Shown here: one piece after another, positions 1 through 64,000 of the stretch | How the letters are laid out: each line of letters begins with the position of its first letter | How positions within the stretch are numbered: position 1 is the stretch's first letter | Assembly (NCBI GenBank): GCA_910589265.1 | Contig: CAJUTQ010000074.1 | Location: 14,353-78,352, forward strand | From: an uncultured Lachnospiraceae bacterium | GTDB lineage: Bacteria > Bacillota > Clostridia > Lachnospirales > Lachnospiraceae | Direction of reading: 5' to 3' | DNA length: 64,000 nucleotides | Made by a program: the position numbers and the translations under genes | The notes under the pieces: generated by a model | What the model saw: only the letters and a program-made list of their open reading frames with translations | The model's database searches: none | What the model was told of the DNA's origin: nothing

Positions 1-265
1 CGTTATTCAATAAAAGGACATAGGCTGTTTTTGACAGACGTATTCCTTCGTTCACTGCCCTGCAAAATCCATAATTTTTGTCCAAAGAAAATATATCTAC
101 TTTTGGATATGCCTTTTTTACTTCCTCTACACTTCCATCTGTAGAGCCATTATCCACAAGCAAAACTCGAAAGTCTTTTACTGTCTGCCTTTCTAAAGAG
201 TCTAAGCAGACACCTAAATATTTGATTCCATTGTAATTGGGAATAATAATCGTCACTTGCGCCAT
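1..265 (-). CDS. Family-2 glycosyltransferase, N-terminal part only (gene runs off the left edge)
   Basis: Absent from the ORF track because no stop lies in the window. Manual reverse translation from ATG 265-263 gives MAQVTIIIPNYNGIKYLGVCLDSLERQTVKDFRVLLVDNGSTDGSVEE, a canonical GT-A/GT2 N-terminus. The start overlaps the stop of the upstream gene (253-265). Confidence 0.8.
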   Translation of the reverse strand, partial: MAQVTIIIPNYNGIKYLGVCLDSLERQTVKDFRVLLVDNGSTDGSVEEVKKAYPKVDIFSLDKNYGFCRAVNEGIRLSKTAYVLLLNN

Positions 266-1686
266 GTTTTTGTCCATGATTCCTTCCTTCGAAATTCCGC
301 ATAAGGATGATATACAATTAAATAACCTGCATTTCTTATTTTCTCACATAGAGCATAGCTGGCTTCTATATGGTTTTTTTCTCTTTCTTGAAAACTTTCC
401 TTTAATTTTTCCCATAGTTCTTTTCGAATGATGATGCAGTCCATATCCACAGCTTCCACATCACGCTGAATGGCTGCCCTATGAAGATAACCGGAAAAAC
501 GGCGATCCATTCCCCGAAAAGGGGCCTGTATTTTTCCATTTTCATCCTTTTCATAACCGGCACACTGTATTCTGTTTTTTTCGTCGCATATCTTTCCTCC
601 CACTGCTCCCACTTCTGGCCTTGAGAAGTATCCTTTCACTTCTTTTTCCCATCCTTTGGACAAAGGTTTACAAGAAGGATTTACAAGAAAAATACCTTCC
701 TCTCCTTCTTTCTCTTCGTAGTCAATCCGATAAAAGCCCAAGTGCTTTCCATGGCTTACTTTTCCATGTAAGCCCATTCTTTTTAAGTGAGCCTCCAAAA
801 CTTTTTTTCCTGCTTCATAAGCATACATTTTACTTTCTGGACGCTCTGCAGTGGACAAAGAATGGGATCGCCAGTGGTAAAGCACTTTTGGTACATGCTC
901 TACTTTTCCTCCCTTTTCTCCAATTATTTCAATGCATCGGAGAATAAAATCATAGTCTTGAGCTCCGTTATATTCTGAAACAAAAGCCCCTGCATCTATG
1001 GCAATCTGGCGGTTTACAGTAAACAAATGGCAAATATAATTATTGCTCCGCAATAAATCCAAATTCAAGTCTGGTTTTTTGTGGTAATCAAAATGTCTCT
1101 TCCCTTTTGTGTCTATCTTGTCCTCATCGGTGTAAACAGCATAAGCTCCCTGTAAAATCTTTCTTCCAACCTCATATAGGGCATCTGGCCGCAGACAATC
1201 GTCATGATCTAAGAGACTAATATAGTCTCCTGAAGCCATTTTTAAAGCATAATTTGTATTTTCTGAAATCCCTTTATTTTCTTTTAAGGGATAGAAACGA
1301 ATCCGCTTTTCTTTCCTTTTTCCTAAGAATCTTTTAAGAGTTCTCTCCACTTTATCACTCTGACTTGCGTCCGCCACACATAATTCCCAGTTTTCAAAGC
1401 TTTGCTCATCTACAGACTTTAACATTTCTATTAAAAAACATTCTGGCGTCTCATAAGCAGGAACTAAAATACTTATTTTAAAAGGCCAGTTTGCAGACTC
1501 TTTCCTCTGTCTTATAAGCTCCTCCTTTGAAGGGTATTCTCTTAAGAAAAAATCCTCATATCCTTGTTCCTGTTCATCTCGAATAAGCCTTTCCTTTGCT
1601 TTAAAAAAAGCCTCTCTCCAACCATTCCTTTTTACATAATGAAGTCCTCTTCTTATATTTTGTATAGAAAATCTCTTTTGCGCCAC
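253..1686 (-). CDS. GT2-family glycosyltransferase (one full GT-A domain plus a partial second domain)
   Basis: 477-aa ORF with ISILVPAYETPECFLIEMLKSVDEQSFENWELCVADAS and LLDHDD (DxD). Clearly paralogous to the N-terminal GT-A domain of 11154-13178. Confidence 0.85.
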   Translation of the reverse strand: MAQKRFSIQNIRRGLHYVKRNGWREAFFKAKERLIRDEQEQGYEDFFLREYPSKEELIRQRKESANWPFKISILVPAYETPECFLIEMLKSVDEQSFENWELCVADASQSDKVERTLKRFLGKRKEKRIRFYPLKENKGISENTNYALKMASGDYISLLDHDDCLRPDALYEVGRKILQGAYAVYTDEDKIDTKGKRHFDYHKKPDLNLDLLRSNNYICHLFTVNRQIAIDAGAFVSEYNGAQDYDFILRCIEIIGEKGGKVEHVPKVLYHWRSHSLSTAERPESKMYAYEAGKKVLEAHLKRMGLHGKVSHGKHLGFYRIDYEEKEGEEGIFLVNPSCKPLSKGWEKEVKGYFSRPEVGAVGGKICDEKNRIQCAGYEKDENGKIQAPFRGMDRRFSGYLHRAAIQRDVEAVDMDCIIIRKELWEKLKESFQEREKNHIEASYALCEKIRNAGYLIVYHPYAEFRRKESWTKTWRK

Positions 1687-1696
1687 CTTACTCCCT

Positions 1697-2416
1697 CTAT
1701 TTTTGCAAAAATTCCTTTAATTCTTCTGGAGTTCCAAGAACATGCACCTTTTCACTGTCTATCGTACATATTCTTACCTCCCCGCCTTTTTTTATTAAAT
1801 GATTATATAAAGGAGCTACATACTTTTCTCCTTTTTCCATATGCTCTTCCCTTTTATAATATTCATTGTATAATTCTTCATATAATGCACATGTTTTAAA
1901 ATAATAAGCTCCCAAAGTACAGTATGGGGAGATTCTTTCCTTTTCCCTCACTTGAATGGCCCGCCCGTCTTCTCCAATCTGTACAAAGCTCCAATGACTG
2001 CCCATAGCAAAAAAGCATGGGATGAACCCATCTCCCTTTATCTGCTCTTCATTCATTTCTCCTGCCTCTACATATGTATCTATATTATAAATGAGAAGGC
2101 TACTTTTTTTATCCCAAAATTTTCTTGCCAACATAGCCGTCGTTGCTTGTCCATCTGTTGGCTCTTTTATTTCTACAACTTTTATATGGGTAATGCCCAT
2201 ATTCCCACAAATATTCCTAATAAAAGGCTCTGCCTCGTCTTCTTTTCTTACAATAAAAATATATACATTTTCTTCTCTTAAATATCCTAAAAGGCTTTCC
2301 ATAGACCACTCAAACAATGTTTTTCCTTTTGCCTTGATTTTATATTTTGGTATGTCATAGCCTGCCTCTTTAAATCTAGTTCCAAGCCCTGCCATAGTCA
2401 CTACGATTGTCATCAT
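1697..2416 (-). CDS. Sugar-phosphate nucleotidyltransferase (LicC/NTP-transferase-like)
   Basis: MMTIVVTMAGLGTRFKEAGYDIPKYKI matches the GxGTR nucleotidyltransferase signature. Start placed at ATG 2416, which forms an ATGA overlap with the upstream stop; the ORF track start at 2443 is probably too long. Confidence 0.75.
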   Translation of the reverse strand: MMTIVVTMAGLGTRFKEAGYDIPKYKIKAKGKTLFEWSMESLLGYLREENVYIFIVRKEDEAEPFIRNICGNMGITHIKVVEIKEPTDGQATTAMLARKFWDKKSSLLIYNIDTYVEAGEMNEEQIKGDGFIPCFFAMGSHWSFVQIGEDGRAIQVREKERISPYCTLGAYYFKTCALYEELYNEYYKREEHMEKGEKYVAPLYNHLIKKGGEVRICTIDSEKVHVLGTPEELKEFLQK

Positions 2417-2835
2417 GTGCCCCTTTCCAAACTCTTTTTGCAAAGCTTTTCAAGCTCCTCTAAGTTATATTTTAAAAACTCGTCTGGCCGTACTGTGCGA
2501 TCGTCTACATAAAAACCTTGATGTCCTGGCCAAGGTTTTCCATAAATAATCTCGTCATAGGGAATCTCCCACTTTTCCAACCACTGAAGAAGTACTTTTG
2601 CGGTTCTAGCATTAATAAGTCCAATATTCCCTTGATAACTGTTCATATTTCTAGAAGTATATAATGTGATCTTTGCCCCTTTTTCCCTATATTCCCTTAT
2701 CTTTTCCACTATTTCTTTATAAGGCACTAAATCCTCATAATGCTCTTCCTTTTTTTTAATAGGGCAGATAGTTCCATCAATATCAAAAACAAATCCTACT
2801 CCCTCATATTGTTTTTTCTCCTGTGTATCAGACAT
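2413..2835 (-). CDS. Small HAD-superfamily phosphatase (capsule-biosynthesis type)
   Basis: 140-aa ORF with HAD motif I FVFDIDGTIC, motif II LYTSR, and distal YVDDR acidic residues. Confidence 0.75.
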   Translation of the reverse strand: MSDTQEKKQYEGVGFVFDIDGTICPIKKKEEHYEDLVPYKEIVEKIREYREKGAKITLYTSRNMNSYQGNIGLINARTAKVLLQWLEKWEIPYDEIIYGKPWPGHQGFYVDDRTVRPDEFLKYNLEELEKLCKKSLERGT

Positions 2836-4255
2836 ACTTTTTTAATTCCTCCATAATGTTCATTGCATTTAGTAAAAAAGCAAATACTTTATTCTCTTGA
2901 TCCATATGAAGGGGAAGCATAGAAAGGAAGAGGGATGCCTCATAAAGACGAACCTGTATTGGATCATATCCATACTTCTTTAAATATTCCCCAAAAACTG
3001 TCCCATATGCAGTATTGTCTGTGTCAATGGAAAGACAGATCTTCATATCCCCTTCAATTGTCATTTGAAACAATCCGCTGTTAAAAAAATCATAGGATCC
3101 CCATATGGAATGGGAAAGCTTGGCCAGATCATAATATGGATGGGTATACAATTCCTCTTCTTTCAAAGCTCCTTTTGGATCAATGAGCTTTAGCAATGAG
3201 GCATCCTTATTATACAAAATGTTAGAAAAGCAAAGATCTCCATGTCCAACAACAAGCTTTTCTTCCATGTCTCCTCTCCCAGATAAATATCCATATATCC
3301 TTTTATACTCTTTAACAATTCCTGAAATTCCATCATAGTCTGTCCCTATACGAATCAAGTTGTCAAAGGTTTTATATCCTTCTTTTTGTTTAAGCATTTC
3401 TATCCTCTGAGCTACCTTTTCTATATAGAGCTTTTCTCCTATTTTTTCATACTCCTCCCTCGTTACTTTTTTCTCTTTTCTAGTCCTTAAAAAATAAAAA
3501 AGTTTATCTAAAATGTCTCTAAATTCCTCCATAGATACAGCTCCGTGAACAAAACGGATGGCAATGTCTGTCATGTGATAACGCTCCATTGTATAGGATG
3601 CGCCATCCGCCCATTCCTCATATCCAAAAGGCATTACAAACCAATACTTCATCTCATCAGGAAGCAAATAGTAAAATTCATATTCTGCCCTGATTTTTTC
3701 TTTATTTTCCGAAGACTTTTTTACTGTAAATTCATCTCCTGTTAATGCATTAAAATACCGGGCGTCAAAACCTCCTGTTAAAAACGTTCGAAAATGTCCA
3801 ATTTCAGAAAAATCAATAAATGCGTCTGATTCTAGCATAATAGGGGATGTTCTACTTCTCTCCTGACTTTTAAAATAAGAGGGAATATCTGGATACATCC
3901 ACATACTCGGTTTTCCATTACAGGCCACAGCATATGTTTCTTGTATATAGCTTGCTTTTTTCAATAATATTCGAAATGCTTCCCTATCTCCAATTCCAAA
4001 ATTAGAGGGGAGAACTAGAAGGGAGGTCTTTGCCTCTGTCTTTTCTAATTCTTCCTTGAGTAAAAACAGCTCTTTGTCTGATTCTACCTGGCGCACTTCT
4101 TTTACAGAGCCACAGAATAATATCTCTTCCTTCATTCTCTCCTTCAATGTCTTTCTTTTAAAAATTGTATTTCCAAAAGATTTTCCTCCTGTAATCTGGC
4201 AAATCTCCTGGTTTGGTTTTTTGCGGTCGTCATATATTACGAAAACTTTTTTCAT
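2828..4255 (-). CDS. Kinase-like protein (aminoglycoside/choline-kinase fold) with an unassigned ~190-aa N-terminal domain
   Basis: 475-aa ORF. The C-terminal half carries VVGHGDLCFSNILY and LKLIDPKG, matching the HxDxxxxN...D catalytic pattern of APH/ChoK-type small-molecule kinases. Confidence 0.7.
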   Translation of the reverse strand: MKKVFVIYDDRKKPNQEICQITGGKSFGNTIFKRKTLKERMKEEILFCGSVKEVRQVESDKELFLLKEELEKTEAKTSLLVLPSNFGIGDREAFRILLKKASYIQETYAVACNGKPSMWMYPDIPSYFKSQERSRTSPIMLESDAFIDFSEIGHFRTFLTGGFDARYFNALTGDEFTVKKSSENKEKIRAEYEFYYLLPDEMKYWFVMPFGYEEWADGASYTMERYHMTDIAIRFVHGAVSMEEFRDILDKLFYFLRTRKEKKVTREEYEKIGEKLYIEKVAQRIEMLKQKEGYKTFDNLIRIGTDYDGISGIVKEYKRIYGYLSGRGDMEEKLVVGHGDLCFSNILYNKDASLLKLIDPKGALKEEELYTHPYYDLAKLSHSIWGSYDFFNSGLFQMTIEGDMKICLSIDTDNTAYGTVFGEYLKKYGYDPIQVRLYEASLFLSMLPLHMDQENKVFAFLLNAMNIMEELKKYV

Positions 4256-5040
4256 CGTTTCATAACACCTATGCCTTTCCCTTTTTTACATTCTTTCCAT
4301 CTATAGCCCCCATACATCATCACCATAGAACCCCCTATCAAGGCAGTTCCAGCTAATGTATATATTTTTAGCAAAATACTACCTTCCATTAAAAAAATAG
4401 CCCCAATATAATTGGAAAATTCCTTCATCCCAAAAGGTTTTCCAATGAGAAATGAAAGTAGAAGCAAGGCAAGTATTTCCATTCCCCACCCTGCCATAGA
4501 TGCAATTAAAATAAGAGAATATCTTCCGCTTATAAGCTCTTTCACATAATCAAACCAGTCTTTCCCTTTGTCCAGCCATTGCAAAGCCTTCATGGAAGGG
4601 GGAGAGCTTTTATGAAGAATAAAGTAACGGTTTAAATATAAATAAGTAGGTAAAAAAATTCGGTATATAAATACAAGAAATAAGAGAACAACAAGGAGAA
4701 GGCCTGTAACTCTAGTAACCTCCCTTGTAAAAAACAGCTCAAAGGGTATAAGCAATAGGAGAAGTCCCACTGTATCAAAAAATCGATCAACACCAACGCT
4801 AAAAAGACCTATCTGAAAAACCTTTGTATCCTTTGCATAACAATAAATTCGGTAGCACTCCCCCATTTTAAAAGGTATCACCAAATTAACGAACGTGGTT
4901 TTCAAATATGTCCATAATAGCCGTCGAAACGGTATTTTCTGTTCTAATAATACAAGATACATTCTTGACATCTTTGCCATGTGTACAAGAAAAAATACAC
5001 AAAGAAATGCAAAAACTCCCCATAGCCTTCTGCCTTCCAC
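4252..5040 (-). CDS. Polytopic membrane protein, flippase-like (MprF TM-region / UPF0104-like)
   Basis: 262-aa ORF, hydrophobic throughout with about 7-8 predicted TM segments. ATGA overlap with the next gene. Family call is pattern-level only. Confidence 0.5.
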   Translation of the reverse strand: MEGRRLWGVFAFLCVFFLVHMAKMSRMYLVLLEQKIPFRRLLWTYLKTTFVNLVIPFKMGECYRIYCYAKDTKVFQIGLFSVGVDRFFDTVGLLLLLIPFELFFTREVTRVTGLLLVVLLFLVFIYRIFLPTYLYLNRYFILHKSSPPSMKALQWLDKGKDWFDYVKELISGRYSLILIASMAGWGMEILALLLLSFLIGKPFGMKEFSNYIGAIFLMEGSILLKIYTLAGTALIGGSMVMMYGGYRWKECKKGKGIGVMKR

Positions 5041-5056
5041 TTACATTCCCCGCCCT

Positions 5057-5863
5057 TTACCCTGTTTGCTCACTATCTGCAATGACATCCGCCTCATAGT
5101 TTTCTACTTTTATTTGCCGATAATCCTTTAAAATAGACTGTTTATTTATATAATATCCCTTTAACATACTTAGTACAGTCATTGCCTGATGGAACATTTT
5201 TACATTAGATACTTGATCATCCTCTCTCCAAGATATGGGATAGAAACGAATGCGATGTCCATAATAATCCGAAGCTAAAATCATACAGTAATTAAACATT
5301 AAATTATCAGGAAATTTCTCATAATATTTACTTTTTAGCATTTTTGTACTGTAAAGATTCAAGCCTGAGCCTAAATCAAACACTCTTTTTCTTATAACTG
5401 CTGCAAACAAAAAATCATACAAAATGTTTCCAAAGGTACGTATTTTCGAATAGCCCTGAAGTTTGGATCCTTTCATAAATCTGGCCCCTAAAATACAATC
5501 ATACTGTCGGTACATCCCTGTTCTAAGCACTGGAAGGAAATCGTGAATTTCTCCTTGGTCGTCTCCATGAAGAACCATAACATAATCAAATTTTTCTTTT
5601 ATTGCATAGTCAAAGGCTACTTTATGGGAACCTCCCAATCCATAATTATCTTTATTGCGCAAAAGCTTGATAGATATAGAGTGGCAACGGTCAATAAATT
5701 TCTTTACTACTTCCTCTGTTTCATCTGTACTTCTGTTATTTACTACAATAACCTGATCAATATAACACATCATTTCTTCCCCTAACTGAGAAAGCACCCG
5801 TATAATTTGTTTTTCACAATTATAGGCAGGTATAAATAACAAAATTTTACTCTTCTCCTTCAT
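5057..5863 (-). CDS. GT2-family glycosyltransferase (DPM1/GtrB-like soluble domain)
   Basis: ILLFIPAYNCEKQIIRVLSQL, VIVVNNRSTDETEE and VLHGDDQ (DxD-type). Confidence 0.8.
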   Translation of the reverse strand: MKEKSKILLFIPAYNCEKQIIRVLSQLGEEMMCYIDQVIVVNNRSTDETEEVVKKFIDRCHSISIKLLRNKDNYGLGGSHKVAFDYAIKEKFDYVMVLHGDDQGEIHDFLPVLRTGMYRQYDCILGARFMKGSKLQGYSKIRTFGNILYDFLFAAVIRKRVFDLGSGLNLYSTKMLKSKYYEKFPDNLMFNYCMILASDYYGHRIRFYPISWREDDQVSNVKMFHQAMTVLSMLKGYYINKQSILKDYRQIKVENYEADVIADSEQTG

Positions 5864-6989
5864 TTTCTGCCTCCTCTGTTTTCACTTCTTGTTCCTTTTC
5901 TTCTGTAGATTCAGCAGGCAAGGCCTGAGTTGTCAAAACAATTGGAACATACTCGTTATCATACTTGTAGTCATACATGGACGGCTCTCTTCCTGTATTG
6001 ACATAATAGGAAATATTCTTTGCTGCATCCTCTCCCACCATATTTAATGCTCTTTGGTCATAATGCCATTCATCTATCATATAGGAAACGTCAAAACCTC
6101 CAAGCATAGTAGAAGCCATCATAAATCTTGGATCATTTTTGCATATTTCTGTCTGTACTTTTTGAATTTCATCACAAAAAACAGGATTGCTCCTTGATCT
6201 CCCAATTCTTATCATAAAACATTTTTCAACTCCATAGGCGATCATACTGTTAACAATAATGTCCATATTGGTTGCATACATAGCCTGACTAAATCCAAAT
6301 ATGGCGTCAGACTCTCCCTGAAGCCATACCATATATTTATGCCTTACTTCATACCCATTTTGGTTCAGCCAATCTACAGTAGATGTAAGCCTGTTTACAG
6401 CGTCTCCCATTGCCCCTGGATTTGTCCAATAAGCTGTATTGGTAGCCCCCTGAGAGCATGAGACTGCCACTACTGGTACATTAGTATGTTCATAATACTT
6501 ATTTACAAAAGCAGAAACTAAGCTCCCTCTTTTTGCTGTGCCATCGCTAATTCCTAAAGGCTTATTTTCATAAAATCCAAAAGGCTCTACAATACTGTAC
6601 AACTTTGTAGGATCCGATATAACTCGGAACTCATAACCTGCTCCTTCTGTAACTTCAGGAGCTTCTTCTGGATTGCCTCCATTTCCTGACATATTGCTCT
6701 GCCCCATAAATATAAATACATCTACAACAATATCTTGGGGAAGTTCAATTACATGGGTAGCATTTTTTAATTTTTCTTCCAATTCTGCCAAAATTTCTTC
6801 ATAAGGCCGAGTATCCTTTGGCGTTTCTTTGACTGGAGATTCAATATCTACTATATTAAAATATTCTGGTTCTTTTTGTTTCACCAAAGGATAAATAAAG
6901 TATACAGCTCCCACTAATAACATAAAAACAACAACGACTGTGACTATTCTAGTCAAAAATTTTTTCAATTTATGCTTCCTTCTTTTCAA
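5847..6989 (-). CDS. Membrane-anchored SASA/SGNH-type carbohydrate O-acetylesterase-like protein
   Basis: N-terminal KRRKHKLKK followed by one TM helix, then VFIFMGQSNMSGNG (the GQSNM block of the sialate O-acetylesterase / DUF303 family). Acidic C-terminal tail. Confidence 0.65.
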   Translation of the reverse strand: MKRRKHKLKKFLTRIVTVVVVFMLLVGAVYFIYPLVKQKEPEYFNIVDIESPVKETPKDTRPYEEILAELEEKLKNATHVIELPQDIVVDVFIFMGQSNMSGNGGNPEEAPEVTEGAGYEFRVISDPTKLYSIVEPFGFYENKPLGISDGTAKRGSLVSAFVNKYYEHTNVPVVAVSCSQGATNTAYWTNPGAMGDAVNRLTSTVDWLNQNGYEVRHKYMVWLQGESDAIFGFSQAMYATNMDIIVNSMIAYGVEKCFMIRIGRSRSNPVFCDEIQKVQTEICKNDPRFMMASTMLGGFDVSYMIDEWHYDQRALNMVGEDAAKNISYYVNTGREPSMYDYKYDNEYVPIVLTTQALPAESTEEKEQEVKTEEAENEGEE

Positions 6990-7431
6990 TAAAAACTTTT
7001 CTGCTAATAAAGTTATAAATCATAACAATTCCTGTTGCAATAATTTTTGCCCCCATTTGTGCTGGTTTCTCTGACAAAAAACTTTCCATAAGAGGAAAAT
7101 TTTTGTAAATTCCGTCTATGCAAAGCCAGATAATCCCTTCATTTATCAAAAGTCCTATAGCGCTAAGTCCTAAAAAGATAACAAATTCCACCTTCCGATC
7201 TGCCCCGTCTTTCCTTTGAAACACAAAAGCCATACTGGCCAAATAATTAAAAACAAGGGATATCATAAATCCAAGGGCGCCAGCCAGAAGATAATGTATA
7301 CCAACATAAACACAGACTGTATATACAATGAAATCAATTAGAAAGGAAACTCCGCCAACAATACCAAACTTCATAATCTGTTCCATAAGCTGCTGCTTTT
7401 TGCTTTCGTTCACTAACATTCCTCCATTCAT
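6970..7431 (-). CDS. GtrA-family small membrane protein (polyprenyl-phosphate-sugar flippase candidate)
   Basis: 153 aa with 4 TM segments and KFGIVGGVSFLIDFIVYTV, a typical GtrA-like N-terminus. Confidence 0.75.
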   Translation of the reverse strand: MNGGMLVNESKKQQLMEQIMKFGIVGGVSFLIDFIVYTVCVYVGIHYLLAGALGFMISLVFNYLASMAFVFQRKDGADRKVEFVIFLGLSAIGLLINEGIIWLCIDGIYKNFPLMESFLSEKPAQMGAKIIATGIVMIYNFISRKVFIEKKEA

Positions 7432-8138
7432 ATTCTTTCGTTCAACTCTTTAAAGTCTTTCAAAGATTGTATACCAATTTTTACAATTTTCTTAAAATGA
7501 ATGGAATTGGTTCCTCCTTGACGGGGTTTGAAAGTAATAGGAATATATTTTACCTTCCGTCTATGTTTTGTATAAATTACGTTAATGAGTACATTTGTTA
7601 GAAAAAAATCTTTTGGTATAAGTCCTATTTCTTTTTTTAATATGCTTCCTTCCATAAGACGGTATGGTGTATTGGCGTCTTTCACTTTTACGTGAAAACA
7701 CAGCCAGATCACCAGCTTTAATATTTTTGTTACAAAAATTCTAGAAAGCCCGTCTCCCCTTTTTTTCCTCTCTCCAACTATCATTTCATAGTTTTTCCGT
7801 TCGTCCCAAAAAGGCCAAAACTCTTCGGGAACTGTCTGTCCATCAGAATCTGTCTGAAACACATAATCTGCCCCTTTTTCCAAGGCATACTCATAACCAA
7901 ACAAAAGAGTAGCCCCATGGCCTCCATTTTCCTTTGTCATTATCTCAAGCTGAGACCTTGTTTTGCTGCATCTTTCCATCACCTTTAACGTGCTGTCTTT
8001 ACTTCCGTCATCAATGATTACAAGTCTGCTGTCCTTCCCAGTCTTTTCTACAATAGGATGCCAGTCATTTATTATTTTTTCAATATTTTCCTCTTCATTA
8101 TAAGCAGGTATTACAATATATAACGTATCCATCTTCAT
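7428..8138 (-). CDS. GT2 glycosyltransferase, GtrB/CsbB-like (polyprenyl-phosphate sugar synthase candidate)
   Basis: YIVIPAYNEEENIEKII, LVIIDDGSKDST and QTDSDGQ. ATGA overlap with the GtrA-like gene. Confidence 0.8.
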   Translation of the reverse strand: MKMDTLYIVIPAYNEEENIEKIINDWHPIVEKTGKDSRLVIIDDGSKDSTLKVMERCSKTRSQLEIMTKENGGHGATLLFGYEYALEKGADYVFQTDSDGQTVPEEFWPFWDERKNYEMIVGERKKRGDGLSRIFVTKILKLVIWLCFHVKVKDANTPYRLMEGSILKKEIGLIPKDFFLTNVLINVIYTKHRRKVKYIPITFKPRQGGTNSIHFKKIVKIGIQSLKDFKELNERI

Positions 8139-8156
8139 ACACTTGCCTCTCCAACT

Positions 8157-9335
8157 TTAGGCTTTCTTAGGCGTTTTAAAGGTCTTTTTCATTTTTCTGA
8201 AATTCATTCCCATAATGTATATAGTAAAAATATAATATCCAACGCCTGTTATGAGCAGAACTCCATCTCCTTCATGAAAGATTCTGAGTACAAAAAACAC
8301 AGTTATTAGCAATATAAAATAATAACTTAGGAGCCATAATGGATATTGACTGTTTTCTTTTTCTCCTCTGAAAAACATAGAAGCAGGAAGAATAAGAACA
8401 AAAAAATCATAGGTTCTGTGGTAAGTGATAATTAACGACCATAAAACCAACATACTTATGACATCCTCGTCTTCTCCCTGTCTTATTCCTATCATCATAC
8501 CATACAATAGTAGAAAGACAAGACCTCCTATTAAAAAGGAAAGGGAACTTCCCCCTAAGGCTGCTCCTAAGTCAATACCGCCTTCTGACGCCAAGGCTGA
8601 AGAAACTTTCAATGGCTGTATAATCATCTGAACAATACTTTCTCCTAGCCAATATGCTGAAAAAACAGTAAGTATTCCATGTATGATAATAGCAGTCCAT
8701 AAGGGCTGATACCATCTTTTATATATAAAGTACAAGGCAAGAGGAGCCGTCAGAGTATACTTAAAAAAGCAAATAGTAAGGCTCACAACTACACCGAGAA
8801 AAAGAAGAATGTTTTTTCTCTCTACATTTTTTTCAGCGATCCATACAGCCAGTAAAAAGAAGAAAAAGGAAAAAATCGTATGCTGTCCCACACCTATTTG
8901 ATTTCTCCAAGGAGTGCCTGCCAACATAAGAAGAAAGAGAAGCATATAGATCTTATTGTCTATCTTCTTAAAATAAGTTTTTTTTAATAAAATACCAATG
9001 CCTCCTGTTAACAAAAGATTTCCAATAAGCCAGACATATCTTGCCCCCATTGGCGACAACAGCGTAAAAGGAAAGAGAAGCCAAAGCAAAGATGGAAACT
9101 GGTTTGCCTCCATTTGACTGAAGTACTCCTCATACCCATAGGATTCTAATATTCCTGTTGGTTCTATAGATTCCACATAAGGATTGACCTTCATAGTCAG
9201 CGCCTTTGCAGCATCCCACTGAAAGTCCTGACTATACATAGCTCCATTACGGCATCCTTGGACAAGAGAAAGGGCGGCCATTATTCCAAGAACTGTATAT
9301 GCAATTATCCATAACCACTTTTTTCTCTTATCCAT
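8157..9335 (-). CDS. Polytopic membrane protein, GT-C-like (extracytoplasmic glycosyltransferase candidate)
   Basis: 392 aa with more than 10 hydrophobic segments. Sits directly upstream of the GtrB-like/GtrA pair. No soluble domain recognised. Confidence 0.5.
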   Translation of the reverse strand: MDKRKKWLWIIAYTVLGIMAALSLVQGCRNGAMYSQDFQWDAAKALTMKVNPYVESIEPTGILESYGYEEYFSQMEANQFPSLLWLLFPFTLLSPMGARYVWLIGNLLLTGGIGILLKKTYFKKIDNKIYMLLFLLMLAGTPWRNQIGVGQHTIFSFFFFLLAVWIAEKNVERKNILLFLGVVVSLTICFFKYTLTAPLALYFIYKRWYQPLWTAIIIHGILTVFSAYWLGESIVQMIIQPLKVSSALASEGGIDLGAALGGSSLSFLIGGLVFLLLYGMMIGIRQGEDEDVISMLVLWSLIITYHRTYDFFVLILPASMFFRGEKENSQYPLWLLSYYFILLITVFFVLRIFHEGDGVLLITGVGYYIFTIYIMGMNFRKMKKTFKTPKKA

Positions 9336-9399
9336 ATGCTCTCCTCATTTATGTGAAATCATGCACTTTTCTCATGAAGTCTTTGACTTCCCTATACAT

Positions 9400-11124
9400 T
9401 TACGAATTTAAATCCATCATTGCCTTTGTCAACTCTTCTAATTTTTTATCTGCGTCTTCAAGGCTCTCACCTTTTATCCCCATATAAAACTTAAGCTTTG
9501 GCTCTGTTCCAGAAGGTCTGGCACAGCACCAGGAATCATTGCTTAAGTCAAAGTATAATACGTTTGACTTGGGCAGTCCAGTTTTATTCACCTCTCCTGT
9601 CTTCTGGTTTAATACTTGATCTGCCTCATAGTCTCTCACAAATAAAACATCCCAATCCCCTAATTTTTTTGGAGGGTTCTTTCTCAAGTTTTCCATAATA
9701 GACTGAATTTTTTCTGCCCCTTCAATTCCCTTTAATGTCATTGTGTGGAGTCCTTCTTTATAATATCCATACTGTGCATAAATTTCCAGCATCTGATCCC
9801 AGACTGTCTTTCCTTCCTTTTTACAAAAGGCAGCTACCTCGCATAAACTCATAACAGCTACAACGGCATCTTTGTCCCTTGCATGAGTACCTACCAAACA
9901 GCCATAACTCTCTTCTAAACCAAATATATATTCGTTGGATCCTGTTTCCTCAAAGAGCTTTATTTGCTCCCCAATATATTTAAATCCTGTGAGAACCTCT
10001 ATTAACTTCACATTGTAAGCCTTTGTCAACTGATCTGCCAAATTTGTGGTGACAATAGTTTTTATTAAAGCTCCATTCCCAGGTAAGATGCCTTTTGCCC
10101 TTTTCTCTCTGAGCAAGTATTCTGCAATAAGCATTCCCGACATGTTTCCTGTAAAAGGAATATATTCTCCACTTTTTGTATCTTTTGCATAAATACCCAG
10201 ACGATCTGCATCTGGATCTGTGGCCAATACAATATCTGCGTCTTTTTCCTTTGCCAATTTTAAAGCAAGGGTAAATGCTTTTGGATCTTCTGGATTCGGG
10301 TAATCTAATGTTGTAAAATCTGGATCTGGCAGCTCTTGTTCAGGAACAACATATACATGTTTAAAGCCCAATTCTTTTAGTATTCTTCTTACTGGTATAT
10401 TTCCTGTTCCATGGAAGGGAGTATATACAATTTTTATGTCATCTGCCATTTCTTCAATAATCTCTGGATGAACAATTTGTTTTTTTAGCTCTTCCATATA
10501 AGCATCGTCTATCTGTTCCCCTATGACCTCATAAAGACCTTGCCTTTTTGCTTCTTCTTTTTCCATAATTTTTACATCATGATAATTGGTCACTTTTTTA
10601 ACTTCCTCGATGATTTCTTTGTCTTTTGGAGCTGTCACCTGCGCTCCATCTTCCCAATATACCTTATATCCATTATATTCTGGAGGATTGTGACTGGCTG
10701 TTACGACAATCCCAGAGATACAGCCTAATTTTCGGATAGCAAAAGATAGTTCTGGTGTAGGGCGCAGTGATTCAAAGACATACGTCTTGATCTTATTTGC
10801 TGCTAAACAAAGGGCCGCCTCATCTGCAAATTCTGGGGACATCCTCCTGGAATCATAGGCAATAGCTACACCCTTTTCTCCTCCCCCTTGTTTTAGAATA
10901 TAATTGGCAAGACCTTGTGTAGCCTTTCTCACAGTATATAAATTCATTCTATTTGTTCCTGCCCCAATAATTCCTCTTAGCCCACCTGTTCCAAAGTCCA
11001 GATCTTTATAAAATCGATCTTCAATCTCACCTTCCTTTCCTTCAATGCTTTTTAATTCCTCCTTTGTTTTCTCATCAAAGTAATCATCCTTTTGCCAAAA
11101 CTCATATTGTTCTCTGTAGCTCAT
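9400..11124 (-). CDS. Phosphohexomutase (phosphoglucomutase/phosphomannomutase family)
   Basis: 574 aa with the active-site block VVTASHNPPEYNGYKVY and the metal-binding block ATDPDADRLG. Confidence 0.9.
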   Translation of the reverse strand: MSYREQYEFWQKDDYFDEKTKEELKSIEGKEGEIEDRFYKDLDFGTGGLRGIIGAGTNRMNLYTVRKATQGLANYILKQGGGEKGVAIAYDSRRMSPEFADEAALCLAANKIKTYVFESLRPTPELSFAIRKLGCISGIVVTASHNPPEYNGYKVYWEDGAQVTAPKDKEIIEEVKKVTNYHDVKIMEKEEAKRQGLYEVIGEQIDDAYMEELKKQIVHPEIIEEMADDIKIVYTPFHGTGNIPVRRILKELGFKHVYVVPEQELPDPDFTTLDYPNPEDPKAFTLALKLAKEKDADIVLATDPDADRLGIYAKDTKSGEYIPFTGNMSGMLIAEYLLREKRAKGILPGNGALIKTIVTTNLADQLTKAYNVKLIEVLTGFKYIGEQIKLFEETGSNEYIFGLEESYGCLVGTHARDKDAVVAVMSLCEVAAFCKKEGKTVWDQMLEIYAQYGYYKEGLHTMTLKGIEGAEKIQSIMENLRKNPPKKLGDWDVLFVRDYEADQVLNQKTGEVNKTGLPKSNVLYFDLSNDSWCCARPSGTEPKLKFYMGIKGESLEDADKKLEELTKAMMDLNS

Positions 11125-11153
11125 CGTACATCCTCCATTCTAATAACTATTTT

Positions 11154-13178
11154 TTACACCATGCTTTTGACGTGTTCACCTCCGCCAATTACATAGTTGC
11201 TATAATCAAGGGAAAAGTTCACATTAAAATAAGGATCTCCCTTTTCAAGGTGTTTTTTCCACTTTTCCCGAAAGCGGGCACATTCTTTTTCGTAACGTTC
11301 TCCATTGGTCTTATTGGCAGAATCATCGTCCCTTCCCCTGGATTGAGATTCATAATGAAAGAGTTCTGCAAAGGGAGTAAATATATTTAAATATCCTTTC
11401 TCCCTTAACTTCAAACAAAAATCCACATCATTTAAGGCTACTTTGAATTCCTCATCCAAGCCTCCTACCTCTTCATATTGCTTTTTAGATACCATCATAC
11501 ATGCACCCGTCACTGCTGTCACGTTTTGCGCATAGCAGAGACGTCCCATATATCCTAAATTATCTTTTCCCATTTTATAATGGGTATGCCCTGCCGTTCT
11601 ATGGGCTCCAAGTCCAAGGACAATCCCAGCATGTTGTATTGCATAGTTTCCATAATAGAGCATGCAGCCGACAGCTCCTACATCTTTTCTCTGGGCATAC
11701 ATAAGTAATTCTTCAATCCAATTTCTTGTCACAACTTCCGTGTCATTATTTAACAGTATTAAGTATTCCCCCTTTGCTTCCTTCTCACCCATGTTGTTCA
11801 CAGCTGAATAATTAAATTCTTTCTTCCAATGAAGCACCTGAATACGGGGATTTTTTTCTATTTGTTCATAATACACAAACGTCTCTTCTTCTTCACTATT
11901 GTTTTCCAAGACAAGTATCTCATAATTATCATAAGAACTTTTTTCCAATATAGAATTGATACACCGCTCTAGCTCTTCTCTATGATCCTTATTCGGTATC
12001 ATAATGGATATTTTCGGATTTCCCAAAATAGCATAGCGGATGCGGAAAATAGTTTCAAAGGCTCTGGAACTTTCTATTTTAAAATTTTGAAATCCACTGG
12101 AAGTCAAGTGAGCAGCCACTGCGCCTTTTGCTGCATCAATGGCATAAGACTTAGCCTGTATATCTGATGCAACGCTTCCTGCATGAGAACGCCAATAATA
12201 AAGCATCTTTGGAACATGGACAATATTCTTTGCCTCCGCTGTCAGCCGCAATACCATGTCGTGATCCTGGCTCCCGTCAAATTTACTTCGAAACAATTCC
12301 TTTCCTTCCAATAGTTTGGAAGAAAAGACAGAAAAATGGCAAATATAATTATTTGCCCTTAGATTATCAATGGCAAAATCTGGTTTAAAGTGCATGGTAA
12401 CCATATCGTTTATACTATTTCCCTGAAAGGTTGTCTCGTCGCAATATATGTAGTCTGCATTTTGATCACAGATTACTTTCATGTATTCGTAGAGAACACA
12501 CGGATGAAGAATGTCGTCATGGTCAAAAAGCCCTATATATTCTCCTGTGGCCAATTGGTAACATATATTCGTATTCCCTGAAATACCTAAGTTTTTCTCA
12601 ATTTTCTTATACTTTATACGGGAAGCTCCTCTGTAAGAGTCATTATCCCTATACTGGCAGCAAATACGTCCTACTTCCTCATGTTCCTTGTCCGAACCAT
12701 CTCCTAAACATAGCTCCCAGTTTTCATAAGTTTGCTCCAGTACAGACTCTATCATTTCCCGTAAAAAGGATTCTGGCGTATTGTATAAAGGTACAAGAAT
12801 ACTAAATGTAATATCTTTTGAAAACAAAGTATCCCTTTGTCCTTTCCTCACCTCCTCAGTAGGGAAGCTTCCTGTTCCATACATCTCATAAGCCTTTCTC
12901 TCAATCATCTTGCTTTTCACTTTTTTTATAAAACTTTTAAGATTTGGATAACGTTTAATGCGAATAAATAAATTTTTAAAATGGCTCCATGCCAGCCGAA
13001 ATGGATAAACCATTCTCCATATTTTACTATTATGAATATTGTCTAAGTGAAATTGGGCATCCGCTGCTTTCTGTTCTGCAGCTACAAGCTGTTCTGTCAA
13101 TTCTTTGCTTTTTTTCATCTCCCTTTTATACAAACTTTTGTAATATTCCAGTTGTGCATGTAAGTCTTCCTGATTCAT
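11154..13178 (-). CDS. Two-domain GT2 glycosyltransferase with N-terminal coiled-coil (polymerising type)
   Basis: 674 aa. The N-terminus MNQEDLHAQLEYYKSLYKREMKKSKELTEQLVAAEQKAADAQ is heptad-like. GT-A domain 1 has FSILVPLYNTPESFLREMIESVLEQTYENWELCLGDGS and domain 2 has ISIMIPNKDHREELERCINSILEKSSYDNYEILVLENNS. Confidence 0.85.
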   Translation of the reverse strand: MNQEDLHAQLEYYKSLYKREMKKSKELTEQLVAAEQKAADAQFHLDNIHNSKIWRMVYPFRLAWSHFKNLFIRIKRYPNLKSFIKKVKSKMIERKAYEMYGTGSFPTEEVRKGQRDTLFSKDITFSILVPLYNTPESFLREMIESVLEQTYENWELCLGDGSDKEHEEVGRICCQYRDNDSYRGASRIKYKKIEKNLGISGNTNICYQLATGEYIGLFDHDDILHPCVLYEYMKVICDQNADYIYCDETTFQGNSINDMVTMHFKPDFAIDNLRANNYICHFSVFSSKLLEGKELFRSKFDGSQDHDMVLRLTAEAKNIVHVPKMLYYWRSHAGSVASDIQAKSYAIDAAKGAVAAHLTSSGFQNFKIESSRAFETIFRIRYAILGNPKISIMIPNKDHREELERCINSILEKSSYDNYEILVLENNSEEEETFVYYEQIEKNPRIQVLHWKKEFNYSAVNNMGEKEAKGEYLILLNNDTEVVTRNWIEELLMYAQRKDVGAVGCMLYYGNYAIQHAGIVLGLGAHRTAGHTHYKMGKDNLGYMGRLCYAQNVTAVTGACMMVSKKQYEEVGGLDEEFKVALNDVDFCLKLREKGYLNIFTPFAELFHYESQSRGRDDDSANKTNGERYEKECARFREKWKKHLEKGDPYFNVNFSLDYSNYVIGGGEHVKSMV

Positions 13179-13206
13179 GATCTTTCTTCTATCCTTCCCA
13201 TCCCCA

Positions 13207-15357
13207 TTATGCTTCCTCCATATGAATTTCTCCTGTATAGTAAAGTTGTTTGGAACATTTGGATTTTGCTAAAATACCTATTTTTACCTTTTCTTGAAAA
13301 TGATAAAGTTCTCCCATTGTTTCTTCTAACTGACTCTTTGTGACTTTACATACAAATCCTGCCAAATCTGTTCCCCTCACATCAGGGAAAACTTCCACAA
13401 CATCGGGACGCAGCTTGTCAAAAACGGAAACCAAACATTTCCTATCATTATACCCTAAAACAATATATCTTTCAAATTCCCAATTATCATGCCTTGTGAG
13501 CAAAGACCAGCCGCTTATGGCAAAGTGATCTTCACTTTGGGATTCTACTCCCAAAACCCACTGGACAGACTCAATCGTATACTCAAAGTATTCCTTTTTC
13601 TCTTGTCTTGGAAGTTCTGGCACTTTCACATTTACTTTTCCAAACAGTCCTCTCATTCTCCACTTTGGCACATAATCTGGAATATAAGTAATATCATCTT
13701 GAATCAAATTTTCATTATAAAAGGGATCCTTTCCTACAAGCCAGGAATGGAGCTCATAAAAAATTTTTCTTTCCTCCATAAGCCTCTTATGCTTTTCCTC
13801 ATCCTTCCCTTCTTTTCCCCTAGAAAGAGATTCATAATGATAGAGGGCAATATCATTTCGAATCACATTATAATAGCCTACTTCCAACAAGGAGACACAT
13901 AAATCCACATCTCCATATCCTACCCTTAATTCCTCCTTAAATCCTCCACATCTTTCATATCTATCTCTTTTCAGAAAAAGGCAGGCACCAGTCACTCCCA
14001 GTACATTGTACGTCATTTTATTTCGTCCAAAGTAGTAACTGTCTTTATCTGGATAGGTAGCCAATTTATGGGAAGGACCAACAGATAAATTCGTAATTCC
14101 TACATGCTGGATAGTTTTCGTATTTGGATAGAGAAGCTTTACTCCCACAGCCCCTATGTGGGGCAGAGTAGCCTGTTCTACTAATTTCATAAGCCAATCT
14201 CTTCCAATATTTTCCGGCAACTCTATATCATCATTTAAAAATAAGAAATATTGCCCATTGGATTGTTCCACACCAATTTCATTCATTTTGGAATAATTAA
14301 ACTCCATTTTCCGGCATATGTACTGGAAAGGAAACTGGGCGGCCAAAAGGCTTAAATCCATGGCTGTCTCTTCCTGACTGCCATTATCTACGACAATCAG
14401 TTCATAATTACTGTAATCTGTGTATCGTTTCAAAGAATTTAAGCATCGAAGAAGAACATTTTTATTATCTTTAGAAGGTATAATAATAGACACTTTTGGA
14501 TTGTCTTTCTTTATATCTTTAAATAGTTTCCCATATCCCCTTCTCATAATGGCTTCTTCTTTAATATCTAAATATTTCTTCTGATCTTTTACTGGGAATC
14601 TCTCTCTTTCTCTTACAAGCTCTCCTTCATCAATTCCCCATCGATGATAGAGGACTGAGGGAATGTGTTCTATGACTTCTGCTCTTTCTGTCGCCTTTAA
14701 CAGAAAATCATAAAAGATAATGTCAAAATCTCCTCCCTTTTTTACAGAAATTTCTTCTGCCAAAGCTTTTTTTACGCAGACTGCCTCCCGAAAATAGCAA
14801 AAGGACATAAAGGTATCTGGTGACCAGTCTGGCTTAAACCATGGATTATGCCTGTATTCTCTCTCCTGTCCCCCATCTTCCTCCCCATCTCTGTTCATTC
14901 CAATAGATACATCTAGTTCATCGCTGTCCCCATATAAGATATCTGGATCTAGCCCTTTTTTCTTTAGCTCTTGTATCCGGTTCATAAAAATCCACAAAGC
15001 CTGTTCATGAAGTACACCCTTTGCGTGGACAAATAAAATATATTCCCCTCCCACTCCTGTAAAGTCCAAACTGTTGAAACGATTCACAATCTGTATATTC
15101 TTATAGGACTGCGCTACAATAGATTCTTTACAAAAAGCTGTTTCATCTTCAGATAAATATCCATCTTGAAATAAATAAACAGAAATCATCGGCGTATCTG
15201 CTATTAAATTTTTTTTCAAAGGAAGTTTTTCTTTTTCTGTCATCCATCCATAATATGGATCCCTTTGTTTCCTTGCTTCTTCCTCATACTCCCTTTTATA
15301 TATTTTCGCCATCATCCGCCCTGTTTTCAGCCAGCTGATGAATCCTTCCTTTTTCAT
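13207..15357 (-). CDS. Multidomain GT2 glycosyltransferase with an unassigned C-terminal ~170-aa domain
   Basis: 716 aa with a central GT-A domain (VSIIIPSKDNKNVLLRCLNSLKRYTDYSNYELIVVDNGSQEE; LNDDIE) and a degenerate N-terminal GT-A-like region. The annotated start overlaps the upstream gene by 62 nt, so an internal Met at about 15315 is possible. Confidence 0.8.
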   Translation of the reverse strand: MKKEGFISWLKTGRMMAKIYKREYEEEARKQRDPYYGWMTEKEKLPLKKNLIADTPMISVYLFQDGYLSEDETAFCKESIVAQSYKNIQIVNRFNSLDFTGVGGEYILFVHAKGVLHEQALWIFMNRIQELKKKGLDPDILYGDSDELDVSIGMNRDGEEDGGQEREYRHNPWFKPDWSPDTFMSFCYFREAVCVKKALAEEISVKKGGDFDIIFYDFLLKATERAEVIEHIPSVLYHRWGIDEGELVRERERFPVKDQKKYLDIKEEAIMRRGYGKLFKDIKKDNPKVSIIIPSKDNKNVLLRCLNSLKRYTDYSNYELIVVDNGSQEETAMDLSLLAAQFPFQYICRKMEFNYSKMNEIGVEQSNGQYFLFLNDDIELPENIGRDWLMKLVEQATLPHIGAVGVKLLYPNTKTIQHVGITNLSVGPSHKLATYPDKDSYYFGRNKMTYNVLGVTGACLFLKRDRYERCGGFKEELRVGYGDVDLCVSLLEVGYYNVIRNDIALYHYESLSRGKEGKDEEKHKRLMEERKIFYELHSWLVGKDPFYNENLIQDDITYIPDYVPKWRMRGLFGKVNVKVPELPRQEKKEYFEYTIESVQWVLGVESQSEDHFAISGWSLLTRHDNWEFERYIVLGYNDRKCLVSVFDKLRPDVVEVFPDVRGTDLAGFVCKVTKSQLEETMGELYHFQEKVKIGILAKSKCSKQLYYTGEIHMEEA

Positions 15358-17644
15358 CTTCCACCTCTAATATATTTCCCAGCATAGCTTTAAATCCTAA
15401 AGCTTCCAAAGTATCTATAGTTTCTTCCTCTATATATTCTTCCTCTTCATCCATCTGCCCTTCCATTTCCTCCATATTTTTTTCAGCCAGTTCTTGCTTG
15501 AATTCTTCTATACTAGATAAAATTCCTTTAAAAAGACTGTCCTCTAATATATCTACTGTATACTCCAGATGAAAAAATTCTTCTTTTCCTGTTAATTCTT
15601 CTACAATAATTTGAGCGTCATCTGTTGGGAAAAGAATAATGTGTTCCTTCCCTACTTCTCCATTTACATAATAGAGAAATCCATTTCTCCCCTTACAAGA
15701 AAATTCATGGATTTTAAGAATACAGGGAAATTCTGTAGGATCAATCCTAATTCTTACAATACCTGGCTCAACAGGGATATCTACTGAAACTCTCTTTTCC
15801 TTTGACACATTTCCTCTTAGTCTTCGCATCCCATCAGGCTGAAAATCATTCCCATAATCATAATAGACTTTCACTACATGAAGCTCCTTCATCTGAGTGC
15901 CATCTTGTACTAGCTTTCGAAAATCTAAAGTAAGACCTGCTATCAAAGCATAGGCCACATGAAGAGAAACGGTATCTCCAACAATAAACTTTTGAAAGTG
16001 ATGTTCCATCTTTTGAAAAGCTTCTATTTCATCCTTGGATAAATGAAAATATTCAAAAATTCCTCCCTGAATAAAATCTGCAAATGCCTTTCTCTTTGGG
16101 GAACGTATATAATAATATAAGGCCCTATATAAAATAAATTTCATAGGAATGGGAAAAGAAAAAGTCCACTCATAATCAATGACATGCCACTGCTCTTCTT
16201 TTTCTGTCGTCACTAAAATGTTGTCAAAAATTAAATCAATATCCGAGACTGGGGCCCATTTGAACTCCTCCCCCAACTCCCATGGGCCAAAAACTTCTAT
16301 AAAAGAATCCCCTATCTCAAGCTTATTTTTATCACATATTTCCAAAAGCATGTCTCTATATTCCGAAATAAGGCGAAGCATATTGTCATATTCCTTTTTC
16401 TGTAACAGAACATCCAGTCTGCTCTCTAAAGTCTCTCCTTCAATATATTGAAAAACTGCTCTTTCTTGCTCCAACCCCAAAAAACGGTTTGGCACAAATT
16501 TTGTCTTATCAAATAACTGTCCTAGTTTTTTATGATGTTCTTTTAAAGCACTAATATGAACAGCTGCCTCTTTTGTAAGGGCTGTTTTTTTCACCTTTCT
16601 AGTCTTTTCTTCCTCCTCTGTTATGTCTGTCCGAATCATCCTATCTTTTGCCCGTTCATTAGAATATTTTACATATAAGATTTTTTCTTTTTCATATTGT
16701 ATATTCCCTTTTTCTTCTCCTGCAATTACGAGAAAAGAGTTAGAGTAAAAAGGAAACATTTCATTTTCAATAAGTCCGTCATATACCTTCGTCTCGTCAA
16801 AAAGTACAACTCTGTCCCCATCAAAATTTCTTAAATTATCTTTTAATTCTCCCTTTTGAGGTAAATATTTATCTGAATAAATGAAAATGGGAAATTTATA
16901 GTCTGGATAAGGATAATAAAATTCGTGGAACAACCCATTCTCTTCCATTAATCTACTTATTTCCTTCTTGGAAAATGTTCTTACCCCAGAGCTTTCTTCA
17001 TATCCTTCCAAGCCTTCAAAATACTTCCCCACATGATCTTCTTTACATCCAGCCCAATACTTTAGTCCATATTTATTTTCTATTGCAATAACAATTTTTC
17101 CTTCCTTGGCCAGGTGGCTCTTTATAATTTCAAGAAAACGGAAATAAGGATTTGTTCCCTGAAGATAGGAAGACCCATACTCAAATACCCCAATAAGCAT
17201 AATATAGTCAAATTTGTCTTCTAAAGTCTTTTCAATTTCTTGAAAATTCCCCACTTTAATTTCAATATTACTTTTATCCTGATTACGGTATGCATTTATA
17301 AGACTTCGTTTTTTGCTTAATTCAATACAGGTGACCTCCTTGGCTTTATTTGCCAATGTTCCTGTAATAGCCCCACATCCAGAGCCAATTTCCAGCACCT
17401 TATGCTCTTTGCTAATAGGAAGCCACTCCACAATATTTCCTCTAATATGGGACAAATGATATAACACTGGCCAGGACCACTGGCCTATAATAATTTCATT
17501 AAATTTCGTTTCTTTATGATTTTTCACTACTTCTAGAAGTAAATCCTCACTAGCTCCCTCGCTATAATAATCCTGCCCTGAATATTGGCTGTAATCTAAT
17601 ACTACATTCCCTATCTTTTCTCTCATATTTCTGTTTCCTGTCAT
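15296..17644 (-). CDS. WbdD-like chain-terminator candidate: class I SAM methyltransferase plus kinase-like domain plus C-terminal domain
   Basis: 782 aa. SAM motif I VLEIGSGCGAITGTLA lies near residue 85. The centre has FQYIEGETL, DIDLIFDNILV and WHVIDYEW, resembling the hinge, catalytic loop and DFG-equivalent of APH-like kinases. Acidic C-terminal tail. Confidence 0.7.
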   Translation of the reverse strand: MTGNRNMREKIGNVVLDYSQYSGQDYYSEGASEDLLLEVVKNHKETKFNEIIIGQWSWPVLYHLSHIRGNIVEWLPISKEHKVLEIGSGCGAITGTLANKAKEVTCIELSKKRSLINAYRNQDKSNIEIKVGNFQEIEKTLEDKFDYIMLIGVFEYGSSYLQGTNPYFRFLEIIKSHLAKEGKIVIAIENKYGLKYWAGCKEDHVGKYFEGLEGYEESSGVRTFSKKEISRLMEENGLFHEFYYPYPDYKFPIFIYSDKYLPQKGELKDNLRNFDGDRVVLFDETKVYDGLIENEMFPFYSNSFLVIAGEEKGNIQYEKEKILYVKYSNERAKDRMIRTDITEEEEKTRKVKKTALTKEAAVHISALKEHHKKLGQLFDKTKFVPNRFLGLEQERAVFQYIEGETLESRLDVLLQKKEYDNMLRLISEYRDMLLEICDKNKLEIGDSFIEVFGPWELGEEFKWAPVSDIDLIFDNILVTTEKEEQWHVIDYEWTFSFPIPMKFILYRALYYYIRSPKRKAFADFIQGGIFEYFHLSKDEIEAFQKMEHHFQKFIVGDTVSLHVAYALIAGLTLDFRKLVQDGTQMKELHVVKVYYDYGNDFQPDGMRRLRGNVSKEKRVSVDIPVEPGIVRIRIDPTEFPCILKIHEFSCKGRNGFLYYVNGEVGKEHIILFPTDDAQIIVEELTGKEEFFHLEYTVDILEDSLFKGILSSIEEFKQELAEKNMEEMEGQMDEEEEYIEEETIDTLEALGFKAMLGNILEVEDEKGRIHQLAENRADDGENI

Positions 17645-17674
17645 CCTTAGGACAATACATCCTTACATTATTTT

Positions 17675-18994
17675 TTAAACGACTTTTTCAATTATTATTT
17701 CCGTATTCATATCATAATATCCAACAGAATCTTTGGAGGAGATAACATTAATGCTAAATAAGTCATACATTCTATGATATACTGTAAATTCCCCATCTCT
17801 GTATCCTACACATCCTAAAGAAATTAAGTATTCTCCTCCTTGGAGATCCATATTCTGTTTAAAATGATAAATATATACCTCTCCTGGTCCTGGTGTGCCT
17901 GTGTTCATTTTTTCAAACATAGTATTTGTTCCTGTTATTTCCACACCCATTCTGTTTTTAAAAGACACTGCAATGATGGGATCTTGTATTTTATCAAAAA
18001 ATCTTACTTTCACCCGAATTGTACAAGCTTCCCCTTTTATAAGGCTGTTGCTTATATTTCCATCTGCATCTAAAGCGCAGAAATCAATAAACTTTGCCAG
18101 TTCATTTCCATATTCATCCAAATCTGGGTTTAGCACCATTTGATCCTTCCAAGAAGATTGGGCTTTTTTTGGCAAGGTAGTCTGTTTTGCCCTCTCCTCT
18201 TTTTGTGCATCCAACTGGTGAACAAGCACCTTTTTATACATATCAATTATTTCTTTCGGTTCTCCCTCCCCTATTTTAGCGCCCTTTTCCAAGAGAATAA
18301 CTCTATCACAATATTTACTAATGCTGCTTAAATCATGGCTGACAAAAAGAATAGTCTTTCCCTGTTTTTTAAAATCCTCAAATTTTCGGTAACATTTGTT
18401 TTGAAAAAAAACATCTCCTACAGATAACGCTTCGTCCACAATTAAAATTTCTGGGTCTATGTTAATGGCTACTGCAAAGGCTAAACGGACAAACATTCCG
18501 CTGGAATAGGTTTTTACTTTCTGGTACACAAATTCTCCAATATCGGCAAATTCTAAAATGTCATCCAGCTTTTCATGTATTTCTTCCTCAGAAAACCCTG
18601 TCATTGTACCATTTAAATAAATATTTTCCACTCCTGTGAACTCCATGTTAAATCCAGCCCCCAATTCTAGCAAGGCGGATATTCTTCCATGAATCCTCAC
18701 ATCTCCCTCTGTCTGATTTAAAACACCCGTAATAATTTTTAAAATTGTAGATTTTCCCGATCCATTTGTTCCAATGATTCCAACTGTCTCTCCTTGTCTT
18801 ACTTCCATAGATACATCTTTTAAGGCATAGTGTTCCTTATAGTGTACCTTTCCCCTCCCTATTCCAAAAGCTTCTTTAATTCTATCTCTGTTTCTCTCAT
18901 ACAACTTATAAACTTTGCTTACATTATCTACCTTAATTGCAATATCTTCCATTTCCCTAACCATGTCCTTTCCAAATATATCCCTTTTTATCAC
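17675..18994 (-). CDS. Polysaccharide ABC exporter ATP-binding protein (Wzt/TagH-like) with an extra C-terminal beta-rich domain
   Basis: Walker A GTNGSGKST, signature YSSGM, Walker B ILIVDEALSVGD. About 180 further residues (FIDFCALDADGNISNSLIKGEACTIRVKVRF...) sit where Wzt C-terminal glycan-binding domains occur. Confidence 0.85.
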   Translation of the reverse strand: MIKRDIFGKDMVREMEDIAIKVDNVSKVYKLYERNRDRIKEAFGIGRGKVHYKEHYALKDVSMEVRQGETVGIIGTNGSGKSTILKIITGVLNQTEGDVRIHGRISALLELGAGFNMEFTGVENIYLNGTMTGFSEEEIHEKLDDILEFADIGEFVYQKVKTYSSGMFVRLAFAVAINIDPEILIVDEALSVGDVFFQNKCYRKFEDFKKQGKTILFVSHDLSSISKYCDRVILLEKGAKIGEGEPKEIIDMYKKVLVHQLDAQKEERAKQTTLPKKAQSSWKDQMVLNPDLDEYGNELAKFIDFCALDADGNISNSLIKGEACTIRVKVRFFDKIQDPIIAVSFKNRMGVEITGTNTMFEKMNTGTPGPGEVYIYHFKQNMDLQGGEYLISLGCVGYRDGEFTVYHRMYDLFSINVISSKDSVGYYDMNTEIIIEKVV

Positions 18995-19965
18995 AGCATA
19001 TCTGCAAAATGTATTTTCAGTCTTTTAAATATAACTGCTCCAAAGACAAACGTAGCTAATGTAACAATCCAAAAATAAGCTGTCGAATAAAATCTTTCCC
19101 AAAACCATGCTTTATATATAAAAGCCATTCTATATCCATCCACAATATACGTAAGAGGGTTTAACTTAAAAATAAAATGATACTTTTCTGGAAGCATAGG
19201 CAGACTCCACATAATCGGTGTAGCCCAAATCCCTATTTGTAAAATGATAGAAATAATCTGAGATAAGTCTCTAAAAAAGACAACGACAGAACATGTAATA
19301 TAACAAAGCCCCAGAACAAAAACAAACAAACAGAAGGTATAATAAAATACTTGCAGTGTATATAAATCTGGCTCTGAACGATAGCAGGCAAAAAGCAAAA
19401 CGGCAAAGGCAACAAAAAACAAATGTACAAACAAGGCGGAAATAATTTTGATGATAGGAAGAATGCTAATTTTAAATACTACCTTTTTCACTAAATAATT
19501 GTATTCCAACATTGCCCCTGTCCCTCCTCCTAAAGCCTCTGAAAAGAAAAACCAGGGAATGAGTCCAGCCACAAGCCATAATACAAAGGGAGTGTCTCCT
19601 ACATCTCCAGAACGCAACCCTATCTGAAAGACAAACCAATATACAACAATAGTTACAATAGGTTGAACAAAAGCCCAGAAAATTCCAAGATAAGATCCCG
19701 CATACCTAGTCTTAAAATCACTCCTTGCTAACTTCCATATCAGCTTTCTATTTTGATATAACTCTACAGGAAGAATAACCATTTTATCATAATATTTTAT
19801 AAAGAAAAAATAAATAATATCTAAAATAACACAGGATACAATCTTTTTTAAAAGTTCCTGAGTCTGATCCGCCAAAGGATTATTGTGTACTATAATATAA
19901 ACATTCAGTACAAAGATAAAAATACTGACAATTCCTATCGTTTTTACCTTCTTATTCATCTTCAT
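18991..19965 (-). CDS. Polysaccharide ABC exporter permease (Wzm/TagG-like) with a ~60-aa N-terminal extension
   Basis: ABC-2 type permease pattern RSDFKTRYAGSYLGIFWAFVQP and 6 TM segments. Typical family starts align to internal Met62 (MVILPVELYQNRKL), and the extension contains one more TM. Confidence 0.8.
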   Translation of the reverse strand: MKMNKKVKTIGIVSIFIFVLNVYIIVHNNPLADQTQELLKKIVSCVILDIIYFFFIKYYDKMVILPVELYQNRKLIWKLARSDFKTRYAGSYLGIFWAFVQPIVTIVVYWFVFQIGLRSGDVGDTPFVLWLVAGLIPWFFFSEALGGGTGAMLEYNYLVKKVVFKISILPIIKIISALFVHLFFVAFAVLLFACYRSEPDLYTLQVFYYTFCLFVFVLGLCYITCSVVVFFRDLSQIISIILQIGIWATPIMWSLPMLPEKYHFIFKLNPLTYIVDGYRMAFIYKAWFWERFYSTAYFWIVTLATFVFGAVIFKRLKIHFADML

Positions 19966-20087
19966 ACCATGCCTTTCTACAAATACTGCTTTTTCATTTC
20001 TAAAGCAGCTCCATAAATCTCCTCAGGGGCGAAATATATGCCCTCTGCCATACTCGCCCCCATTTTATTACTCATATCTTTTCTTGT

Positions 20088-20639
20088 TTATTTCTCTAAT
20101 TCTTTTATTCCACCCCATTTTTTATCTTTTTCCGATATAATGAGCTCCATATCCTTTGAAAGGGGCCAACGAATTCCAATTTCCGGATCATTCCATAAAA
20201 GTCCCCCTTCGTCATTGGGATGATAAAAATCTGTACACTTATAAGCAAATTCTGCATAATCTGAAAGCACTAAAAATCCATGGGCAAATCCTTTTGGGAC
20301 AAAAAACATTTTCTTGTTTTCTTCAGAAAGATGAACTCCATACCATTGTCCATAGGTGGGAGAACCCCACCTTAAATCTACAGCCACATCAAATACTTCC
20401 CCTCTAATAACTCTGACAAGCTTATCCTGAGGAAACTGTAGCTGAAAATGCAAGCCCCGAAGCACCCCTTTTTTTGATGCGGACTGATTGTCCTGGACAA
20501 AGGTTACATCTATCCCTGCCTCCTTAAAATCATGATAATGATATGTTTCCATAAAGTAGCCTCGCTCATCACCAAAAACTGTTGGCAAAATGACCTTAAG
20601 ACCGTCAATATGGCAAGTCTCCACTTTAATTTTTCCCAT
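20088..20639 (-). CDS. rfbC: dTDP-4-dehydrorhamnose 3,5-epimerase
   Basis: RmlC cupin motifs FGDERGYFMETY, RGLHFQ and VPKGFAHGF. Start moved to the ATG preceded by GGAGGAG; the ORF track begins at a TTG at 20654. Confidence 0.9.
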   Translation of the reverse strand: MGKIKVETCHIDGLKVILPTVFGDERGYFMETYHYHDFKEAGIDVTFVQDNQSASKKGVLRGLHFQLQFPQDKLVRVIRGEVFDVAVDLRWGSPTYGQWYGVHLSEENKKMFFVPKGFAHGFLVLSDYAEFAYKCTDFYHPNDEGGLLWNDPEIGIRWPLSKDMELIISEKDKKWGGIKELEK

Positions 20640-20661
20640 TTTCCACTCCTCCAAACATACC

Positions 20662-22839
20662 TCAATATCCTAAGTAACTTTGATTGCAGTCTACATAACC
20701 TTTAATTCCTTGAATAGTTCCTTTGGATGTATACTGCCATAAATCATAGCGTCCTTTGTAAGTAGGCCCACTTGTATTGTACTGTGCAAGCCATATTTTA
20801 TAGCTCCCCAAAGCCGAAGCGTTCATATGAGATGTAAGCCACGTTTTATTGGCATAAACTCCTGGTGTATAACCGCCTCCCCGAATCGTTTCGCAGAAGG
20901 CTCTTATAATGTTTGTCCTTGTTCCTGCATCTAAAAAGTCAGCTCTTGGGCCGCTTTCTACATCCATAAAAATAGGATAATCTAATCCATATCCTTTGCA
21001 CAAAGCAATACACATACTCGCCTCCTCCACTGCTTCAGCCTCGGTTACTGCCTGAGTAAAGAAGTAAACGCCTACTTTCAATCCAGCTGCCTTTGCACCA
21101 GAAATATTTTTCTTAAAGGTAGGATCCTCTATAAGCGCTCCTGTGGAAGATCCCCTGTAACCACATCTTATAATAACATAGCTGACTCCAGAAGCCCTTA
21201 CTGCTCTCCAATCAATGGAACCATTCCATTTTGATACGTCAATACCAAAGGTTCCAGAACTTTGATTTAAGCTTCCATCTGAACCAAAATGGTACGTAAC
21301 CCCTCCAATAATTTGATCTCCTGTAACGGGCGTTCCATCAGACAGAAAATAATAAGTCTTTCCTTCTATTGTTTGCCACCCTGTATATTTATATGTAGAT
21401 TTCGTACTTTCCACTTTGGAATAATAGGCTCTTAAATCATTTGCCCAGTCTTCTCCTGTAGCTTCTACATATTCTTCTCCCACTTTCTTATAGAGCACAT
21501 TCCCTTTCTCATCTGTTAATTTTCCGTCCCTTTGGATCGAAGCTTCCCGATAGATGGCTGTCACTGTCAAATCCTTTGTAACATTGGAAAAGTCCTGATC
21601 CCATTTCTCAAATATGTAACCTTCTCTAGAAGGATGATTAGGCGCATTTGCCCCCTGGCCTTCCTCAACAGTTTCCTTATGTATTTCCCTTCCATCAAAA
21701 TCCTTGAATACTACAGTAAATGTCTGTTTTTTGGGAGGCTCTGTATTTGTTGTATTGTTTTCACTGACTGTTTGGTTTTCCCCTTCCTGTCCAGTATCTG
21801 CTGTTGCTAGTAAATCTCCTAAAAAGGGCATCCCTGCTGCTCCAAGAATTTGCATTCTTCCCTTCCTTGAAGAGGCAACTTCTTTTGGAACGTTTACTTT
21901 ACCTGTATATTCTATATATTCCACAACAGCTTCTGATGCAATTTCTGTTTTCGTAGATTCCAACCACTCTACGGTATCTTTTTGTACTGGTCCCGTCTCT
22001 TCGATCACATTATTGTGTTCAGTATCTTCCACTGCCACATTTACTTCTGTCTCTTTCTTAATCTCACTTTTTATCTCAGCAATTGCCTTATATTCCAGCT
22101 GTCCTTTCACTGCCACCTGGACATGAGATTTTGGCCATACATAATCTTCCTGTCCTTCTTCTTTTACAAGTGCAACTGTATAACTGCCTGGTTCTAATTT
22201 TTGTATATATATAACAGCGTCTTTGTCTTCATCTGTGTATTCCTTTTCCCCATTGTTAGAATGATTAACCAAAACTCTCCATGGGAAATCTTTGACCAGT
22301 CTTCCATTCTGATCCACAATTTTTATTTTCAAATCTTTATCCAGAGACGTTAATTCCAAACTTAAATACGTTTTTTCCTCTATTGCTTCCTCTATCTCAT
22401 CCATTTCCTGCTCTTCTTCAATTTCAGGATTCTCTTCCACAATAATCTCCTCTTTTAAAGGAAGAACTTGATAATTCACTGTATTCATAGGAGAGGACAG
22501 CTTAGCTGCTCTGGCTGCTTCTATCTCTTGGAGTCTTGCTGTCCTCTTCTGATCCTGGGTGTAATTATAATAAACAACCCCCGTTCCAATAGCCGTCAAA
22601 AACAAGGCGACAACTGCCGCCGCCATAACAAACTGTATCAGGCTCAAACTTCTCACCCCTTGGAGAAGCCCCCTTTTTTTCCCTCTTTCTATTCTCTTTC
22701 TATCTTGCTCTTCTTGTAAATAATATATTCCCTTCTCTTCTTCCCAACTGTCTCCAAACTCTTCCTTCTGATAATACTCTAATTTTTCTTTACAACAATC
22801 TTTTTGTAACTCCTTTTGTCTTTTCCATATTTTTTTCAT
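20662..22839 (-). CDS. Membrane-anchored GH25 muramidase with cell-wall-binding and Listeria-Bacteroides-type repeats
   Basis: 725 aa with an N-terminal TM segment (SLIQFVMAAAVVALFLTAIGTGVVYY). It has a TVVFKDFDGREI...GYIFEKWDQDF repeat, GWQTIEGKTYYFLSDGTPVTGDQIIGGVTYHFGSDG wall-binding repeats, and a C-terminal GIDVSKWNGSIDW...DLWQYTS GH25 core. Confidence 0.85.
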   Translation of the reverse strand: MKKIWKRQKELQKDCCKEKLEYYQKEEFGDSWEEEKGIYYLQEEQDRKRIERGKKRGLLQGVRSLSLIQFVMAAAVVALFLTAIGTGVVYYNYTQDQKRTARLQEIEAARAAKLSSPMNTVNYQVLPLKEEIIVEENPEIEEEQEMDEIEEAIEEKTYLSLELTSLDKDLKIKIVDQNGRLVKDFPWRVLVNHSNNGEKEYTDEDKDAVIYIQKLEPGSYTVALVKEEGQEDYVWPKSHVQVAVKGQLEYKAIAEIKSEIKKETEVNVAVEDTEHNNVIEETGPVQKDTVEWLESTKTEIASEAVVEYIEYTGKVNVPKEVASSRKGRMQILGAAGMPFLGDLLATADTGQEGENQTVSENNTTNTEPPKKQTFTVVFKDFDGREIHKETVEEGQGANAPNHPSREGYIFEKWDQDFSNVTKDLTVTAIYREASIQRDGKLTDEKGNVLYKKVGEEYVEATGEDWANDLRAYYSKVESTKSTYKYTGWQTIEGKTYYFLSDGTPVTGDQIIGGVTYHFGSDGSLNQSSGTFGIDVSKWNGSIDWRAVRASGVSYVIIRCGYRGSSTGALIEDPTFKKNISGAKAAGLKVGVYFFTQAVTEAEAVEEASMCIALCKGYGLDYPIFMDVESGPRADFLDAGTRTNIIRAFCETIRGGGYTPGVYANKTWLTSHMNASALGSYKIWLAQYNTSGPTYKGRYDLWQYTSKGTIQGIKGYVDCNQSYLGY

Positions 22840-22862
22840 ACCCTTCTCTTATCCCTTCCTTA

Positions 22863-23732
22863 TTATAACCCATTGGCAATGTCTAATAAGTACTGTCCAT
22901 ATTCCGTCTTATTTAATCCCTCTGCCAGTAACACCAGCTGTTCTTTATTAATAAATCCCTTTTTATAAGCTATCTCCTCAATACAGGAAATATACAGCCC
23001 CTGTCTTTTTTGGAATGCTGCGACAAAATCAGCTGCCTCTAAGAGAGAATCATGATTCCCTGTATCAAGCCAAGCAAAACCTCTTCCTAATGTTTCCACC
23101 TGTAAAGTTCCCCTTTTGAGATATTCATTATTTACAGCTGTAATTTCTAGCTCTCCCCTTCCTGAAGGCTGAATTCCTTTGGCAATGGATACGACATTGT
23201 TATCATAAAAATAGAGGCCTGGAACTGCATAATTTGATCTAGGCTTCTTAGGCTTTTCCTCAATAGACAGGGCCTTTCCCCTTTCATCAAACTCCACAAC
23301 CCCATATTCTTTTGGATCTTTTACATAATAGCCAAAAATGGTAGCCCCTTCTTTTCTGGAAGCAGCCTCTGCCAATACTTTAGAGAAACTTTGTCCATAA
23401 AAAATATTGTCTCCCAACACTAGAGCGACCTGGTCTTTGCCAATAAAACCTTCCCCAATTAAAAAAGCTTCAGCAAGTCCTCTTGGCTCCTCTTGTATCC
23501 CATAAAAGAGAGTCAAGCCTAATTGTTTTCCATCTCCTAGAAGTTCTTGAAAAACTGGCAAATCCCTTGGCGTAGAAATGATAAGTATTTCTCGTATTCC
23601 TGCCAGCATTAAGGTTGACAAAGGGTAATAAATCATAGGCTTGTCATAAACTGGCATAATCTGCTTTGATACTGCTTTTGTCAACGGATAAAGCCTTGTC
23701 CCAGCTCCCCCTGCTAAAACAATTCCCTTCAT
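22863..23732 (-). CDS. rfbA: Glucose-1-phosphate thymidylyltransferase
   Basis: [26 protein letters not shown] and [19 protein letters not shown] are classic RmlA blocks. Confidence 0.95.
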
Positions 23733-24820
23733 TCTCCATCCTCCCTAAACTGGTACATCTCTTCGTAATATTTCTGGTAATCTTTACTTGTCACCCTGTC
23801 CATCCATTCTGCGTTCTCAAAATACCATGCAATTGTTTTGCGAATGCCATCTGCAAACATTGTTTCAGGAACCCAGCCAATCTCAGACTTAATCTTATCT
23901 GGAGCTATAGCATATCTCCTGTCATGTCCCTTTCTATCCTCTACATACGTAATCAGCTCCTCGCTGATCCTCTCTTTTCTTGGATCCCCCTCTGGAAGCA
24001 TATCTTTTAATGTGTCCAATATAATATGGACAATTTCAATATTCTGCTTCTCATTATGCCCTCCAATATTATATGTCTGCCCAAGGCTGCCCAGTTCTTG
24101 CACCATATCAATTGCCTTTACATGATCTCTTACATAGAGCCAGTCCCGTACATTTTTTCCATCTCCATAGACGGGAAGCTTCTTTCCCAAAAGAGCATTG
24201 TGAATAATTAAAGGGATCAACTTTTCCGGAAACTGATAAGGTCCATAATTATTACTACAATTGGTAATATTGGCTGGAAACTTATATGTGTCAATATAAC
24301 TTTTTACAAGCATATCAGAAGAGGCTTTGCTAGCAGAATAAGGACTGTGGGGATCATAGGGAGTTGTCTCATAAAAGTATTCCCCTGCTCTTTCCAAAGA
24401 GCCATACACCTCGTCAGTAGATACATGAAGAAACTTTTTTCCCTGGACATATCCTTCTCCTTCAGTCCATGCATTTTTCGCACAGTCAAGGAGAATTAAT
24501 GTACCTAAGACATTAGTTTTTACAAATATTTCCGGGCTGCGGATACTCCTATCTACATGGCTCTCTGCAGCAAAATGTACAACTCTGTCTATGTCATTTT
24601 CCTCAAATATTTTGGAAATGGCTTCTCTATCACAAATATCAGCTTTTATAAACGTATAATTTCTACGTTTTTCCACATCCTTTAAATTTTCCAAATTTCC
24701 TGCATATGTTAAAGCATCCACATTAATTATACGAATGCTGTCATTGTATTTTTGAAACATATAATGGATATAGTTTGCTCCAATAAAACCAGCTCCACCA
24801 GTTACTAGATATGTTTTCAT
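23729..24820 (-). CDS. rfbB: dTDP-glucose 4,6-dehydratase
   Basis: [26 protein letters not shown] and YSASKASSD (the SDR YxxxK). Start set at the ATG preceded by GGAGGAAATAAGG; the ORF track start at 24844 adds 8 aa. Confidence 0.95.
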
Positions 24821-24879
24821 CCTTATTTCCTCCAAGCTCTGCACAAATGTCTTTACTCTTAATATTTATATTCCGTCAT

Positions 24880-24908
24880 ATTATACCATTATATATAGTG
24901 GAATTCAA
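24880..24908 (-). promoter_or_regulatory. Candidate sigma-A promoter for the rfbB operon
   Basis: The minus strand reads TTGAAT, a 17-nt spacer, then TATAAT, about 60 nt upstream of the rfbB ATG and just downstream of a terminator. Confidence 0.5.
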
Positions 24909-24932
24909 TAAGATTTCAATATACAAAACACA

Positions 24933-24966
24933 AAAGAGACTGAACACATAATGGATCAGTCTCTTT
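24933..24966 (-). terminator. Intrinsic terminator after the Spo0A-C-like gene
   Basis: 11-bp perfect stem AAAGAGACTGA/TCAGTCTCTTT with a 12-nt loop, followed on the minus strand by TGTGTTTTGT. It starts 6 nt after the stop codon. Confidence 0.7.
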
Positions 24967-24972
24967 CTTTTT

Positions 24973-25353
24973 TTAACAAGCCATACTATTAAGCCTAATT
25001 CTATCAGCAATCTGGACCATATACTCAGAATTGCACGGCTTTCTTCTTCCTCCGGCAATAGAATAACCAAAATATTTCTCAAAAGCTTCTATGTTTCCTC
25101 TGGCCCAGGATACCTCCACAGCATTTCTTATAGAACGCTCTACCTTGGACACAGTTGTCCCATGTTTCTTTGCAATATCATAATATAAAACTTTCGTAAT
25201 AGAATGGGCAATTTCCATGTCTTCTACAAGCATCATGATTGCCTCCCGAATATAACCATATCCCTTCAAATGGGCAGGAACGCCAAATTCGTGCAAAATC
25301 TCTGTTACCTGCCACTCTAATTCTATGTTTTTTCTATCTTTTACAATTATCAT
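24973..25353 (-). CDS. Stand-alone Spo0A C-terminal (effector/DNA-binding) domain protein with no receiver domain
   Basis: HEFGVPAHLKGYGYIREAIMMLVEDMEIAHSITKVLYYDIAKKHGTTVSKVERSIRNAVEVSWARGNIEAFEKYFGY aligns block-for-block with my memory of the B. subtilis Spo0A C-domain (GVPAHIKGYLYLREAI...[36 protein letters not shown]). Start set at the ATG after AAGGAGG. Confidence 0.85.
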   Translation of the reverse strand: MIIVKDRKNIELEWQVTEILHEFGVPAHLKGYGYIREAIMMLVEDMEIAHSITKVLYYDIAKKHGTTVSKVERSIRNAVEVSWARGNIEAFEKYFGYSIAGGRRKPCNSEYMVQIADRIRLNSMAC

Positions 25354-25433
25354 TGTCGCCTCCTTATTGTTTCTTCCCTTTTTCCCTAATTTATCACATG
25401 CATGTAAAAATCTCATTATCTGCCAGCAAATTT

Positions 25434-25462
25434 ATTGTATCATAAATGTAAATATTTGTAAA
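25434..25462 (-). promoter_or_regulatory. Candidate extended -10 promoter for the Spo0A-C-like gene
   Basis: The minus strand reads TTTACA, a 17-nt spacer, then TACAAT, with TG one nt upstream of the -10. A 10-nt palindrome ACATGCATGT (25397-25406) lies in the 5' UTR. Confidence 0.45.
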
Positions 25463-25508
25463 TACTCACTTCCTATTTTTTTACAGTTCTTATTTTTTCG
25501 CTGCCTTT

Positions 25509-25940
25509 CTACCAAAAATCTTTCAGATTATTACTTTCATATAAATATTCAACATATTCCTCACTATCCACATATCGAAATAAGTCATAGGCTTCATTTT
25601 CTGAAATAGGGATTTTTTCCTTATCTGTCACATTGTAAAGTTCTCTTTCCATCGCATAAGTATACTTATCTTTGTTTACTACAATGCCACGGACAATAAA
25701 CTCTACTTCGATTTCCCTGTAATGGATGTGATCATCTGTGACATATACTTTAAAGCCATATTTATGCCCATAGAAAGCTGTCTGTTTATTAGCTATTCTC
25801 TCATAGAGATGTCCGTCCACTTTTTCATCCATAAATGTAGGGATTGCTTCATCCCACAATAGTGTCAATTCATCCGATGCTGCATTTGTAATTTGTCTGG
25901 CACTTACTTTAACCATTTTCTTTGGTGCCGGCATATTCAT
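25509..25940 (-). CDS. Hypothetical protein (143 aa), no recognisable family
   Basis: Clean ORF 18 nt downstream of the priming transferase stop. No TM segments and no motif I can assign. Confidence 0.6.
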   Translation of the reverse strand: MNMPAPKKMVKVSARQITNAASDELTLLWDEAIPTFMDEKVDGHLYERIANKQTAFYGHKYGFKVYVTDDHIHYREIEVEFIVRGIVVNKDKYTYAMERELYNVTDKEKIPISENEAYDLFRYVDSEEYVEYLYESNNLKDFW

Positions 25941-25958
25941 TCCTCTCTTCCGTTTAGC

Positions 25959-27395
25959 TTACTTTGCCCCATCCCCTCGGATTACTACACCAATTGTTTT
26001 CATTAAAATTTTTAGATCAAGCCCCAGGGACCAATTATCAATATACTCAACATCCATGCGGACAACTTCTTCAAAATCCGTAACTTTACTTCTGCCGCTA
26101 ATCTGCCATAGCCCTGTCAATCCCGGGGTTATGCTCAACCGCCGCTTATGATAACTTCTGTATTTTTCAAATTCATCCAACGTTGGAGGTCTGGTACCCA
26201 CAAGGCTCATATCCCCCTTTAATACATTAAAAAACTGAGGACATTCGTCTAAGCTTGTCTTCCTTAATATTCTACCCACCTTAGTAATTCTTGGATCATC
26301 TGTTATTTTAAACATAAATCCATCTGCTTCATTTTTTTCTAAAAGCTCCTTTTTTCTAACGTCAGCGTCCACATACATGGAACGGAATTTATACATTTTA
26401 AAAAATCTTCCGTTCTTTCCAACACGAATTTGGGAATAAAAAACAGGTCCTTTTGATTCTAGTTTAATTGCTGGCCCAAAGATTACTGCAATGAGCAAAG
26501 TGAAGAAACAACCAATAAGGGAACCTAGTATGTCCATTAATCTTTTTAAAATAAGGCGTCGCATAGGCATAATTTGGTTTGCTAAAGTGACTGCATAAAG
26601 AGAGCCAAATTTTGATACCGTTTTTTGAGCTCCAATATGAAAACTGTACAAATCAATATTCATGTGTATTGTAATTCCCATAGAATATAGTTTTTTCACA
26701 AGCCTAATCGTATCTTTTTCTGGATAACCTTTTGTGTAAAAATAAGCCTCATCTAAATAAGAGCCTTTGCAGTACTCAATCAAATTTCTTCGATCTGCCA
26801 CTACTGGCACTCCCTGTATCCTTTTCCCAATCTGGTTTTTGTCTAAAACAGCAGCAGCAGCTACCTTATACTCCCAATTTTTTTCTGATAGCAAAGCCTG
26901 AATAGCTTGTTCTGAAATTTGATCTAAAGTAACTAACAAAAGCTGCCTGTTTTTTTTACTATTTTTATAAATATGAAGCCAATAATATTTTAGTCCTTGA
27001 TGGCTCACATACATAAAGAAGCAGTTGATGCAAAAAAACAGTACCATTACCCCGCGGGAAAATTCCATAACAATACGTGTAAAATAAATACTACAAATTG
27101 AAATAAGCATCATAATACCATTGACTTTTACTACGCTAATCCCTTCAACGATATATCCTCTCATCACAAAGTCTCGATTCATATTCACTGCCAGATAAAG
27201 AAATAAATAGCTTAAAATAAGTAGAGCAAGCACTCCAAGAATGGAGCCCTGCCCTCCAAACTTCAAAAATGAATGGTGTCGTATAAAATTAGATATAAAA
27301 AAGCTGGTCATAATGGCAATGCAGTCTATCCCAATAATGTATAAATTCTGCATATTATTTTTATTTTGAAACATAGCTCTTCCCTGATAAGCCAC
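25959..27395 (-). CDS. Polyprenyl-phosphate hexose-1-phosphate transferase (WbaP/CpsE-type priming enzyme)
   Basis: 478 aa with 4-5 N-terminal TM segments, a central linker and the C-terminal bacterial sugar-transferase core KRLMDILGSLIG...GKNGRFFKMYKFRSM...DECPQFFNVLKGDMSLVGTRP. Confidence 0.9.
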   Translation of the reverse strand: MAYQGRAMFQNKNNMQNLYIIGIDCIAIMTSFFISNFIRHHSFLKFGGQGSILGVLALLILSYLFLYLAVNMNRDFVMRGYIVEGISVVKVNGIMMLISICSIYFTRIVMEFSRGVMVLFFCINCFFMYVSHQGLKYYWLHIYKNSKKNRQLLLVTLDQISEQAIQALLSEKNWEYKVAAAAVLDKNQIGKRIQGVPVVADRRNLIEYCKGSYLDEAYFYTKGYPEKDTIRLVKKLYSMGITIHMNIDLYSFHIGAQKTVSKFGSLYAVTLANQIMPMRRLILKRLMDILGSLIGCFFTLLIAVIFGPAIKLESKGPVFYSQIRVGKNGRFFKMYKFRSMYVDADVRKKELLEKNEADGFMFKITDDPRITKVGRILRKTSLDECPQFFNVLKGDMSLVGTRPPTLDEFEKYRSYHKRRLSITPGLTGLWQISGRSKVTDFEEVVRMDVEYIDNWSLGLDLKILMKTIGVVIRGDGAK

Positions 27396-27576
27396 CTTTC
27401 TTTTACAATTTTCCTTAAACGGACATGTCGCCTGATGGCGGCACCACCATAAATGAAAGTCCGCTGTTTCGGGCCTATGGCTCTTTCACAGCTGCTGCCT
27501 GTATTCATGATCTGACCTATCGGCCTACTCATTCATACAGGCTAGCCCGTCAAATGTTAGGACTTTCACAGTAATT
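27396..27576 (-). promoter_or_regulatory. GC-rich structured 5' leader of the priming-transferase operon (unclassified cis-RNA candidate)
   Basis: A 9-bp long-range helix TGAAAGTCC (27560-27568) / GGACTTTCA (27454-27462) encloses the hairpin CCTGTAT..ATACAGG (27498-27541) and a GCTGT/ACAGC helix. Downstream GCCGCC is complementary to the RBS GGTGGC. Confidence 0.45.
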
Positions 27577-27582
27577 AAGGCA

Positions 27583-27611
27583 AGTATACGGTTTCGCTAT
27601 ATGTTTGTCAA
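27583..27611 (-). promoter_or_regulatory. Near-consensus sigma-A promoter
   Basis: The minus strand reads TTGACA, a 17-nt spacer, then TATACT. It lies about 190 nt upstream of the priming-transferase ATG. Confidence 0.6.
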
Positions 27612-27749
27612 CCAGCTTTCCTTTCCTTCTATTCCATTGTAACGATTACTTGATTGTATTTCAACCCTTTCTTCATAATTAGTCACAATTTGTCCCTTTT
27701 TGTTACATAAAATAACTACTATTTCACCAAAAATATTATTACAGAATAT

Positions 27750-30089
27750 TTAAATATGGGTCATAATAAATTGGCATTCTCCTTGTACCATTACTTTCTT
27801 TTTTCCTGCTGCTATAAAATAGGTTTTCCCTGGATAAAATCTTAAACAAGTTGTCTTTGTCTTAATCTCCCCAAATCCCTCCAAAAAGGAAACGACACTG
27901 AAAGAAGCGTCTTCCACTTCTATCTCTGCCTGGGTCTTTATAGTGTAACGAATGCTCTCAAAATATTTACACTGTCCTAAAATTTGTTTTGTATAGCCTT
28001 CTTCTACCTCTTCTTTGCAGGGAAATTTCCATTCATCATAAGGTTCCATATTGGCTACCTTTAATGCCTTCTCTAAGTGTAACTCTCTGAAATTTCCGAA
28101 TCTATCCTTACGTCCATAGTCGTATAAACGGTACGTACTGTTAGAGCTTTGCTGAATTTCGTAAATAACAATGCCTTCTCCAATGGCATGAATTGTTCCT
28201 GCTTCTATAAAAAAAACATCTCCCTGTTTAACAGGAAATTCCTTCATCACCTCCATAATTGTTCCTTTTTCGACTCTTTTTTTAATTTCTTCCTTTGTCT
28301 TTTTCTCTTTTAATCCGCAATATAACTTCGCACCTTCCTTGCAATGAGCAATATACCACATTTCATTTTTCCCATATTCTCCTTCCTCCCTTATGGCATA
28401 CTCATCTCCTGGATGCACCTGAACAGACAAATCTTCTTTTGCATCAATAAATTTTATTAATAGGGGAAATTTCTCATAATTTTCACATTTCCACCCTAAG
28501 GCCTCCCAGCCTATTTTCTTCAAATAATGTCCAAATGCTACTCCTTTGTATCTGCCAGAGCTAATAATGCTCTCTCCTGCCTCATGTCCAGATAATTCCC
28601 AGCTTTCTGCAATCGTTCCATAATCACATTTTTTTCCATACAATTTCTTTAGCTTATTTCCACCCCACAAATAATCTTTATAAGCTGGTTCTAACTCTAC
28701 AATATCCTCAATTTCAAAGCCTAGCTCCTTTTCACTGACATCCATACTTTGAAGAGAAATAATGTCCTTTTCTGTAACAGATTCGCCAACAGCAACTTCT
28801 ATAATAATCAAATTTTCTCTTGTCACATTGGATACTTGATGGGAAACTCCAACAGCAACGTCAATGCTTTCTTTCTCTTCATAATCTCTTGTTGTTCCAT
28901 CAATGGAAACTCGCGCCTTTCCTTCCACAATGGACCAGTGCTCACTTCTATACGCATGTTTATGGGCATAAATTGTTTCACCTGGAAAAATTGTCAACTT
29001 TTTCACCTTATAATTAGGTTCGCTGTTTAACACTTCATACATACCCCATGGTCTGTATGAAATTTTATTATCTTCAAAATAATGTCCATACTCTTCTTTA
29101 TTTTCCCGCACAATTGTTTTTAACTGGGGAGAGAGCCCCTTTTCGCCAATATAGACCGCATCGTCTGTGTTTACAACCATTATATTCTTCAGTCCGTTTG
29201 TCACTACAATATTTCTCTTTGATCTATTTAACACTGTCGTATTTATACAATCTTCCTGAATAGAATTTTCAAAATCAGAGCTTTCTGAAAATTTTTCCAT
29301 ATCTTCAATATGTCCAATATCCCACCATTCAAACTCCCTTTGTACAGTTTTCATTTTTTTTGAGTGCTCAAATACAGCCTTTTCCACGCAAATCTCTGGA
29401 ATGGTAAGGAGGACTCCCTCTGGAATAATAACAGAATTATTTCCCCTCTTTACTTTTTTTGCCCCCTCTTTACATGCATAATATATTTCTGGAGAATAAA
29501 TTTTTAACTCTTCTAGAAAAACTCCTGTTTCAAATAAAAACATTCCGCTGTTCCACAAGTAAGTTCCCTTTTTTATATAGGACTTTGCTGTTTCTAAGTC
29601 TGGTTTTTCACGGAATCCTTCCACCTCTTCTCCTCTATGACATATATATCCAAACTCTGTATTAGGCCCCAAAGCCTCTATTCCAATGGAAACTAAATAG
29701 CCTTGTTCTGCCAATTCCTTACATCTAATAATTGCTTCCTGATAACCATTTCCTTTGATAAAATGATCTGCGGCAACAACAAAGAGAAATTCAGAAGCAT
29801 TGCATTGAAAGCAAACCATAGCAATAGCTGCTGCTGTCTTCCTTGCTATTTCCTCATAAAACATTCGATACTTAAGCCCCTGGAAACTTTTCATCTGTCC
29901 CTCTGCAATATAATGATATTTCCAGTTTGTTGCAATAAAAAACTCCTCACAAAAGGGCATATTTCTCGTTACCGTCTCCTGGAGCAAAGAACGGTTTTTG
30001 TGAATTTCCATAAACTGTTTTGGATAATTTTTTCTTGAGAGAGGCCAAAGCCTGTCACCACTCCCTCCTGCAAGCACTAAACACTTCAT
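27750..30089 (-). CDS. Fusion protein: mannose-1-phosphate guanylyltransferase (ManC-like, with cupin) plus class I mannose-6-phosphate isomerase (ManA-like)
   Basis: The N-terminus MKCLVLAGGSGDRLWPLSRKNYPKQF is the ManC/CpsB signature. The middle has a cupin (GETIYAHKHAYRSEHWSIVEG). The C-terminal ~330 aa carry PMI-I motifs KFPLLIKFIDAKEDLSVQVHP and GKNEMWYI. Start placed at the ATG after GGGAGCGGGA. Confidence 0.85.
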   Translation of the reverse strand: MKCLVLAGGSGDRLWPLSRKNYPKQFMEIHKNRSLLQETVTRNMPFCEEFFIATNWKYHYIAEGQMKSFQGLKYRMFYEEIARKTAAAIAMVCFQCNASEFLFVVAADHFIKGNGYQEAIIRCKELAEQGYLVSIGIEALGPNTEFGYICHRGEEVEGFREKPDLETAKSYIKKGTYLWNSGMFLFETGVFLEELKIYSPEIYYACKEGAKKVKRGNNSVIIPEGVLLTIPEICVEKAVFEHSKKMKTVQREFEWWDIGHIEDMEKFSESSDFENSIQEDCINTTVLNRSKRNIVVTNGLKNIMVVNTDDAVYIGEKGLSPQLKTIVRENKEEYGHYFEDNKISYRPWGMYEVLNSEPNYKVKKLTIFPGETIYAHKHAYRSEHWSIVEGKARVSIDGTTRDYEEKESIDVAVGVSHQVSNVTRENLIIIEVAVGESVTEKDIISLQSMDVSEKELGFEIEDIVELEPAYKDYLWGGNKLKKLYGKKCDYGTIAESWELSGHEAGESIISSGRYKGVAFGHYLKKIGWEALGWKCENYEKFPLLIKFIDAKEDLSVQVHPGDEYAIREEGEYGKNEMWYIAHCKEGAKLYCGLKEKKTKEEIKKRVEKGTIMEVMKEFPVKQGDVFFIEAGTIHAIGEGIVIYEIQQSSNSTYRLYDYGRKDRFGNFRELHLEKALKVANMEPYDEWKFPCKEEVEEGYTKQILGQCKYFESIRYTIKTQAEIEVEDASFSVVSFLEGFGEIKTKTTCLRFYPGKTYFIAAGKKKVMVQGECQFIMTHI

Positions 30090-30492
30090 TCCCGCTCCCA
30101 TCTGCTGCTTTGAATGCAGCTTCTTTTTTGAAATGTATTATAGCAGAATTTACAAAAAAAAAGAAGGGATTGAGATAAATTCCCCTCAAATATAAGTATA
30201 GCCCCTGCAAAAAGGCAGAGACTATACAAATACAGGCGTAAAAAAACTTTTATTTTTTCTATCTCTTTTATAACACATCATTGACATAAATGCAATACTC
30301 ATTTATTAAATTATAGAAAAAATTCCTTTTACTCTGCCGATTCTTTCAACTATAAAAATAAAGCGCCATTTGCATTTTTGGGGCTTTTATAGTAAAATTT
30401 TGATTGTAATTATATAAAAATAATGTGGAAAGGTGTGAACAGAAATATTACAAGAGGACATTGCTAAGATTAAACTTAAAATATTACAGTTG

Positions 30493-32361
30493 ATGGAACA
30501 AAGTTTTTATGAGGAGGCCTCCATTTTATTAAATACCTATATAGAAAAACTAGGTGTGGACGAAGATATTCAAAAACTTCAACAGCTCCTTTCCTCCCTT
30601 CGAGATCCAAAAGTACTTGTTATATGTTTTGACTGTACTGCTAGAGAAATCCAACAATTTAAAAACAGACAAACTTATAAAAATGTGGAACTTGTACCTA
30701 TTCAAAGCTCTAGCAAAATCATTTCCCAAGTCATACACTATGTTATTGAGTCTGGCGCCGCCTATGTCTGTTTTATGGAAGAAAACACAATATATGAATA
30801 TCATATGATTGAAAACCTTGTTCAATTTATGAAAAACGCTCCTAAAGATTTGGATGGAATTATCCATGAACAATATTACGGCCTTTCACAAGACAAGATC
30901 TTTGGCGCTGCCTATAGGGATTACCGGGGCGTTATGGAAAACCAATTCCTTACGGGCAGAGGTATTATAGAAATCAGTATAGAAAATGGAAGAAATCTTT
31001 ATGGAAGCTTATCTACTTTTTTTATGAAGGCAGATAAAATCCCCCAGCATATTCCTATTTTCCCAGAACATTTGATTACAAAAGAAAATGCAAAGATTGC
31101 CTTATATTATAATCTGCTCTATCCTTCTACTATTCAAATATTAGAAAAAGGCTTTACTATACGCCTTATGAAACCCCTTTTAAAGACATCCTTAGACTCC
31201 TTATTCAAACAACAGTCTAAATTTTATGAATTAATCCATATGCTTCTTGACCAGCATTGGCTGGACGCCATTCCTTCTAAAGAAATGGGACTTCCAGCAC
31301 AATACCATTATCTCCTTGGAAAAAAGGAGGAAAGAATTCCTTTAGAGAAAAAAATTACCTTTTTTTACACTGATGCTGGAGAATATTACAATCTTTATCC
31401 CTTAGCCAAAGAAGCTGAAAAAAGAGGATTTGAAATCTCCTTTGAATCCAATATGAACAAAACAGCTGTCATAGGTGTTTATTGCCAGCATGAATACAAC
31501 CCAAGCAACTCCCAATTTTCTATTATATTGTTACATGATTTGACCCAGGGAAACTTCAATTGGCCAGACCACTGGGCCATAGAGCATTGGAATGGGTTTG
31601 ATATTGGCATCCTCCCTGGCAGAGAATGGGGCAAGCGCTGGGAACTTTGCTCTTGCCGATATTATTCCAATACAAGAAATGGCGTTTATGATTTAGGGTA
31701 TCCAAAGGGAGATATGGTAAACTCTCCAAATCTATGGGAAGAAGTAGAAAAATGGAAAAGCAGGCTATCCTTAAAATATAATAAGACAATTCTTTACGCT
31801 CCTTCTTTTGAACAGGAAGGAAAAGAGGAAGATTTTATTCAGGCCTTACATACTATGGAAGTCAACCTCCTTATAAAACATGCCGATTGGAATGATAATC
31901 TTCCTCAAGCAGCAACATTTAAACAATGTATCGCTGATATGCGAAAACTCCATGACAGTAACTATGAAAATTTATATTATATTGAAACAAAGGAAAATAT
32001 TTTCCCCCTTATTGCCCTGTCCGATCTCATTGTCTCCGATGATTCCAGCGTTATGACAGAAGCTCTCCTCTTTCACGTACCAAGCATATCTGTCTCTGAA
32101 TGGCGAAATTATACATTGCCCTATCATTACGTCTTTCAATGCTCAAAGGCAGAGTTAAGACAATATGCAGAAGACATATTAAAGGACAAGGGAACAGAAA
32201 AGGATATCCAAAAATGGAGTTCTGAAATTTTCAGTAATGTTGGAAAGACTACTTCCCTCTTTATGGATTTAGTGGAATACTATACACAAAATGGAGAAAA
32301 AAGGGATTTTTTTCAGTATAGGTTAGAACCAGCCTATGAACCCGTTGCTTTGTGGAATTAA
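30493..32361 (+). CDS. TagB/TagF-family CDP-alditol-phosphotransferase-like protein with an N-terminal GT-A-like domain
   Basis: The C-terminus has KTILYAPSFEQEG and LSDLIVSDDSSVMTEALLFHVPSI, resembling the ILYAPTxR and DxSS blocks of glycerophosphotransferases. This is the only credible plus-strand gene; TTG 30490 or ATG 30493 could be the start. Confidence 0.65.
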   Translation: MEQSFYEEASILLNTYIEKLGVDEDIQKLQQLLSSLRDPKVLVICFDCTAREIQQFKNRQTYKNVELVPIQSSSKIISQVIHYVIESGAAYVCFMEENTIYEYHMIENLVQFMKNAPKDLDGIIHEQYYGLSQDKIFGAAYRDYRGVMENQFLTGRGIIEISIENGRNLYGSLSTFFMKADKIPQHIPIFPEHLITKENAKIALYYNLLYPSTIQILEKGFTIRLMKPLLKTSLDSLFKQQSKFYELIHMLLDQHWLDAIPSKEMGLPAQYHYLLGKKEERIPLEKKITFFYTDAGEYYNLYPLAKEAEKRGFEISFESNMNKTAVIGVYCQHEYNPSNSQFSIILLHDLTQGNFNWPDHWAIEHWNGFDIGILPGREWGKRWELCSCRYYSNTRNGVYDLGYPKGDMVNSPNLWEEVEKWKSRLSLKYNKTILYAPSFEQEGKEEDFIQALHTMEVNLLIKHADWNDNLPQAATFKQCIADMRKLHDSNYENLYYIETKENIFPLIALSDLIVSDDSSVMTEALLFHVPSISVSEWRNYTLPYHYVFQCSKAELRQYAEDILKDKGTEKDIQKWSSEIFSNVGKTTSLFMDLVEYYTQNGEKRDFFQYRLEPAYEPVALWN

Positions 32362-32539
32362 GGAACAAAGTAGGTAAGCCCACATCACCCCAATCTTGGG
32401 TATTGGCTTGCACTCTTTGCTGCGCCAAGTGCAGTCACGTAGTGGCATCTTCATTCGCACAAGTGCACATATTCTTTTTTCTTCTATCGTAAAGCACTTC
32501 CATAATTTAGCATATCCATGTATTTTCTATAGGAGAAAA

Positions 32540-32579
32540 AAAGAGCTTTTGTCTGTTTGTATTACAGCAAAAGCTCTTT
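32540..32579 (-). terminator. Intrinsic terminator (strong for the minus-strand flavoprotein gene, possibly bidirectional)
   Basis: Perfect 12-bp stem AAAGAGCTTTTG/CAAAAGCTCTTT with a 16-nt loop. The minus-strand tail is TTTTTTCTCC and the hairpin lies 5 nt after the flavoprotein stop. It also lies 180 nt after the convergent TagF-like gene. Confidence 0.75.
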
Positions 32580-32584
32580 AAGGA

Positions 32585-33217
32585 CTAACGGACAAAATTT
32601 GTCCAAACCCTCTCTTCTTTTTCTGGTAAGCCAAAGGCTTCTCTTCCTAACCCAATGCTTTTTATTAAAAAAGACATATTTGAGGCCAAGGTTCTCATGC
32701 CCTGCATTCCTTCTAAGTCTTTTGCCGTCTCTTCTCCATTGTTTCCATGAACACTGTTCCAATATTGACCAGACGCCACTGGCATTCCGCATATTGCAAA
32801 GTATTTGTTCAGCTCATCAAATGTTGCCGACAAGCCCCCTCTTCTAGCCGACACCACGCTTGCTCCCACTTTCATTGTTTTGTCAAAATGGGTACTATAA
32901 AATAATCTATCCAGAAAAGCAATCAATGTTGCATTGGCCGATGCATAATAAACAGGGCTGCCAATTACTAGACCATCACAGGCTTCTAATTTGGGGGCAG
33001 TTTCATTGACTAGATCTTTTACTACACATTCCCCATGTTTTTTGCAATAGCCGCAGGCAATACATCCTGGAAGAAGTTTGTTACCCACGTGTATCTGCTG
33101 GGTTTCTATCTCATTTTTTTCAAATACCTTCTCCATCTCATGTAAGGCGGTATATGTGCTTCCCCTTTCGTGCGGGCTGCCGTTCAATAACAAAACTTTT
33201 AATTTTCCCATTTTCAT
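32585..33217 (-). CDS. Flavodoxin-like / NADPH-dependent FMN reductase family protein with a Cys cluster
   Basis: KVLLLNGSPHERGSTY, LLPGCIACGYCKKHGECV and VIGSPVYYASANA fit the Isf/FMN-reductase pattern. Confidence 0.75.
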   Translation of the reverse strand: MKMGKLKVLLLNGSPHERGSTYTALHEMEKVFEKNEIETQQIHVGNKLLPGCIACGYCKKHGECVVKDLVNETAPKLEACDGLVIGSPVYYASANATLIAFLDRLFYSTHFDKTMKVGASVVSARRGGLSATFDELNKYFAICGMPVASGQYWNSVHGNNGEETAKDLEGMQGMRTLASNMSFLIKSIGLGREAFGLPEKEERVWTNFVR

Positions 33218-33362
33218 TTACTCCTCTTTCATATTTTTATTACATAATAAAATAATCTCTATAATATCAAAAATAGGAAGCTCTCTCTTTTCTCCAAAAT
33301 TTACTTTATAATGTATATGCAGCCTAAAACTATATTATTATAAATAAATAACTTGTATCTTT

Positions 33363-35198
33363 TTAATATATATTTATTGATTGATTACGCACATTTTCAA
33401 TATGATCTTGAAAAAGCTCTGGATAATCCGAATACCACTGATTAAAACTATTAATAAGCCATTCATAATCGGCATCTTCAAAGTCTCTAATTTTTTTATA
33501 TAAAAAAACAGTCACACCCTTATCAATATTATATGAACGCACCAATTCAAAATTATTGCTTAGTTCACTTTCCGAATTCATAGCCTCGTTTAAAACTTTA
33601 ATCATTCTTTGTCCATCTGGATTGGCATGTAAAAGAACGGGATTTGTTGTTATAACAGCATCAGCTGTCAAAAACTGTTCTGGAAAACCTAACGTTAAAT
33701 CCATATGATAAGTAGTCGATAATTCTGGAAAATAATTATTTTCTTCAGGAAGCTTCAAATTTCTTAAAATATCATCATTAAATTCACCTGATGCCAAAAC
33801 ATAAACATTTGTATTTCTCTCATGAGCTATTTTTTTTGCATCTTCAACAATTTGTTCCAGTACATCTATATCCTTTCTTATTGGAGGTTGAAATCGTCCA
33901 TAAGAGTACAATTTATATGAATTGCCTATGTTAGCATCTATATCTAAAACATATATCATCCCTCTGCCTAAGCAAATTACAAGAATGAGTGATACAAAAC
34001 ACTGTCCAACCTTTTTCCATGTACCTTTTAAATAGTTTTCCAAAATATAAAATAATAAATAAATTCCTAAGCTATAAAGAACTGCCACCTGTACTGCTAT
34101 ATTATAATAATGCTGCATAGATAAATCCTGAATTCTAAAAAACAAGAGCAGACAGGAAATAGAACTGGTAAGAAAAAGTATAATAAAATGCACCATTTTC
34201 TGTACGAATAAGAAAACAATCCCAAGAAGGCAAAATATAAGTACTATCCAACTAATCCAATGCGATACATTAATAAATTTATCGGCCAAAGTACCCAGGG
34301 AGTAAGCACTGTATTGGAATGCATAATTATTAAAAAGAGTGCGTACTAAGTAAGTCCTAAAAAATAAACCTAAAACAAGTAAACATATGCAAGCTATACA
34401 TCCTATTTTTTTTATGTAGTAAACCATAGCTGTCCTATTTTTTTCTTTTAAAACATAATATAAATGAACCATAAGAGTCCATCCAAAATAAGTTAATGCA
34501 AAAAAAGAAAAATGTCTCCTAACTGTCAATAGAAGCAAAAATAAACTGGATAAAATTATATTATATTTTAAGTCAAAAACTGTCCAATCCTTCTCTAACA
34601 ATAAGAGTACTATGGAGGCTGAAATAAGTAGTCCTGCTGAATCATATAGTCCAAAGAAAGTTGGAAGATATAAAAAAGAAAGACTGCTTACCATTATAAA
34701 CGAGAATAAAAATAAAAATCTTTTATTACTAAAAAATTTATTTATTATTGTTGTAACTATCTTAGCTAAGATCAAGCTGGATGGCAGCTGGAACATAATA
34801 TATATTAGAAAAACAAACATTCTATAAGAAGGGCCTACAATTAAAAATGGAATCGTCATAAGACATGGAACTACATCACTATAATCTGTTAAATCAATTG
34901 AAAAATAGAGTTCTTTCAACGTATCAAAAGGATATATAAAAACATTTTTACTAAAATTCAAGGTTTTAATCCAATAAAATGCATTATCCCAATAATAAAC
35001 CGCCTTTTCAGGCAAAGGCTGTAAATAAAAAATCCATGCAGCTACTCCTATAATAAAGAAAACAAGAAGTATTAATTCCAGTTTATTAATAGATTGAGAT
35101 AAGATTTTAGAAGTCGTATATTTGTAACTTATTATTAATAAACCATAAAATAATAAAAGAAAAAACAATAAAATAATAAAAATGACAACAATATTCAT
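33363..35198 (-). CDS. Large polytopic membrane protein with a ~190-aa C-terminal soluble domain (function unknown)
   Basis: 611 aa with about 14 hydrophobic segments. Very AT-rich coding (Ile/Leu/Phe/Tyr/Asn-rich). Confidence 0.6.
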   Translation of the reverse strand: MNIVVIFIILLFFLLLFYGLLIISYKYTTSKILSQSINKLELILLVFFIIGVAAWIFYLQPLPEKAVYYWDNAFYWIKTLNFSKNVFIYPFDTLKELYFSIDLTDYSDVVPCLMTIPFLIVGPSYRMFVFLIYIMFQLPSSLILAKIVTTIINKFFSNKRFLFLFSFIMVSSLSFLYLPTFFGLYDSAGLLISASIVLLLLEKDWTVFDLKYNIILSSLFLLLLTVRRHFSFFALTYFGWTLMVHLYYVLKEKNRTAMVYYIKKIGCIACICLLVLGLFFRTYLVRTLFNNYAFQYSAYSLGTLADKFINVSHWISWIVLIFCLLGIVFLFVQKMVHFIILFLTSSISCLLLFFRIQDLSMQHYYNIAVQVAVLYSLGIYLLFYILENYLKGTWKKVGQCFVSLILVICLGRGMIYVLDIDANIGNSYKLYSYGRFQPPIRKDIDVLEQIVEDAKKIAHERNTNVYVLASGEFNDDILRNLKLPEENNYFPELSTTYHMDLTLGFPEQFLTADAVITTNPVLLHANPDGQRMIKVLNEAMNSESELSNNFELVRSYNIDKGVTVFLYKKIRDFEDADYEWLINSFNQWYSDYPELFQDHIENVRNQSINIY

Positions 35199-35375
35199 AT
35201 GATGTATTACCTCTATAAGACTATTCTCCTTTCTATTACAATAGATTTATAGTTAATGTTCCTTACTGTCACTAAGAAATTATTCATTTTATTGCATAAA
35301 CTGCTAGAATATATAGAGATAAATCAGCCTCCTTTCTTAGACTTTACATCTGTTTTTTAGACGGATAACTAGCTC

Positions 35376-35620
35376 TTATGTATAGTGTTCATTACAGGAC
35401 AGCCTTTTATCAAAAAGGCGTTCAGCAATAGCCCTGCTGTATTTATATGACAACAGGCTCCAATAAATTTTTTCGAATTTACTTTGGGATGAGAGAAAAA
35501 TATCTTTCTTCTCTGCCAAAATCAAATAAAACTCATCTCCATATTTTCAGACCAGCACTGGAGTGAGCGTCTTGTTTTGAAACCTATTTTCAACCTCTAC
35601 AAAATCTTCAAGGTCCTTAA
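35376..35620 (-). pseudogene. GGDEF-domain (diguanylate cyclase-like) gene remnant
   Basis: Manual minus-strand translation gives LKDLEDFVEVENRFQNKTLTPVLV*KYGDEFYLILAEKKD...AIAERL. This echoes DxDxFKxxND...R(Y/L)GGDEFxxLL but with an in-frame stop, a degenerate GGDEF motif and no N-terminus. Confidence 0.3.
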
Positions 35621-35835
35621 AATGTATCTTTAACTTTTTACTAACAGACTAGGGCATATTTTTTATAAAATAACATGTAAAATATAATCTTCATTACTTT
35701 TTATGATATTAACATATATAAATATTATAATCAACAAATTCTTATTTTTTATCCCTCTTTCCTTAATTCTATTACAAATTCTAATATAGATGGATAATGG
35801 TAGTAAAACTTAATCATAATAGTTACAGAATACCC

Positions 35836-36241
35836 CTAACATTTATAATTTAACATAGAGATTAATCCAAATGAGGCTAGTCTATCATTACTGACTGCCA
35901 TGTATACATCTCTACAGTAACCAAGCTTTGCATATCCCTTAAGATATACACTTTTCCATGCTGACCATGATAGTATACCCAGTTTAGTCAGATTCTTTAC
36001 TCTGTTCTGTGGAGCTTTCCAATGTTTCCAATTACACATTCGAATTCTATAGCAAATTTTTGAATCAAGCTTTTTGTAAAGTGTTTTCACACTTCCTATA
36101 AGGTATTTTACTCCTTGTGGTTTATCCGTTTTACTCTTAGTCATCTTCACCTTTCATCCCTGTTTCTCTTCGACCAATCAGGATATATTTCTCATTACTC
36201 TATTTGCAGACATTTCACTTTCACCAATAATGATACAGTAA
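35836..36241 (-). pseudogene. Intron B reverse transcriptase/maturase, C-terminal fragment (post-YADD region and X/maturase domain)
   Basis: It resumes right after intron A as DDF|TVSLLV then, after a frameshift, ESEMSANRVMRNIS...KVKMTKSKTDKPQGVKYL...RIRMCNWKHWKAPQNRVKNLTKLGI...KGY...AVSNDRLASFGLISMLNY. These are maturase hallmarks; an internal deletion and stops are present. Confidence 0.7.
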
Positions 36242-36274
36242 GTAGACCAGAGGCTCCTCCCCTCAAGCCTCTCA

Positions 36275-36309
36275 GAACTGTGCATGAACCTCCTCAGCTC
36301 ATACAGCTC
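36275..36309 (-). ncRNA. Group II intron domain V of intron A
   Basis: The minus strand reads GAGCTGTATGAGCTGAGGAGGTTCATGCACAGTTC. It has a 5' AGC triad and a GAGCTGT/ACAGTTC basal helix, and matches the GAGCCGUAU...ACGGUUC consensus architecture. It directly follows the RT-A stop codon. Confidence 0.7.
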
Positions 36310-37144
36310 CTATCGTTCATCTGCTGGTAGTATTCTAAATTTCCAGTATGTAAATAGGTTCCTGTCGCACTTTCCTATCTCTCCAAGCCAATGTTCCGCC
36401 TTGCGCTTCTTATACTTTCTCTGCACCCATTTCACTAGACATTCATTAATATACCTCATCCCATCCTATATTTCTGATTTATAGAAATACATGTAGTAAT
36501 GAATCCATCCCTGTATCTGTCAGTTGAAACTATTTGCTATATCGTAAAGGTCTCTGTCCAATTTTAATTGCAGTTTCCATCTTCTTATTCCTTTGCATAT
36601 AGCTTTCTTTACTTTTTCACTCATTGCTGGAAAGAAGTTTATAAAGCTCCCCCCGTATCTGTTCTTTGCATGTCTTGGACGGAATATATATCCTAGAAAA
36701 TCAAAAGAGATATTCTTATGATTTCCTCTCTAGTCATCATCTTTGCAGTACACTATCCTTATTTTTCCTAATTCAGTTTCAGACCATAACTCTAGAATCT
36801 CTGTTCAAACCTTCTTTGCAGATATTTCGCCTGTTTCTGGGAGTCGCAGTGCGCTATCCCATCATCGGCATTTCTTGCCCACGGTATCATCGGAAATTTC
36901 TTTACCATGAAATCATCAAACACATAGTACAGAAACAAGTTCGCCAATACTGGACTTATCACTTCTCCTTGCAGGGTGCCAGATGATATCCTATTCCATA
37001 TTTTGTAGAGGTTATTATTCAGTCTCCTCTCAAAATTTTCTATGAACTGTTCGTCCACAACATAGGTTCCCTTGTTCGCTTTCATTCTTTGATAAACTGC
37101 TACCACTACTTTTTTGAAATACTGTATGGCTTTGCTTCTTGCAT
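36310..37144 (-). pseudogene. Intron A reverse transcriptase, internally deleted and frameshifted
   Basis: ATG at 37144 follows GAAGGAGG: MQEAKPYSISKK, then a frameshift to VAVYQRMKANKGTYVVDEQFIENFERRLNNNLYKIWNRISSGT, then a jump to QGEVISPVLANLFLYYVFD...ARNADDGIAHC. RT domains 1-4 are missing. Later fragments read DFLGYIFRPRHAKNRYGG...QGWIHYY...WKFRILPADER*. Confidence 0.75.
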
Positions 37145-37658
37145 AAGTTCCTCCTTCTATAAAGTTGACTTATCCTTAAAGCCGGATAATTCGGGTTCTT
37201 CACTTTGTTCCTATTGCAGGAACTTCTACGCTACTACAACCCAATTTGCCCACATGGCTACATCGTTACTCTTATCTTACGGTTCTTCCGCTTGATATTA
37301 CTCCCTTAACATCAGCCTGTGGGTTCCCACGTTACGTACAGACACCTGTGTAAAGTTCATGCCGCCTTTATACCGCCCACTGTCTGGACAGTAAACAGCT
37401 TTTCCTCCAGACTTATCCAAGGATAACGACTAACCCCTAGTTCTGATGGAATCTCCACACTTTCGACATTTCCGTAAGCGGTTCATATGTTCCTTCATCT
37501 CCTTCACACTCACCCGACAGTTAATAACTGCCTTTTCCCTAACACTTGGTACCATAGCTTTTGACTACAGCACCTTAGAGTGGTTTGGAGCCTCCACTAT
37601 CATCTGTACAGCATATCCATCTTCAAATAACTATGCTACTTGTCGCCTTCGTGGCGCA

Positions 37659-38380
37659 CAGTCGTCCGAACACCTCACAAACCTATGCCCTCTGCGTGTC
37701 AGTTCCCTGTCTAGTTCATTCAGCATAGCATTACTAAGCAATGAACTTGTCGGTCCGCCTTGGGACATTCCTGTTTCTATCTTTTCGAATATCCCCCTGC
37801 TAATGACTACTTCTTTGAGATATTTATGTATCAGCGATATTGCCCTCCCGTCTACTATGGTCTTTGATAATATTTCTGGCAATTTGTTCTGGCATACCAT
37901 ATCAAAGAATTTCTCTATATCCATGCCCACAACATTCACATATCCATCATCAGCATTCTGCTGACATTGTTTTAGGGGATCATGCACACCTCTCTTTGGT
38001 CGAAAGCCAAAACTGTTTTCCGAAAACTATTCCTCATAGACTAGGGACAGCACCTGTATGATTGCCTGCTGGAATACCCTGTCAACTACTGTCGATACTC
38101 CCAGTCTTCGAAATTCGTCTTTTGTTTCTTTGGGTATCTCTACCCTGCGGGCTGGATTGGATCTGTATTTCCCATCCTTTAATTGCTGAATTAGGCTCAC
38201 TTGGTTATCTCTCAGGAACGGTAGAAACTCATCCACGTTCATCCTATCGCCACTGCTTGCTCCTTTTATTGGATTTCACTTTCTTGTATGCATTATTTAG
38301 ATTAGTCGGCTGTAAAATCTTCTCCAACAGTCTGTCCGTCTGAAAGTCTGTGATGATATGGTTGTTTAATGCGAACTCCT
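37659..38380 (-). pseudogene. Intron B reverse transcriptase, N-terminal fragment (RT domains 0-5)
   Basis: LLEKILQPTNLNNAYKKVKSNK, then a frameshift at the A-run near 38264, GASSGDRMNVDEFLPFLRDNQVSLIQQLKDGKYRSNPARRVEIPKE...LGVSTVVDRVFQQAI, a second frameshift near 38000, then FRPKRGVHDPL...GMDIEKFFD...GMSQGGPTSSLLSNAML...FVRCSDD. No intact start codon. Confidence 0.75.
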
Positions 38381-38756
38381 TTCCCAATGCCAGCCCCTAA
38401 CAGGCGTACACTTCTACATACTCTTTCGATTCCGTCGATACCTTTTGTAGATAGTCCTCAATATGTAGTTATCTATCCTTAAATCTATCATTAGTTACAG
38501 TCCTTCTACTCACATCTCCTAAAGTTCAGTCCTTCCCATCATGTTTGCAACTACGATGGTACTATGACCTCTGCTGACTTTTCGCCATTCGTTGTTACTA
38601 CAGTTTTTACTTAGTTTCCGTCTGCTGATGAGGCTTCTGTTGGTATCACACATTTCTTTCTCTCCACCTATTTAGTTTGTGTTGCAACCTCGTCCTTAAC
38701 TCTAGCCTGATGTGATTTCTGTACGTCAGACCAGAGATTTGTCAACGTTATGCGAA

Positions 38757-38784
38757 GCTTCGCATAATGTAAATTATGAACAGT
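38757..38784. repeat. 28-bp dif-like recombination site (11-bp arm, 6-bp spacer, 11-bp arm)
   Basis: GCTTCGCATAA TGTAAA TTATGAACAGT matches E. coli dif as I recall it (GGTGCGCATAA TGTATA TTATGTTAAAT) at about 21/28 positions. It matches remembered B. subtilis dif at about 20/28. Confidence 0.5.
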
Positions 38785-38871
38785 ACGTTATTATGCAAAG
38801 TTGAGTCCAAATTTTGTTGGATTTCTTACGGTATGGACTCTTTTTAACTTCGCATAATTCGGAATCACTCC

Positions 38872-39766
38872 TTACAAAGATTTGAGCCAATCAAGAAGAT
38901 CTTTATCCTTTTTCCATGCTGATAGTTTGTCAGATGAGGGACTACTATAAGCTTCCATCAATGCTTTACATTTCATTTTTTCATCTGACTGGACGTAAAT
39001 CTCGGTTGTTGAAATAGCAGAATGTCCCAGTAAATCTCTGATATAAATAAGATTGACACTGGATTAAAGCAGATGCATTGCCTTACTGTGCCGCAGCCAA
39101 TAAGGTGGAATCTCACCGGATATGTCTTTTACTCCGGCGGCCTGAGCTTGTTGAGCATATTTTTTCAAAATATATGTTACCCTGGCTCTTGTCAGTGGTT
39201 TATTTCCACGATTAGTGAACAAATGGTTACGGCTAATGCAGGCAAACACAATTCTGCCCCTTCCATATACTATTTCCTAAGTTCGCTGATATCAATACAA
39301 AGATAGGTCATTGTTGTTTCGGTAGTTGTATGTCCCAGGATTTGCAACATAACAGGAAACGGAATCTCATGTTCCATCAAACGGCTTGCAAGGCTGTGGC
39401 GAAGCGTATGGGATCCTTTCTTTTTCTATAAAACCATTCTCATGGTAGTATTTCAGATAATATCGTACCGCACGCATTGTATGATTTATGGTTGGTTTTT
39501 CATAACAGCTCAAAGATATCATGAAATCCAAAACATCTTTAAGAGACAATGTATCCAGAGAAGAACTATTTCTCTTCTTTAAAAAAGGCAAAAAACCTTT
39601 CCAGATATAAACGGAAAAACTGATTCGATTTTTTGATGATTCCGCTTTTCTCCCAATAGGAAATATATGCTTGTGCGCTGTCTTTGAATCCTTCGGGGAA
39701 GGTATATGTTCTTTTATCCATAACAAGATAAAGAGTGACATTTCCTGAACGTTGGTATTCTGCCAA
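38872..39766 (-). pseudogene. Tyrosine recombinase/integrase, multiply disrupted
   Basis: The fragments are the N-terminal SAM-like domain (39766-39367, one frameshift), LFTNRGNKPLTRARVTYILKKYA...PYWLRHSKAMHLL, an in-frame TAA at 39064-39066, then SSVNLIYIRDLLGHSAISTTEIYVQ. These carry the HxxR, GH and catalytic Y boxes. Confidence 0.75.
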
Positions 39767-39984
39767 AGCATTTATACAACGGGAATAGGCTGTACACCAT
39801 TTTTTCTGCTTGATTTTCTATGACATGGAATAATGCTCTTCTAAAAACTGTAATCCAAAGTCCATGCTAAAAGAATCCGTATTGTGTTCCTCCTTAAGTA
39901 ATTTGATAAAAATACACTTAAATCGTGATGGATTATGGAAAGTACATCAACCAAAGAATGCTTTATTCATAAGGATTTTTATCG

Positions 39985-40015
39985 CCAACTTTGCATAATG
40001 TGTAGCTTTTCATAA
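39985..40015. repeat. Terminal half-site pair of the recombinase element
   Basis: CCAACTTTGCATAA TGTGTA GCTTTTCATAA: two ...CATAA half-sites separated by 6 bp. They belong to the same motif family as 38748-38803 and 38846-38857. Confidence 0.5.
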
Positions 40016-40134
40016 CCGACACCTTCCTTCAGATTCCACCTCACGATGGGTGCCTTGGTATCGGCTGTATCCTTCCCACTATTAGGGCGGATTTAGGACT
40101 TTCACCCACTAGATACGTGCGCCACAAGGCATAC

Positions 40135-40172
40135 AACAAAAGGCCAATATTCTATGAAATGAGAACATTGGC
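40135..40172 (-). terminator. Intrinsic terminator of the dehydrogenase gene, and insertion target of intron B
   Basis: Minus strand GCCAATGTTCT-catttcat-AGAATATTGGC forms an 11-bp stem with one G-U pair, followed by CTTTTGTT. The intron 5' end GTATG starts at the next nucleotide (40134). Confidence 0.7.
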
Positions 40173-40260
40173 TATAAAAGCTTTTCTATCTTTACAAAAG
40201 CAACAAAAAGAACAGATAAGTCTACAAAACAACTATATTGACAAGAAAACACTAAATGTA

Positions 40261-41589
40261 TTACAGTCTCCAGTACCAATAACCTTTTTCTATTACTTCT
40301 TTTTTATTCATAATACTTTTTATATCAATAATCACCTTTTGGCTTGTATCCATCGTTTCACAAAACATTTTGTCAAACTCTTCTAATTTCATTGAAACAA
40401 ATTCACGATGGGCTACAGCAATAACAATACAATCTGCCTCCTTCACCTCTGTGATTTCTTTTAAATTATAACCATATTCTCTTTTTACTTCTTCCTTATC
40501 TGCCAAAGGATCTACAATCACTGGATATATCCCATATTCATTCACTAAATAATCTATAATTTCCATCCCTTTTGAATTTCTAACATCTGGGCAGTCCTCC
40601 TTAAAAGTTACCCCCAGAAAAACAATATTTGCCTCTTTTACTTTCTTATTTGTCAAAACAAGTTGCTTAATAATAGACTCAGCAATAAAAATAGGCATAT
40701 CGTCATTAATTCTTCTGCCTGAAGAAATTATTTGTGAATGGTACCCTAATTTTTCTGCCTCATAGACAAAATAATAGGGATCTACGCCAATACAATGTCC
40801 CCCCACTAATCCTGGATAAAATCCTAATGCATTCCACTTTGTGTTCATTGCTTCTATTACTTCTTTTGTATCAATACCCATCTTATCAAACGCCATTGCC
40901 AATTCATTAATAAATGCAATATTAATATCTCTTTGGCTATTTTCTACAACTTTAGCTGCCTCAGCCACCTTGATGCTACCTGCCTTGTGAACGCCAACTT
41001 TAACAACTAGTTCATATAGTTTTGCAATTTCTTCCAAAACTTCCTCATCCATCCCTGATACAATTTTTGTTATATTATCCAAACGATGTACCTTATCCCC
41101 AGGGTTAATTCTCTCTGGAGAATATCCTACTTTAAAGTCTGCCCCACATTTTAATCCAGACTCTTCCTCTAAAATAGGGACACAAATATTTTCTGTTACT
41201 CCTGGATAAACAGTAGATTCATATACAACAATTGATCCTTTTGTTAAGTTTCTGCCCAAAAGTTTACTAGCTTCTTCTACAGGCTTTAAATCTGGGGTCT
41301 TGTCTTGATTTATAGGGGTTGGTACTGCTACTATAAAAAACTTTGCCTCCTTAAGTTTCAAAGGATCTGATGTAAATAGCAGATTTGTTTCTCTTATAGC
41401 CTCATTTCCTACTTCTTTTGTAGGATCAATTCCTTTCTTATACAAATTTATTTTTTCTTCATTTAAATCAAACCCTATTGTATCTATTTCTTTGGCAAAA
41501 GCAACAGCAATAGGCATTCCCACATATCCAAGCCCAATTACTGCCAGTTTTTCTTTTTTATTGAATAATTGCTCATATAAAGAACTCAT
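40261..41589 (-). CDS. UDP-N-acetyl-hexosamine 6-dehydrogenase (TviB/WbpO/WbpA-type nucleotide-sugar dehydrogenase)
   Basis: KLAVIGLGYVGMPIAVAF, VAVPTPI, GYSPERINPGDKVH and GLVGGHCIGVDPYY (catalytic Cys). The 442-aa length fits. Confidence 0.85.
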   Translation of the reverse strand: MSSLYEQLFNKKEKLAVIGLGYVGMPIAVAFAKEIDTIGFDLNEEKINLYKKGIDPTKEVGNEAIRETNLLFTSDPLKLKEAKFFIVAVPTPINQDKTPDLKPVEEASKLLGRNLTKGSIVVYESTVYPGVTENICVPILEEESGLKCGADFKVGYSPERINPGDKVHRLDNITKIVSGMDEEVLEEIAKLYELVVKVGVHKAGSIKVAEAAKVVENSQRDINIAFINELAMAFDKMGIDTKEVIEAMNTKWNALGFYPGLVGGHCIGVDPYYFVYEAEKLGYHSQIISSGRRINDDMPIFIAESIIKQLVLTNKKVKEANIVFLGVTFKEDCPDVRNSKGMEIIDYLVNEYGIYPVIVDPLADKEEVKREYGYNLKEITEVKEADCIVIAVAHREFVSMKLEEFDKMFCETMDTSQKVIIDIKSIMNKKEVIEKGYWYWRL

Positions 41590-41700
41590 TCATTATCTCC
41601 TTTGTGTTTAGTTCTACATATATAATATATATAAATTATTATAATCATACCACAGTAATAGGAATTACTCAATATAATTTCGTCATTCTGCTAATCTTAA

Positions 41701-43653
41701 CTACTTATGGATACAGTATACTGTCGGAGAATATGGAGCATCTATCTTTATTGTCTTTACTTTATCTGAAGTTATTAGAAATTGGTAAAATGCAGTTTTC
41801 TCTAACCCTGACGTTAAATCCTCATGGATAATGACTGCTCCAATATGTTTGCTTTTTACCAGTTGTTCTATTTCTTCTAAAGATTCTTCTGCAATTAATT
41901 CATATACATAAGCAGATGGTATTAATTTACCTGGATTCTTTAGATAAGTATTAATAGGTAAATAATTCGTTAATATTATTTCATTGTCACCTATATTATC
42001 TTCTCCCACCTTGGCAACTTGTCTCATTTGCGAAGCAATGTTTTCATGGGACTTTCTATCTTTAGGCCAATTAACATTTATTATAATGTTAGCACCAAGA
42101 AATAACATTATAACGCTTATATATACTATGGCCTTTCCTAATCTTTGATTATAAATTGTTAAGAATAGACTGAAATAAGCAACTATCATTACAAGGGGAA
42201 TAACATATAAATATATATTATATCGTTCATTTTGCACAAACCAATCTGAAAAATAATATCCTTTTATATCAAACACTCCTAATACTGGTAATAAATTAAA
42301 TAATTCTACAATTGACAGTATAAAAAGCAACCTTTCTGTGTCCTTTATTTTCCTTTTCCATAGTTTTATACATCCTTGCAAAAATGCATATAATGTAGCT
42401 ATAAAACCTAAAATGATAACCATAGATAAAAAAAAGTTACCTATTCCTTCTTTAAAAAGAAATAAAGAATTCATTTTTTCCTGGAAATTAGAGTGTCCTA
42501 ATGGCTGAGACTGGGAATAAAGAGGGGTTCCCTGTGTCAAAATACGCCTATAAAACCGAAAATATCCTGTCTCAAAATACATTATCACATTTCGTGTAAA
42601 ACATACAGCAGCTCCTAAAAAGTAGAAAAATCCATATGTTAAGATTTTTTTTAATGGTACATGTAATATCAAAAGTAAAATAACTGCTGGTATCCCTGAT
42701 ATTCCCAGCATTAAAAAACCTAACCCATGACTCTGCCCAACAAAAAGACTTGCCAAAAATAGCATTACATACTCTTCTATATTTCTTTCATCATTTAATG
42801 AAGTAGATGTTAGTCTCCTTTTTATGATAGACAAAAATATAATTAAAAACATACTTATTGCTGTAATACGAAATCCCTCTCTATCTCCTCCTATATAAAT
42901 ACCATAAATTCTGTGGAAATAGAATAATGCACCAAAACTGACAGTTAAAACAAAACATGATTTTTTTATTATCAATGAAAGACCTATAAATGCTGCTGAC
43001 ATACTAATTAATGTCATAATCAAATATGATTTTATAACAGGTTGATTACAAATTTCTATTGTCTTCTCTGGTATTTTCATAATGCCATGAGCTAAATAAG
43101 TAATCCAAAATACACCATGAGAATCCTGTTCTACTGTGTCTTCCTTTCCATCTTTCCACTTGTCTCTTGCATAAATACTCGGTTCCTCTGCATAATATTT
43201 TGCTTCAAGAACATATTGATTAATATCATAATTAACAAGAGGAGCATAATAAAATTCTATAATATTAGCCACCAGTCTGCATAATAATATCACAGATAGT
43301 GCAGGCAAAATCCACCATTCTAAACTCTTTTGTTTTCTATGCTTCTTTTTTTGAATATTACTAATAAATTTTACAAAATGTGAAATAGTTCCTGAAAAAA
43401 TTACCCAGAGGAATAATATACATAAAGGCATCCATCGAGAAATAATATTTGGAGCATTTGGCAAAAGTATACCAACAAGACATACACACATAGAAATGTA
43501 AAAAGGAGTACTTGCCACTCCAAATAAAACTCTTATAGGCCAGTCTGCAAATAGTAACTTTTCGTTTCTATACATAAACACTGCCAGCAATCCTGCTGTC
43601 AAAAAAAGTTCCAACCAATTACCCATTCTAAAACCACGCCTTTCCTTTGTCAC
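41701..43653 (-). CDS. Large polytopic membrane protein with a ~130-aa C-terminal soluble domain (polymerase/GT-C-like candidate)
   Basis: 650 aa with about 14 TM segments and no recognisable motif. ATGA-type overlap with the amidotransferase gene upstream. Confidence 0.6.
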   Translation of the reverse strand: MTKERRGFRMGNWLELFLTAGLLAVFMYRNEKLLFADWPIRVLFGVASTPFYISMCVCLVGILLPNAPNIISRWMPLCILFLWVIFSGTISHFVKFISNIQKKKHRKQKSLEWWILPALSVILLCRLVANIIEFYYAPLVNYDINQYVLEAKYYAEEPSIYARDKWKDGKEDTVEQDSHGVFWITYLAHGIMKIPEKTIEICNQPVIKSYLIMTLISMSAAFIGLSLIIKKSCFVLTVSFGALFYFHRIYGIYIGGDREGFRITAISMFLIIFLSIIKRRLTSTSLNDERNIEEYVMLFLASLFVGQSHGLGFLMLGISGIPAVILLLILHVPLKKILTYGFFYFLGAAVCFTRNVIMYFETGYFRFYRRILTQGTPLYSQSQPLGHSNFQEKMNSLFLFKEGIGNFFLSMVIILGFIATLYAFLQGCIKLWKRKIKDTERLLFILSIVELFNLLPVLGVFDIKGYYFSDWFVQNERYNIYLYVIPLVMIVAYFSLFLTIYNQRLGKAIVYISVIMLFLGANIIINVNWPKDRKSHENIASQMRQVAKVGEDNIGDNEIILTNYLPINTYLKNPGKLIPSAYVYELIAEESLEEIEQLVKSKHIGAVIIHEDLTSGLEKTAFYQFLITSDKVKTIKIDAPYSPTVYCIHK

Positions 43654-45638
43654 ACTTTATATTGTTTTTTAATCTTATTAATAACCTTTAAGGCATCTTC
43701 CATTGGAACATGTATTGAATCAAAATACCATTTCATTGACTCAAACCGCGGTTCATTATCTTTGTAAATTAGCTCTAATCCCTCTTCCCTTGTGATCATT
43801 CCCTCTCTTATTTGGTTGCTCCTTAAAGTATCATTTTCTGTAAAACCGCAAACTGTATAATATATATAATTATAAAAGGGGGCTGTGCCATCTCCTATCC
43901 TCCATGTGGATTCTGTATCCTTAGCTTTTTCCCAATCATATTCTTCCGCCAATACTTGATTAATTACCTGTTCATCCCACGGAATGTAATGAAATAGCCT
44001 AAAATAGTGATGAGGAATTATATAGTAACTACAAGCAGCACCCAATGTATCTATAAGAGAAGAATTTATATAATCTCTATTTCCAAAAAATTGAGTCACA
44101 TAGTATTTTGCCATTTTTAATATATCCCTTATAGGTAACTGCTCTAGCTCCATATATATGTCTGATTTTAAAATTGATGGTTCAATGCCACAAAATCCTG
44201 ATTTAAAATGAGTCTTTTCATAAGGATTGGAGGCTAGCAAAATATGATCTAATTGATACTCTTTTTTTATTTTGTTTGCATAATAAAAATATTGCTTATC
44301 TCCAGCCATAAATAGTGGAATCATACCTAAATCAGGCTTTTTTAACCATGCTTCTACATTTTTTTTAATATGGGAGCGTTTCTTACTAATATTTGCAGAA
44401 ACAGGAATAAACTCTACTCCCAGCTTACTACACATTCTAGACTGATTTCTTCTGGCTAAGTCTGTAACCATTCCCCAATCATAGCTAAATGCTATTGGCT
44501 TTAAGCCAAGTTCTTTTACAAAATAATGAAGTCCATAACTACTATCTCTACCTCCGCTAAACGCAACAATAGAATCTGTTTTCCCCTTATAATGTTTCTT
44601 TAATCTCTCAGCCCATTGTCTTAATTTATCCTCGCCAATACATTGTTGGCGTTTATATGTTTTACAATAATTACAAACATTCTTATCATCAAACTGGATA
44701 AAAGGCATTGTCTCTGGCAGCAAACATTTTGTACATCTTTTTAATTTACGAATTGGCTCTACATCCACATCATATATAGAATATCGTTGGGGATTATAAT
44801 ATGTCTTTTTTTGAATGTAATAACTATTTTCTAAATACTTATGAAAATTTCTTTTTTTAACTTTAGCACGTTCATCCCAATTTATAAATTGAAATTCTTC
44901 TGGATAATACACTTTCATCTTTTTTAAATCAATAAAAATAGAATTCATAACTTGATGAATTATCTGTCCTTCAAACTCTTTTTTCAAATTCCAGTTCTTA
45001 TTTATTATTTTCTTTAATATCATTTTCTCAGATGCTGCAATAATTGTTTTTCCTTTTTTTCCTGCAACATAATATAAGGAACCATTATTCGTACATAATG
45101 CTGCAAATTCTATATCTGTAAATAATGTGATTGTAGAAGCCATCCCATTTAACTCAGAATAAGCATGTTCTAGCGCCTTTTCTATTGTATATCCTTGTTG
45201 ATATTTATCATTTAATAATTTTACAAATATTTCTGTATCTAATTCACTTTTCGCCTCCCAATCCTTATATTTTTCCCATAATTCTCTATCATTCACAATA
45301 ATTCCATTATGGACTGTTGCTATGTTTCCGCATAAAATAGGCTGATTATTTTCTGGCAAGTGCTGACAGCCATTCGTTACCAAACGTGAATGCCCAATGT
45401 AAACCTCATGATTACAATAATTATCAAGTAGCAGCTGTTTAAAAATATTCTCTTTTAACAATTTTGAGGATGGTTTTGGCATCTTAATTGTTAACACCTT
45501 ATTATCTGTCATTTTTGTGATGCCACTAGCTTCTTTTCCCCTTGACTGAGAAAGAATCATTAAATCACCTAAAATCCTTTTTTTCTCTTTTACTGTATAC
45601 CATCCTCTTTCAGAAAAAAACCCCCAAATTCCGCACAT
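43650..45638 (-). CDS. Fusion: class II (Ntn) glutamine amidotransferase domain plus WbpG-like N-acetyl-sugar amidotransferase (PP-loop)
   Basis: The N-terminus is MCGIWGFF...GHSRLVTNG...NNQPI. The C-terminal half has CTKCLLPETMPFIQFDDKNVCNYC (zinc ribbon) followed by the PP-loop IVAFSGGRDSSY. Confidence 0.75.
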   Translation of the reverse strand: MCGIWGFFSERGWYTVKEKKRILGDLMILSQSRGKEASGITKMTDNKVLTIKMPKPSSKLLKENIFKQLLLDNYCNHEVYIGHSRLVTNGCQHLPENNQPILCGNIATVHNGIIVNDRELWEKYKDWEAKSELDTEIFVKLLNDKYQQGYTIEKALEHAYSELNGMASTITLFTDIEFAALCTNNGSLYYVAGKKGKTIIAASEKMILKKIINKNWNLKKEFEGQIIHQVMNSIFIDLKKMKVYYPEEFQFINWDERAKVKKRNFHKYLENSYYIQKKTYYNPQRYSIYDVDVEPIRKLKRCTKCLLPETMPFIQFDDKNVCNYCKTYKRQQCIGEDKLRQWAERLKKHYKGKTDSIVAFSGGRDSSYGLHYFVKELGLKPIAFSYDWGMVTDLARRNQSRMCSKLGVEFIPVSANISKKRSHIKKNVEAWLKKPDLGMIPLFMAGDKQYFYYANKIKKEYQLDHILLASNPYEKTHFKSGFCGIEPSILKSDIYMELEQLPIRDILKMAKYYVTQFFGNRDYINSSLIDTLGAACSYYIIPHHYFRLFHYIPWDEQVINQVLAEEYDWEKAKDTESTWRIGDGTAPFYNYIYYTVCGFTENDTLRSNQIREGMITREEGLELIYKDNEPRFESMKWYFDSIHVPMEDALKVINKIKKQYKV

Positions 45639-45655
45639 GGCACTTTATCCCCCTC

Positions 45656-46750
45656 TTATTTCTGCAATCTATCATTATCATACATATCAAACCACATAGC
45701 CAATCCAGTACAAAAAAGGCTTGCAATAAACATTACTACAAATCCTTGATATGTTCCATCTGTGACCTTTGTACTTCGGAAGAATCTTGTAACTATATAA
45801 AAGAAAAAATAAAGACTCCCTCCAAAAGCTCCTGTCCCCATTAAATAAAAGAAAAATATTGGGTGGAAATCTTTAAAGCAATATTTTTTTATGATTCTTT
45901 TCCAAAATCCTAAATAGAGTAATAAACTTATCTTTGGAATTACTTTTATGATGTTCATTTTTGATTGTTCACCCACATTGTATACAGGTTTAATTGCTAT
46001 CTCTTTGATAGTACACTTTGCTATATTTAATTTAATTAACATATCATTCGGCATTCCATAGTTTTTATAAATATTATATATATCTATTCTATTTAAAGCC
46101 CTTAACGAAATAGCCGTATACCCTGTCTGTGTATCAGATATCCTCCAATAACCTGAAGAAATTTTTGTCATAGCTGATAAAATTGAGTTTCCTACCCTCC
46201 TTGTTGTAGGTATTAATATGCGAGCAGCTTTATGTCCCAATCGGTTCCCTTTTACATAATCAATATCTTCATTTATAATAGGATAACAAATATCATATAA
46301 TTCATCTGGATCCATTTGTGCATCCCCCGCCATAACAGCAGTACAAAAAACATTGTGATCCCTACACCATTTGTATCCTACAGAAATGCCCCCCCCCACT
46401 TTGGCATTCATCTCATTATTTATCAATACAATTCTATCTTTTAAATTATCATTTACTATCTCATGCTTAATGTAATACTTGTCTTCTTCATCTAAAAGTT
46501 TATTTGCAATTATCTCTGCTTTATTAAAAAAATTTTCTTCCATTTCTCTATTTTTCCATGGAAGTTCCAAAACTTCATAAGTATCTTTTTTTATATACTC
46601 TTTTACTATTTCTTCCGTTTTATCTTTTGAGCAATCATTTACAACAACAATTCTATCTACAAAATCAGGCATTGTTTTTATTACCACACCAATTAATGAT
46701 TCTTCATTATATGCTGGAACTACTACTGCAACTATTTTTCCATCAAGCAT
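45656..46750 (-). CDS. GT2 glycosyltransferase with two C-terminal TM helices (polyprenyl-phosphate glycosyltransferase-like)
   Basis: VAVVVPAYNEESLIGVVIKTM, IVVVNDCSKDKTEE and AGDAQMD, with C-terminal hydrophobic segments FFFYLMGTGAFGGSLYFFFYIV and FVVMFIASLFCTGLAMWF. Confidence 0.8.
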   Translation of the reverse strand: MLDGKIVAVVVPAYNEESLIGVVIKTMPDFVDRIVVVNDCSKDKTEEIVKEYIKKDTYEVLELPWKNREMEENFFNKAEIIANKLLDEEDKYYIKHEIVNDNLKDRIVLINNEMNAKVGGGISVGYKWCRDHNVFCTAVMAGDAQMDPDELYDICYPIINEDIDYVKGNRLGHKAARILIPTTRRVGNSILSAMTKISSGYWRISDTQTGYTAISLRALNRIDIYNIYKNYGMPNDMLIKLNIAKCTIKEIAIKPVYNVGEQSKMNIIKVIPKISLLLYLGFWKRIIKKYCFKDFHPIFFFYLMGTGAFGGSLYFFFYIVTRFFRSTKVTDGTYQGFVVMFIASLFCTGLAMWFDMYDNDRLQK

Positions 46751-46780
46751 ATATCTTTTCCTTTCTCCTACATTATTTTA

Positions 46781-47977
46781 CTATCCTTTATGACTATGCT
46801 TCCTCTTCAAACCTTTATATATTTTATGCAGCTTTGAATAAACATAAGGATTATAATCAGCAAGAAAGCACAATCTATAATATAATTTCTCAGCAAATGT
46901 TAAAGTTTTCTCATATTCTTTGACAATGCTTTTTAAGTCTTTATCATCATCTCTTAATAGCTCCATTAACTTTTTTTTATAACTATGTGAAGATATTTCA
47001 TGTTCTACTTTTCTATTTTCAACAGATTCTGCTTGTATCCTATTTCCCAAAGCCTTAACTATTCTTTCTCCTTTTTGATTAAATGTGCTAATCTGGGAAA
47101 GCCCCATCTTAAAATCATTTTTTTCTCCATAATCCATATAGCTCCATGCATCTTCTAAGCGGATATCTCCAAAGGATTTTGCTTTTAGATCGAGACATTC
47201 CAGACAATCTTTTCTCACTGCTCCATATGTGCTAAAGCATTTTCCAAACAAGTCAAATTGTTTCTGCTTAAAGTAATGCTTTCCTGACTGAAATTTTATT
47301 TCTATTCCCCAATTTAGCCAGTCTCTTCTCTTCGATCTCATATTTATCCATGTAATATTACTCTTATTTTCCTCTTTTTGATATTCTATATACTTATTTA
47401 GTAAGTTGTATCCAGCGGGGCCAAAACATTTAAAGTCAACAAGTATTAAATTCTCATGGTTTGGATATGCCTTACGAATAGCCTGGATTTGACAGGGTGT
47501 CCCAAACACCAATACCTTTTTATATTTTAATATTTTTGAAAAAGCTTCCACTGTATAACTGGGGACATATTTTGAACCACATATTTGCTTTATTTTATTT
47601 TTATCTGAGATAACAATATGCTCTACTACTCCATTAGAATTCATAGCAGCTCCCATTACCACATATTCATTTTCTACTGCCCACTTCGCAATTGCCGTTG
47701 CAATTCCCCCTGAAGAGCTAACTTTTCTTATTCGCTCATCTCTATAATATCCAACATAAATATGTTGTGCAAAACGACCTTCAGTCTCATTTTCATTCTG
47801 ATATTTTCTGCATACTTTGACACATTGTCCACAATGGATGCAGCTTCCTTTAACTACAGCCTCAAAATATCCATCCTTATCTAATTCCATGGAAATACAC
47901 TTTTTAGGGCATACACATGCACATATTCCGCATCCAATACAATTCTTTAAAGACTCTTTTTCTATATTATTGATCAT
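46781..47977 (-). CDS. FrhB/FdhB-like (coenzyme F420 hydrogenase beta-like) protein with an N-terminal 2x[4Fe-4S] ferredoxin domain
   Basis: CIGCGICACVCPKKC and CIHCGQCVKVC motifs. The family is commonly paired with polysaccharide pyruvyl transferases. Confidence 0.65.
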   Translation of the reverse strand: MINNIEKESLKNCIGCGICACVCPKKCISMELDKDGYFEAVVKGSCIHCGQCVKVCRKYQNENETEGRFAQHIYVGYYRDERIRKVSSSGGIATAIAKWAVENEYVVMGAAMNSNGVVEHIVISDKNKIKQICGSKYVPSYTVEAFSKILKYKKVLVFGTPCQIQAIRKAYPNHENLILVDFKCFGPAGYNLLNKYIEYQKEENKSNITWINMRSKRRDWLNWGIEIKFQSGKHYFKQKQFDLFGKCFSTYGAVRKDCLECLDLKAKSFGDIRLEDAWSYMDYGEKNDFKMGLSQISTFNQKGERIVKALGNRIQAESVENRKVEHEISSHSYKKKLMELLRDDDKDLKSIVKEYEKTLTFAEKLYYRLCFLADYNPYVYSKLHKIYKGLKRKHSHKG

Positions 47978-48645
47978 TTAATAATAACTCCTTGGCATGT
48001 TGGCAATTCTATCAAACGTATTTTATGCTTCTTACAAAATTTATCTACTGCTGCTTTCACTCCTTGACAAGAGGTTAGTCCATAATCTTCAATAAGAATA
48101 ATTCCATCTTTGATGCAATATTTATAAGCAAATTTCAAAGCTTCATATGTGCTATCATATAAATTTAAATGAATATGAATAAAACAAAAATAAGTATTTT
48201 CAGGCAATGTAGAAAATGACTTAGGTATAACACCCTGTATAAATTGACATAAAGGCTCATACTCCCTTAAATGTTCTTTTACCTTTTGAATTCCACCTGC
48301 AACGATATATTGTCCCTTTCTTTTTTCATTATCTTTTTTATACCCTGTACTTTTATATGGAGTACCTTTAAAAGTATCCAATAGAAATAAAATCTTATGT
48401 TTCTTATTTTTTTTCATTCTGTCTGCTATAAGATACGCCGATGCTCCTTTATATACACCCATTTCTATGCATTCTCCATCTTTTTGTAAAGCATAGTCAA
48501 GAAACTGGATTAAAGTCCATGCCCTGTCTTTTGAAATTCTTGTATTTGCTTTAAGGAGCAGTTCCTCAAATTTCTTTCCATTCCATGGCTTTCTTACCTT
48601 CTTTTCGTGATCTTTTATTTTATAAAATTTTACCCAATTCATCAT
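47974..48645 (-). CDS. TylF/MycF-like SAM-dependent O-methyltransferase
   Basis: GECIEMGVYKGASAYLIA, FLLDTFKGTP and IILIEDYG follow the macrocin-O-methyltransferase family pattern. Confidence 0.65.
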   Translation of the reverse strand: MMNWVKFYKIKDHEKKVRKPWNGKKFEELLLKANTRISKDRAWTLIQFLDYALQKDGECIEMGVYKGASAYLIADRMKKNKKHKILFLLDTFKGTPYKSTGYKKDNEKRKGQYIVAGGIQKVKEHLREYEPLCQFIQGVIPKSFSTLPENTYFCFIHIHLNLYDSTYEALKFAYKYCIKDGIILIEDYGLTSCQGVKAAVDKFCKKHKIRLIELPTCQGVIIK

Positions 48646-48660
48646 ATCTTATTTCTTCTC

Positions 48661-49605
48661 CTATTTGATATCTTTTAATCTTTTATAAACAGGTATTATA
48701 AATATAAGACTATATAAAAAGTATGTTAAAAATCCACTGAATCTGATTAATAAGGAAATCATAATTCCATCATTAAAATAATTTCCTGTATAATATGTGG
48801 CAGTACCAATAAGCACTTCTTTTACTCCTAGATTACCAGGTAAAAATGACACGATATCTGATAGATAGTCTATTCCAGTATAAATTAATATTAAAAAAAA
48901 ATTCATCTCGTTGCCCAACGCAGCATAAACACAAAACATTCTTAAAGAATGTATCATTTCACTTATAAAAGTAATAACAATTACCTTTAACAGAACTTTT
49001 CTATTTTCTATCAAAACTATAAATCCTTTAACAATAGGAAGGGTATACTTTTGAAAAGGCAATTTTGAAAAAACATATTCTCCATATTTCCTTGAAAAGA
49101 AAATAAATAAATTGATCAATATCACTAGTAAAATAGCAAAAATCCAAAGGATCCATGGAAACCGATTTTTCATTAATAATAAAAACAAAAGTCCTACTAA
49201 AATTTCCATGCTAACAGCATATAATCCTACCATAAATCCTCCTGCGGTTATGGAAGTAAAATAGCTTAAACTGACTCCACATTTTTTCTTATAATATCCA
49301 GCAGATAATGCCAATCCTCCTCGAAAAGGTAAAAAGTAGGATAAAAGATTCACAATAGCTTGCATCCCAAACCAATCTATTAAATCTATTTTTCCTCCCA
49401 TTTGTTCTACAGCAATCTTTCTATATCGAAATCCCCATAGAGGTGATAGCAAGGATAACCCCATGATTCCATATAAATACTCCGATTTCAAATATAAAAT
49501 TCTTATAAAATCATCTTTTTGTGCATATATATATTTTACTAATAAAACTGCTATCGTTATGAAAGCTGCAATACTAATTACTTTTATCCACTTGCTTTTA
49601 CTCAC
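48661..49605 (-). CDS. Polytopic membrane protein, flippase-like (MprF TM-region / UPF0104-like)
   Basis: 314 aa with about 8 TM segments. The architecture is similar to 4252-5040. Confidence 0.5.
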   Translation of the reverse strand: MSKSKWIKVISIAAFITIAVLLVKYIYAQKDDFIRILYLKSEYLYGIMGLSLLSPLWGFRYRKIAVEQMGGKIDLIDWFGMQAIVNLLSYFLPFRGGLALSAGYYKKKCGVSLSYFTSITAGGFMVGLYAVSMEILVGLLFLLLMKNRFPWILWIFAILLVILINLFIFFSRKYGEYVFSKLPFQKYTLPIVKGFIVLIENRKVLLKVIVITFISEMIHSLRMFCVYAALGNEMNFFLILIYTGIDYLSDIVSFLPGNLGVKEVLIGTATYYTGNYFNDGIMISLLIRFSGFLTYFLYSLIFIIPVYKRLKDIK

Positions 49606-49618
49606 AGTTACTTCTCCC

Positions 49619-50875
49619 CTATACCTTTGTAATTAAACTATGTGCCAACTTCACATTCCTTCTAGCATTTTCTATTACCTCAGGAAGTTTATGATTCATG
49701 CTCTGTCTTAAAGTTTCCCTGCAAATCCACAATTCCTCTAATAAACTGCATGCTTTAAAACAATTAACATCCTGATATTTCATTACATATTTTTCCATTC
49801 TGTTCCCTCCCACTTCCCTAAAAGCCTCTTGATATTTATGACTCCAAGCAACAGATAAAGAAGGAACTCCACTAGAAATTGCTCCTATTAAAAAATGATA
49901 TCGAGAACCCACTGCTATTTCAGCCTTTGAAATAATGCCTTTTATTTCATCTGATTTTACATTCGTCTCTGTAATGAAAACAGGTATCTTATTTGAAAGG
50001 CAAGATGCAATTTTTTTGCAAGTAGAAATATCATCTCTAATACTGTTTACACCAATATGCTTTGAATGCCCACGGCTATGGGGAACTAATATAATTGGTA
50101 GTTTACTTAAATCATATGCCTTTTCTACTAATGCTTTAAATAGCCCAATATATTTATCTTCTCCCATTAGCTCCTCTACAACTGTACTTGGCCCTACTGC
50201 AATATATCCAAACTCTAGAGATATTCCATATTTACTTCCAAACTTGTCCATGTTTAATTTTCTAGGCCTTAAACAGAATGCAACATCTGGCAGATTATAT
50301 ATTCTTTTATTAGGAAGTAAATTTTTGACATAATGGTAACTGATTTCTCCCCTTGCAATAATAATATCCATTTTTTCTAACATATATTTTGAGACTGTTC
50401 TTACTATTTTTGTTTCAAAAGGCCCCATAGACTGGCTTACTTTTATCATAGGCTTATCTAATATAATAGCAGGCAAAAACCACAAAGTATTTATTATTAA
50501 TCCCGATATACTTCTATCATCAGTAAATGAAATACCTGATAAATCTACAAGTATATCTGCTTCTTTATAAGCTTTTAGCCTTCCTATTGCAAGCCATTTA
50601 TAGGGCATATGAAATTTTTTTAGAGTTCCTCCTATACAATAGAAAAACATCCCATAAGTCAACTGATATAAAGTTGAGTAATTTACTATCTTCCAGCCTT
50701 GTTTAAGAGCCTCTTTTTTATCATCTTTAAAATACTTTGACAGAACAGTAACTTCCGTCTTTCCAAATAGCTTTTCATATTCCTTCACAAAAGACATATA
50801 TAATGCATGTCCCCCCAAATTACCACTTAATGTTGCCCCAGCTAACAAAATTTTATCTTTTTTCATTATTAACAA
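49619..50875 (-). CDS. Polysaccharide pyruvyl transferase family protein (WcaK/CsaB-like)
   Basis: 418 aa with N-terminal ILLAGATLSGNLGGHALYMS and a distal GSRYHFLIGAISSGVPSL block. It is adjacent to the FrhB-like gene. Confidence 0.6.
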   Translation of the reverse strand: MLIMKKDKILLAGATLSGNLGGHALYMSFVKEYEKLFGKTEVTVLSKYFKDDKKEALKQGWKIVNYSTLYQLTYGMFFYCIGGTLKKFHMPYKWLAIGRLKAYKEADILVDLSGISFTDDRSISGLIINTLWFLPAIILDKPMIKVSQSMGPFETKIVRTVSKYMLEKMDIIIARGEISYHYVKNLLPNKRIYNLPDVAFCLRPRKLNMDKFGSKYGISLEFGYIAVGPSTVVEELMGEDKYIGLFKALVEKAYDLSKLPIILVPHSRGHSKHIGVNSIRDDISTCKKIASCLSNKIPVFITETNVKSDEIKGIISKAEIAVGSRYHFLIGAISSGVPSLSVAWSHKYQEAFREVGGNRMEKYVMKYQDVNCFKACSLLEELWICRETLRQSMNHKLPEVIENARRNVKLAHSLITKV

Positions 50876-50935
50876 CCATGCCTTTCCTGTAACCTGTCAA
50901 CCTTGGCCACAGGTACAAATATGTCTGTAAAGTAT

Positions 50936-51502
50936 TTATTTTTCAAATTTTAATATAAGACAATGCCCAATATTAGGATGATTCCTTGCAAATCCATCCC
51001 AGGGTAAAAATCTTATTTCTCCATATACTTTTCCATACTTTTTAAGATCATTTGCGCAATATTGTTTAAAAATTCCTTCTTGTTGATCCCAGGTTCTCAA
51101 GCCAAACACTTTCTTTACTTTATCCCATGGTGATTTTCCATTGGGAACCAAAATGGTACATCTTCCTCCCTTTCTCAACACTCTTTTTACCTGGCTAACA
51201 AATACGGATAGATCAAAATATTGGCACACTGCCATAGCAAATACACTATCAAAACTCTCATCTGGAAAGGGCATGTCTATAGCATCTCCAATTACTTTTT
51301 TGGGATAATCCAATCTATTTAGAGCTTCTTGACTAATATCCATTACTGTCGTTTCTCCACCAAAATATGGCAAGTAAATGCCTAATCCCCCTCCTACATC
51401 AAGGACATCTCCCCTCATTTCTTTTGCCAAAGATTTTCGAAAATTAGATATCTCTGTCATATGGCGACTCTTATTAAAATTATCCATTTTTGTCCTCCTC
51501 AA
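50936..51502 (-). CDS. Class I SAM-dependent methyltransferase
   Basis: Motif I VLDVGGGLGIYLPYF and the post-I acidic residue. Confidence 0.75.
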   Translation of the reverse strand: MRRTKMDNFNKSRHMTEISNFRKSLAKEMRGDVLDVGGGLGIYLPYFGGETTVMDISQEALNRLDYPKKVIGDAIDMPFPDESFDSVFAMAVCQYFDLSVFVSQVKRVLRKGGRCTILVPNGKSPWDKVKKVFGLRTWDQQEGIFKQYCANDLKKYGKVYGEIRFLPWDGFARNHPNIGHCLILKFEK

Positions 51503-52322
51503 AAAAGGTTCCCAACTCTTTCATTGTTGGTATCCAGGCTCCCATTGAAATTGCTTCTTTTATAAATTGCTTATAAAATATAAGAACAGGATTATATTCT
51601 TCCTGTAAATAGCACTGATGGAAGTCTAGTACAAAAATACCTCCCCTTTTACATGTCTCCTCTAATAAAAGTAAAGTCTGACTTCTCGTCTCATTAAAAT
51701 TTCGGTGAAATACTTTATCCATAACGGATATCGGAAACTCTAACATTCCTTCTTTTGTATAATAAGGGCCTTGAAGTCCATCTCTCATTACAGCTTTCGT
51801 ACTACCAACTGTAGAATCATATTTTAATCCACATTTCTTTTGGTAACTCCATGTATTTTTATTCCAGTTTAGATGATGCTGCCGCACACTTACTACATCA
51901 TGCATTAAAATTGATTCCAATAACTTCTTTTCACTCTTTAACATTTCTTCATCTTGAAAAGAATAATAGGAACCATGTAACCCAACCTCCCATCCATTTC
52001 TGTCAAGTTCTTTTATTTGCTCCACAACAGCAGGAGTATCCATTTTATAACGTCCCCAAAAATTCAAATCTAACTCTTTGTGCTTTTCGTCCATAAAGAA
52101 AAATGTTGATCGCACTCCCAGAGATTCTTCTAATTCCATTATATCTTTAAAATTATTATATGGTTCTATTCCCTTACACCTCTTAAAAAGAGATTTTTTC
52201 TGATTAATCAGATCCCCCTTCAACCCATAATAGATATAATGATACCATTGTTTTTTTATTCTATCCACATCATGAGTTAGGCAAAGGGCAAACTTTCTTC
52301 CATCTTTCCATTTTATATTCAT
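51480..52322 (-). CDS. Polysaccharide deacetylase-like (CE4/NodB-fold) protein
   Basis: FALCLTHDVDRI, RSTFFFM and GWEVGLHGSYYS. Confidence 0.6.
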   Translation of the reverse strand: MNIKWKDGRKFALCLTHDVDRIKKQWYHYIYYGLKGDLINQKKSLFKRCKGIEPYNNFKDIMELEESLGVRSTFFFMDEKHKELDLNFWGRYKMDTPAVVEQIKELDRNGWEVGLHGSYYSFQDEEMLKSEKKLLESILMHDVVSVRQHHLNWNKNTWSYQKKCGLKYDSTVGSTKAVMRDGLQGPYYTKEGMLEFPISVMDKVFHRNFNETRSQTLLLLEETCKRGGIFVLDFHQCYLQEEYNPVLIFYKQFIKEAISMGAWIPTMKELGTFFEEDKNG

Positions 52323-53362
52323 TTTTCCTCTTTTTCCAACATAGAAATAAAATATTGGTTGATATCTATTTTATCCTTTAATAATATTTTTTGCTTTTGT
52401 TTCCCTGATTCTGTTAAGTCTTTCTTCTTTAAAAGTTCCAATGCTTTCTGAAGTCCTTGCTCATATCTGCCTTCATCTGGCTGGCTGAATACATACATCA
52501 AACCATATTTATCTTGAATCTCACTTGTGGATCCACATACAATAGAATTTAAACAAATTGCATGTATTCCCAATACTGCGGCTTCTGAAGACATCGTTGT
52601 ACTTTCTCCCATATATAGTTTTGAATAAGCTAATATATGGTGAATATCTTCATAATTACTTCTCAATTCATATTTTTTCAAATCTTCTGGTAATTCCTTT
52701 TCTGAAGAAATATATATTTTAACTACTTTTGATAGCTCTTCCACCATGTGGTGGAGCATTCTATCTGATATCCCTTTTTGTCCAAAATCATGGACAGCCT
52801 GCCATGCCACAAATCTAAGAATTATATAATCTTGTTCTGGATTCAATCCATTTTTTCTTACAATCTCTATATCTGGCACAAAATAATTAGGGTGTAAATA
52901 AAATAGTTCCTTATACGCATTTACTTTATCCTGCTTCTTTCCCAGATCCAATAAAAAAGAGCTAGATGTTATAATCTTATAAGAGAAGAGTTTACACAGA
53001 GTAAGAGAAAACTTGTCTCCCTCTGTATCTTCATATATAATATGTTTTTTATGACACAAAAAAGAAGCAACCGCCATCATAGGAGACGAGCGTCCAATAA
53101 AGTAATCTGGATGATATCTCATTCCAATAAAACTATATTTTATTGTCAACCATATAAACAAAAAAGCCTTTTCCAAAACACCCTTTCCAGTAGAATTGCT
53201 AACTAACTTATAGGGAATTCCAAAGGAGTCTAATAATTTTTTATCTCCATCTTTGTCTACAACTAGAACAAGCACATCGTGACCTTTATTTCTTAACCAA
53301 GTAATAATATATCGAAACTGATGTACCCAGGCTGGATGCTCTATAGATATTAAAATTTTCAT
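52319..53362 (-). CDS. DUF354-like GT-B-fold protein (epimerase/glycosyltransferase-like)
   Basis: MKILISIEHPAWVHQFRYIITWLRNKGHDVLVLV resembles DUF354 N-termini. 347 aa. Confidence 0.5.
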   Translation of the reverse strand: MKILISIEHPAWVHQFRYIITWLRNKGHDVLVLVVDKDGDKKLLDSFGIPYKLVSNSTGKGVLEKAFLFIWLTIKYSFIGMRYHPDYFIGRSSPMMAVASFLCHKKHIIYEDTEGDKFSLTLCKLFSYKIITSSSFLLDLGKKQDKVNAYKELFYLHPNYFVPDIEIVRKNGLNPEQDYIILRFVAWQAVHDFGQKGISDRMLHHMVEELSKVVKIYISSEKELPEDLKKYELRSNYEDIHHILAYSKLYMGESTTMSSEAAVLGIHAICLNSIVCGSTSEIQDKYGLMYVFSQPDEGRYEQGLQKALELLKKKDLTESGKQKQKILLKDKIDINQYFISMLEKEEK

Positions 53363-53392
53363 GTATACCTCTCTGAGGACAATGTTTAGCCA

Positions 53393-55276
53393 TTAATTCT
53401 CTTTCGATATCTGAACATCAAAAAGTTTTACCCATCTTCCTGCGCAAATAAGGCGCCAAGCTAAAAAATCTCCTCTTTTTATCTTTCCTTCATTTTTATC
53501 AAACCATTTTAAAATTTTGTCTCTTTCTATAAGTGGCTCCAAACTTTTACAGGCCTCTGATAGCTCTTTTCTGAAATATCTAAAATTTTGATTTATCCAT
53601 TGATCTTCTGGAGTGACAAATCCTAACTTACTGTATCTTAACCTGATTTTGTCTGGCAGAATTTTATTCAAACCATCTCTTAAAACTGCCTTAGTAATTC
53701 CATTGCGTATTTTATAAGTAATAGGAAGGGATAATAGATATTCCACTAATCGGTAATCAAGAAATGGGACTCTTGATTCAATTGAATGGGCCATGGAATC
53801 CCTATCCTCAAAGTGAAGTAAAGCAGACATTCCATATCGAATACTATCAAGTATATATTTCCTGTCATCTTTTACTGGGTAAATCTCTCTATTGTTCATA
53901 ACCCTTTCCAACAATTTCTCTGAAAAAGGTAATCCTAGATGGGAATATCTTGCTTTTTTGGCCAATCTTTTTTTTAATTTTTCAGGTATCATTAGTGGAA
54001 TAAGTGCTGCCAAAATAATTTGTTTATTAGATACATGAGTCTCTGTTCCTGCGCGAAGCCGAAGATAACTATCAATTTCCCTTTTTAATGATAGCAACTT
54101 TAACTTTTTTAAATAGTATGCAAACAATACACTATAAAATCCTGAGTAACCAGCCAGCTGTTCGTCTGCTCCCTGCCCATCCAGCATGACAGTTAGCCCT
54201 CTTTTCTTTGCACATTCGAAAACACTCCATTGAGCATAAATAGATGTGGAGCCAAAAGGCTCGTCCATATGCCAAATAATTTTATCTATTTTATTAAAAA
54301 GATTTTCTTCTGTTGGAAAAACCTTTATAGGCTTAACATTTGTATTTTTTATTACTTCATCAATATATTCCTGTTCATCATAATTTTTATCTTCAAAGCA
54401 AGAAGAAACAGAATATTGACAAACTTCTTTCTCTTTTAATAATCTGTCCGCCAAACATACAATGGAGGAACTATCCAATCCTCCTGATAAGCAGTAACCA
54501 ATAGGCACATCTGCTCTTAATCGAAGTTTCACAGAACTTTGAAAAGTATGTTGGAATTCTAAGCATGCCTGTCTATAATCTATTTTTTTTTGTTGGATTT
54601 TTTCTAAATCATAATATTTGTGTACATCTATTTTAAAAGAGCGTAGATCTAAAATTAAATTTTGGCCACCTAAAAGCTGTTTTACGTTGGAAAACATTGT
54701 TTCGTCTGTATAATCTTGATCCCCTAAAATTAAAAATTCCAATAACCGCTGGATATTTGCCTGGGGCTTCCCCCCTATTCCCTTTAAAATCTGCTTTATT
54801 TCTGATGCACATAAAAAAGAATTGTCATCGTGCCAATAATAAAACGGTTTTACTCCAAACCTGTCCCTAGAGCAAAATAAAATCTGTCTTTCTCTATCGT
54901 ACAAAACAAAAGACCACATTCCATTAAACTTATTTACACAAGATTCTTTATAATAATCATACATAGCAACCAATACTTCTGTATCCGTTTTTGTTCGAAA
55001 ACAATATCCCTTCTTTTCCAAACTCTCTTTCAATTCAATATAATTATATATTTCTCCATTAAATGACAAAATATATTTCTCTTTGTATATAAATGGTTGA
55101 TGTCCCAAAGGGCTTAAATCAATGATCGAAAGCCTTCTATGTCCTATTGCCAAGTTTCCTTCATAAAAAGTCCCTCTGTCGTCTGGTCCTCGATGCTCAA
55201 TAATATCTACCATTTCCTCAAAATCTTCTTTTAAAATTGTACCATGCCTTTTAAAGCAACATGCAATTCCGCACAT
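53393..55276 (-). CDS. Asparagine synthase (glutamine-hydrolysing)-like amidotransferase, copy 1
   Basis: MCGIAC, HRRLSIIDLS and the PP-loop CLSGGLDSSSIV. Confidence 0.85.
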   Translation of the reverse strand: MCGIACCFKRHGTILKEDFEEMVDIIEHRGPDDRGTFYEGNLAIGHRRLSIIDLSPLGHQPFIYKEKYILSFNGEIYNYIELKESLEKKGYCFRTKTDTEVLVAMYDYYKESCVNKFNGMWSFVLYDRERQILFCSRDRFGVKPFYYWHDDNSFLCASEIKQILKGIGGKPQANIQRLLEFLILGDQDYTDETMFSNVKQLLGGQNLILDLRSFKIDVHKYYDLEKIQQKKIDYRQACLEFQHTFQSSVKLRLRADVPIGYCLSGGLDSSSIVCLADRLLKEKEVCQYSVSSCFEDKNYDEQEYIDEVIKNTNVKPIKVFPTEENLFNKIDKIIWHMDEPFGSTSIYAQWSVFECAKKRGLTVMLDGQGADEQLAGYSGFYSVLFAYYLKKLKLLSLKREIDSYLRLRAGTETHVSNKQIILAALIPLMIPEKLKKRLAKKARYSHLGLPFSEKLLERVMNNREIYPVKDDRKYILDSIRYGMSALLHFEDRDSMAHSIESRVPFLDYRLVEYLLSLPITYKIRNGITKAVLRDGLNKILPDKIRLRYSKLGFVTPEDQWINQNFRYFRKELSEACKSLEPLIERDKILKWFDKNEGKIKRGDFLAWRLICAGRWVKLFDVQISKEN

Positions 55277-55314
55277 AAATGCTTCTCATTCCTCCTTCCA
55301 ACAACTTTGTAAAA

Positions 55315-55878
55315 TCACCTTTCTGTCAATTCCCCCTTTTCTAACACATAAGCTCGCTTACAATTACAACATTGATAAGAATTTCCAAGTTTTTCTCCAC
55401 ATTCACATATCCATCCTATTTGCCTGGCAGGAATACCTACCATTAACGCATAAGCTGGCACATTTCTTGAAACAACAGCACCAGAGGCAACCATAGCGTT
55501 CTTGCCAATGGTAATACCGCATACTATTGTAGCATTTGCCCCAATGGTTGCCCCTTGTTTTACAATTGTCGTCCTATATCCCTGTATCCCCTTTGGATAT
55601 TTGCTCCTAGGATTCAAATCATTGGTAAATACCATAGACGGTCCACAAAACACATCGTCTTCTATCTCAACCCCTTTATAAATAGACACATTGTTTTGTA
55701 CCTTTACTCCGTTTCCAATGATTACTCCATCTGCGACGTTTACGTTCTGGCCAAAGGTACAATTTTTACCAATTATTGCCCCCTTTTGAATATGACAAAA
55801 ATGCCATATTTTTGTTCCTTTTCCAATAACTACATCCTCATCTACATAGCTACTTTCATGTACAAAATAGTCTTTCAT
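55315..55878 (-). CDS. WbpD/WlbB-like left-handed beta-helix N-acetyltransferase (UDP-2-acetamido-3-amino-2,3-dideoxy-glucuronate N-acetyltransferase type)
   Basis: [61 protein letters not shown] and [10 protein letters not shown] closely track remembered WlbB/WbpD sequences. It has an extra Cys-rich C-terminal tail. Confidence 0.8.
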
Positions 55879-55882
55879 GTTC

Positions 55883-57061
55883 TTATCCTTTCAAATAACC
55901 TCTTATTTCATCTATAACAAAACAAGATAGTCTTTCATTCATATAGGGATGAATAGGCAAAGATAATACCGTTTTACATAAATTTTCTGTTACCGATAAA
56001 TCATTCCCTAAAAAGGGATATGGTTGAAAAGCTTTTTGTACATGCATCGGTTTAGAATAATAAATCATACTAGGAATACCTTTACTCTGCAAATAAGATT
56101 TCAATCCATTGCGCTGCTCTTCACTGTCTAATTGAATTGTATATTGTGCCCAACTTGAGCTAACATTTGCTTTTAAATTAGGAACATTTACAATATCTTT
56201 CAAACCTTCTGTATACTTTTTTGCCCACAGGTTAATATCTTTCAATTCATATTCTATAAATGCATTTAATTTTACTTGAAGAATAGCCGCCTGAATGGTG
56301 TCTAATCTGGAGTTCACCCCAATTTTAACATTATCGTATTTATCTTTACCTTTTCCATGTATTCTTAAAGAGCTTAAAAGCTCTGCTGTTTGATCGTCGT
56401 TTGTAAATATAGCTCCTCCATCTCCATAGCACCCCAAAGGTTTTGCAGGAAAAAAACTAGTTGTGGATATGTCACCAAAGGAGCAAGCTTTTTGCTCTCC
56501 GATAGCTCCCCCAAATCCTTGGGCGCCATCCTCCAAAACTTTTAACCCATATTTATTTGCTATCCTTCTTATTCCATAAAAATCTGCTGGCTGTCCAAAA
56601 AGATCCACAGCAATAATTACTTTAGGAATGTACTCGTTCTCTTCTATTACCCTTTGAATGGCTATTTCTAGTTTTTCTACATCTATATTATACGTATCCT
56701 TATCTACATCTACAAAAACTGGTGTCGCCCCTTCATAAGATACTACCTCTCCACTCGAAAAAAAAGTAAAATCAGGAACAAATACTACATCTCTAGGTCC
56801 AATATCCCAAGCCATTAAGGCTAAACTTAAAGCGTCCGTCCCATTAGCGCAGGTAATGCAATGCTTTTGTCCTACATATTTTGCTAAAGACTGTTCTAAT
56901 TCCTCAACCTCCTTTCCCATAATAAAATTTGTATTATTAAGAATCTCTTGAATTTTTTGATCCATTTCTTTCTTTAACTTTTGATACTGTGTTTTTAAAT
57001 CTCTAAATTCCATATAAGTTACCATACCTTTCCTATCGCTTACAAAATTCGGAGGATTCAT
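55883..57061 (-). CDS. WbpE/WlbC-like DegT-family PLP aminotransferase (UDP-2-acetamido-2-deoxy-3-oxo-glucuronate aminotransferase type)
   Basis: [43 protein letters not shown] and [14 protein letters not shown] are near-identical blocks to remembered P. aeruginosa WbpE. The real start is probably Met17 (57013). Confidence 0.85.
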
Positions 57062-57089
57062 ACAAGCAACCCTTTAAACATATATTACA

Positions 57090-58991
57090 TTATTTTAACA
57101 TATTTCTATACCTTTGTGCCTGATCATGAAAAATAGTCTGCCACATTTCCAAGCAAAAAAATCCCCAGAGATTTCTTGCAAAAGTATTCTCTGTATCAAT
57201 TTTTTTCAGTACAACTTTATTATTGATAAATCTTCTGTCTTTTGCTTTTTGAGAAGATAACATATCAAGTATAAAATCTCTTGCCTCTTTTTTTGCCCAT
57301 CTTGCAAAGGGAGTTGGAAAACCCATCTTATCTTTTCTATCCATTACCTTTGAAGGAACATACTTACTCATGGCTTCTCTTAATAAATATTTCATCCTTC
57401 CATCTTTAAATTTAATATCAGCTGGTATAGTTGCTGCAAATTCCACTAACTTTTTGTCTAAAAAAGGAACTCTTGATTCAATCCCATGTGCCATGCTCAT
57501 TCGATCTTCTACTTGCAATAAAGCTGGAAGAAGTGTTTTAAAGTCAAAATGAGTCATTCGATCTAAATAAGCGTCCTTGTCCACATTCTCTGCAATAAAT
57601 AGTCGTTTGTAAGAGGTATATGGGTCATAATCCCCAAGCTCTTCTTTATAAATACAATCTTCCATCTCAGGGGCGCGATTAATAAGGCGATAATATCGTG
57701 TATTAGATGGTTCAAATAGCCCTTGTCTCCAAAAGCTTTTTATCATTGGTTTATAATTTTTTAAACTAATGAGATTAGGAATAATCGACTCATACGTAAC
57801 TACAAACTTCCCTGAATTCATTGTACCATCTAAAGCGCCTTTAATACACTGTTCAAAATAAGCCACCAAATATCTTGCATATCCCCCAAATATTTCATCT
57901 CCTCCCTGCCCTCCTAATACCACTTTTCGATGCTCACTGGCCAATTTAGAAACCATGTATTGAGAAAAGGAACCTGGGCCTGCAATAGGAGTATCTAAAT
58001 GATAAATTACTTTTCCTATATTTTCTATGAAATCATGAGCTGTTATATCAATTTGGTAAAGCTTGAACTGTTTTTCATCTGCAACTGCTTGAGCATATAA
58101 GCTTTCATCATACTCAGGACTAATGCTAAACTTTCCTGTAAATCCTTCAAAATTACCATGAAGTAAATCTGATGCTAATGCTGAAGTAATAGAAGAATCC
58201 ACTCCTCCGCTAACATATCCGCCAACAGGGACGTCACTTCGTATATGATATTTAATGGAATCATGAAAACACTGCTCTAATCTTTCCTGAAAATATTTCT
58301 CTGTATGGTAGCTATCTGCACGGTAATATACCTGCCAGTACCGTTCCTTTTTTATTTCTCCATTTTGAATTACAATAGAATATGCGGGACGCAATTCATA
58401 AATATTTTGGAATAAGGTCCTTCCATCAAGGCAAAATTGAAATACGATATAATCACTAAAGGCTTTTCTATCTGTCTCTATAGATTTTAAAAAGGGGAGT
58501 AGGGCCTTAGCCTCAGAGGAAAAATAAAAGGTATCTCCCTCTGAATAATAATAAAATGGTTTTATTCCAAAGGGATCTCTTGCACAAAAAAGTTTTTGTT
58601 CTTTTTCATCCCACAGTGCAAAAGCAAACATTCCACAAAAATGGTTTACACAGTCTTCTCCCCATTTCCTATAAGCATGAAGAACTACTTCCGTATCACT
58701 ATTTGTCTTACAAACCAATCCCAACTCTTTATTTAATTCTCTATAATTATAAATCTCCCCATTAAAGCAGACCCAATTTCCCTCTTCATCCCTCATTGGC
58801 TGCTTCCCATTATCTAAATCAATAATACTTAAACGTCTATGGGCAAAACCAACAATATTATTTTCGTGAATCCAAATTCCTTCCCCATCTGGTCCTCTAT
58901 GAGCCTGAATCTCATTCATTACCTGCAATTTTCTTTCTAGATTATTCACTTTATTTCTTTTATAATTGTATATTCCTGCAATTGAACACAT
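57090..58991 (-). CDS. Asparagine synthase (glutamine-hydrolysing)-like amidotransferase, copy 2
   Basis: MCSIAGIY, HRRLSIIDL and the PP-loop YVSGGVDSSITSA. Confidence 0.85.
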   Translation of the reverse strand: MCSIAGIYNYKRNKVNNLERKLQVMNEIQAHRGPDGEGIWIHENNIVGFAHRRLSIIDLDNGKQPMRDEEGNWVCFNGEIYNYRELNKELGLVCKTNSDTEVVLHAYRKWGEDCVNHFCGMFAFALWDEKEQKLFCARDPFGIKPFYYYSEGDTFYFSSEAKALLPFLKSIETDRKAFSDYIVFQFCLDGRTLFQNIYELRPAYSIVIQNGEIKKERYWQVYYRADSYHTEKYFQERLEQCFHDSIKYHIRSDVPVGGYVSGGVDSSITSALASDLLHGNFEGFTGKFSISPEYDESLYAQAVADEKQFKLYQIDITAHDFIENIGKVIYHLDTPIAGPGSFSQYMVSKLASEHRKVVLGGQGGDEIFGGYARYLVAYFEQCIKGALDGTMNSGKFVVTYESIIPNLISLKNYKPMIKSFWRQGLFEPSNTRYYRLINRAPEMEDCIYKEELGDYDPYTSYKRLFIAENVDKDAYLDRMTHFDFKTLLPALLQVEDRMSMAHGIESRVPFLDKKLVEFAATIPADIKFKDGRMKYLLREAMSKYVPSKVMDRKDKMGFPTPFARWAKKEARDFILDMLSSQKAKDRRFINNKVVLKKIDTENTFARNLWGFFCLEMWQTIFHDQAQRYRNMLK

Positions 58992-60079
58992 TATGAAACC
59001 TCACTTAAAATTTGGCAAATTATTTTCGCCGAATTACCATTCCCATATACCTTAGGTCTTTTTTGTCCCATGGACTTCACATGAACTTTTTCAAGTATAT
59101 CTTTCTTATCTGCTTTTGAAAGTATATTAAAATTATCAATCAATGTCTCTACCCACTCTGTCTGATCTCGAATCGTTACTGTATCTGTTTCTAACAAGTA
59201 AGCTTCCTTTTGTAATCCTCCAGAATCTGTAATTACTTTCAAAGCATTTCTCGTAAAATACAACATATCAAGATAGCCAATTGGCTCAGTAAAAATGATA
59301 TTTTTATACTCTTTATCATTTATTAAATGTTTAATTAATGGTTTTGTTCTTGGATGCACTGGGAAAATTACTCCAGCTTCTAATTCTTCCAATGCATCTA
59401 ATATTTCTTTAAGCTTATACATATGATCTGTATTTTCCGCTCTATGGATTGTAGCTAAATACCAGTTAGGCAGTTTCTTAACCTCCTGTTTAAATATCCC
59501 ATAAAGGTGAGAGAAATAATATTCTGCAGAATGCTTTTCTATTTCTTTTGCATAAAACATAACTGCATCACACATTACATCTCCTATTTGGAAAACACCT
59601 TCTGTCAATCCTTCCTTTTTCAAATTCTCCACTGCTGTTTCTGTAGGACAGAATAATAAGGTAGATAAATGATCTGTCAGTATACGATTTTGTTCTTCAG
59701 GCATTACTTTATTATAAGATCGAAGCCCTGCCTCGACATGGACAACTGGTATTAAAATTTTTGAAGCTGCAAGAGCCCCTGCAATGGTTGAATTAGTATC
59801 TCCATAAACCATTAAATAATCTGGTTTTTCCTCCATTAAAACTTCCTCAATTTTCATCAACATGTTTCCAGTCTGTTTAGCATGACTGCCTGATCCAACT
59901 GCCAAGTTATAGTCTGGCTTTGGAATATGCAATTCGTTAAAAAAGATATCTGACATTGCTACATCATAATGCTGTCCTGTATGTATCAGAATCTCCTCAT
60001 GTTCCTTCCTTAACTCCCTGGATACTGCAGCAGCTTTAATAAACTGGGGCCGTGCTCCAATTACAGTAATAATTTTCAT
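58991..60079 (-). CDS. UDP-N-acetylglucosamine 2-epimerase family, non-hydrolysing (WecB/WbpI-like)
   Basis: MKIITVIGARPQFIKAA, HTGQHYD, YGDTNSTIAGALAA and HVEAGLRS. Confidence 0.9.
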   Translation of the reverse strand: MKIITVIGARPQFIKAAAVSRELRKEHEEILIHTGQHYDVAMSDIFFNELHIPKPDYNLAVGSGSHAKQTGNMLMKIEEVLMEEKPDYLMVYGDTNSTIAGALAASKILIPVVHVEAGLRSYNKVMPEEQNRILTDHLSTLLFCPTETAVENLKKEGLTEGVFQIGDVMCDAVMFYAKEIEKHSAEYYFSHLYGIFKQEVKKLPNWYLATIHRAENTDHMYKLKEILDALEELEAGVIFPVHPRTKPLIKHLINDKEYKNIIFTEPIGYLDMLYFTRNALKVITDSGGLQKEAYLLETDTVTIRDQTEWVETLIDNFNILSKADKKDILEKVHVKSMGQKRPKVYGNGNSAKIICQILSEVS

Positions 60080-60092
60080 TGCATGCCTCCTT

Positions 60093-61220
60093 TTAGTTTA
60101 TATTATTTGTCCTTTTATTCTCTAAGTATTCCTTCATATTGCTATCTACAAACTGAACAAGCCACCTATAGTTTAATTCATATTTGTCCATAATGTCACA
60201 ATACGTCCTTTCTGACATGTCCTCCAAATAATCATTATCCATTATTTTCTGAAAAACATATTCAATATTGCTAAAATCTTTTTTTAACATAATGTAATGC
60301 CTATCTGGCTCTAATATTCCTGAATAATTGCCTTCATATAATATCAAAACTGTTTTTAAAGAAATAGCCTCAAATATTTTAGGGGAAATTTGATTCATTT
60401 TAATGGATCCCTCATAATTTTTTAATATTTTTTCATATAACTCTTCATAAGACATATTTGGATGTGTAGACATTAGAGAAATTACTTTTTTTCTTATTTT
60501 CCCCTTATCATCAAAGATATTTGCTCCACTTTCTGTTCCTAAGGTGCACTTACAATTTGCCAGCCATTTTAGCCACTCTTCGTTATAAATACGCTTCTCC
60601 TCTTTCCACTCAATATCACAATTTTCTATTTCTCTTTTCCTACACTCCTCTTTCATTTTTATACCTATATTCAGCTTTTCATATGCCAGCGTTCCGTACC
60701 ATCTTCCCAACGTCCTTCCCCGATATCCAATTAAAATATTCCTATTCTTTATTTTTGGAACTTGTTTCTTATATTCCTTCATCTCATCTGATATATATCC
60801 CGTTAATATATTGTAAAAAGAAACATTAGGAAATCGTCTCTTAGAATAAACAGATGAAATATATTTTTCAGGAACTACTGTATAAACCATTTGAATTCCT
60901 AATTTTTCTATCGCTTTTCTTGTTACCTCTGTATAATCGTAATCATCTTGAATAAACAATACCTTTAATCCTTTAAATTTTTTTAGTGCCTTTTCATATG
61001 ATTTTGAAAGGTGTCTTTTTACACATACTCGAATAGAATAAAATATAATAATTGCATCAAACTTCTCCAACTCTTTGGTGCCACAATTTCTATTTTCAGT
61101 AGCAGGAGTATAAATAATTTCATTGATAGAATATTTTTGAAACATTTCCATATAATTTTTTATAGTAAAAACATGGTTAGATTTTTCATCATATAATATA
61201 TTAACCTTAAACATTCCCAT
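60093..61220 (-). CDS. Hypothetical protein (375 aa), possibly GT-B/CgeB-like
   Basis: Clean ORF in the operon with no TM segments and no secure motif. The weak resemblance is pattern-level only. Confidence 0.5.
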   Translation of the reverse strand: MGMFKVNILYDEKSNHVFTIKNYMEMFQKYSINEIIYTPATENRNCGTKELEKFDAIIIFYSIRVCVKRHLSKSYEKALKKFKGLKVLFIQDDYDYTEVTRKAIEKLGIQMVYTVVPEKYISSVYSKRRFPNVSFYNILTGYISDEMKEYKKQVPKIKNRNILIGYRGRTLGRWYGTLAYEKLNIGIKMKEECRKREIENCDIEWKEEKRIYNEEWLKWLANCKCTLGTESGANIFDDKGKIRKKVISLMSTHPNMSYEELYEKILKNYEGSIKMNQISPKIFEAISLKTVLILYEGNYSGILEPDRHYIMLKKDFSNIEYVFQKIMDNDYLEDMSERTYCDIMDKYELNYRWLVQFVDSNMKEYLENKRTNNIN

Positions 61221-61252
61221 TTGCCTATCTTTCTTTTTTCATTTACCTACTG

Positions 61253-62293
61253 TTAAGGATTTTCCTTTCTAATTATTATTGAATCAATATTTGCTCCGCT
61301 TCCAACCTCTGGTTTATCAACCCTTATACGAACTTTACATTCTGGTTGGCTTGGAACAAACTTTATGAGTATCTTTCCATCAAAATCATTTATTTTCTCT
61401 CCTTTATAAGATGCTGGAATTTCAAACTCTTTTCCATCTAATATTCCTGCATTTTCACTCTCTACATAAAATTTAGCTGGTCCAACGTTCCCTGAAGAAA
61501 ATACTTGATATTCTATAATATACAAACTACCTGAATCACAATTTGAAAACGTCCATTCCGTTTGTATATTAATATCATCATTGGGATAGCTTAAACCATA
61601 ATCTAAAAAAGAAGAAATGCCCAATTCCATACCATCTACTCTTACATCCTCGCTATTTTCATCTTTCTTTCCAATCTCTAGTTGGCGAAACTTTTCCAAA
61701 TCAATTTGAGGGTAAACGAAAACCTCTGCCTCCTTCTCCTTCTTCCCATAAGATTTAAAGTTCTTCAAACTTTCTACAAAATAGTGTTCTTCCATACGCC
61801 TTTTATTTTCTACTGCTTCCCCTGAAGAATATCTATCTAATGATTTGTCCCACACAACCATTCCCTCTAAGGCAGCCTCTAGACTTTCTATTATCTCCTC
61901 AAAAGAAAGTATAACGCCATCCTTTTGAAAATATCCCGCCATTGTAACATCTATAAAATGCCACTTTTCATCCCAGTAGGCTTCTATACAAGCATGCCCC
62001 CCTGACGATACACTAGGAAAATCATACAAATTCATTTGATATACATCTACATTGATATACTCTAACAATTTCACAGCAATTTGAGCTCTTGCACCACATA
62101 ATCCCTTTCTCCCTCCAAGCCACCCATATATATCATTATATACAGACATGGAGGAATCATAATCATTTTCCCTGTTTGAAATATTCTCTGAAATCCACTT
62201 ACAAATAGCTAATACCTTCTCCTCCTCTGACATTTCTTCTGTACAAATCGTACTTGTTAAATTTGCAGCCCAAAAATTATGTACTGTATTCAC
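61253..62293 (-). CDS. Transglutaminase-like cysteine-protease-fold protein with a C-terminal beta-sandwich domain (catalytic part of a split gene)
   Basis: Cys/His/Asp triad context GLCGARAQ, GGHACIEAYWDEKWHFIDVT. By eye it shows high identity, roughly two-thirds, to 62571-63833. It starts at a GTG overlapping the upstream stop (GTGA). Confidence 0.7.
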   Translation of the reverse strand: MNTVHNFWAANLTSTICTEEMSEEEKVLAICKWISENISNRENDYDSSMSVYNDIYGWLGGRKGLCGARAQIAVKLLEYINVDVYQMNLYDFPSVSSGGHACIEAYWDEKWHFIDVTMAGYFQKDGVILSFEEIIESLEAALEGMVVWDKSLDRYSSGEAVENKRRMEEHYFVESLKNFKSYGKKEKEAEVFVYPQIDLEKFRQLEIGKKDENSEDVRVDGMELGISSFLDYGLSYPNDDINIQTEWTFSNCDSGSLYIIEYQVFSSGNVGPAKFYVESENAGILDGKEFEIPASYKGEKINDFDGKILIKFVPSQPECKVRIRVDKPEVGSGANIDSIIIRKENP

Positions 62294-62550
62294 TTTTTTT
62301 CTAATCTTTCCATTTGATTAGCCATATTATTTAATGTTGATTGAATACTATGAAAGTCAACCCCTTGTACATTATATTCTTCTATCTCATCAATTACCTT
62401 TTCCTTTGATTGATTTATAACATTAATACTATTTATATATATGTTAAATAATTGAAGTATTAATATACAGCCTAATACCCCCCCCCTCCGCATACAATGA
62501 GCTGTAATAATTTTTTTCCTCATTTTGTCCTTACACCTTTCCCAACTCAT
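62290..62550 (-). CDS. TM-anchor plus coiled segment equivalent to the N-terminus of the downstream transglutaminase-like protein (split-gene fragment)
   Basis: 86 aa: RRGGVLGCILILQLFNIYI (TM) then ...NMANQMERLEKK. It is collinear with residues ~20-100 of the 426-aa paralog and ends inside an A7 run. Confidence 0.55.
   Translation of the reverse strand: MSWERCKDKMRKKIITAHCMRRGGVLGCILILQLFNIYINSINVINQSKEKVIDEIEEYNVQGVDFHSIQSTLNNMANQMERLEKK
62294..62300 (-). repeat. A7 homopolymer at the junction of the split transglutaminase-like gene
   Basis: Minus strand GAAAAAAAGTGAAT. One extra A would read ...RLEKKVNTVHNF in frame, collinear with the paralog sequence RVESKINSTNSF. Confidence 0.8.
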
Positions 62551-62570
62551 GTCTTAAATATATCTGTCTT

Positions 62571-63833
62571 TTACTGTACCTTTCCTTTCTCTAGTATAAT
62601 AGAATCAATATCTGCCCCACATCCAACTTCTGTGTTATCAAATCTTATACGAATTACACAATGGGATTGTTCTGGAATAAACTTAATGACAATTTCACCA
62701 TTAAAATTATCTATTATTTCTCCTTTGTAAGATGTAGGAATTTCAAATTCTTTTCCCTCTGTTACCTCTGCATTTTCACTTTCCACATAAAATTTAGCTG
62801 GTCCAATATTTCCTGAACTATAAATATTATACTTTATATAATAAGGGACATCTTTTTCACAATTGACAAAAGCCCATTCAGTCTGTATATTAACATCCGT
62901 GCTTGGTTGACTTAAGCCATATGGTAAGTACTGGGACATATTGAATTTCATACCATCTGTTCTCACATCTTCACTGCTTCCATCTATCTCCCCGATTTTA
63001 ATGATGCTGTTTTCCCCCATATCAACTTTAGGATAAACAAAAACAACTGTTTTTTTATCTTTTTTTCCATAAGAACGAAAGCCTTGTAAATTTTCTATTG
63101 TATAATATTTTTTCATTAAGCTATCATAAAGACTATCTACTTCTAATGTACCTTTGTCTAATTTTGGTTCCCATATCTTCATCCCCTCTATGGCTACTTG
63201 GGGATCTCTTAAAATCTCATCAAAAGATAATATCTCTCCCTGAGATGTAAAATATCCCGCCCAAGTTACATCTATATAATGCCATTTATCATCCCAATAG
63301 GCCTCTATACAACTATGACCTAATGAGGCATCAGGAAAATCGTATAAATTAATTTGGTACGCATCAACATTAATATATTTCAACATTTCAGTTGCAATTT
63401 GAGCCCTTGCACCACATAGGCCACTTCTACTGGCAAGCCATCCGTAAGCATCATTATATACGGATGCCAATTTATCCCATTCATATTCTCTATTTGATAT
63501 GTTTTCTGATACCCATTGACATATTGCAAGAACTTTTTGCTCTTCATTCATTTCTCCATCACAAATAGAGGATACTAAATTTGCTGTTAAAAAACTATTT
63601 GTACTATTAATCTTACTTTCAACTCTTTGTATATAAGAATACATTGTATCGATTTTTGTACTAATATTATCTAGTTTTTCATTTTCCAATTGACTAATAG
63701 CACTATTAGAATCTTTGTAAACATCTTTATATAAATTAATAATCAAAAGCATACTTATACATGCAAAAATACCCCCACCCACCCATCTCAGCCATTTACC
63801 TAATTCTCTCTTTTCCACACCATGCTCCTTCAT
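62571..63833 (-). CDS. Membrane-anchored transglutaminase-like protein with a C-terminal beta-sandwich domain (intact paralog)
   Basis: TM segment WLRWVGGGIFACISMLLIINLY, and triad context GLCGARAQ, GHSCIEAYWDDKWHYIDVT. Start set at the ATG after AAGGAG; the ORF track GTG at 63851 adds 6 aa. Confidence 0.75.
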   Translation of the reverse strand: MKEHGVEKRELGKWLRWVGGGIFACISMLLIINLYKDVYKDSNSAISQLENEKLDNISTKIDTMYSYIQRVESKINSTNSFLTANLVSSICDGEMNEEQKVLAICQWVSENISNREYEWDKLASVYNDAYGWLASRSGLCGARAQIATEMLKYINVDAYQINLYDFPDASLGHSCIEAYWDDKWHYIDVTWAGYFTSQGEILSFDEILRDPQVAIEGMKIWEPKLDKGTLEVDSLYDSLMKKYYTIENLQGFRSYGKKDKKTVVFVYPKVDMGENSIIKIGEIDGSSEDVRTDGMKFNMSQYLPYGLSQPSTDVNIQTEWAFVNCEKDVPYYIKYNIYSSGNIGPAKFYVESENAEVTEGKEFEIPTSYKGEIIDNFNGEIVIKFIPEQSHCVIRIRFDNTEVGCGADIDSIILEKGKVQ

Positions 63834-64000
63834 GCAATCTCCTTTTCTCACTTAACATAAATTCTCTTTATAAACTCTTGTGTTCATGTCAACCCTTTAT
63901 TTTACGATATAATACTATCAAATATTTTTTTACTCCTTTGTATAGTAAAGTCCTCTTAATTGGCTTTAAAAATTTGCTTTCCATTAAACAGTACCAAAGA

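Follow-up and report, generated by a model that had tools for sequence, protein, structure and literature searches.

Anatomy of the locus

Between a nucleotide-sugar dehydrogenase gene and a conserved downstream block, the 64-kb window (the whole stretch of gut Lachnospiraceae DNA that we analysed) holds a wreck of three mobile elements, with every feature on the minus strand (35836-40172; Table 1). The outermost is a group II intron assigned to class C, intron B, which has itself been invaded by a second intron, intron A, and by a three-recombinase transposon, a RIT element. All of the pieces described in an initial annotation of the sequence are confirmed to be present, far beyond chance, although several of its positions were off by 1-6 nt. 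Nine or more independent assemblies (ENA, NCBI MAGs, JGI) share the 5066-nt stretch from one flanking gene to the other at 99.94-100% identity, and therefore the wreck is not an assembly artefact. It has the same orientation in all assemblies, which differ from one another within it at 0-3 positions in 5 kb, as they do in the flanks. An empty site (terminator directly followed by downstream sequence), which the initial annotation had proposed to seek in related genomes, was not found; all contigs with the same dehydrogenase allele have the wreck.

Table 1. Features of the wreck and its borders, in minus-strand order
Feature	Position	Strand	Details
Intrinsic terminator hairpin	40172-40143	-	11-bp stem, terminator scan; belongs to nucleotide-sugar dehydrogenase gene 40261-41589
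T-tract	40142-40135	-	CTTTTGTT; 3' of terminator stem
Intron B (class C), first 119 nt of domain I	40134-40016	-	starts GTATGCC, ends ...GGAATCTGAAGGAAGGTGTCGG
RIT-like element remnant	40015-38742	-	1274 nt left of about 3460
RIT left inverted repeat	40015-39986	-	30 nt
First recombinase gene, remains	39889-39272	-	part of RIT remnant
Third recombinase gene, C-terminal 133 codons	39271-38875	-	part of RIT remnant
RIT right inverted repeat	38803-38774	-	30 nt
Palindromic right-end module	38773-38742	-	32 nt; last 6 nt (38747-38742) are the duplicated recombination core
Intron B resumed, remaining domain I to domain IVa	38741-38346	-	starts CAAATCTCTGGTCTGACG; RF01998, L021 blastn, alignment A1
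Intron B RT pseudogene, N-terminal part	38345-37660	-	RT motifs 0-5; three-frame translation, Pfam, PDB matches
Intron A	37659-36237	-	1423 nt, against 1867 nt in intact relatives
Intron A domains I-IVa	37659-37145	-	RF01999 match
Intron A EBS1	37431-37426	-	AGTCGT; invariant across five copies
Intron A RT pseudogene	37144-36310	-	several stops; RT motifs 2-4 gone (406-nt deletion, mapped against L021)
Intron A domains V/VI	36311-36237	-	RF00029, 33 bits
Intron B RT pseudogene, C-terminal part	36236-35836	-	(C)IIIGESEMSANRVM... via thumb to ...GLISMLNYKC*; blastn to L021
AT-rich non-intron DNA, seam	35835-35252	-	between truncated intron and conserved downstream block; blastn against L045-L059

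The outer intron

The terminator folds as RNA with -14.1 kcal/mol (z = -5.0 against shuffles, with 0 of 200 shuffles equally stable), and its stem-loop is the DNA target of intron B, whose 5' end (GTATGCC...GGGTGAAAGTCC...GGAATCTGAAGGAAGG) lies at 40134, the base right after the T-tract. As the initial annotation had recognised, this is a class C-like intron directly behind a terminator: this stretch aligns base for base with the 5' end of the intact terminator-associated class C intron of locus L021 (alignment A1), and its 5' part is collinear with the introns of L021/L022 and L036, each of which begins directly behind its own terminator. Rfam model RF02001 gives a partial match of 27.5 bits, split by the insertion (39997-40050), and RF01998 one of 48.1 bits (E = 1.4e-05; 38529-38602); the L021 ribozyme, which includes a domain V/VI, reaches 137 bits with RF02001. 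The annotated break after 119 nt was also borne out. By blastn, window position 40016 corresponds to L021 position 2575 and window position 38741 to L021 position 2576, and since these are adjacent, the two halves of intron B are exactly contiguous in the intact relative. A gap had thus been rightly proposed, but intron B resumes at 38741 rather than at about 38747, because 38747-38742 is the duplicated core of the RIT.

The reverse transcriptase (RT) gene of intron B survives as a pseudogene in two parts. Its N-terminal part (Pfam RVT_1, E = 6e-26) contains one frameshift and one in-frame stop, and terminates with ...RGHRFVRCSDD and the first base of the next codon. Its C-terminal part, the second stretch matched to the Eubacterium rectale class C maturase (PDB 7uim, residues 332-419), contains two in-frame stops and a thumb deletion of ~180 nt, and is truncated ~8 codons short of the normal stop. 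Stitched together, the flanks match 7uim uninterrupted over the junction (E = 4e-93), where FVRCSDD/CIIIGESEMSANRVM aligns with FVRYADD CIIMVGSEMSANRVM and no residue is gained or lost. The active-site codons, RCSDD derived from RYADD, are therefore cut inside by a second, different intron, as had been claimed; the reading frame, however, rejoins as DD-C(IIIGESEMSANRVM) and not as DDF.

Missing from intron B are domains IVb, V and VI and the 3' exon junction, and a search for a second domain V, belonging to intron B, found none in 35000-41000 or in the whole window, in keeping with the earlier description of decayed open reading frames throughout and an outer intron lacking domain V/VI. The RT of intron B matches the class C RTs 7uim, 5hhj, 5hhl and 6ar1 with E = 4e-93 to 1e-59, its nearest solved relatives being those of E. 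rectale, Roseburia intestinalis and Geobacillus, the first of which has been assigned to class C (PMC10190682). Adjoining a terminator, with class C RTs as its nearest solved relatives and a ribozyme collinear with that of L021, intron B appears to be of class C, a label drawn from similarity and context rather than from phylogeny or the features of domain V, which is absent.

The inner intron

Intron A has its own 5' end (GTGCG), a match to RF01999 of 56.8 bits (E = 9e-09; 37512-37612) and a domain V/VI whose RF00029 score is under the Rfam threshold. Its ribozyme aligns over five copies with 86% mean column identity (alignment A2), and the window copy also lacks a 29-nt domain I hairpin. Its RT, of a type without an endonuclease domain, belongs to a 414-aa family distinct from that of intron B, with 76-79% identity to the closest intact relative (P0001) and 62% amino-acid identity to the B.th.I3 RT. 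The two-intron layout of the initial annotation thus stands, with the 5' end of intron A moved from 37658 to 37659 and its 3' end placed at 36237.

Intact relatives occupy exactly this site in class C RT genes and display the same nesting with both RTs complete. One of them (P0002), in at least two genomic contexts, reads ...TATGCAGATGACT/GTGCGCC...CTTACT/GCATAATA (YADD/CIIM). Plasmids of C. estertheticum, E. faecalis and B. thuringiensis also carry introns at this insertion site, the B. thuringiensis one being B.th.I3 itself. EBS1 pairs perfectly with ACGACT in the window; pairing between IBS2 (TGTTCG) and EBS2 has been lost, probably through later decay. Canonical GUGYG...AY ends would leave one extra T, and for the in-frame join intron A would have to end in ...ACU, judging by just six sites. 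The sequence comparison places intron A in the B.th.I3/M.a.I5/P.l.I2 lineage, which homes into RYADD codons. An intron in the active-site codons of another intron's RT had been thought unusual; it lies instead at a published homing site, AGGTATGCTGATGACT, encoding RYADD (PMC2504315, section 13; review PMC4424553), where intact relatives also reside.

The recombinase element and its target site

What had been noted as a recombinase element is indeed present and can be identified more fully as a three-gene RIT remnant keeping the remains of two genes, with two Phage_integrase C-terminal domains. Intact relatives contain inverted repeats and three tyrosine recombinase genes that overlap one another (~405, 328 and 337 aa). 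Mapped to the copy in L036, the window copy has internal deletions of 128, 444 and 1608 nt; its ends were compared with those of L034 and L128, and its terminal inverted repeats are 77% complementary. L128 carries a complete 3468-nt RIT at the same domain I position, after which the intron resumes (RF02001 model positions 1-32 before, 33-165 after). The core TGTAGG/TGTGGG is duplicated at both ends of the RIT in L128 and L034; in the window the two copies are mismatched (TGTCGG and CGTTGA), which later decay would explain. We looked for a circular or attP junction of the RIT and found none.

Insertion of the RIT in domain I is recurrent and site-specific, contrary to the rarity first ascribed to it: class C introns following at least six different terminators carry the element at the same point of domain I. 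It is also present in the P-loop codons of parA (L034, L035, L037, L038 and L031). The domain I site (GAAGGAAGGTGTNGG^CAA) shares 15 of its 18 bases with the parA site (AAAGGGAGGTGTGGG^CAA). A scan of the 10.4-kb L021 locus for the 18-nt parA site, allowing up to 3 mismatches, gives a single match, exactly where the RIT inserts in domain I, against 0.01 expected by chance. Between the copy in the L036 intron and the copy in parA of L034, identity reaches 98.8%, whereas other intron-borne copies are 79-86% identical to the L034 copy (differing by 14-21%), which argues that the element has recently moved between intron and parA sites. For RITs in general, neither mobility nor target specificity has had an experimental demonstration (PMC10214605 table note; PMC3414803), and no target specificity is reported in the RIT literature that we examined; the dual target, parA P-loop codons and class C domain I, is apparently the one new point here. 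Neither the intron-in-intron nor the RIT-in-intron nesting is unusual. Both invaders habitually target group II introns of this sort, and the wreck is thus real, yet built from known kinds of element.

The seam between glycan loci

Downstream of the wreck, 35753-35656 is 78% like the intergenic DNA of an alternative allele, and 99% homology to that allele starts at 35251, ~585 nt outside the wreck. The dehydrogenase of the alternative allele is another one, 77% identical, with no terminator at that place, and the same 611-aa allele (P0187) is found with the wreck and, elsewhere, with a six-gene cassette. The wreck site, already described as a seam between glycan loci, is the boundary between a strain-variable glycan gene block and a conserved one, and strains differ there in their glycan cassette.

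Probable history of the wreck and alternative explanations

The wreck is very probably a fixed, inactive scar in which three elements inserted one after another, each event site-directed and ordinary in itself, before decaying through deletions. Intron B would have reverse-spliced just 3' of the dehydrogenase terminator stem-loop; class C introns usually target DNA 3' of such stem-loops. The endonuclease-less intron A, of the B.th.I3/M.a.I5/P.l.I2 lineage, would have retrohomed into the RT gene of intron B, its EBS1 (AGUCGU) and EBS2 (GCAUA) pairing with DNA encoding R-Y-A-D-D. The RIT, with three tandem Xer-like tyrosine recombinase genes and 30-nt inverted repeats, would have entered domain I of intron B by site-specific recombination, duplicating the 6-bp core TGTRGG at its right end; these two invasions may have come in either order. 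Later deletions would have removed most of the RIT, RT motifs 2-4 of intron A, part of the thumb of intron B and its whole 3' end (domains IVb-VI), with stops and frameshifts also building up after the insertions.

Since RVT_1 and GIIM match both RT-like regions, and every open reading frame is broken so that frames alone leave the gene boundaries non-obvious, one could suppose a single rearranged RT gene, or tandem rather than nested introns. This is refuted by the continuous alignment of the outer fragments to one class C RT and by intact relatives nested likewise with two complete RTs, while the inner sequence has a 5' GTGCG, a domain I-IV region, a 414-aa-type RT and a domain V/VI of its own; there is next to no chance that it holds, and the refuting test that the initial annotation had proposed leaves its distinction of two RTs standing. 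It is just as hard to credit a chimera of assembly or binning that joined repeats of different genomes: some short-read assemblies do break within the wreck, at 37142 and 38016, showing that similar repeats exist in those samples, but nine independent assemblies cover the entire interval.

That the RIT has the same position and orientation in a single subfamily of closely related introns, following at least six terminators, could also mean that it entered a class C domain I once and that the composite intron then retrohomed to many terminators, the window copy descending from it. We consider this unlikely, given the near-identity of the L036 and L034 copies, the resemblance of the domain I site to the parA site and the core duplication, as with tyrosine-recombinase integration; moreover, a 3.5-kb insert that separates the two strands of a helix in domain I (RF02001 positions 32/33) should disable the ribozyme. 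The wreck lies exactly where strains differ, with P0187 accompanied by either wreck or cassette and 99% homology from 35251, and is perfectly conserved in its lineage, as might be expected had it been co-opted, for instance as a recombination substrate for glycan cassette swaps, or to keep transcription of the two loci apart as an insulator or spacer. However, recent common descent alone fits this conservation, which equals that of the flanks; no intact recombinase, RT or catalytic core remains; the orientation is constant; and the homology breakpoint lies beyond the wreck. Co-option is thus very unlikely, and an inactive scar of ordinary insertions remains our reading, with the locus presumably now lacking function. 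The initial interpretation is partly supported, its anatomy being right in every main point, its rarity claims and some details not.

Comparison with known systems

Like known class C introns (E.r. IIC 7uim/7uin, PMC10190682; Roseburia intestinalis 5hhj; GsI-IIC 6ar1), intron B is sense-oriented directly 3' of a terminator, with a small domain I and an RT that has no endonuclease and resembles these maturases most. It differs in being interrupted twice, in lacking domains IVb, V and VI, and in an RT marked by stops, by a frameshift and by a deletion in the thumb; it cannot splice or move. The RYADD-targeting 'B-like' introns B.th.I3, M.a.I5, UA.I3 and P.l.I2 form twintrons (Tourasse & Kolsto 2008, PMC2504315, citing Dai & Zimmerly 2003; review PMC4424553). 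Intron A shares their position after ...GAYGAYN of the RT active-site codons, a similar RT of a type that lacks an endonuclease domain, a highly similar ribozyme, and an invariant EBS1. It differs in its host: here, as well as in L021-L027 and L043, the interrupted gene is the RT of a class C intron from gut and clostridial Firmicutes, whereas the hosts in the literature are a retron-like RT or related introns of archaea or Photorhabdus, and the window copy has lost RT motifs 2-4 and the domain I hairpin and has a sub-threshold domain V/VI.

RIT elements (Van Houdt 2009/2012, PMC3414803; Ricker 2013; summarised in PMC10214605 and PMC8138268) resemble the intact relatives in their three adjoining, overlapping, simple Xer-like recombinase genes, ~30-nt inverted repeats and length of ~3.5 kb. 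The copies described here are, however, from gut Firmicutes rather than alpha/beta-proteobacteria, and have a defined target, a 6-bp duplicated core and an extra palindromic right-end module; the window copy keeps only parts of the first and third genes. The nested intron arrays of Methanosarcina acetivorans (PMC4424553) likewise arose by repeated site-specific homing into group II introns, within intergenic DNA where insertions threaten no host gene, whereas here the third layer is a DNA recombinase element instead of an intron, and all layers are decayed rather than cycling.

Intron B, a class C remnant behind a terminator

The outermost layer of the wreck, as we call the nested mobile elements of the window, is a group II intron (intron B) that starts at 40134, in the sense orientation, directly after the terminator of the upstream dehydrogenase gene, and reads GTATGCC...GGGTGAAAGTCC...GGAATCTGAAGGAAGGTGTCGG. 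The terminator has a fold energy of -14.1 kcal/mol (z = -5.0 against dinucleotide shuffles), and in each relative of the intron (comparison loci L021, L036, L128, L131 and L132) the intron start is likewise preceded by a terminator of its own. The coordinates of the features are collected in the table.

Table. Features of the wreck and its upstream neighbour
Feature	Position	Strand	Description
Nucleotide-sugar dehydrogenase gene	41589-40261	minus	442 aa
Intrinsic terminator	40172-40143	minus	3' of the dehydrogenase gene; 11-bp stem, then CTTTTGTT
Intron B	40134-40016, 38741-37660, 36236-35836	minus	outer intron, in three segments
RIT remnant	40015-38742	minus	in domain I of intron B
Intron A	37659-36237	minus	1423 nt; canonical GTGCG start, RF01999 region, RT pseudogene, domain V/VI
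Intron A RT pseudogene, start	37144	minus	ATG
Predicted protein, public MAGs	39367-39771	minus	134 aa
Predicted protein, public MAGs	37446-37964	plus	172 aa
Predicted protein, public MAGs	37631-37987	minus	118 aa
Predicted protein, public MAGs	35836-36150	minus	102-104 aa

At gathering thresholds the Rfam search of the 64-kb window gave two group II pieces, RF01998 at 38529-38602 in intron B (48.1 bits) and RF01999 at 37512-37612 in the inner intron, intron A (56.8 bits, E = 9e-09). Relaxed thresholds gave RF02001 at 39997-40050 in intron B, a match split by the recombinase-in-trio (RIT) element and lacking the middle 127 model positions, and the domain V/VI of intron A (RF00029, 36237-36311, 33 bits against a gathering score of 40).

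An intact relative of intron B came to light by chance at L021, where it is host to an undamaged intron A. It starts with GTTTGCC right after its terminator, matches RF02001 (137 bits) and RF01998 (40 bits), and has its domain V/VI directly 3' of the RT stop. Window 40134-40016 aligns with the first 121 nt of this intron and 38741 onward with the next bases, blastn placing window 40016 at L021 position 2575 and window 38741 at 2576. Both halves of intron B thus match contiguous positions of one intact intron, as the collinearity check proposed in the initial annotation had anticipated, and its domains I-IV are of class C type, collinear with L021. That annotation was right that the intron resumes beyond the recombinase element, but had the point at about 38747; 38747/38748 was replaced by 38741 after the blastn against L021 and comparison with L128.

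The RT frames flanking the inner element, once stitched, give 376 aa with Pfam matches to RVT_1 and GIIM. The nearest solved structures are all class C: a Eubacterium rectale maturase, 7uim, comes first (E = 4e-93), followed by 5hhj from Roseburia, 5hhl from E. rectale and 6ar1 (GsI-IIC). LtrA and T.el4h match far more weakly; the E. rectale intron is class C (PMC10190682), and by similarity alone the endonuclease-less RT of intron B groups with class C maturases. The alignment spans the intron A junction with no residue gained or lost (FVRCSDD-CIIIGESEMSANRVMRNIS in the window, FVRYADD-CIIMVGSEMSANRVMRNIS in 7uim), and some 58 thumb residues are deleted (the second aligned stretch corresponds to 7uim residues 332-419). 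A contig search with the stitched RT, using peptide patterns drawn from mutated stretches, found no close intact relative, only distant RTs (28-47% identity) and one 68% fragment. On this sequence evidence we assign intron B to class C.

The RT ends ...GLISMLNYKC-stop, about eight codons before its normal end, and no sequence 3' of it resembles domains IVb-VI; intron B is therefore a 3'-truncated remnant. Its domain V/VI might have lain elsewhere in the window, an explanation ruled out by two whole-window searches: apart from that of intron A there is no RF00029 match at E <= 0.1 across the 64 kb, nor does the window contain a match, with up to 3 mismatches, to a degenerate pattern for class C domain V. 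Without the catalytic domain V and branch-site domain VI, whose absence had been noted from the sequence at the outset, intron B is a remnant of class C and not a functional member.

Intron A, in the active-site codons of the host RT

Intact 414-aa relatives of the stitched intron A RT number in the thousands, at up to 76% identity, and the intact introns score 56.5 bits for domain V/VI. One relative (P0002) is encoded on ten contigs, and in all but one of those keeping both flanks its intron lies within a class C RT gene. The junction sequence is ...CGG TAT GCA GAT GAC T/GTGCGCC......GGTCTACTTACT/GC ATA ATA ATG (YADD/CIIM) and is seen in at least two genomic neighbourhoods. The nearest annotated relative is ltrA of Bacillus thuringiensis plasmid pBTHD789-2 (79.2% amino acid identity to the homologous protein P0001), whose intron interrupts an RT-domain gene immediately after ACTAGGTATGCTGATGACT. 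This intron is B.th.I3, for which the RT active site, AGGTATGCTGATGACT = RYADD, has been described as the target (Tourasse and Kolsto, PMC2504315, section 13); copies on C. estertheticum and E. faecalis plasmids occupy the same insertion site. The RT gene that B.th.I3 interrupts has been considered a possible novel retroelement (PMC2504315). On the plasmid (L042, record 135824-140969) genes encoding a SLOG-family protein and a GIY-YIG nuclease come after this non-intron RT gene, a neighbourhood that recalls defence-associated RTs.

Intron A, of the RYADD-targeting 'B-like' lineage, is homologous to B.th.I3 in both ribozyme and RT (62% amino acid identity across the retained RT), and its 5' exon ends in RT active-site codons (AGGTATGCNGATGACT-type IBS2-IBS1). 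The exon end is AGGTGTTCGGACGACT, followed by GTGCGCC, in the window, and TATGCAGATGACT, TATGCTGATGACT (B.th.I3), TATGTTGATGATG and TATGCAGATGATT in relatives. Across five A-type ribozyme copies (mean column identity 86%) the hairpin-loop motif AGTCGT is unchanged, and AGUCGU complements the last six exon bases, at 6/6 positions for ACGACU in the window and with one G-U pair for AUGACU elsewhere. GCAUA complements UAUGC in the relatives; in the window both GUAUA (EBS2) and UGUUC (IBS2) have drifted. Judging by complementarity and position, we read AGTCGT as the probable EBS1 and GCATA as the probable EBS2, which would make the EBS1/EBS2 of intron A complementary to its target.

The base preceding GTGYG varies across six sites (T, T, T, G, C, T), and a T follows ...TTAC at 6/6. 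Because of this constant T, and because the host frames are restored only with the T inside the intron, the 3' end of intron A is most probably ...ACU. The initial annotation had the flanks rejoining as DDF, which is one base off because this final T belongs to the intron; with intron A removed, the sequence reads GAC GAC TGT ATC, or D D C I. In an intact L021-type twintron the ligated exons would read GATGACTGCATA.

Relative to L021, the window copy has lost 406 nt of RT (motifs 2-4) and a 29-nt domain I hairpin, and its RT pseudogene contains several stops, leaving it without the complete RT plus catalytic core of its lineage. A further A-type copy, at L028 (1-1950), follows RYADD codons (...AGGTATGCAGATGATC) and has a 3' exon (TCTTTTGTAGACCGG...) that is not recognisably RT-coding; it occupies either a truncated target or an ectopic site.

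A recombinase-in-trio element in domain I

The segment interrupting domain I of intron B is bounded by 30-nt terminal inverted repeats (TTATGAAAAGCTACACATTATGCAAAGTTG and its partner; arms at 40015-39986 and 38774-38803, 77% complementary) and contains two separate Phage_integrase C-terminal domains. Loci L034, L036 and L128 have the same ends, within the 30-34 bp or so of RIT elements. Homologues of the first recombinase protein are few and mostly fragments. The contigs encoding one homologous protein, P0155, carry an intact element of about 3.46 kb, with the inverted repeats of the window copy and three overlapping tyrosine recombinase genes (about 405, 328 and 337 aa); against NCBIfam all three products are simple Xer-like, with sub-threshold similarity to XerC/XerD/XerA. 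RITs are defined by three tyrosine recombinase genes of 315-410 aa and 34-bp inverted repeats (PMC10214605; PMC3414803; PMC8138268), and form RitA/B/C subgroups in which RitA has two core-binding domains and RitC an extra C-terminal helix (PMC8138268). In gene trio and inverted repeats, the intact relatives match this definition. A two-gene Tn554-like element, or one exploiting Xer/dif, was considered for the remnant and dropped, since the intact relatives have three genes plus inverted repeats. The adjacent, overlapping trio is present in L034-L038 and L128 and not in the window copy. Aligned to L036, the window copy falls into four blocks, the gaps between them being deletions of 128, 444 and 1608 nt; what is left of its genes is parts of gene 1 and the final 133 codons of gene 3. 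A blastn search of PLSDB plasmids with the recombinase element gave no match.

Insertion sites of these elements fall in two kinds of target. At L034 and L035 the RIT splits parA in its P-loop codons (CAAAAGGGAGGTGTGGG/RIT/CAAGACCACAACC, QKGGVG/KTTT), and at L037 and L038 it occupies the same site in the reverse orientation; at L031 and L032 it follows AATCAGAAAGGCGGAACAGG. In class C domain I (the window, L033 and L036) the sequence just before it is GAAGGAAGGTG(T/G/C)(C/A)GG. A metagenome scan for this domain I/inverted-repeat junction gave five further contigs, and among these contigs, L036 and the window there are at least six different upstream terminators. The undamaged state is seen at L128, where a complete RIT of 3468 nt is preceded by RF02001 model positions 1-32 and followed by positions 33-165 and then RF01998. 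Beyond the inverted repeat at the right end of the RIT lie a palindromic block of 26 nt and then a second copy of the six bases found just before the left end (TGTAGG in L128, TGTGGG in L034). Such a duplicated core is what a tyrosine recombinase using a 6-bp overlap region would leave on integration, and the ends of a circularised element would read ...CATAA-N6-TTATG..., a lox/dif-like core; the circular or attP junction itself (GCTTCRCATAA-N6-TTATGRAAAGCTA) was absent from viral_contigs and the 132 collected loci.

When the 18-nt parA site was compared with the 10.4-kb L021 locus, there was one match at up to 3 mismatches, with 0.01 expected by chance; it lies at 2561-2578 and spans the insertion point 2575/2576. 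Between the intron-borne RIT of L036 and the parA-borne one of L034 identity is 98.8%; other intron-borne RITs are 79-86% identical to that of L034. From these comparisons we conclude that the RIT probably inserts repeatedly and site-specifically into two look-alike targets, and that the window RIT is likely to represent one such insertion event rather than cargo brought in by the intron. In the RIT literature we found no description of a target preference, and RIT mobility is unproven there. We lean, by a modest margin, toward the broader view that gut Firmicutes RITs are active site-specific integrators, with a lox/dif-like attachment site (CATAA-N6-TTATG on the element) and two look-alike targets, one being the P-loop codons of parA on conjugative elements and the other a motif conserved in domain I of a single class C intron subfamily.

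Several further arrangements were observed at these loci. At L036 (3574-7130) two different RITs lie in tandem within one class C domain I, with the junction CATAA-CAGGGC-TTATG, consistent with recombinase-binding arms spaced by 6 bp. The 32-nt module 3' of the right inverted repeat (window 38742-38773; L034 8810-8841; L128 about 12106-12137) comprises a 26-nt near-palindrome (TTATGYGAAG/CTTCRCATAA core) and the duplicated 6-nt target core, and its opening bases resemble the reverse complement of that core. A second, different RIT/class C wreck is found in human gut metagenomes (L031 1-1450 and L032): the left end of the RIT lies in parA P-loop codons, and its truncated first recombinase gene runs in frame into the C-terminus of a class C RT, with domain V/VI (RF00029, 48.9 bits) after it. 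L130 (3986-4170) and L129 carry a 5'-truncated class C domain I with the RIT junction, directly preceded by the domain V/VI of another group II intron (RF00029, 41.4 bits), an intron-next-to-intron arrangement. Finally, L128 has an azaaromatic (yjdF) riboswitch aptamer (7471-7595, RF01764, 75 bits) some 1 kb upstream of the terminator bearing the intron-plus-RIT composite.

The wreck in the population

The genes on either side of the wreck encode MCI9138222.1 and MCI9138223.1 in a MAG of a Lachnospiraceae bacterium. The 5066-nt interval between these two genes is spanned whole in nine assemblies from different sources, at 99.94-100% identity. In several short-read assemblies, contigs end exactly at 37142 (in intron A) and 38016 (in the RT of intron B), which suggests near-identical intron copies elsewhere in those genomes or communities. 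The G+C content of the wreck is 37-42% compared with 28-35% in the neighbouring glycan genes; over window 1-64000, 42 of the 44 ORFs of at least 150 aa are on the minus strand and GC skew is uniformly negative.

In other strains, carrying alleles P0187 or P0188 of the downstream 611-aa protein, the wreck is replaced by a 77%-identical dehydrogenase and six glycan genes, among them an aminotransferase, an acetyltransferase and an epimerase, which reach the 611-aa gene. Identity of 99% between the window and this alternative allele (L045-L059) begins at 35251. Window 35656-35753 is 78% like the intergenic DNA of the alternative allele, and the AT-rich 404 nt at 35252-35655 have no counterpart in any sequence searched. 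Allele P0187 occurs with both configurations, and the wreck therefore lies at the edge of a strain-variable cassette, which bears out the earlier suggestion of a seam between glycan loci. The search for an empty site, also proposed earlier, was carried out on the flanking genes and found no terminator joined directly to downstream sequence: exact-protein look-ups of both genes gave only wreck-bearing contigs, and cluster variants of the 611-aa protein gave the alternative allele with its different cassette.

Origin and significance

The nested anatomy proposed in the initial annotation is borne out, and its structural interpretation was essentially right. The anatomy, homologies, target recurrence and fixation are observed here, and in the most likely history intron B inserted first, behind the terminator. 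Intron A would then have retrohomed into its YADD codons and the RIT integrated into its domain I, in either order, after which deletions, one of them taking the 3' end of intron B, and point mutations would have disabled all three elements. The insertion mechanisms are inferred from established knowledge of class C introns, the EBS-IBS-guided retrohoming of endonuclease-less introns and tyrosine recombinases. We infer that the wreck is now dead DNA, with no sign of present function.

As the mark of a recombination boundary between alternative glycan cassettes, the locus can serve to type strains of a gut Lachnospiraceae species. It also calls for care in annotation: inside it, gene callers run on MAGs predict at least four spurious proteins, all of them annotation artefacts, being frame-shifted remnants or antisense ORFs of decayed elements.

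The wreck's main worth is as a worked example of layered parasitism that leads to one apparently undescribed point, the site-specificity of the RIT. The site is precise and recurrent, with a duplicated 6-bp core in two look-alike targets, and RIT integration is thus directly testable. If the broader view of RITs as active integrators is true, two unrelated parasites would regularly use class C introns as a 'safe harbour', RITs settling in domain I and RYADD-homing introns in the RT gene, and the RIT family would be the first with a defined target and evidence of recent mobility. Group II intron biology is left unchanged, since class C introns behind terminators and homing to YADD codons are both documented, and the initial claims that these insertions are unusual do not hold. 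Of the two inserted layers, the RIT is an element of known kind whose target preference we have not found described, and the twintron follows a homing pattern already on record, its hosts here being class C introns in Firmicutes.

Follow-up and report, generated by a model that had tools for sequence, protein, structure and literature searches.

A decayed recombinase-in-trio (RIT) element within a group II intron of a Lachnospiraceae bacterium, and the half-site arrays it shares with intact relatives

On the minus strand of the window (the whole 64,000-nucleotide stretch of DNA analyzed here), positions 38742-40021 are the relic of a recombinase-in-trio (RIT) transposon. Both ends survive, together with a broken ritA and the final third of ritC, and ritB is wholly lost. 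Because the window copy holds only two of the three genes, its membership in the RIT family rests on colinearity with intact relatives. We are highly confident in the explanation as a whole, which comprises the relic, the architecture of its arrays, its site-specific arrival and an inferred mechanism for the mobile form. The original prediction had described a formerly mobile recombinase cassette with motif copies as its own recombination sites, in agreement with our analysis; it left the element type unrecognized, and that type is the known RIT element (PMC3414803; PMC10214605). Two recombinase remnants are present.

39274-39888, minus strand: ritA pseudogene, start codon and about the first 40 codons deleted
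38872-39275, minus strand: ritC pseudogene, ~133 codons from the C-terminal end, interrupted by one in-frame stop

The ritA pseudogene also carries an internal deletion of ~438 bp, frameshifts and stops, and keeps the box II/Tyr region (HTLRHS...LGH...Y). It matches the Pfam Phage_integrase model at 4.1e-09, is 70-97% identical to RitA fragments and proteins P0001-P0010 and maps to positions 263-731 and 1170-1322 of the intact 3432-bp element L032. The ritC fragment matches the same Pfam model at 4.1e-13, is colinear with the C terminus of RitC from L001 (...LRHSKAMHLLQSGVNL...DLLDWLKSL) and maps to L032 positions 2931-3432; ritB and the first two thirds of ritC, ~1.6 kb, are missing. Aligned to L032, the relic forms four colinear blocks of 87-92% identity with three deletions between them, for a loss of ~2.2 kb of the 3.43-kb intact element in three internal segments (63% of the interior). 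What had been called a dead tyrosine recombinase is indeed dead, and consists of the remnants of two different recombinase genes. The upstream sequence FHNPSRFKCIFIK was considered as the RitA N terminus and rejected; it is untranslated leader, the true N-terminal codons having been deleted.

Homologues of the ritA fragment occur in gene trios. We recovered 73 loci, mostly from Lachnospiraceae. The intact relatives are 3.43 kb long and encode three tandem, same-strand tyrosine recombinases in the order A-B-C (RitA, 403 aa; RitB, 328 aa; RitC, 337 aa), with ritA overlapping ritB and ritB overlapping ritC. Gene calls gave 239 (asterisked), 328 and 337 aa in L001-L004 and 403, 328 and 337 aa in L006. 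Between the ends there are only these three Phage_integrase genes and no fourth conserved gene. Lachnospiraceae bacterium 3-2 carries at least five distinct loci (L017-L023 at 98% RitB identity), and many assemblies contain stand-alone (collapsed) contigs of ~3434 bp that start with ggTTATGAAAAG and end with CATAAcc.

RITs were defined in the genus Cupriavidus, and Ricker and colleagues reportedly found them, in 2013, to be widespread across several bacterial phyla. Against the trio of a Cupriavidus taiwanensis plasmid, identities are 30% for A-A (6e-60), 42% for B-B (1e-87) and 47% for C-C (3e-107), versus ~25% (1e-9 to 1e-16) for the cross pairs. By these sequence comparisons, the Lachnospiraceae trio is orthologous to the Cupriavidus trio position by position; L088-L090 give the same reciprocal pattern. 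A megablast search of the PLSDB plasmids with an intact element returned nothing, and only distant, protein-level relatives are found there. In length, RitA, with ~200 aa ahead of its catalytic domain, and RitC, with a ~30-aa tail after the Tyr, agree with the two core-binding domains described for RitA and the extra C-terminal helix described for RitC, and all three proteins are classed among the Xer-like "simple" tyrosine recombinases (PMC8138268). Our family shares with published RIT elements (Van Houdt et al. 2009/2012, PMC3414803; Ricker et al. 2013) the adjacent same-strand trio in A-B-C order with short overlaps, the orthology of each gene to its Cupriavidus counterpart, a long RitA (403-420 aa), terminal inverted repeats and several near-identical copies per genome. 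The window copy departs from them as a fossil that has lost ritB and retains ritA and ritC as fragments.

The ends of the relic contain eight half-sites, with three associated spacers.

38748-38767, no strand assigned: palindrome P.P', TTATGCGAAGCTTCGCATAA, a perfect 20 bp made of two arm-like half-sites back to back
38748-38757, plus strand: palindrome half, TTATGCGAAG, with its inverted partner at 38758-38767
38774-38783, plus strand: right-end outer arm a, TTATGAACAG, a degenerate copy (CTGTTCATAA in element orientation)
38791-38800, plus strand: right-end inner arm b, TTATGCAAAG (CTTTGCATAA in element orientation)
38848-38857, minus strand: right-end inverted arm c, CTTCGCATAA (TTATGCGAAG in element orientation)
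39933-39942, plus strand: left-end inverted arm c, TTATGGAAAG (CTTTCCATAA in element orientation), the eighth half-site
39989-39998, minus strand: left-end inner direct arm b, CTTTGCATAA (TTATGCAAAG in element orientation), 7 bp from arm a
40006-40015, minus strand: left-end outer arm a, CTTTTCATAA (TTATGAAAAG in element orientation), the element's first base pairs
40016-40021, minus strand: spacer s1, TGTCGG, on the target side, adjoining the RIT left end
38768-38773, no strand assigned: spacer s2, TTTACA in element orientation, coupling the terminal arm a to the palindrome
38742-38747, minus strand: spacer s3, CGTTGA

The half-site cluster reported earlier is thus real, as is the perfect palindrome, with the amendments that there are eight copies rather than seven (39933-39942 had been missed) and that the sites had been drawn 1-3 nt too generously in three cases. 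The right-end arm a differs from the consensus CTTTTCATAA by a single change. The left-end arm a matches the initial 10 bp of the intact elements exactly, and the similarity shared among loci ends precisely at this point; the position of the left-end arm c is common to L001, L003 and L005. The ends also form a 30-nt inverted repeat (38774-38803 and 39986-40015, 77% complementary), and these terminal inverted repeats recur in all relatives.

In the intact relatives, each end comprises three arms: a, the outermost; b, in direct orientation, 7 bp inward; and c, inverted, ~45 bp beyond b. One of the two ends is flanked externally by a 6-bp spacer, the 20-bp palindrome and another 6-bp spacer. The eight half-sites of the window are exactly this set of two three-arm ends plus palindrome. 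Examination of intact homologues, as the original prediction had proposed, finds the same half-site arrays at both ends in every relative, with arm sequences that change along with the recombinases. The 10-7-10 geometry of a and b is kept throughout, including relatives of 30-40% RitB identity with different arms, and the inverted b...c pairs are conserved across the family. All complete relatives have the palindrome outside one end, invariably 3' of the target (its K-T-T side); its halves match each other within a locus, and its sequence differs between loci (GTG/CAC or GCG/CGC). The position of s2 is likewise invariant and its sequence varies among copies, with a reverse complement that always resembles a parA-type spacer. 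In PMC10214605 and PMC5737581, RIT ends are described as ~34-bp inverted repeats or 47/51-bp imperfect palindromes; the three-arm ends, external palindrome, 6-bp coupling and motif-coding targets do not appear in these two papers, and Ricker et al. (2013) may describe some of them. The ends of a Cupriavidus RIT (L087) have TTATGTG-like motifs and a 17-bp hairpin, with no confident fit to the a/b/c/palindrome scheme.

Could such a cluster be a chance grouping of AT-rich words? The region is AT-rich, and near-matches to TTATGCRAAG are scattered across the window (29 at one mismatch or fewer, versus 13.3 expected). Exact matches, however, number 6 in the 64 kb versus 0.49 +/- 0.72 expected, a count reached in 0 of 100 shuffles; five of the six fall within 38748-39998, and the positions and geometry of the array are conserved in more than 70 loci. 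We regard chance as a negligible prospect.

The 28-mer at 38757-38784 reads GCTTCGCATAA TGTAAA TTATGAACAGT, the 11-6-11 arrangement that had been noted, and is composed of arm a, s2 and the adjoining half of the palindrome. A hand count gives 21 of 28 matches to E. coli dif. This resemblance and the CATAA-6-TTATG core favor reading the segment as a self-contained Xer-like module, in which one recombinase acts at its own dif-like site in dimer resolution, or as an IMEX that exploits host Xer proteins. The ritA and ritC fragments do match XerC, XerD and XerA models, weakly, but all NCBIfam Xer scores lie far below their cut-offs (for example, 69.5 versus 329.6 bits). Every intact copy encodes three recombinases, which disposes of the proposed likeness to the XerS/difSL and XerH/difH single-recombinase modules. 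There are several copies per genome, and the insertion points are parA genes and introns, not one unique chromosomal position. The site is not a chromosomal dif because its 6-bp center is hypervariable, whereas a dif center would be conserved; nor is the element IMEX-like, as had been suggested, because it encodes its own recombinases. A module of this kind is therefore highly improbable. The dif-like geometry itself remains plausible on homology grounds, given the simple-recombinase class (PMC8138268) and the sub-cut-off XerC and XerD matches.

Xer/dif systems, including XerS/difSL and XerH/difH, share with RITs the "simple" recombinase clade of RitA, RitB and RitC (PMC8138268) and a core of inverted ~10-11-bp arms that end in CATAA/TTATG around a 6-bp center. 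They use one or two recombinases rather than three, and RITs are multicopy and mobile, have a variable center and extra accessory arms, both direct and inverted, and are unconnected with the resolution of chromosome dimers. IMEXs such as CTX-phi also have dif-like sites, and in both kinds of element a pair of inverted sites can give rise to a palindrome or hairpin, but IMEXs lack a recombinase and use XerCD at the host dif, whereas RITs bring three enzymes and do not target dif. A hairpin origin of the palindrome, through telomere-resolvase-like activity, was also considered.

The original prediction placed the cassette inside an intron. Alignment to uninterrupted introns and blastn bear this out and identify a group II intron, which itself hosts a second one.

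40016-40124, minus strand: outer group II intron, 5' part of domain I, aligned to the uninterrupted introns L079-L086
37677-38741, minus strand: outer intron, rest of domain I, domains II-IV and the start of the reverse-transcriptase ORF (blastn, RF01998)
36230-37659, minus strand: inner group II intron, lying within the reverse-transcriptase ORF of the outer one and outside the RIT

Window positions 40130-40020 match L086 positions 510-621, and 38741-37677 match 626-1714 (both by blastn), so that the two parts are contiguous in the uninterrupted intron. The first base of the outer intron is 40124, where GTATGCC is a decayed form of the GTGCGCC with which L079-L086 begin (GTGCGCC...GGGTGAAAGTCC...). 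The second part includes the N-terminal portion of the broken reverse-transcriptase ORF and has its RF01998 match at 38529-38602. The GTGCGCC at 37659 on the minus strand belongs to the inner intron, which matches RF01999 at 37512-37612 (56.8 bits) and RF00029 (domain V/VI) at 36237-36311 with 33 bits, under the 40-bit gathering score. In the eight uninterrupted introns, which came from a pattern scan of viral_contigs, the empty site reads GAAGGAAG-gTGGAGG-CAAATC; among the first 78 loci there was no empty parA or intron site. The same intron spot has been entered independently at least twice more (L003 and L027), with spacers and/or orientation different from those of the window, and L030, L040 and L043 are likewise inserted there.

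The insertions observed are in parA, in transposase genes and in an intron. From what the alignments show and what we infer from them, the usual target is a stretch of parA that codes for the Walker A box, CAGAAAGGNGG-NGTNGG-CAAGAC, and integration is site-specific. Deleting the element, palindrome and one spacer restores intact ParA ORFs (KGGVGKT or KGGTGKT). Domain I of the intron contains a look-alike of this target, CTGAAGGAAGG-TGGAGG-CAAATC, and by a similar mixture of observation and deduction this is where the window copy landed. NACNGG spacers were entertained as a flipped 4-bp core; this reading was rejected because NACNGG encodes the Thr of KGGTGKT ParA variants.

The spacers suggest that elements often carry a record of earlier sites. 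The position of s1 in the window matches that of the NGTNGG spacers in parA insertions. The s3 sequence, CGTTGA, is unlike the TGGAGG of the intron and is one change from the parA-type CGTTGG, a spacer in L006, L008, L010, L015, L020 and L024. At a single parA gene (Z = CAAGACCACCACCACAAGC...), s3 is AACTGG, TGTGGG or CGTTGG depending on the genome; both s1 and s3 vary at one target gene, and either junction may be the one that keeps the native spacer. The s1 and s2 sequences of L017 recur unchanged in L019 and L022, which belong to the same genome, each spacer attached to the end predicted by the model described below. The 6-bp center of the dif-like site, which differs from copy to copy, looks as though it was imported from earlier targets.

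RIT transposition has never been shown by experiment (PMC10214605, Table 1); target specificity is listed as not tested, and the reason for three recombinases is unexplained (PMC3414803, PMC10214605). The arrays suggest how the mobile form could work. Its two ends would be joined through a spacer'-palindrome-spacer bridge, which would create two mirror-image core sites, each composed of an arm, 6 bp and a palindrome half. Recombination of either core with a target X-s-Z would then yield X-s-[body]-s'-palindrome-s-Z. Such a choice of cores would account for three observations: the palindrome always lies on the Z side, the two body orientations are about equally frequent and spacers often carry the sequence of another parA target. 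In a census of ends, the palindrome is next to the left end in 11 cases and next to the right end in 11, and in no case does it lie 5' of the target; the parA 5' side is joined to the left end in 16 cases and to the right end in 13. The spacers would then preserve a memory of coupling sequences, as has been reported for Tn554 and SE elements.

The predicted junction, arm-6-palindrome-6-arm, occurs in three metagenome contigs, all belonging to RIT subfamilies other than that of the window copy (31-51% identity). L088 contains two integrated copies in tandem; in L089 the sequence passes out of ritC, across the junction and into ritA; and the 3593-bp contig L090 overlaps itself at the termini by 135 nt (period 3458), with only two mismatches, both in the spacer. 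These three contigs could be tandem integrated copies instead of free circles. Each RIT subfamily would home to a short sequence that codes for a conserved protein motif, and the genes concerned would belong mostly to other mobile DNA. Instances are the Walker A box of ParA, from partition genes of ICEs and plasmids, the "RWEIE" motif (YREK) in DDE_Tnp_1 transposases and a GGALGF(D) motif in a small uncharacterized ORF. Look-alike sites, such as that in group II intron domain I, may be taken by accident. The combination of a circle or tandem with palindrome-bridged mirror cores, a motif-coding target for each subfamily and spacers that record earlier targets is drawn from sequence comparison, and we put it forward tentatively, at slightly less than even chances.

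The occurrence of the body in two orientations would be accounted for just as well by inversion in situ across the inverted end sites. A rival reading is that the segment, which the original prediction had considered as possibly invertible, is a switch that flips in place and regulates its neighbors, here a polysaccharide locus. In its favor, the end sites are inverted with identical arms, and RIT bodies are found in both orientations relative to target and palindrome: the same parA flank and spacer meet the right end in L017, L021 and L023 and the left end in L044 and L051, and L004 shows the same end swap relative to L001 and L022. Both orientations, however, also follow from independent insertions through either symmetric core. 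In the host there is no sign of inversion or excision: six independent same-species assemblies (ENA, NCBI, JGI) are colinear at the relic locus, all show it in one orientation, and they agree over 6.6 kb at 99.95-100% identity. The relic pseudo-ORF occurs on 22 contigs, and among the matches listed (6/22 contigs), all six places share the same neighboring genes. The location is a dead intron, and the recombinases are destroyed. Scans for promoters and terminators in the relic and one intact element gave nothing above shuffle expectation, and for this reason the ideas of b...c hairpins as terminators and of an obvious outward promoter at the ends were dropped. A switch is thus very unlikely.

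The relic interpretation also has to be weighed against a non-autonomous mini-RIT, that is, a deletion derivative with all eight arms that an intact RIT could mobilize in trans. Both ends, the eight half-sites and the palindrome have survived the loss of 63% of the interior, as such a derivative would require. But the 64-kb window contains no intact RIT, and among the matches listed (again 6/22 contigs) there is one genomic context and no second insertion site. Right-end arm a and s3 have point changes, and three deletions accompanied by frameshifts and stops are typical of neutral decay. We consider a mobilizable derivative very unlikely as well. The window copy is an inert, vertically inherited fossil with no function of its own. 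After landing in the intron it would have suffered its three internal losses, stops and frameshifts while the intron decayed too.

The relic is one additional member of the RIT family, fixed in the six assemblies, and the interesting part is the mechanistic picture at the family level, to which the relic, lacking its own function, is valuable as a pointer. That comparative picture yields testable hypotheses about binding arms, core site, junction, targets and coupling-sequence memory. If it is correct, the arrays may expose the chemistry of RIT transposition. By inserting in conjugative-element parA and transposase genes, RITs would be parasitic on other mobile DNA, with a bearing on ICE and plasmid stability in gut Lachnospiraceae.

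Among other multi-tyrosine-recombinase transposons, Tn554, SE and GInt elements resemble RITs in site-specific insertion and, under the proposed mechanism, in circular intermediates and the transfer of a 6-bp donor-flank sequence to the new site. They differ in their gene sets (TnpA/TnpB/TnpC, IntA/Tfp/IntB/Srap and GinA-D), which are absent between RIT ends, in having no external palindrome or mirror-image core pair and in their hosts, Staphylococcus or Gammaproteobacteria. The TnpI/IRS system of Tn4430 also presents one tyrosine-recombinase motif as an inverted core pair with adjacent direct accessory repeats, as in RITs; it serves cointegrate resolution in a Tn3-family transposon, with one recombinase and arrays that are not terminal.

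The half-sites of the segment are as follows (window coordinates).

38748: half-site TTATGCGAAG, with an inverted partner at 38758 (from a sequence reading of 37800-41200)
from 38748: perfect palindrome TTATGCGAAGCTTCGCATAA, made of the 38748 copy and the inverted 38758 copy
38774: half-site TTATGAACAG
38791: half-site TTATGCAAAG
38848-38857: half-site CTTCGCATAA
39933-39942: eighth half-site, TTATGGAAAG
39989-39998: half-site CTTTGCATAA
40006-40015: half-site CTTTTCATAA

The original prediction, which described seven half-sites at the ends of a segment with a dead tyrosine recombinase, was accurate in its observation, and both the copies and the palindrome were confirmed, but its count overlooked the copy at 39933-39942. 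Exact TTATGCRAAG occurs six times in the window versus 0.49 expected, a number that none of 100 shuffles reached, and five of the six matches lie inside the relic's 1.27 kb, the two ends of which share a 30-nt inverted repeat. The sole exact TTATGCAAAG beyond the relic (4831-4840, minus strand) is isolated, without partner arms nearby.

The recombinase is indeed dead, but three-frame translation of the minus strand gives tandem remnants of two different tyrosine recombinases. In the first, a box II/Tyr segment (KKKGSHTLRHS...LGH...MTYL) follows immediately on an N-terminal region, and the second is the C-terminal third of another enzyme (...WLRHSKAMHLL*SSVNLIYIRDLLGH...EIYVQSD...DLLDWLKSL*). 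Pfam Phage_integrase matches both (4.1e-09 and 4.1e-13, respectively). The first fragment retrieved 61 relatives in a protein search; on longer contigs, these head three consecutive Phage_integrase genes. A genome scan with the middle protein found 73 loci, mostly in Lachnospiraceae, at least five of them distinct loci of Lachnospiraceae bacterium 3-2 alone; many are stand-alone contigs of ~3434 bp, i.e. collapsed repeats. The first gene, ritA, has an intact ORF in 34 loci (where a start was annotated, the protein is 403 aa long). Because the intact relatives are trios, and because the XerC, XerD, and XerA models match both remnants only far below cut-offs, the suggested kinship with single-recombinase Xer modules is unsupported.

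The trio of a Cupriavidus taiwanensis plasmid encodes proteins of 420, 327, and 336 aa from genes that overlap by 8 and 4 nt. It shares 30% (A-A), 42% (B-B), and 47% (C-C) identity with the Lachnospiraceae trio, versus ~25% for cross pairs, and the two trios are orthologous position by position. Since the "recombinases in trio" (RIT) were defined in the genus Cupriavidus (PMC3414803), the window element is the relic of a RIT. Relative to an intact 3432-bp RIT (L032), it keeps positions 1-140, 263-731, 1170-1322, and 2931-3432 at 87-92% identity and lacks the ritA start, 438 bp of ritA, the whole of ritB, and two thirds of ritC. In a widespread variant (L001-L004, metagenome contigs; cluster P0036 with 293 member sequences), a frameshift breaks ritA into ORFs of 111 and 242 aa (e.g. 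L001 5479-6720) beside intact ritB and ritC genes; the cause may be either a frequent inactivating mutation or a sequencing/assembly problem that recurs. The proteobacterial Cupriavidus trio (NZ_LT984809.1, 288519-295451) adjoins IS66 accessory genes, with a group II intron ltrA ~1.5 kb downstream, a 17-bp hairpin in the left flank (CAAAGTAGTTCCCATCA ctatt TGGTGGGAACTACTTTG), and TTATGTG-like motifs close to both gene ends; no mapping of this hairpin and these motifs onto the Lachnospiraceae end scheme was found.

The window copy is thus a decayed addition to the already known RIT elements. Published accounts (PMC3414803, PMC5737581, PMC10214605) give these elements three recombinase genes and either terminal inverted repeats of ~34 bp or imperfect palindromes of 47/51 bp; they record no demonstrated transposition and list target specificity as untested. 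Compared with these three papers, what is worth following up is the family-level end architecture, the targets, and the junction.

As the original prediction proposed checking, intact relatives bear the same half-site arrays at their ends. In element orientation, the left end of every relative reads TTATGAAAAG, 7 bp, TTATGCAAAG, ~45 bp, CTTTCCATAA, and the right end TTATGCAAAG, ~45 bp, CTTTGCATAA, 7 bp, CTTTTCATAA; outside one end lie 6 bp, TTATGyGAAGCTTCrCATAA, and 6 bp. At any one locus, the two halves of the palindrome agree; their sequence varies among loci (GTG/CAC or GCG/CGC). Relatives with only 30-64% RitB identity have different arm sequences (TTATCCAAAG, TTATGAGAAG, TTATGCATAG), but their arms are still spaced 10-7-10 with an inverted third arm, and the 6-bp spacer and 20-bp palindrome are retained as well. 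All eight arms are present in the window copy, where the dif-like 28-mer combines the terminal arm of the right end with the 6-bp spacer and a palindrome half. Its resemblance to dif is explained by the placement of RitA, RitB, and RitC among the Xer-like simple recombinases (PMC8138268). In L003, a second RIT of a different subfamily (3610-7228; genes called at 193+217/270/347 aa; left end TTATGCTGAG...ATAATGCAAAG) begins directly after the palindrome of the first, so end-to-end stacking of RITs is possible.

In most Lachnospiraceae loci, the element splits parA within the Walker A codons, as ...CAGAAAGGNGG - NGTNGG/NACNGG, element plus palindrome, NGTNGG - CAAGAC.... Once the element, the palindrome, and one spacer are taken out, the ParA ORFs are intact again and encode KGGVGKT or KGGTGKT (AAA_31, 4.7e-58). 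Among ~50 characterized ends, every palindrome lies 3' in the target (the K-T-T side) and none lies 5'; it adjoins the left and right RIT ends 11 times each, and the parA 5' side adjoins the left end in 16 cases and the right end in 13. The 6-bp spacers all resemble Gly-Val/Thr-Gly codon fragments and vary among copies at one same target gene; before the 3' target part CAAGACCACCACCACAAGC..., the spacer beyond the palindrome (s3) is AACTGG, TGTGGG, or CGTTGG, depending on the genome. Four loci (L015, L020, L050, L073) have inverted 5' halves of parA or other target genes on both sides of the RIT and no palindrome, a layout that would be the expected product of RIT-RIT recombination (large inversion or replicon fusion).

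In the window and in five other loci (L003, L027, L030, L040, L043), the element occupies a group II intron, always at the same spot of its domain I. Eight uninterrupted introns give the empty site as ...GGAATCTGAAGGAAG-GTGGAGG-CAAATCTCTGGTCTGACG..., and in one of them (L086) the counterparts of the two window intron halves (40130-40020 and 38741-37677) adjoin at 510-621 and 626-1714. The intron sequence resembles the parA target, making the spot a look-alike into which RITs have inserted more than once: at least the copies of the window, L003, and L027 have different spacers and/or orientations and so represent independent insertion events; the s3 of the window (CGTTGA) is like parA spacers and unlike the intron. 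Two of the copies lie on short contigs binned as Odoribacter splanchnicus (Bacteroidota; L027) and Holdemanella biformis (Erysipelotrichaceae; L030) and are Lachnospiraceae-type RITs with 91% RitB identity; the bin assignments reflect either mis-binning or recent horizontal spread.

The window copy itself lies among nested decayed introns (35700-40124, minus strand), in a 5-kb mobile-element graveyard flanked by genes for a membrane protein and a UDP-glucose/GDP-mannose dehydrogenase.

5' end at 40124, minus strand: outer group II intron, RT ORF broken (fragments 38387-37631 and 36150-35836)
~37659-36230, minus strand: second intron, interrupting the outer RT ORF (5' GTGCGCC at 37659; RF01999 at 37512-37612; domain V/VI match at 36237-36311)

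Among 22 contigs with the pseudo-ORF of this copy, the neighboring genes are the same in six of six places shown. Six assemblies from three repositories are colinear at the locus and 99.95-100% identical over 6.6 kb, which leaves the earlier idea of an invertible segment unsupported. The IMEX reading is not supported either. The relic is fixed and inert, a fossil whose surroundings are doubly dead.

Distant RITs on four Bacteroidales and Parabacteroides contigs (L066-L069; RitB identity 30-37%) share the architecture of ends and palindrome but have different arms. They interrupt a DDE_Tnp_1 transposase gene precisely where a conserved ...YRKRWEIELLFK... motif is encoded, and with the element removed the gene again reads as a transposase ORF of 393 aa (Pfam 1.3e-29).

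The regularities of ends, palindrome, and spacers fit a mobile form in which the RIT ends would be joined as end-s'-palindrome-s-end. Such a junction would contain two cores that mirror each other, both made up of an arm, 6 bp, and half of the palindrome; either of them could recombine with a target X-s-Z (5' part, spacer, 3' part), and the asymmetric spacer would set the orientation. In Lachnospiraceae bacterium 3-2, two loci (L019, L022) bear exactly the target-side spacer s1 (AGTCGG) and the arm-palindrome spacer s2 (GACGGG) of a third (L017), each on the end that this model predicts. The imported spacers are similar to the 6-bp footprints described for Tn554 and SEs (PMC10214605).

Metagenome contigs were scanned for arm-6-palindrome-6-arm, a pattern lacking in single integrated copies, and three carry it, all RITs of other subfamilies. 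L090 (3593 bp) has a terminal overlap of 135 nt (period 3458) with two mismatches only, both in the spacer, and represents a circle or else a tandem. L089 extends from ritC across the junction to ritA. L088 (ERZ778497 NODE-3399, 7332 bp) is an integrated head-to-tail dimer of two identical RITs (period 3504) parted by spacer-palindrome-spacer. These contigs support the end-to-end junction, short of proof of free circles. The L088 host is a small ORF (MKQKTCCFTGHR...GTGGALGF) with no Pfam match, cut at GGALGF|D, and the spacers there (ATTCGA, ATTTGA, CTTCAA) look like codon variants of one motif, G-F-D/N.

Follow-up and report, generated by a model that had tools for sequence, protein, structure and literature searches.

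A class II glutaminase fused to a NASAT-like PP-loop domain, and its association with GtrB/ArnC-like glycosyltransferases

Described routes to acetamidino sugars and to lipid-carrier decoration

Acetamidino sugars give cell surfaces positively charged determinants and are known from O-antigens (Pseudomonas, Legionella and E. coli O145), flagellin and archaeal N-glycans. The N-acetyl sugar amidotransferases (NASATs; TIGR03573) include WbuX of E. coli O145, WbpG of P. aeruginosa O5, PseA of C. jejuni, AglX of M. maripaludis and LpNASAT (PDB 8WEX). Glutamine-derived ammonia is presumed to reach such enzymes from WbuY/WbuZ, HisH2/HisF2 or AglY/AglZ, in each case a class I (triad) glutaminase and a HisF barrel that are separate proteins, but to our knowledge delivery of the amidine nitrogen has never been shown biochemically. 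Asparagine synthetase B (AsnB) combines a class II glutamine amidotransferase and a PP-loop synthetase, joined by an intramolecular ammonia tunnel. Other described systems decorate surface polymers with amino sugars by way of a lipid carrier: ArnC/ArnD/ArnT (Und-P-Ara4FN to Ara4N), FlmF2/NaxD/FlmK (Und-P-GalNAc to GalN), PpgS/Rv3779 and GtrA/B/C.

We studied the gene for a 662-amino acid protein, P0001, in a 64,000-nucleotide stretch of DNA from an uncultured Lachnospiraceae bacterium (contig CAJUTQ010000074.1; hereafter the window). The ORF is intact and encodes the N-terminus MCGIWG; its ATG start is preceded by a strong ribosome-binding site, GAGGGGGA, which ends 9 nt 5' of it. Three genes are tightly packed here (Table 1). 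A gap of 17 nt separates the stop codon of P0273 from the focal ATG, and the junction sequence places the start of P0272 either overlapping the focal stop or 24 nt downstream of it. The same cluster codes for a TviB/WbpA-like dehydrogenase, a WbpE-like aminotransferase, a WbpD-like acetyltransferase, a WecB/WbpI-like epimerase and two AsnB-type enzymes. No WbpB-type oxidoreductase was identified within the window.

Table 1. Positions in the window of the fusion gene, its domains and motifs, and neighboring genes
Feature	Positions	Strand	Basis
P0001, 662-aa fusion of Ntn glutaminase and NASAT-like PP-loop/zinc domain	43650..45638	-	ORF, Pfam, NCBIfam, AF2
Class II (Ntn, GlmS-like) glutamine amidotransferase domain, residues 1-250	44889..45638	-	GATase_7/6, GlmS alignment
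NASAT-like (WbuX/WbpG superfamily) ATP-pyrophosphatase domain, residues 296-662	43653..44753	-	TIGR03573, hhalign, Foldseek
Tetracysteine zinc-ribbon motif, C302-x2-C305...N-V-C322-x2-C325 (CTKC...NVCNYC)	44664..44735	-	NASAT-defining motif match
PP-loop, S361-G-G-R-D-S366, ATP alpha-beta pyrophosphatase signature	44541..44558	-	SGGXDS signature match
P0273, GtrB/ArnC/PpgS-like GT2, upstream partner; polyprenyl-phosphate sugar synthase type, C-terminal TM segment	45656..46750	-	Pfam GT2, NCBIfam
P0272, 650-aa polytopic membrane protein, downstream partner; ~10 TM segments, then soluble C-terminal domain	41701..43653	-	TM count, junction sequence
LPG_synthase_TM (MprF flippase-like) membrane protein	48661..49605	-	Pfam, 79 bits

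Two domains and their relatives

The N-terminal domain matches two Pfam glutaminase families over residues 75-208, GATase_7 with 46.8 bits (cutoff 25) and GATase_6 with 41.6 bits (cutoff 27). Its nearest relative in the PDB by sequence is GlmS (59 bits across residues 1-264). The catalytic residues of the domain are Cys2, Arg85, Asn111-Gly112 and Asp134, and in the alignment the last three of these sites correspond to R73, N98/G99 and D123 of E. coli GlmS. All are invariant or at least 90% conserved among 73 homologs (Cys2 at least 90%). This conservation makes a built-in supply of ammonia the natural reading of the fusion.

The C-terminal domain bears the marks of a NASAT. That family is defined by the motif CXXCXn[GN]XCXXC, which binds zinc in 8WEX, and has SGGXDS as its signature (PMC10607449). 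P0001 has both, and C302, C305, C322 and C325, together with SGGRDS at residues 361-366, are invariant in 73 of 73 homologs. The top NCBIfam family for P0001 is TIGR03573 (WbuX, "N-acetyl sugar amidotransferase"), matched in two stretches with 123.2 bits against a curated cutoff of 203.2 bits. Each of the 73 members tested likewise matches this family best and falls short of the cutoff (best member E = 2.8e-43), whereas canonical stand-alone NASATs score from 227 to 391 bits. Alignment of the fused domain to canonical NASATs by hhalign gave a probability of 100% and an E value of 1.7e-44 over 320 columns; this homology runs end to end through the ~370-amino acid catalytic domain, spanning the zinc ribbon, the PP-loop and the C-terminal helical region. 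Foldseek matched P0001 to 8WEX, the only solved NASAT, with a TMt of 0.58 over ~415 columns at 20% identity. In the AF2 model of P0001 (pLDDT 91.7, pTM 0.91), the two domains and the way they pack together are predicted with confidence. The sequence-only reading, that a class II glutaminase is fused to a NASAT-type PP-loop domain, is thus borne out by the Pfam matches, the motifs and hhalign.

Homologs of P0001 carry JGI labels such as "asparagine synthetase B" and "glutamine-fructose-6-phosphate transaminase", and its N-terminal domain does match the GlmS, PurF and AsnB glutaminase models of NCBIfam, as would be expected of a third AsnB paralog in the cluster or of a GlmS-like enzyme. However, these matches are confined to the N-terminal domain and reach only 28-75 bits against cutoffs of 267-418; the AsnB model TIGR01536, for example, scores 28.6 bits (cutoff 267). 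P0001 contains neither an Asn_synthase domain (PF00733) nor a SIS domain, a BLAST comparison with the window's two AsnB paralogs gave no significant match (E > 0.4), and the global TM against AsnB by Foldseek is only 0.28-0.35. The C-terminal half is therefore not asparagine synthase, nor is it QueC, the other family named beforehand as a competing assignment. P0001 resembles AsnB in its plan, an Ntn glutaminase to release ammonia and a PP-loop adenylating domain to use it, both in one chain, but its synthetase domain is of another family and its glutaminase is closer to GlmS. The domain analysis refutes an AsnB or GlmS identity, to which we attach practically no credence.

In a phylogenetic tree, the fused C-terminal domains form their own clade (support 100/100) outside the stand-alone and characterised NASATs, on a stem of 3.13 substitutions per site; the control NASATs in this tree come from one phylum only, and the placement carries a long-branch caveat. 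Identity to canonical or characterised NASATs is ~19%. By sequence, then, the C-terminal half of P0001 is homologous to WbuX/WbpG-type enzymes but is no WbpG orthologue, and "WbpG-like", the term first applied to it, holds at the level of the superfamily only.

The low identity and long stem would allow for another acceptor or another chemistry. The same glutaminase and PP-loop adenylation might convert a carboxylate to a carboxamide, build an amidine on a different acyl group such as formyl, or act on a non-sugar lipid or peptide. PP-loop enzymes adenylate many types of carbonyl (AsnB, NadE, GuaA, QueC and TilS are examples), and besides its very long branch from all canonical NASATs the fused clade has invariant motifs of its own, PLFMAGDK and TWRIGDGT. 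Against such a departure stand the uniform preference for TIGR03573, the end-to-end alignment with NASATs and the neighbors of the fused genes, which are overwhelmingly sugar or glycan genes; carboxylate amidation is moreover already served in this cluster by the two AsnB-type enzymes. Only 11 of 78 fused loci have a UDP-sugar 6-dehydrogenase, which excludes a uronic-acid carboxylate as general acceptor; HexNAc, in contrast, is available universally. We consider a different chemistry or acceptor unlikely.

The fused architecture is common, not rare. It is present in at least 584 species of many phyla, among them gut Firmicutes, Bacteroidota and CPR bacteria, and the full-length query returned ~8,000 database hits. 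A literature search found no paper on the architecture and no characterised member, in agreement with the initial impression that it had not been described. Since all 73 members fall below the TIGR03573 cutoff, the family goes unnamed in public annotation where it is not mislabelled as GlmS or AsnB, and a name and function would improve many genome annotations.

Sources of ammonia

No match to hisH or hisF was detected within the window (best tblastn E = 0.61), as had been noted from the sequence. The sole HisH/HisF pair of the genome lies on another contig, beside ung, lysA and polA. The HisF of this pair scores 381 bits with the model for true HisF, above the cutoff of 294.55, but 287 bits with the WbuZ model, short of its cutoff of 299.7. 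This pair is a housekeeping one, and a dedicated NASAT pair is absent from the genome. In a wider comparison, HisH/HisF pairs were found near 4 of 80 fused genes versus 4 of 14 canonical NASAT genes (Fisher p = 0.016). HisH/HisF is not a universal partner even of stand-alone NASATs: the expected pair is present at those four canonical loci but not at the others. With so few canonical loci carrying the pair, replacement of HisH/HisF by the fusion can be only part of the story.

At 10 of the 14 canonical loci there is no adjacent glutaminase at all, and a stand-alone protein of 398 amino acids, P0257, nests within the fused clade. Both observations would fit a glutaminase domain that is vestigial or regulatory in P0001, the enzyme using free ammonia, presumably like many stand-alone NASATs that lack HisH/HisF. 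We think this very improbable, given that the catalytic residues are conserved across phyla, that 128 of 142 long representatives begin with M-C-G and that the domain is folded with pLDDT > 90 in the AF2 model. A working glutaminase in P0001 would share with WbuY/WbuZ and its counterparts the presumed role of providing a NASAT with ammonia from glutamine, unlike them as a class II enzyme within the same chain. The fused N-terminal portion, ~290 amino acids including the linker, also sets P0001 apart from known NASATs, with which it shares a setting among glycan genes. The chemistry of canonical NASATs itself rests mostly on genetics, and the paper describing 8WEX reports no activity assay (PMC10607449). 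A single chain with a glutaminase of its own would offer the simplest means of reconstituting amidine chemistry in vitro.

The GT2 partner and a possible lipid-carrier pathway

The family that most often accompanies the fused genes, at 56 of 78 loci, is a GtrB/ArnC/PpgS/AglJ-like GT2; none of the 18 canonical NASAT loci examined has it. Among the 39 fused loci with full flanks, 29 have the GT2 and about a quarter lack it. The commonest layout, seen for 28 of 62 copies, places the GT2 directly upstream on the same strand, and 58 of the 62 family members have C-terminal TM helices. The NCBIfam models that match the GT2 family best are AglJ, PpgS, PgfS and ArnC, none of whose equivalog cutoffs is reached; P0273 itself matches AglJ, a Dol-P-hexose transferase and PpgS. 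P0001 and its relatives thus differ from canonical NASATs in partnership, usually having a GtrB-like GT2 and only rarely HisH/HisF.

An enzyme of the WbpG type would act differently, on soluble UDP-GlcNAc3NAcA or UDP-ManNAc3NAcA, converting the 3-acetamido to a 3-acetamidino group for use by ordinary glycosyltransferases, with the GT2 as an unrelated neighbor. The WbpA/E/D/I-like enzymes of this cluster could supply such a substrate, and among the 78 fused loci, 21 have a DegT aminotransferase and 17 a hexapeptide acetyltransferase. Across phyla, however, the conserved partner is the GT2 and not the genes for diacetamido-uronic acids, as the scarcity of the dehydrogenase shows, and the window's set has no identified WbpB-type step. 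In addition, the mean column identity of the C-terminal domain across phyla, 54%, suggests one shared acceptor rather than a rare sugar specific to each locus. This role seems to us improbable. The substrate originally suggested, UDP-ManNAc3NAcA, is a plausible one here but an unlikely one for the family in general, whose conserved partner is the GT2 and not the WbpA/B/D/E/I pathway.

We propose instead that P0001 is a self-sufficient, glutamine- and ATP-dependent sugar amidotransferase whose acetamidino sugar feeds a lipid-carrier route of glycan decoration, a proposal on which our confidence is evenly balanced. Cys2 of the Ntn domain would hydrolyse glutamine to release ammonia. The zinc-ribbon/PP-loop domain, apparently a deep sister clade of WbuX/WbpG/PseA/AglX, would adenylate a sugar N-acetyl group at its carbonyl oxygen (ATP to AMP and PPi), and channelled ammonia would displace AMP to give a positively charged acetamidino (N-acetimidoyl) sugar. 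P0001 may act as a unit with the adjacent membrane-anchored GT2 in one of two ways. It could modify a common UDP-HexNAc, which the GT2 would then load onto undecaprenyl phosphate, or it could modify Und-P-HexNAc made by the GT2, much as ArnD follows ArnC and NaxD follows FlmF2. Flipping of the lipid-linked product would come next, and a polytopic transferase, in this locus perhaps P0272, would attach the amidino sugar to a surface polymer.

More tentatively, and with greater doubt than for P0001 itself, the fused clade as a whole may represent a widespread, unrecognised lipid-carrier pathway. In it, the GT2 would make Und-P-HexNAc, the fusion enzyme would use glutamine and ATP at the membrane to turn the N-acetyl group into a cationic acetamidino group, and flipping would be followed by transfer to a surface polymer by a GT-C-like polytopic protein. 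If so, N-acyl groups on a lipid carrier would have a third kind of remodelling, beside deformylation by ArnD and deacetylation by NaxD, and bacteria of many phyla, along with some archaea, would have a general route for adding positive charge to the envelope. The tight link to a GtrB/ArnC-type GT2 suggests such a new route of charge modification, which would bear on phage receptors, resistance to antimicrobial peptides and immune recognition. The parts predicted from the genes resemble those of the Arn, Flm and Gtr systems, namely a membrane-anchored GT2 of the same type, an enzyme that modifies an N-acyl group and a polytopic, possibly GT-C, protein. The proposed end product, a cationic sugar decoration, is like that of the Arn and Flm pathways; the proposed N-acyl step is amidine formation rather than deacylation, and the GT-C and flippase components are only candidates.

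P0272 is a sequence orphan with no family match, and its AF2 model has a pLDDT of 36. Relatives of it found by jackhmmer are encoded immediately downstream of the fusion gene in other phyla, and three of them match PMT_2, weak signs that P0272 is probably a GT-C-type transferase. No conserved small flippase or GtrA-like ORF was found. LPG_synthase_TM and Wzx proteins are candidates for that role; relatives of the former occur in 9 of 78 fused loci, with the family among 6 immediate neighbors, and the LPG_synthase_TM protein of the window can be put forward, speculatively, as the flippase of this module.

A fused glutaminase and NASAT-like protein in a glycan cluster

The focal gene is a single intact ORF of 662 amino acids with an ATG start and the N-terminus MCGIWG. 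This ATG is preceded by a strong ribosome-binding site, GAGGGGGA, that ends 9 nt away, and the stop codon of the upstream GT2 gene lies 17 nt ahead of the start. This arrangement makes credible the Met1-Cys2 start that an Ntn glutaminase requires. Residues 75-208 match the Pfam families GATase_7 (46.8 bits, cutoff 25) and GATase_6 (41.6 bits, cutoff 27), while the NCBIfam models for GlmS, PurF and AsnB match the N-domain only and fall far under their cutoffs. In an HMMER alignment, R85, N111-G112 and D134 of the fusion correspond to the glutamine-site residues R73, N98-G99 and D123 of E. coli GlmS. N111 and G112 do not vary among 73 full-length homologs, and at least 90% of these keep C2, R85 and D134. 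When solved structures were searched with the family profile, GlmS came first (59 bits, residues 1-264) and AsnB did not reach E 0.001. Judged by these residues, the N-domain is apparently an active Ntn glutaminase.

Pfam gave no significant match to the C-terminal 370 residues. The top NCBIfam family for the fusion is TIGR03573 (WbuX, N-acetyl sugar amidotransferase or NASAT), with 123.2 bits in two stretches, which does not reach its curated cutoff (203.2). NASATs are the subject of a single structural paper, in which two motifs define the family: four cysteines spaced as CXXCXn[GN]XCXXC, the zinc site of PDB 8WEX, and the PP-loop SGGXDS (PMC10607449). The fusion carries both motifs (C302, C305, C322 and C325; S361-GGRDS366), and none of these residues varies across the 73 homologs. 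When the profile of the fused C-domains was compared with that of 11 canonical stand-alone NASATs, the probability was 100% (E 1.7e-44, 320 columns), and the alignment spans residues 5-362 of 368 in the fused and 1-346 of 370 in the canonical domains. The description of this half as WbpG-like in the sequence-only reading therefore holds for the motifs and the end-to-end homology, but not in the sense of orthology; the fused domains form a sister clade, with about 19% identity to the canonical enzymes.

The AF2 model of the fusion has a mean pLDDT of 91.7 and a pTM of 0.91, the latter high for a two-domain chain, so that the prediction is also confident on how the two domains pack against each other. 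Foldseek searches of the PDB matched GlmS/GFAT through the N-domain and 8WEX through the C-half (TMt 0.58, about 415 columns), with AsnB matched only at a global TM of 0.28-0.35. A C-half belonging to QueC or to asparagine synthase would have made the gene simply a further AsnB paralog. With TIGR03573 as best family, the match to 8WEX, and BLAST E values above 0.4 against both of the window's genuine AsnB paralogs, the C-half is neither, and the proposed fusion of a class II glutamine amidotransferase to a WbpG-superfamily domain stands. Identification of the whole protein as an AsnB paralog or as GlmS was rejected on domain content and BLAST.

The fusion sits in a long glycan cluster on the minus strand.

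Features of the glycan cluster in order of window coordinates, which is the reverse of the order of transcription
Feature	Window position	Strand
TviB/WbpA-like dehydrogenase		-
P0272, 650-aa membrane protein	41701-43653	-
Glutaminase-NASAT fusion	43650-45638	-
P0273, GT2	45656-46750	-
FrhB/FdhB-like Fe-S protein	46781-47977	-
TylF methyltransferase		-
LPG_synthase_TM protein		-
Polysaccharide pyruvyl transferase (CsaB/WcaK-like)	49619-50875	-
Methyltransferase		-
Deacetylase-like protein		-
DUF354 protein		-
AsnB	53393-55276	-
Hexapeptide acetyltransferase		-
DegT aminotransferase		-
Second AsnB	57090-58991	-
WecB		-

Both AsnB-type amidotransferases are genuine (TIGR01536, 443 and 526 bits; mutual identity about 32-35%), and together with the fusion they place three glutamine-dependent amidating enzymes in 16 kb. 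The two AsnB enzymes probably amidate uronic-acid carboxylates or attach amino acids. The FrhB/FdhB-like protein near the pyruvyl transferase hints at a pyruvylated glycan from the same locus. Searches of related loci by tblastn with the FrhB-like, TylF, pyruvyl transferase and LPG_synthase_TM proteins gave almost no matches, which assigns these genes to the local cluster rather than to the family.

A widespread sister clade of the NASATs

The full-length fusion yielded about 8,000 database matches; among the best 120, all but three match the query over 100% of its length, with identities of 45-88%. Most homologs are unnamed or labelled "hypothetical", and a few are labelled "predicted glutamine amidotransferase", "glutamine-fructose-6-phosphate transaminase" or "asparagine synthetase B". 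The architecture is not a rarity in public genomes, two peptide patterns alone locating the fusion gene in at least 584 GTDB species. Those listed include members of the Bacillota, Bacteroidota, Chloroflexota, Planctomycetota, Patescibacteria, Acidobacteriota, Verrucomicrobiota, Omnitrophota and Pseudomonadota (e.g. Bosea, Legionella londiniensis), as well as a Woesearchaeota archaeon. Cultivable carriers include Butyrivibrio sp. CB08 (P0081), Bosea sp. WAO (L019) and a Flavobacterium isolate. With only the C-domain as query, exhaustive HMMER searching returned 3,305 clusters at 50% identity, 384 of them at E <= 1e-30. In the best 150 of the 3,305 clusters, 142 representatives are at least 600 amino acids long, with the match beginning near residue 280-320, and 128 of these 142 start with M-C-G. 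Our literature search, mostly without subscription journals, found no description of the fusion, which agrees with the sequence-only reading and is not proof that none exists.

By maximum likelihood the fused C-domains group in a single clade (100/100 support), which a stem of 3.13 substitutions/site separates from all stand-alone NASATs sampled. One member, P0257 (398 amino acids), is a stand-alone C-domain yet is nested in the fused clade. TIGR03573 was the best family for all 73 members tested (best E 2.8e-43), and all 73 scored under its cutoff, which explains why annotation pipelines leave them unnamed. We regard the finding as real and sound: the fusion belongs to a sister clade of the NASATs that is large, uncharacterized and systematically left without annotation, and that has gained a glutaminase of its own.

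The single NCBIfam model understates the diversity of the NASAT superfamily. Four stand-alone NASAT-like proteins of 335-344 amino acids (loci L133-L136, in genomes G107, G231, G322 and G213) carry the Cys4 motif and the PP-loop and score 110-155 bits against TIGR03573; L134 falls inside the canonical clade, and L133, L135 and L136 are further long-branched lineages outside it. A variant within the fused clade, P0188 (756 amino acids), has the NASAT-like domain N-terminal (residues 59-419) and after it a stretch of about 340 residues with a hydrophobic segment at its end.

Ammonia supply

As the sequence-only reading had noted, the window contains no HisH/HisF homolog detectable by tblastn (best E = 0.61). 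The focal gene is the sole TIGR03573-like sequence in the genome (3.3 Mb, 98% complete). The best WbuZ-like match in this genome lies on another contig (C97; locus L089, 3307-4753), with hisH directly upstream and no hisA between. It was considered as a WbuY/WbuZ pair and rejected as a housekeeping one. Its HisF passes the true HisF model, TIGR00735 (381 bits, cutoff 294.55), and just misses the WbuZ model (287 bits, cutoff 299.7), and its neighbours are ung, lysA, polA and coaE rather than sugar genes. The genome thus lacks a dedicated glutaminase pair. The pair on C97 is the only hisH-hisF pair of the genome, and it stands outside any his operon.

As a control we used 14 above-cutoff canonical NASAT loci (L119-L132) from the same phylum as the window. 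A HisH/HisF pair is adjacent in 4 of these 14 loci vs 4 of 80 fused loci (Fisher p = 0.016), a depletion that is as expected if the fused glutaminase replaces the pair, as first proposed. However, HisH/HisF is not a universal partner of the stand-alone enzymes either: 10 of the 14 above-cutoff genes have none within about 8 kb, so that a neighbouring pair does not account for the nitrogen source of most stand-alone NASATs in the phylum.

Partner genes and proposed function

All ORFs of 78 related loci were clustered, with no families chosen beforehand. The family most often found with the fusion is a GT2 of about 317 amino acids, present in 56 of the 78 loci and in 29 of the 39 with full 10-kb flanks; it lies most often (28 of 62 copies) no more than 1 kb upstream of the fusion on the same strand. 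C-terminal TM helices occur in 58 of the 62 members. Among 55 members scanned, the best matches were AglJ (52), PpgS (50), Dol-P-hexose transferase (35), PgfS (33) and ArnC (24), all of them polyprenyl-monophosphate sugar synthases. Full-length matches to the GT2 HMM of at least 150 bits were found in 56/78 fused loci vs 0/18 stand-alone NASAT loci, the one match of any kind in the 18 controls being weak (38 bits); tblastn with the GT2 of the window itself gave 39/80 vs 0/18 (p = 3.5e-5). The fusion and the GtrB/ArnC-type GT2 are thus conserved partners. Next in frequency are generic glycan genes, by number of the 78 loci Wzx (29), methyltransferase (25), GT4 (24), DegT (21), epimerase (20), WecB (17), acetyltransferase (17), UDP-sugar dehydrogenase (11), DUF354 (9) and PMT_2 (8). 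The GT2 of the window, P0273, has an insertion of about 75 amino acids inside the GT2 domain (Pfam match at residues 9-65, NCBIfam match resuming at about 139) that is missing from most relatives; its length is 364 amino acids, against a median of 317.

In the mechanism we propose, Cys2 of the N-domain would hydrolyse glutamine and the released ammonia would pass to the PP-loop site, where ATP would adenylate a sugar N-acetyl group at its carbonyl, and this group would become an acetamidino group. The acceptor is probably a common HexNAc, since the C-domain is strongly conserved between phyla (mean column identity 54%), uronic-acid genes occur in only 11 of the 78 loci, and the nearest named relatives of the GT2 include PpgS and ArnC, which handle N-acylated amino sugars. 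For this particular locus the role suggested by the sequence-only reading, a WbpG-like action on UDP-ManNAc3NAcA, is possible because WbpA/E/D/I-like genes are present. On a common HexNAc, the enzyme would act either on the UDP-sugar before the GT2 or, in the manner of ArnD/NaxD, on the Und-P-sugar after it.

As a kind of architecture the fusion is no surprise, since the union of glutaminase and synthetase is well known in evolution (AsnB, GuaA, NadE, CTP synthase). What gives the finding its value is the size of the unnamed family and its conserved GT2 partnership, and further the chance of a simple single-chain system in which to demonstrate the amidine-forming chemistry, which to our knowledge has never been reconstituted.

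A search for a GtrA-like small flippase returned 15 small polytopic ORFs from 14 loci, several of them contig-end fragments, so a protein of this kind is not a conserved feature of the loci. The membrane protein P0272 is predicted to have about 10 TM segments and a soluble C-terminal domain. Among 5.8 billion sequences a homology search retrieved only P0272 itself and one 86% relative, and the AF2 model built from these two sequences has an unusably low pLDDT of 36. Jackhmmer recovered relatives from 10 loci, several of which immediately follow the fusion gene in other phyla, and three of the relatives match PMT_2, the ArnT/PMT-type GT-C family. These observations are no more than suggestive of a GT-C protein. 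P0272 is a sequence orphan whose place immediately after the fusion is conserved.
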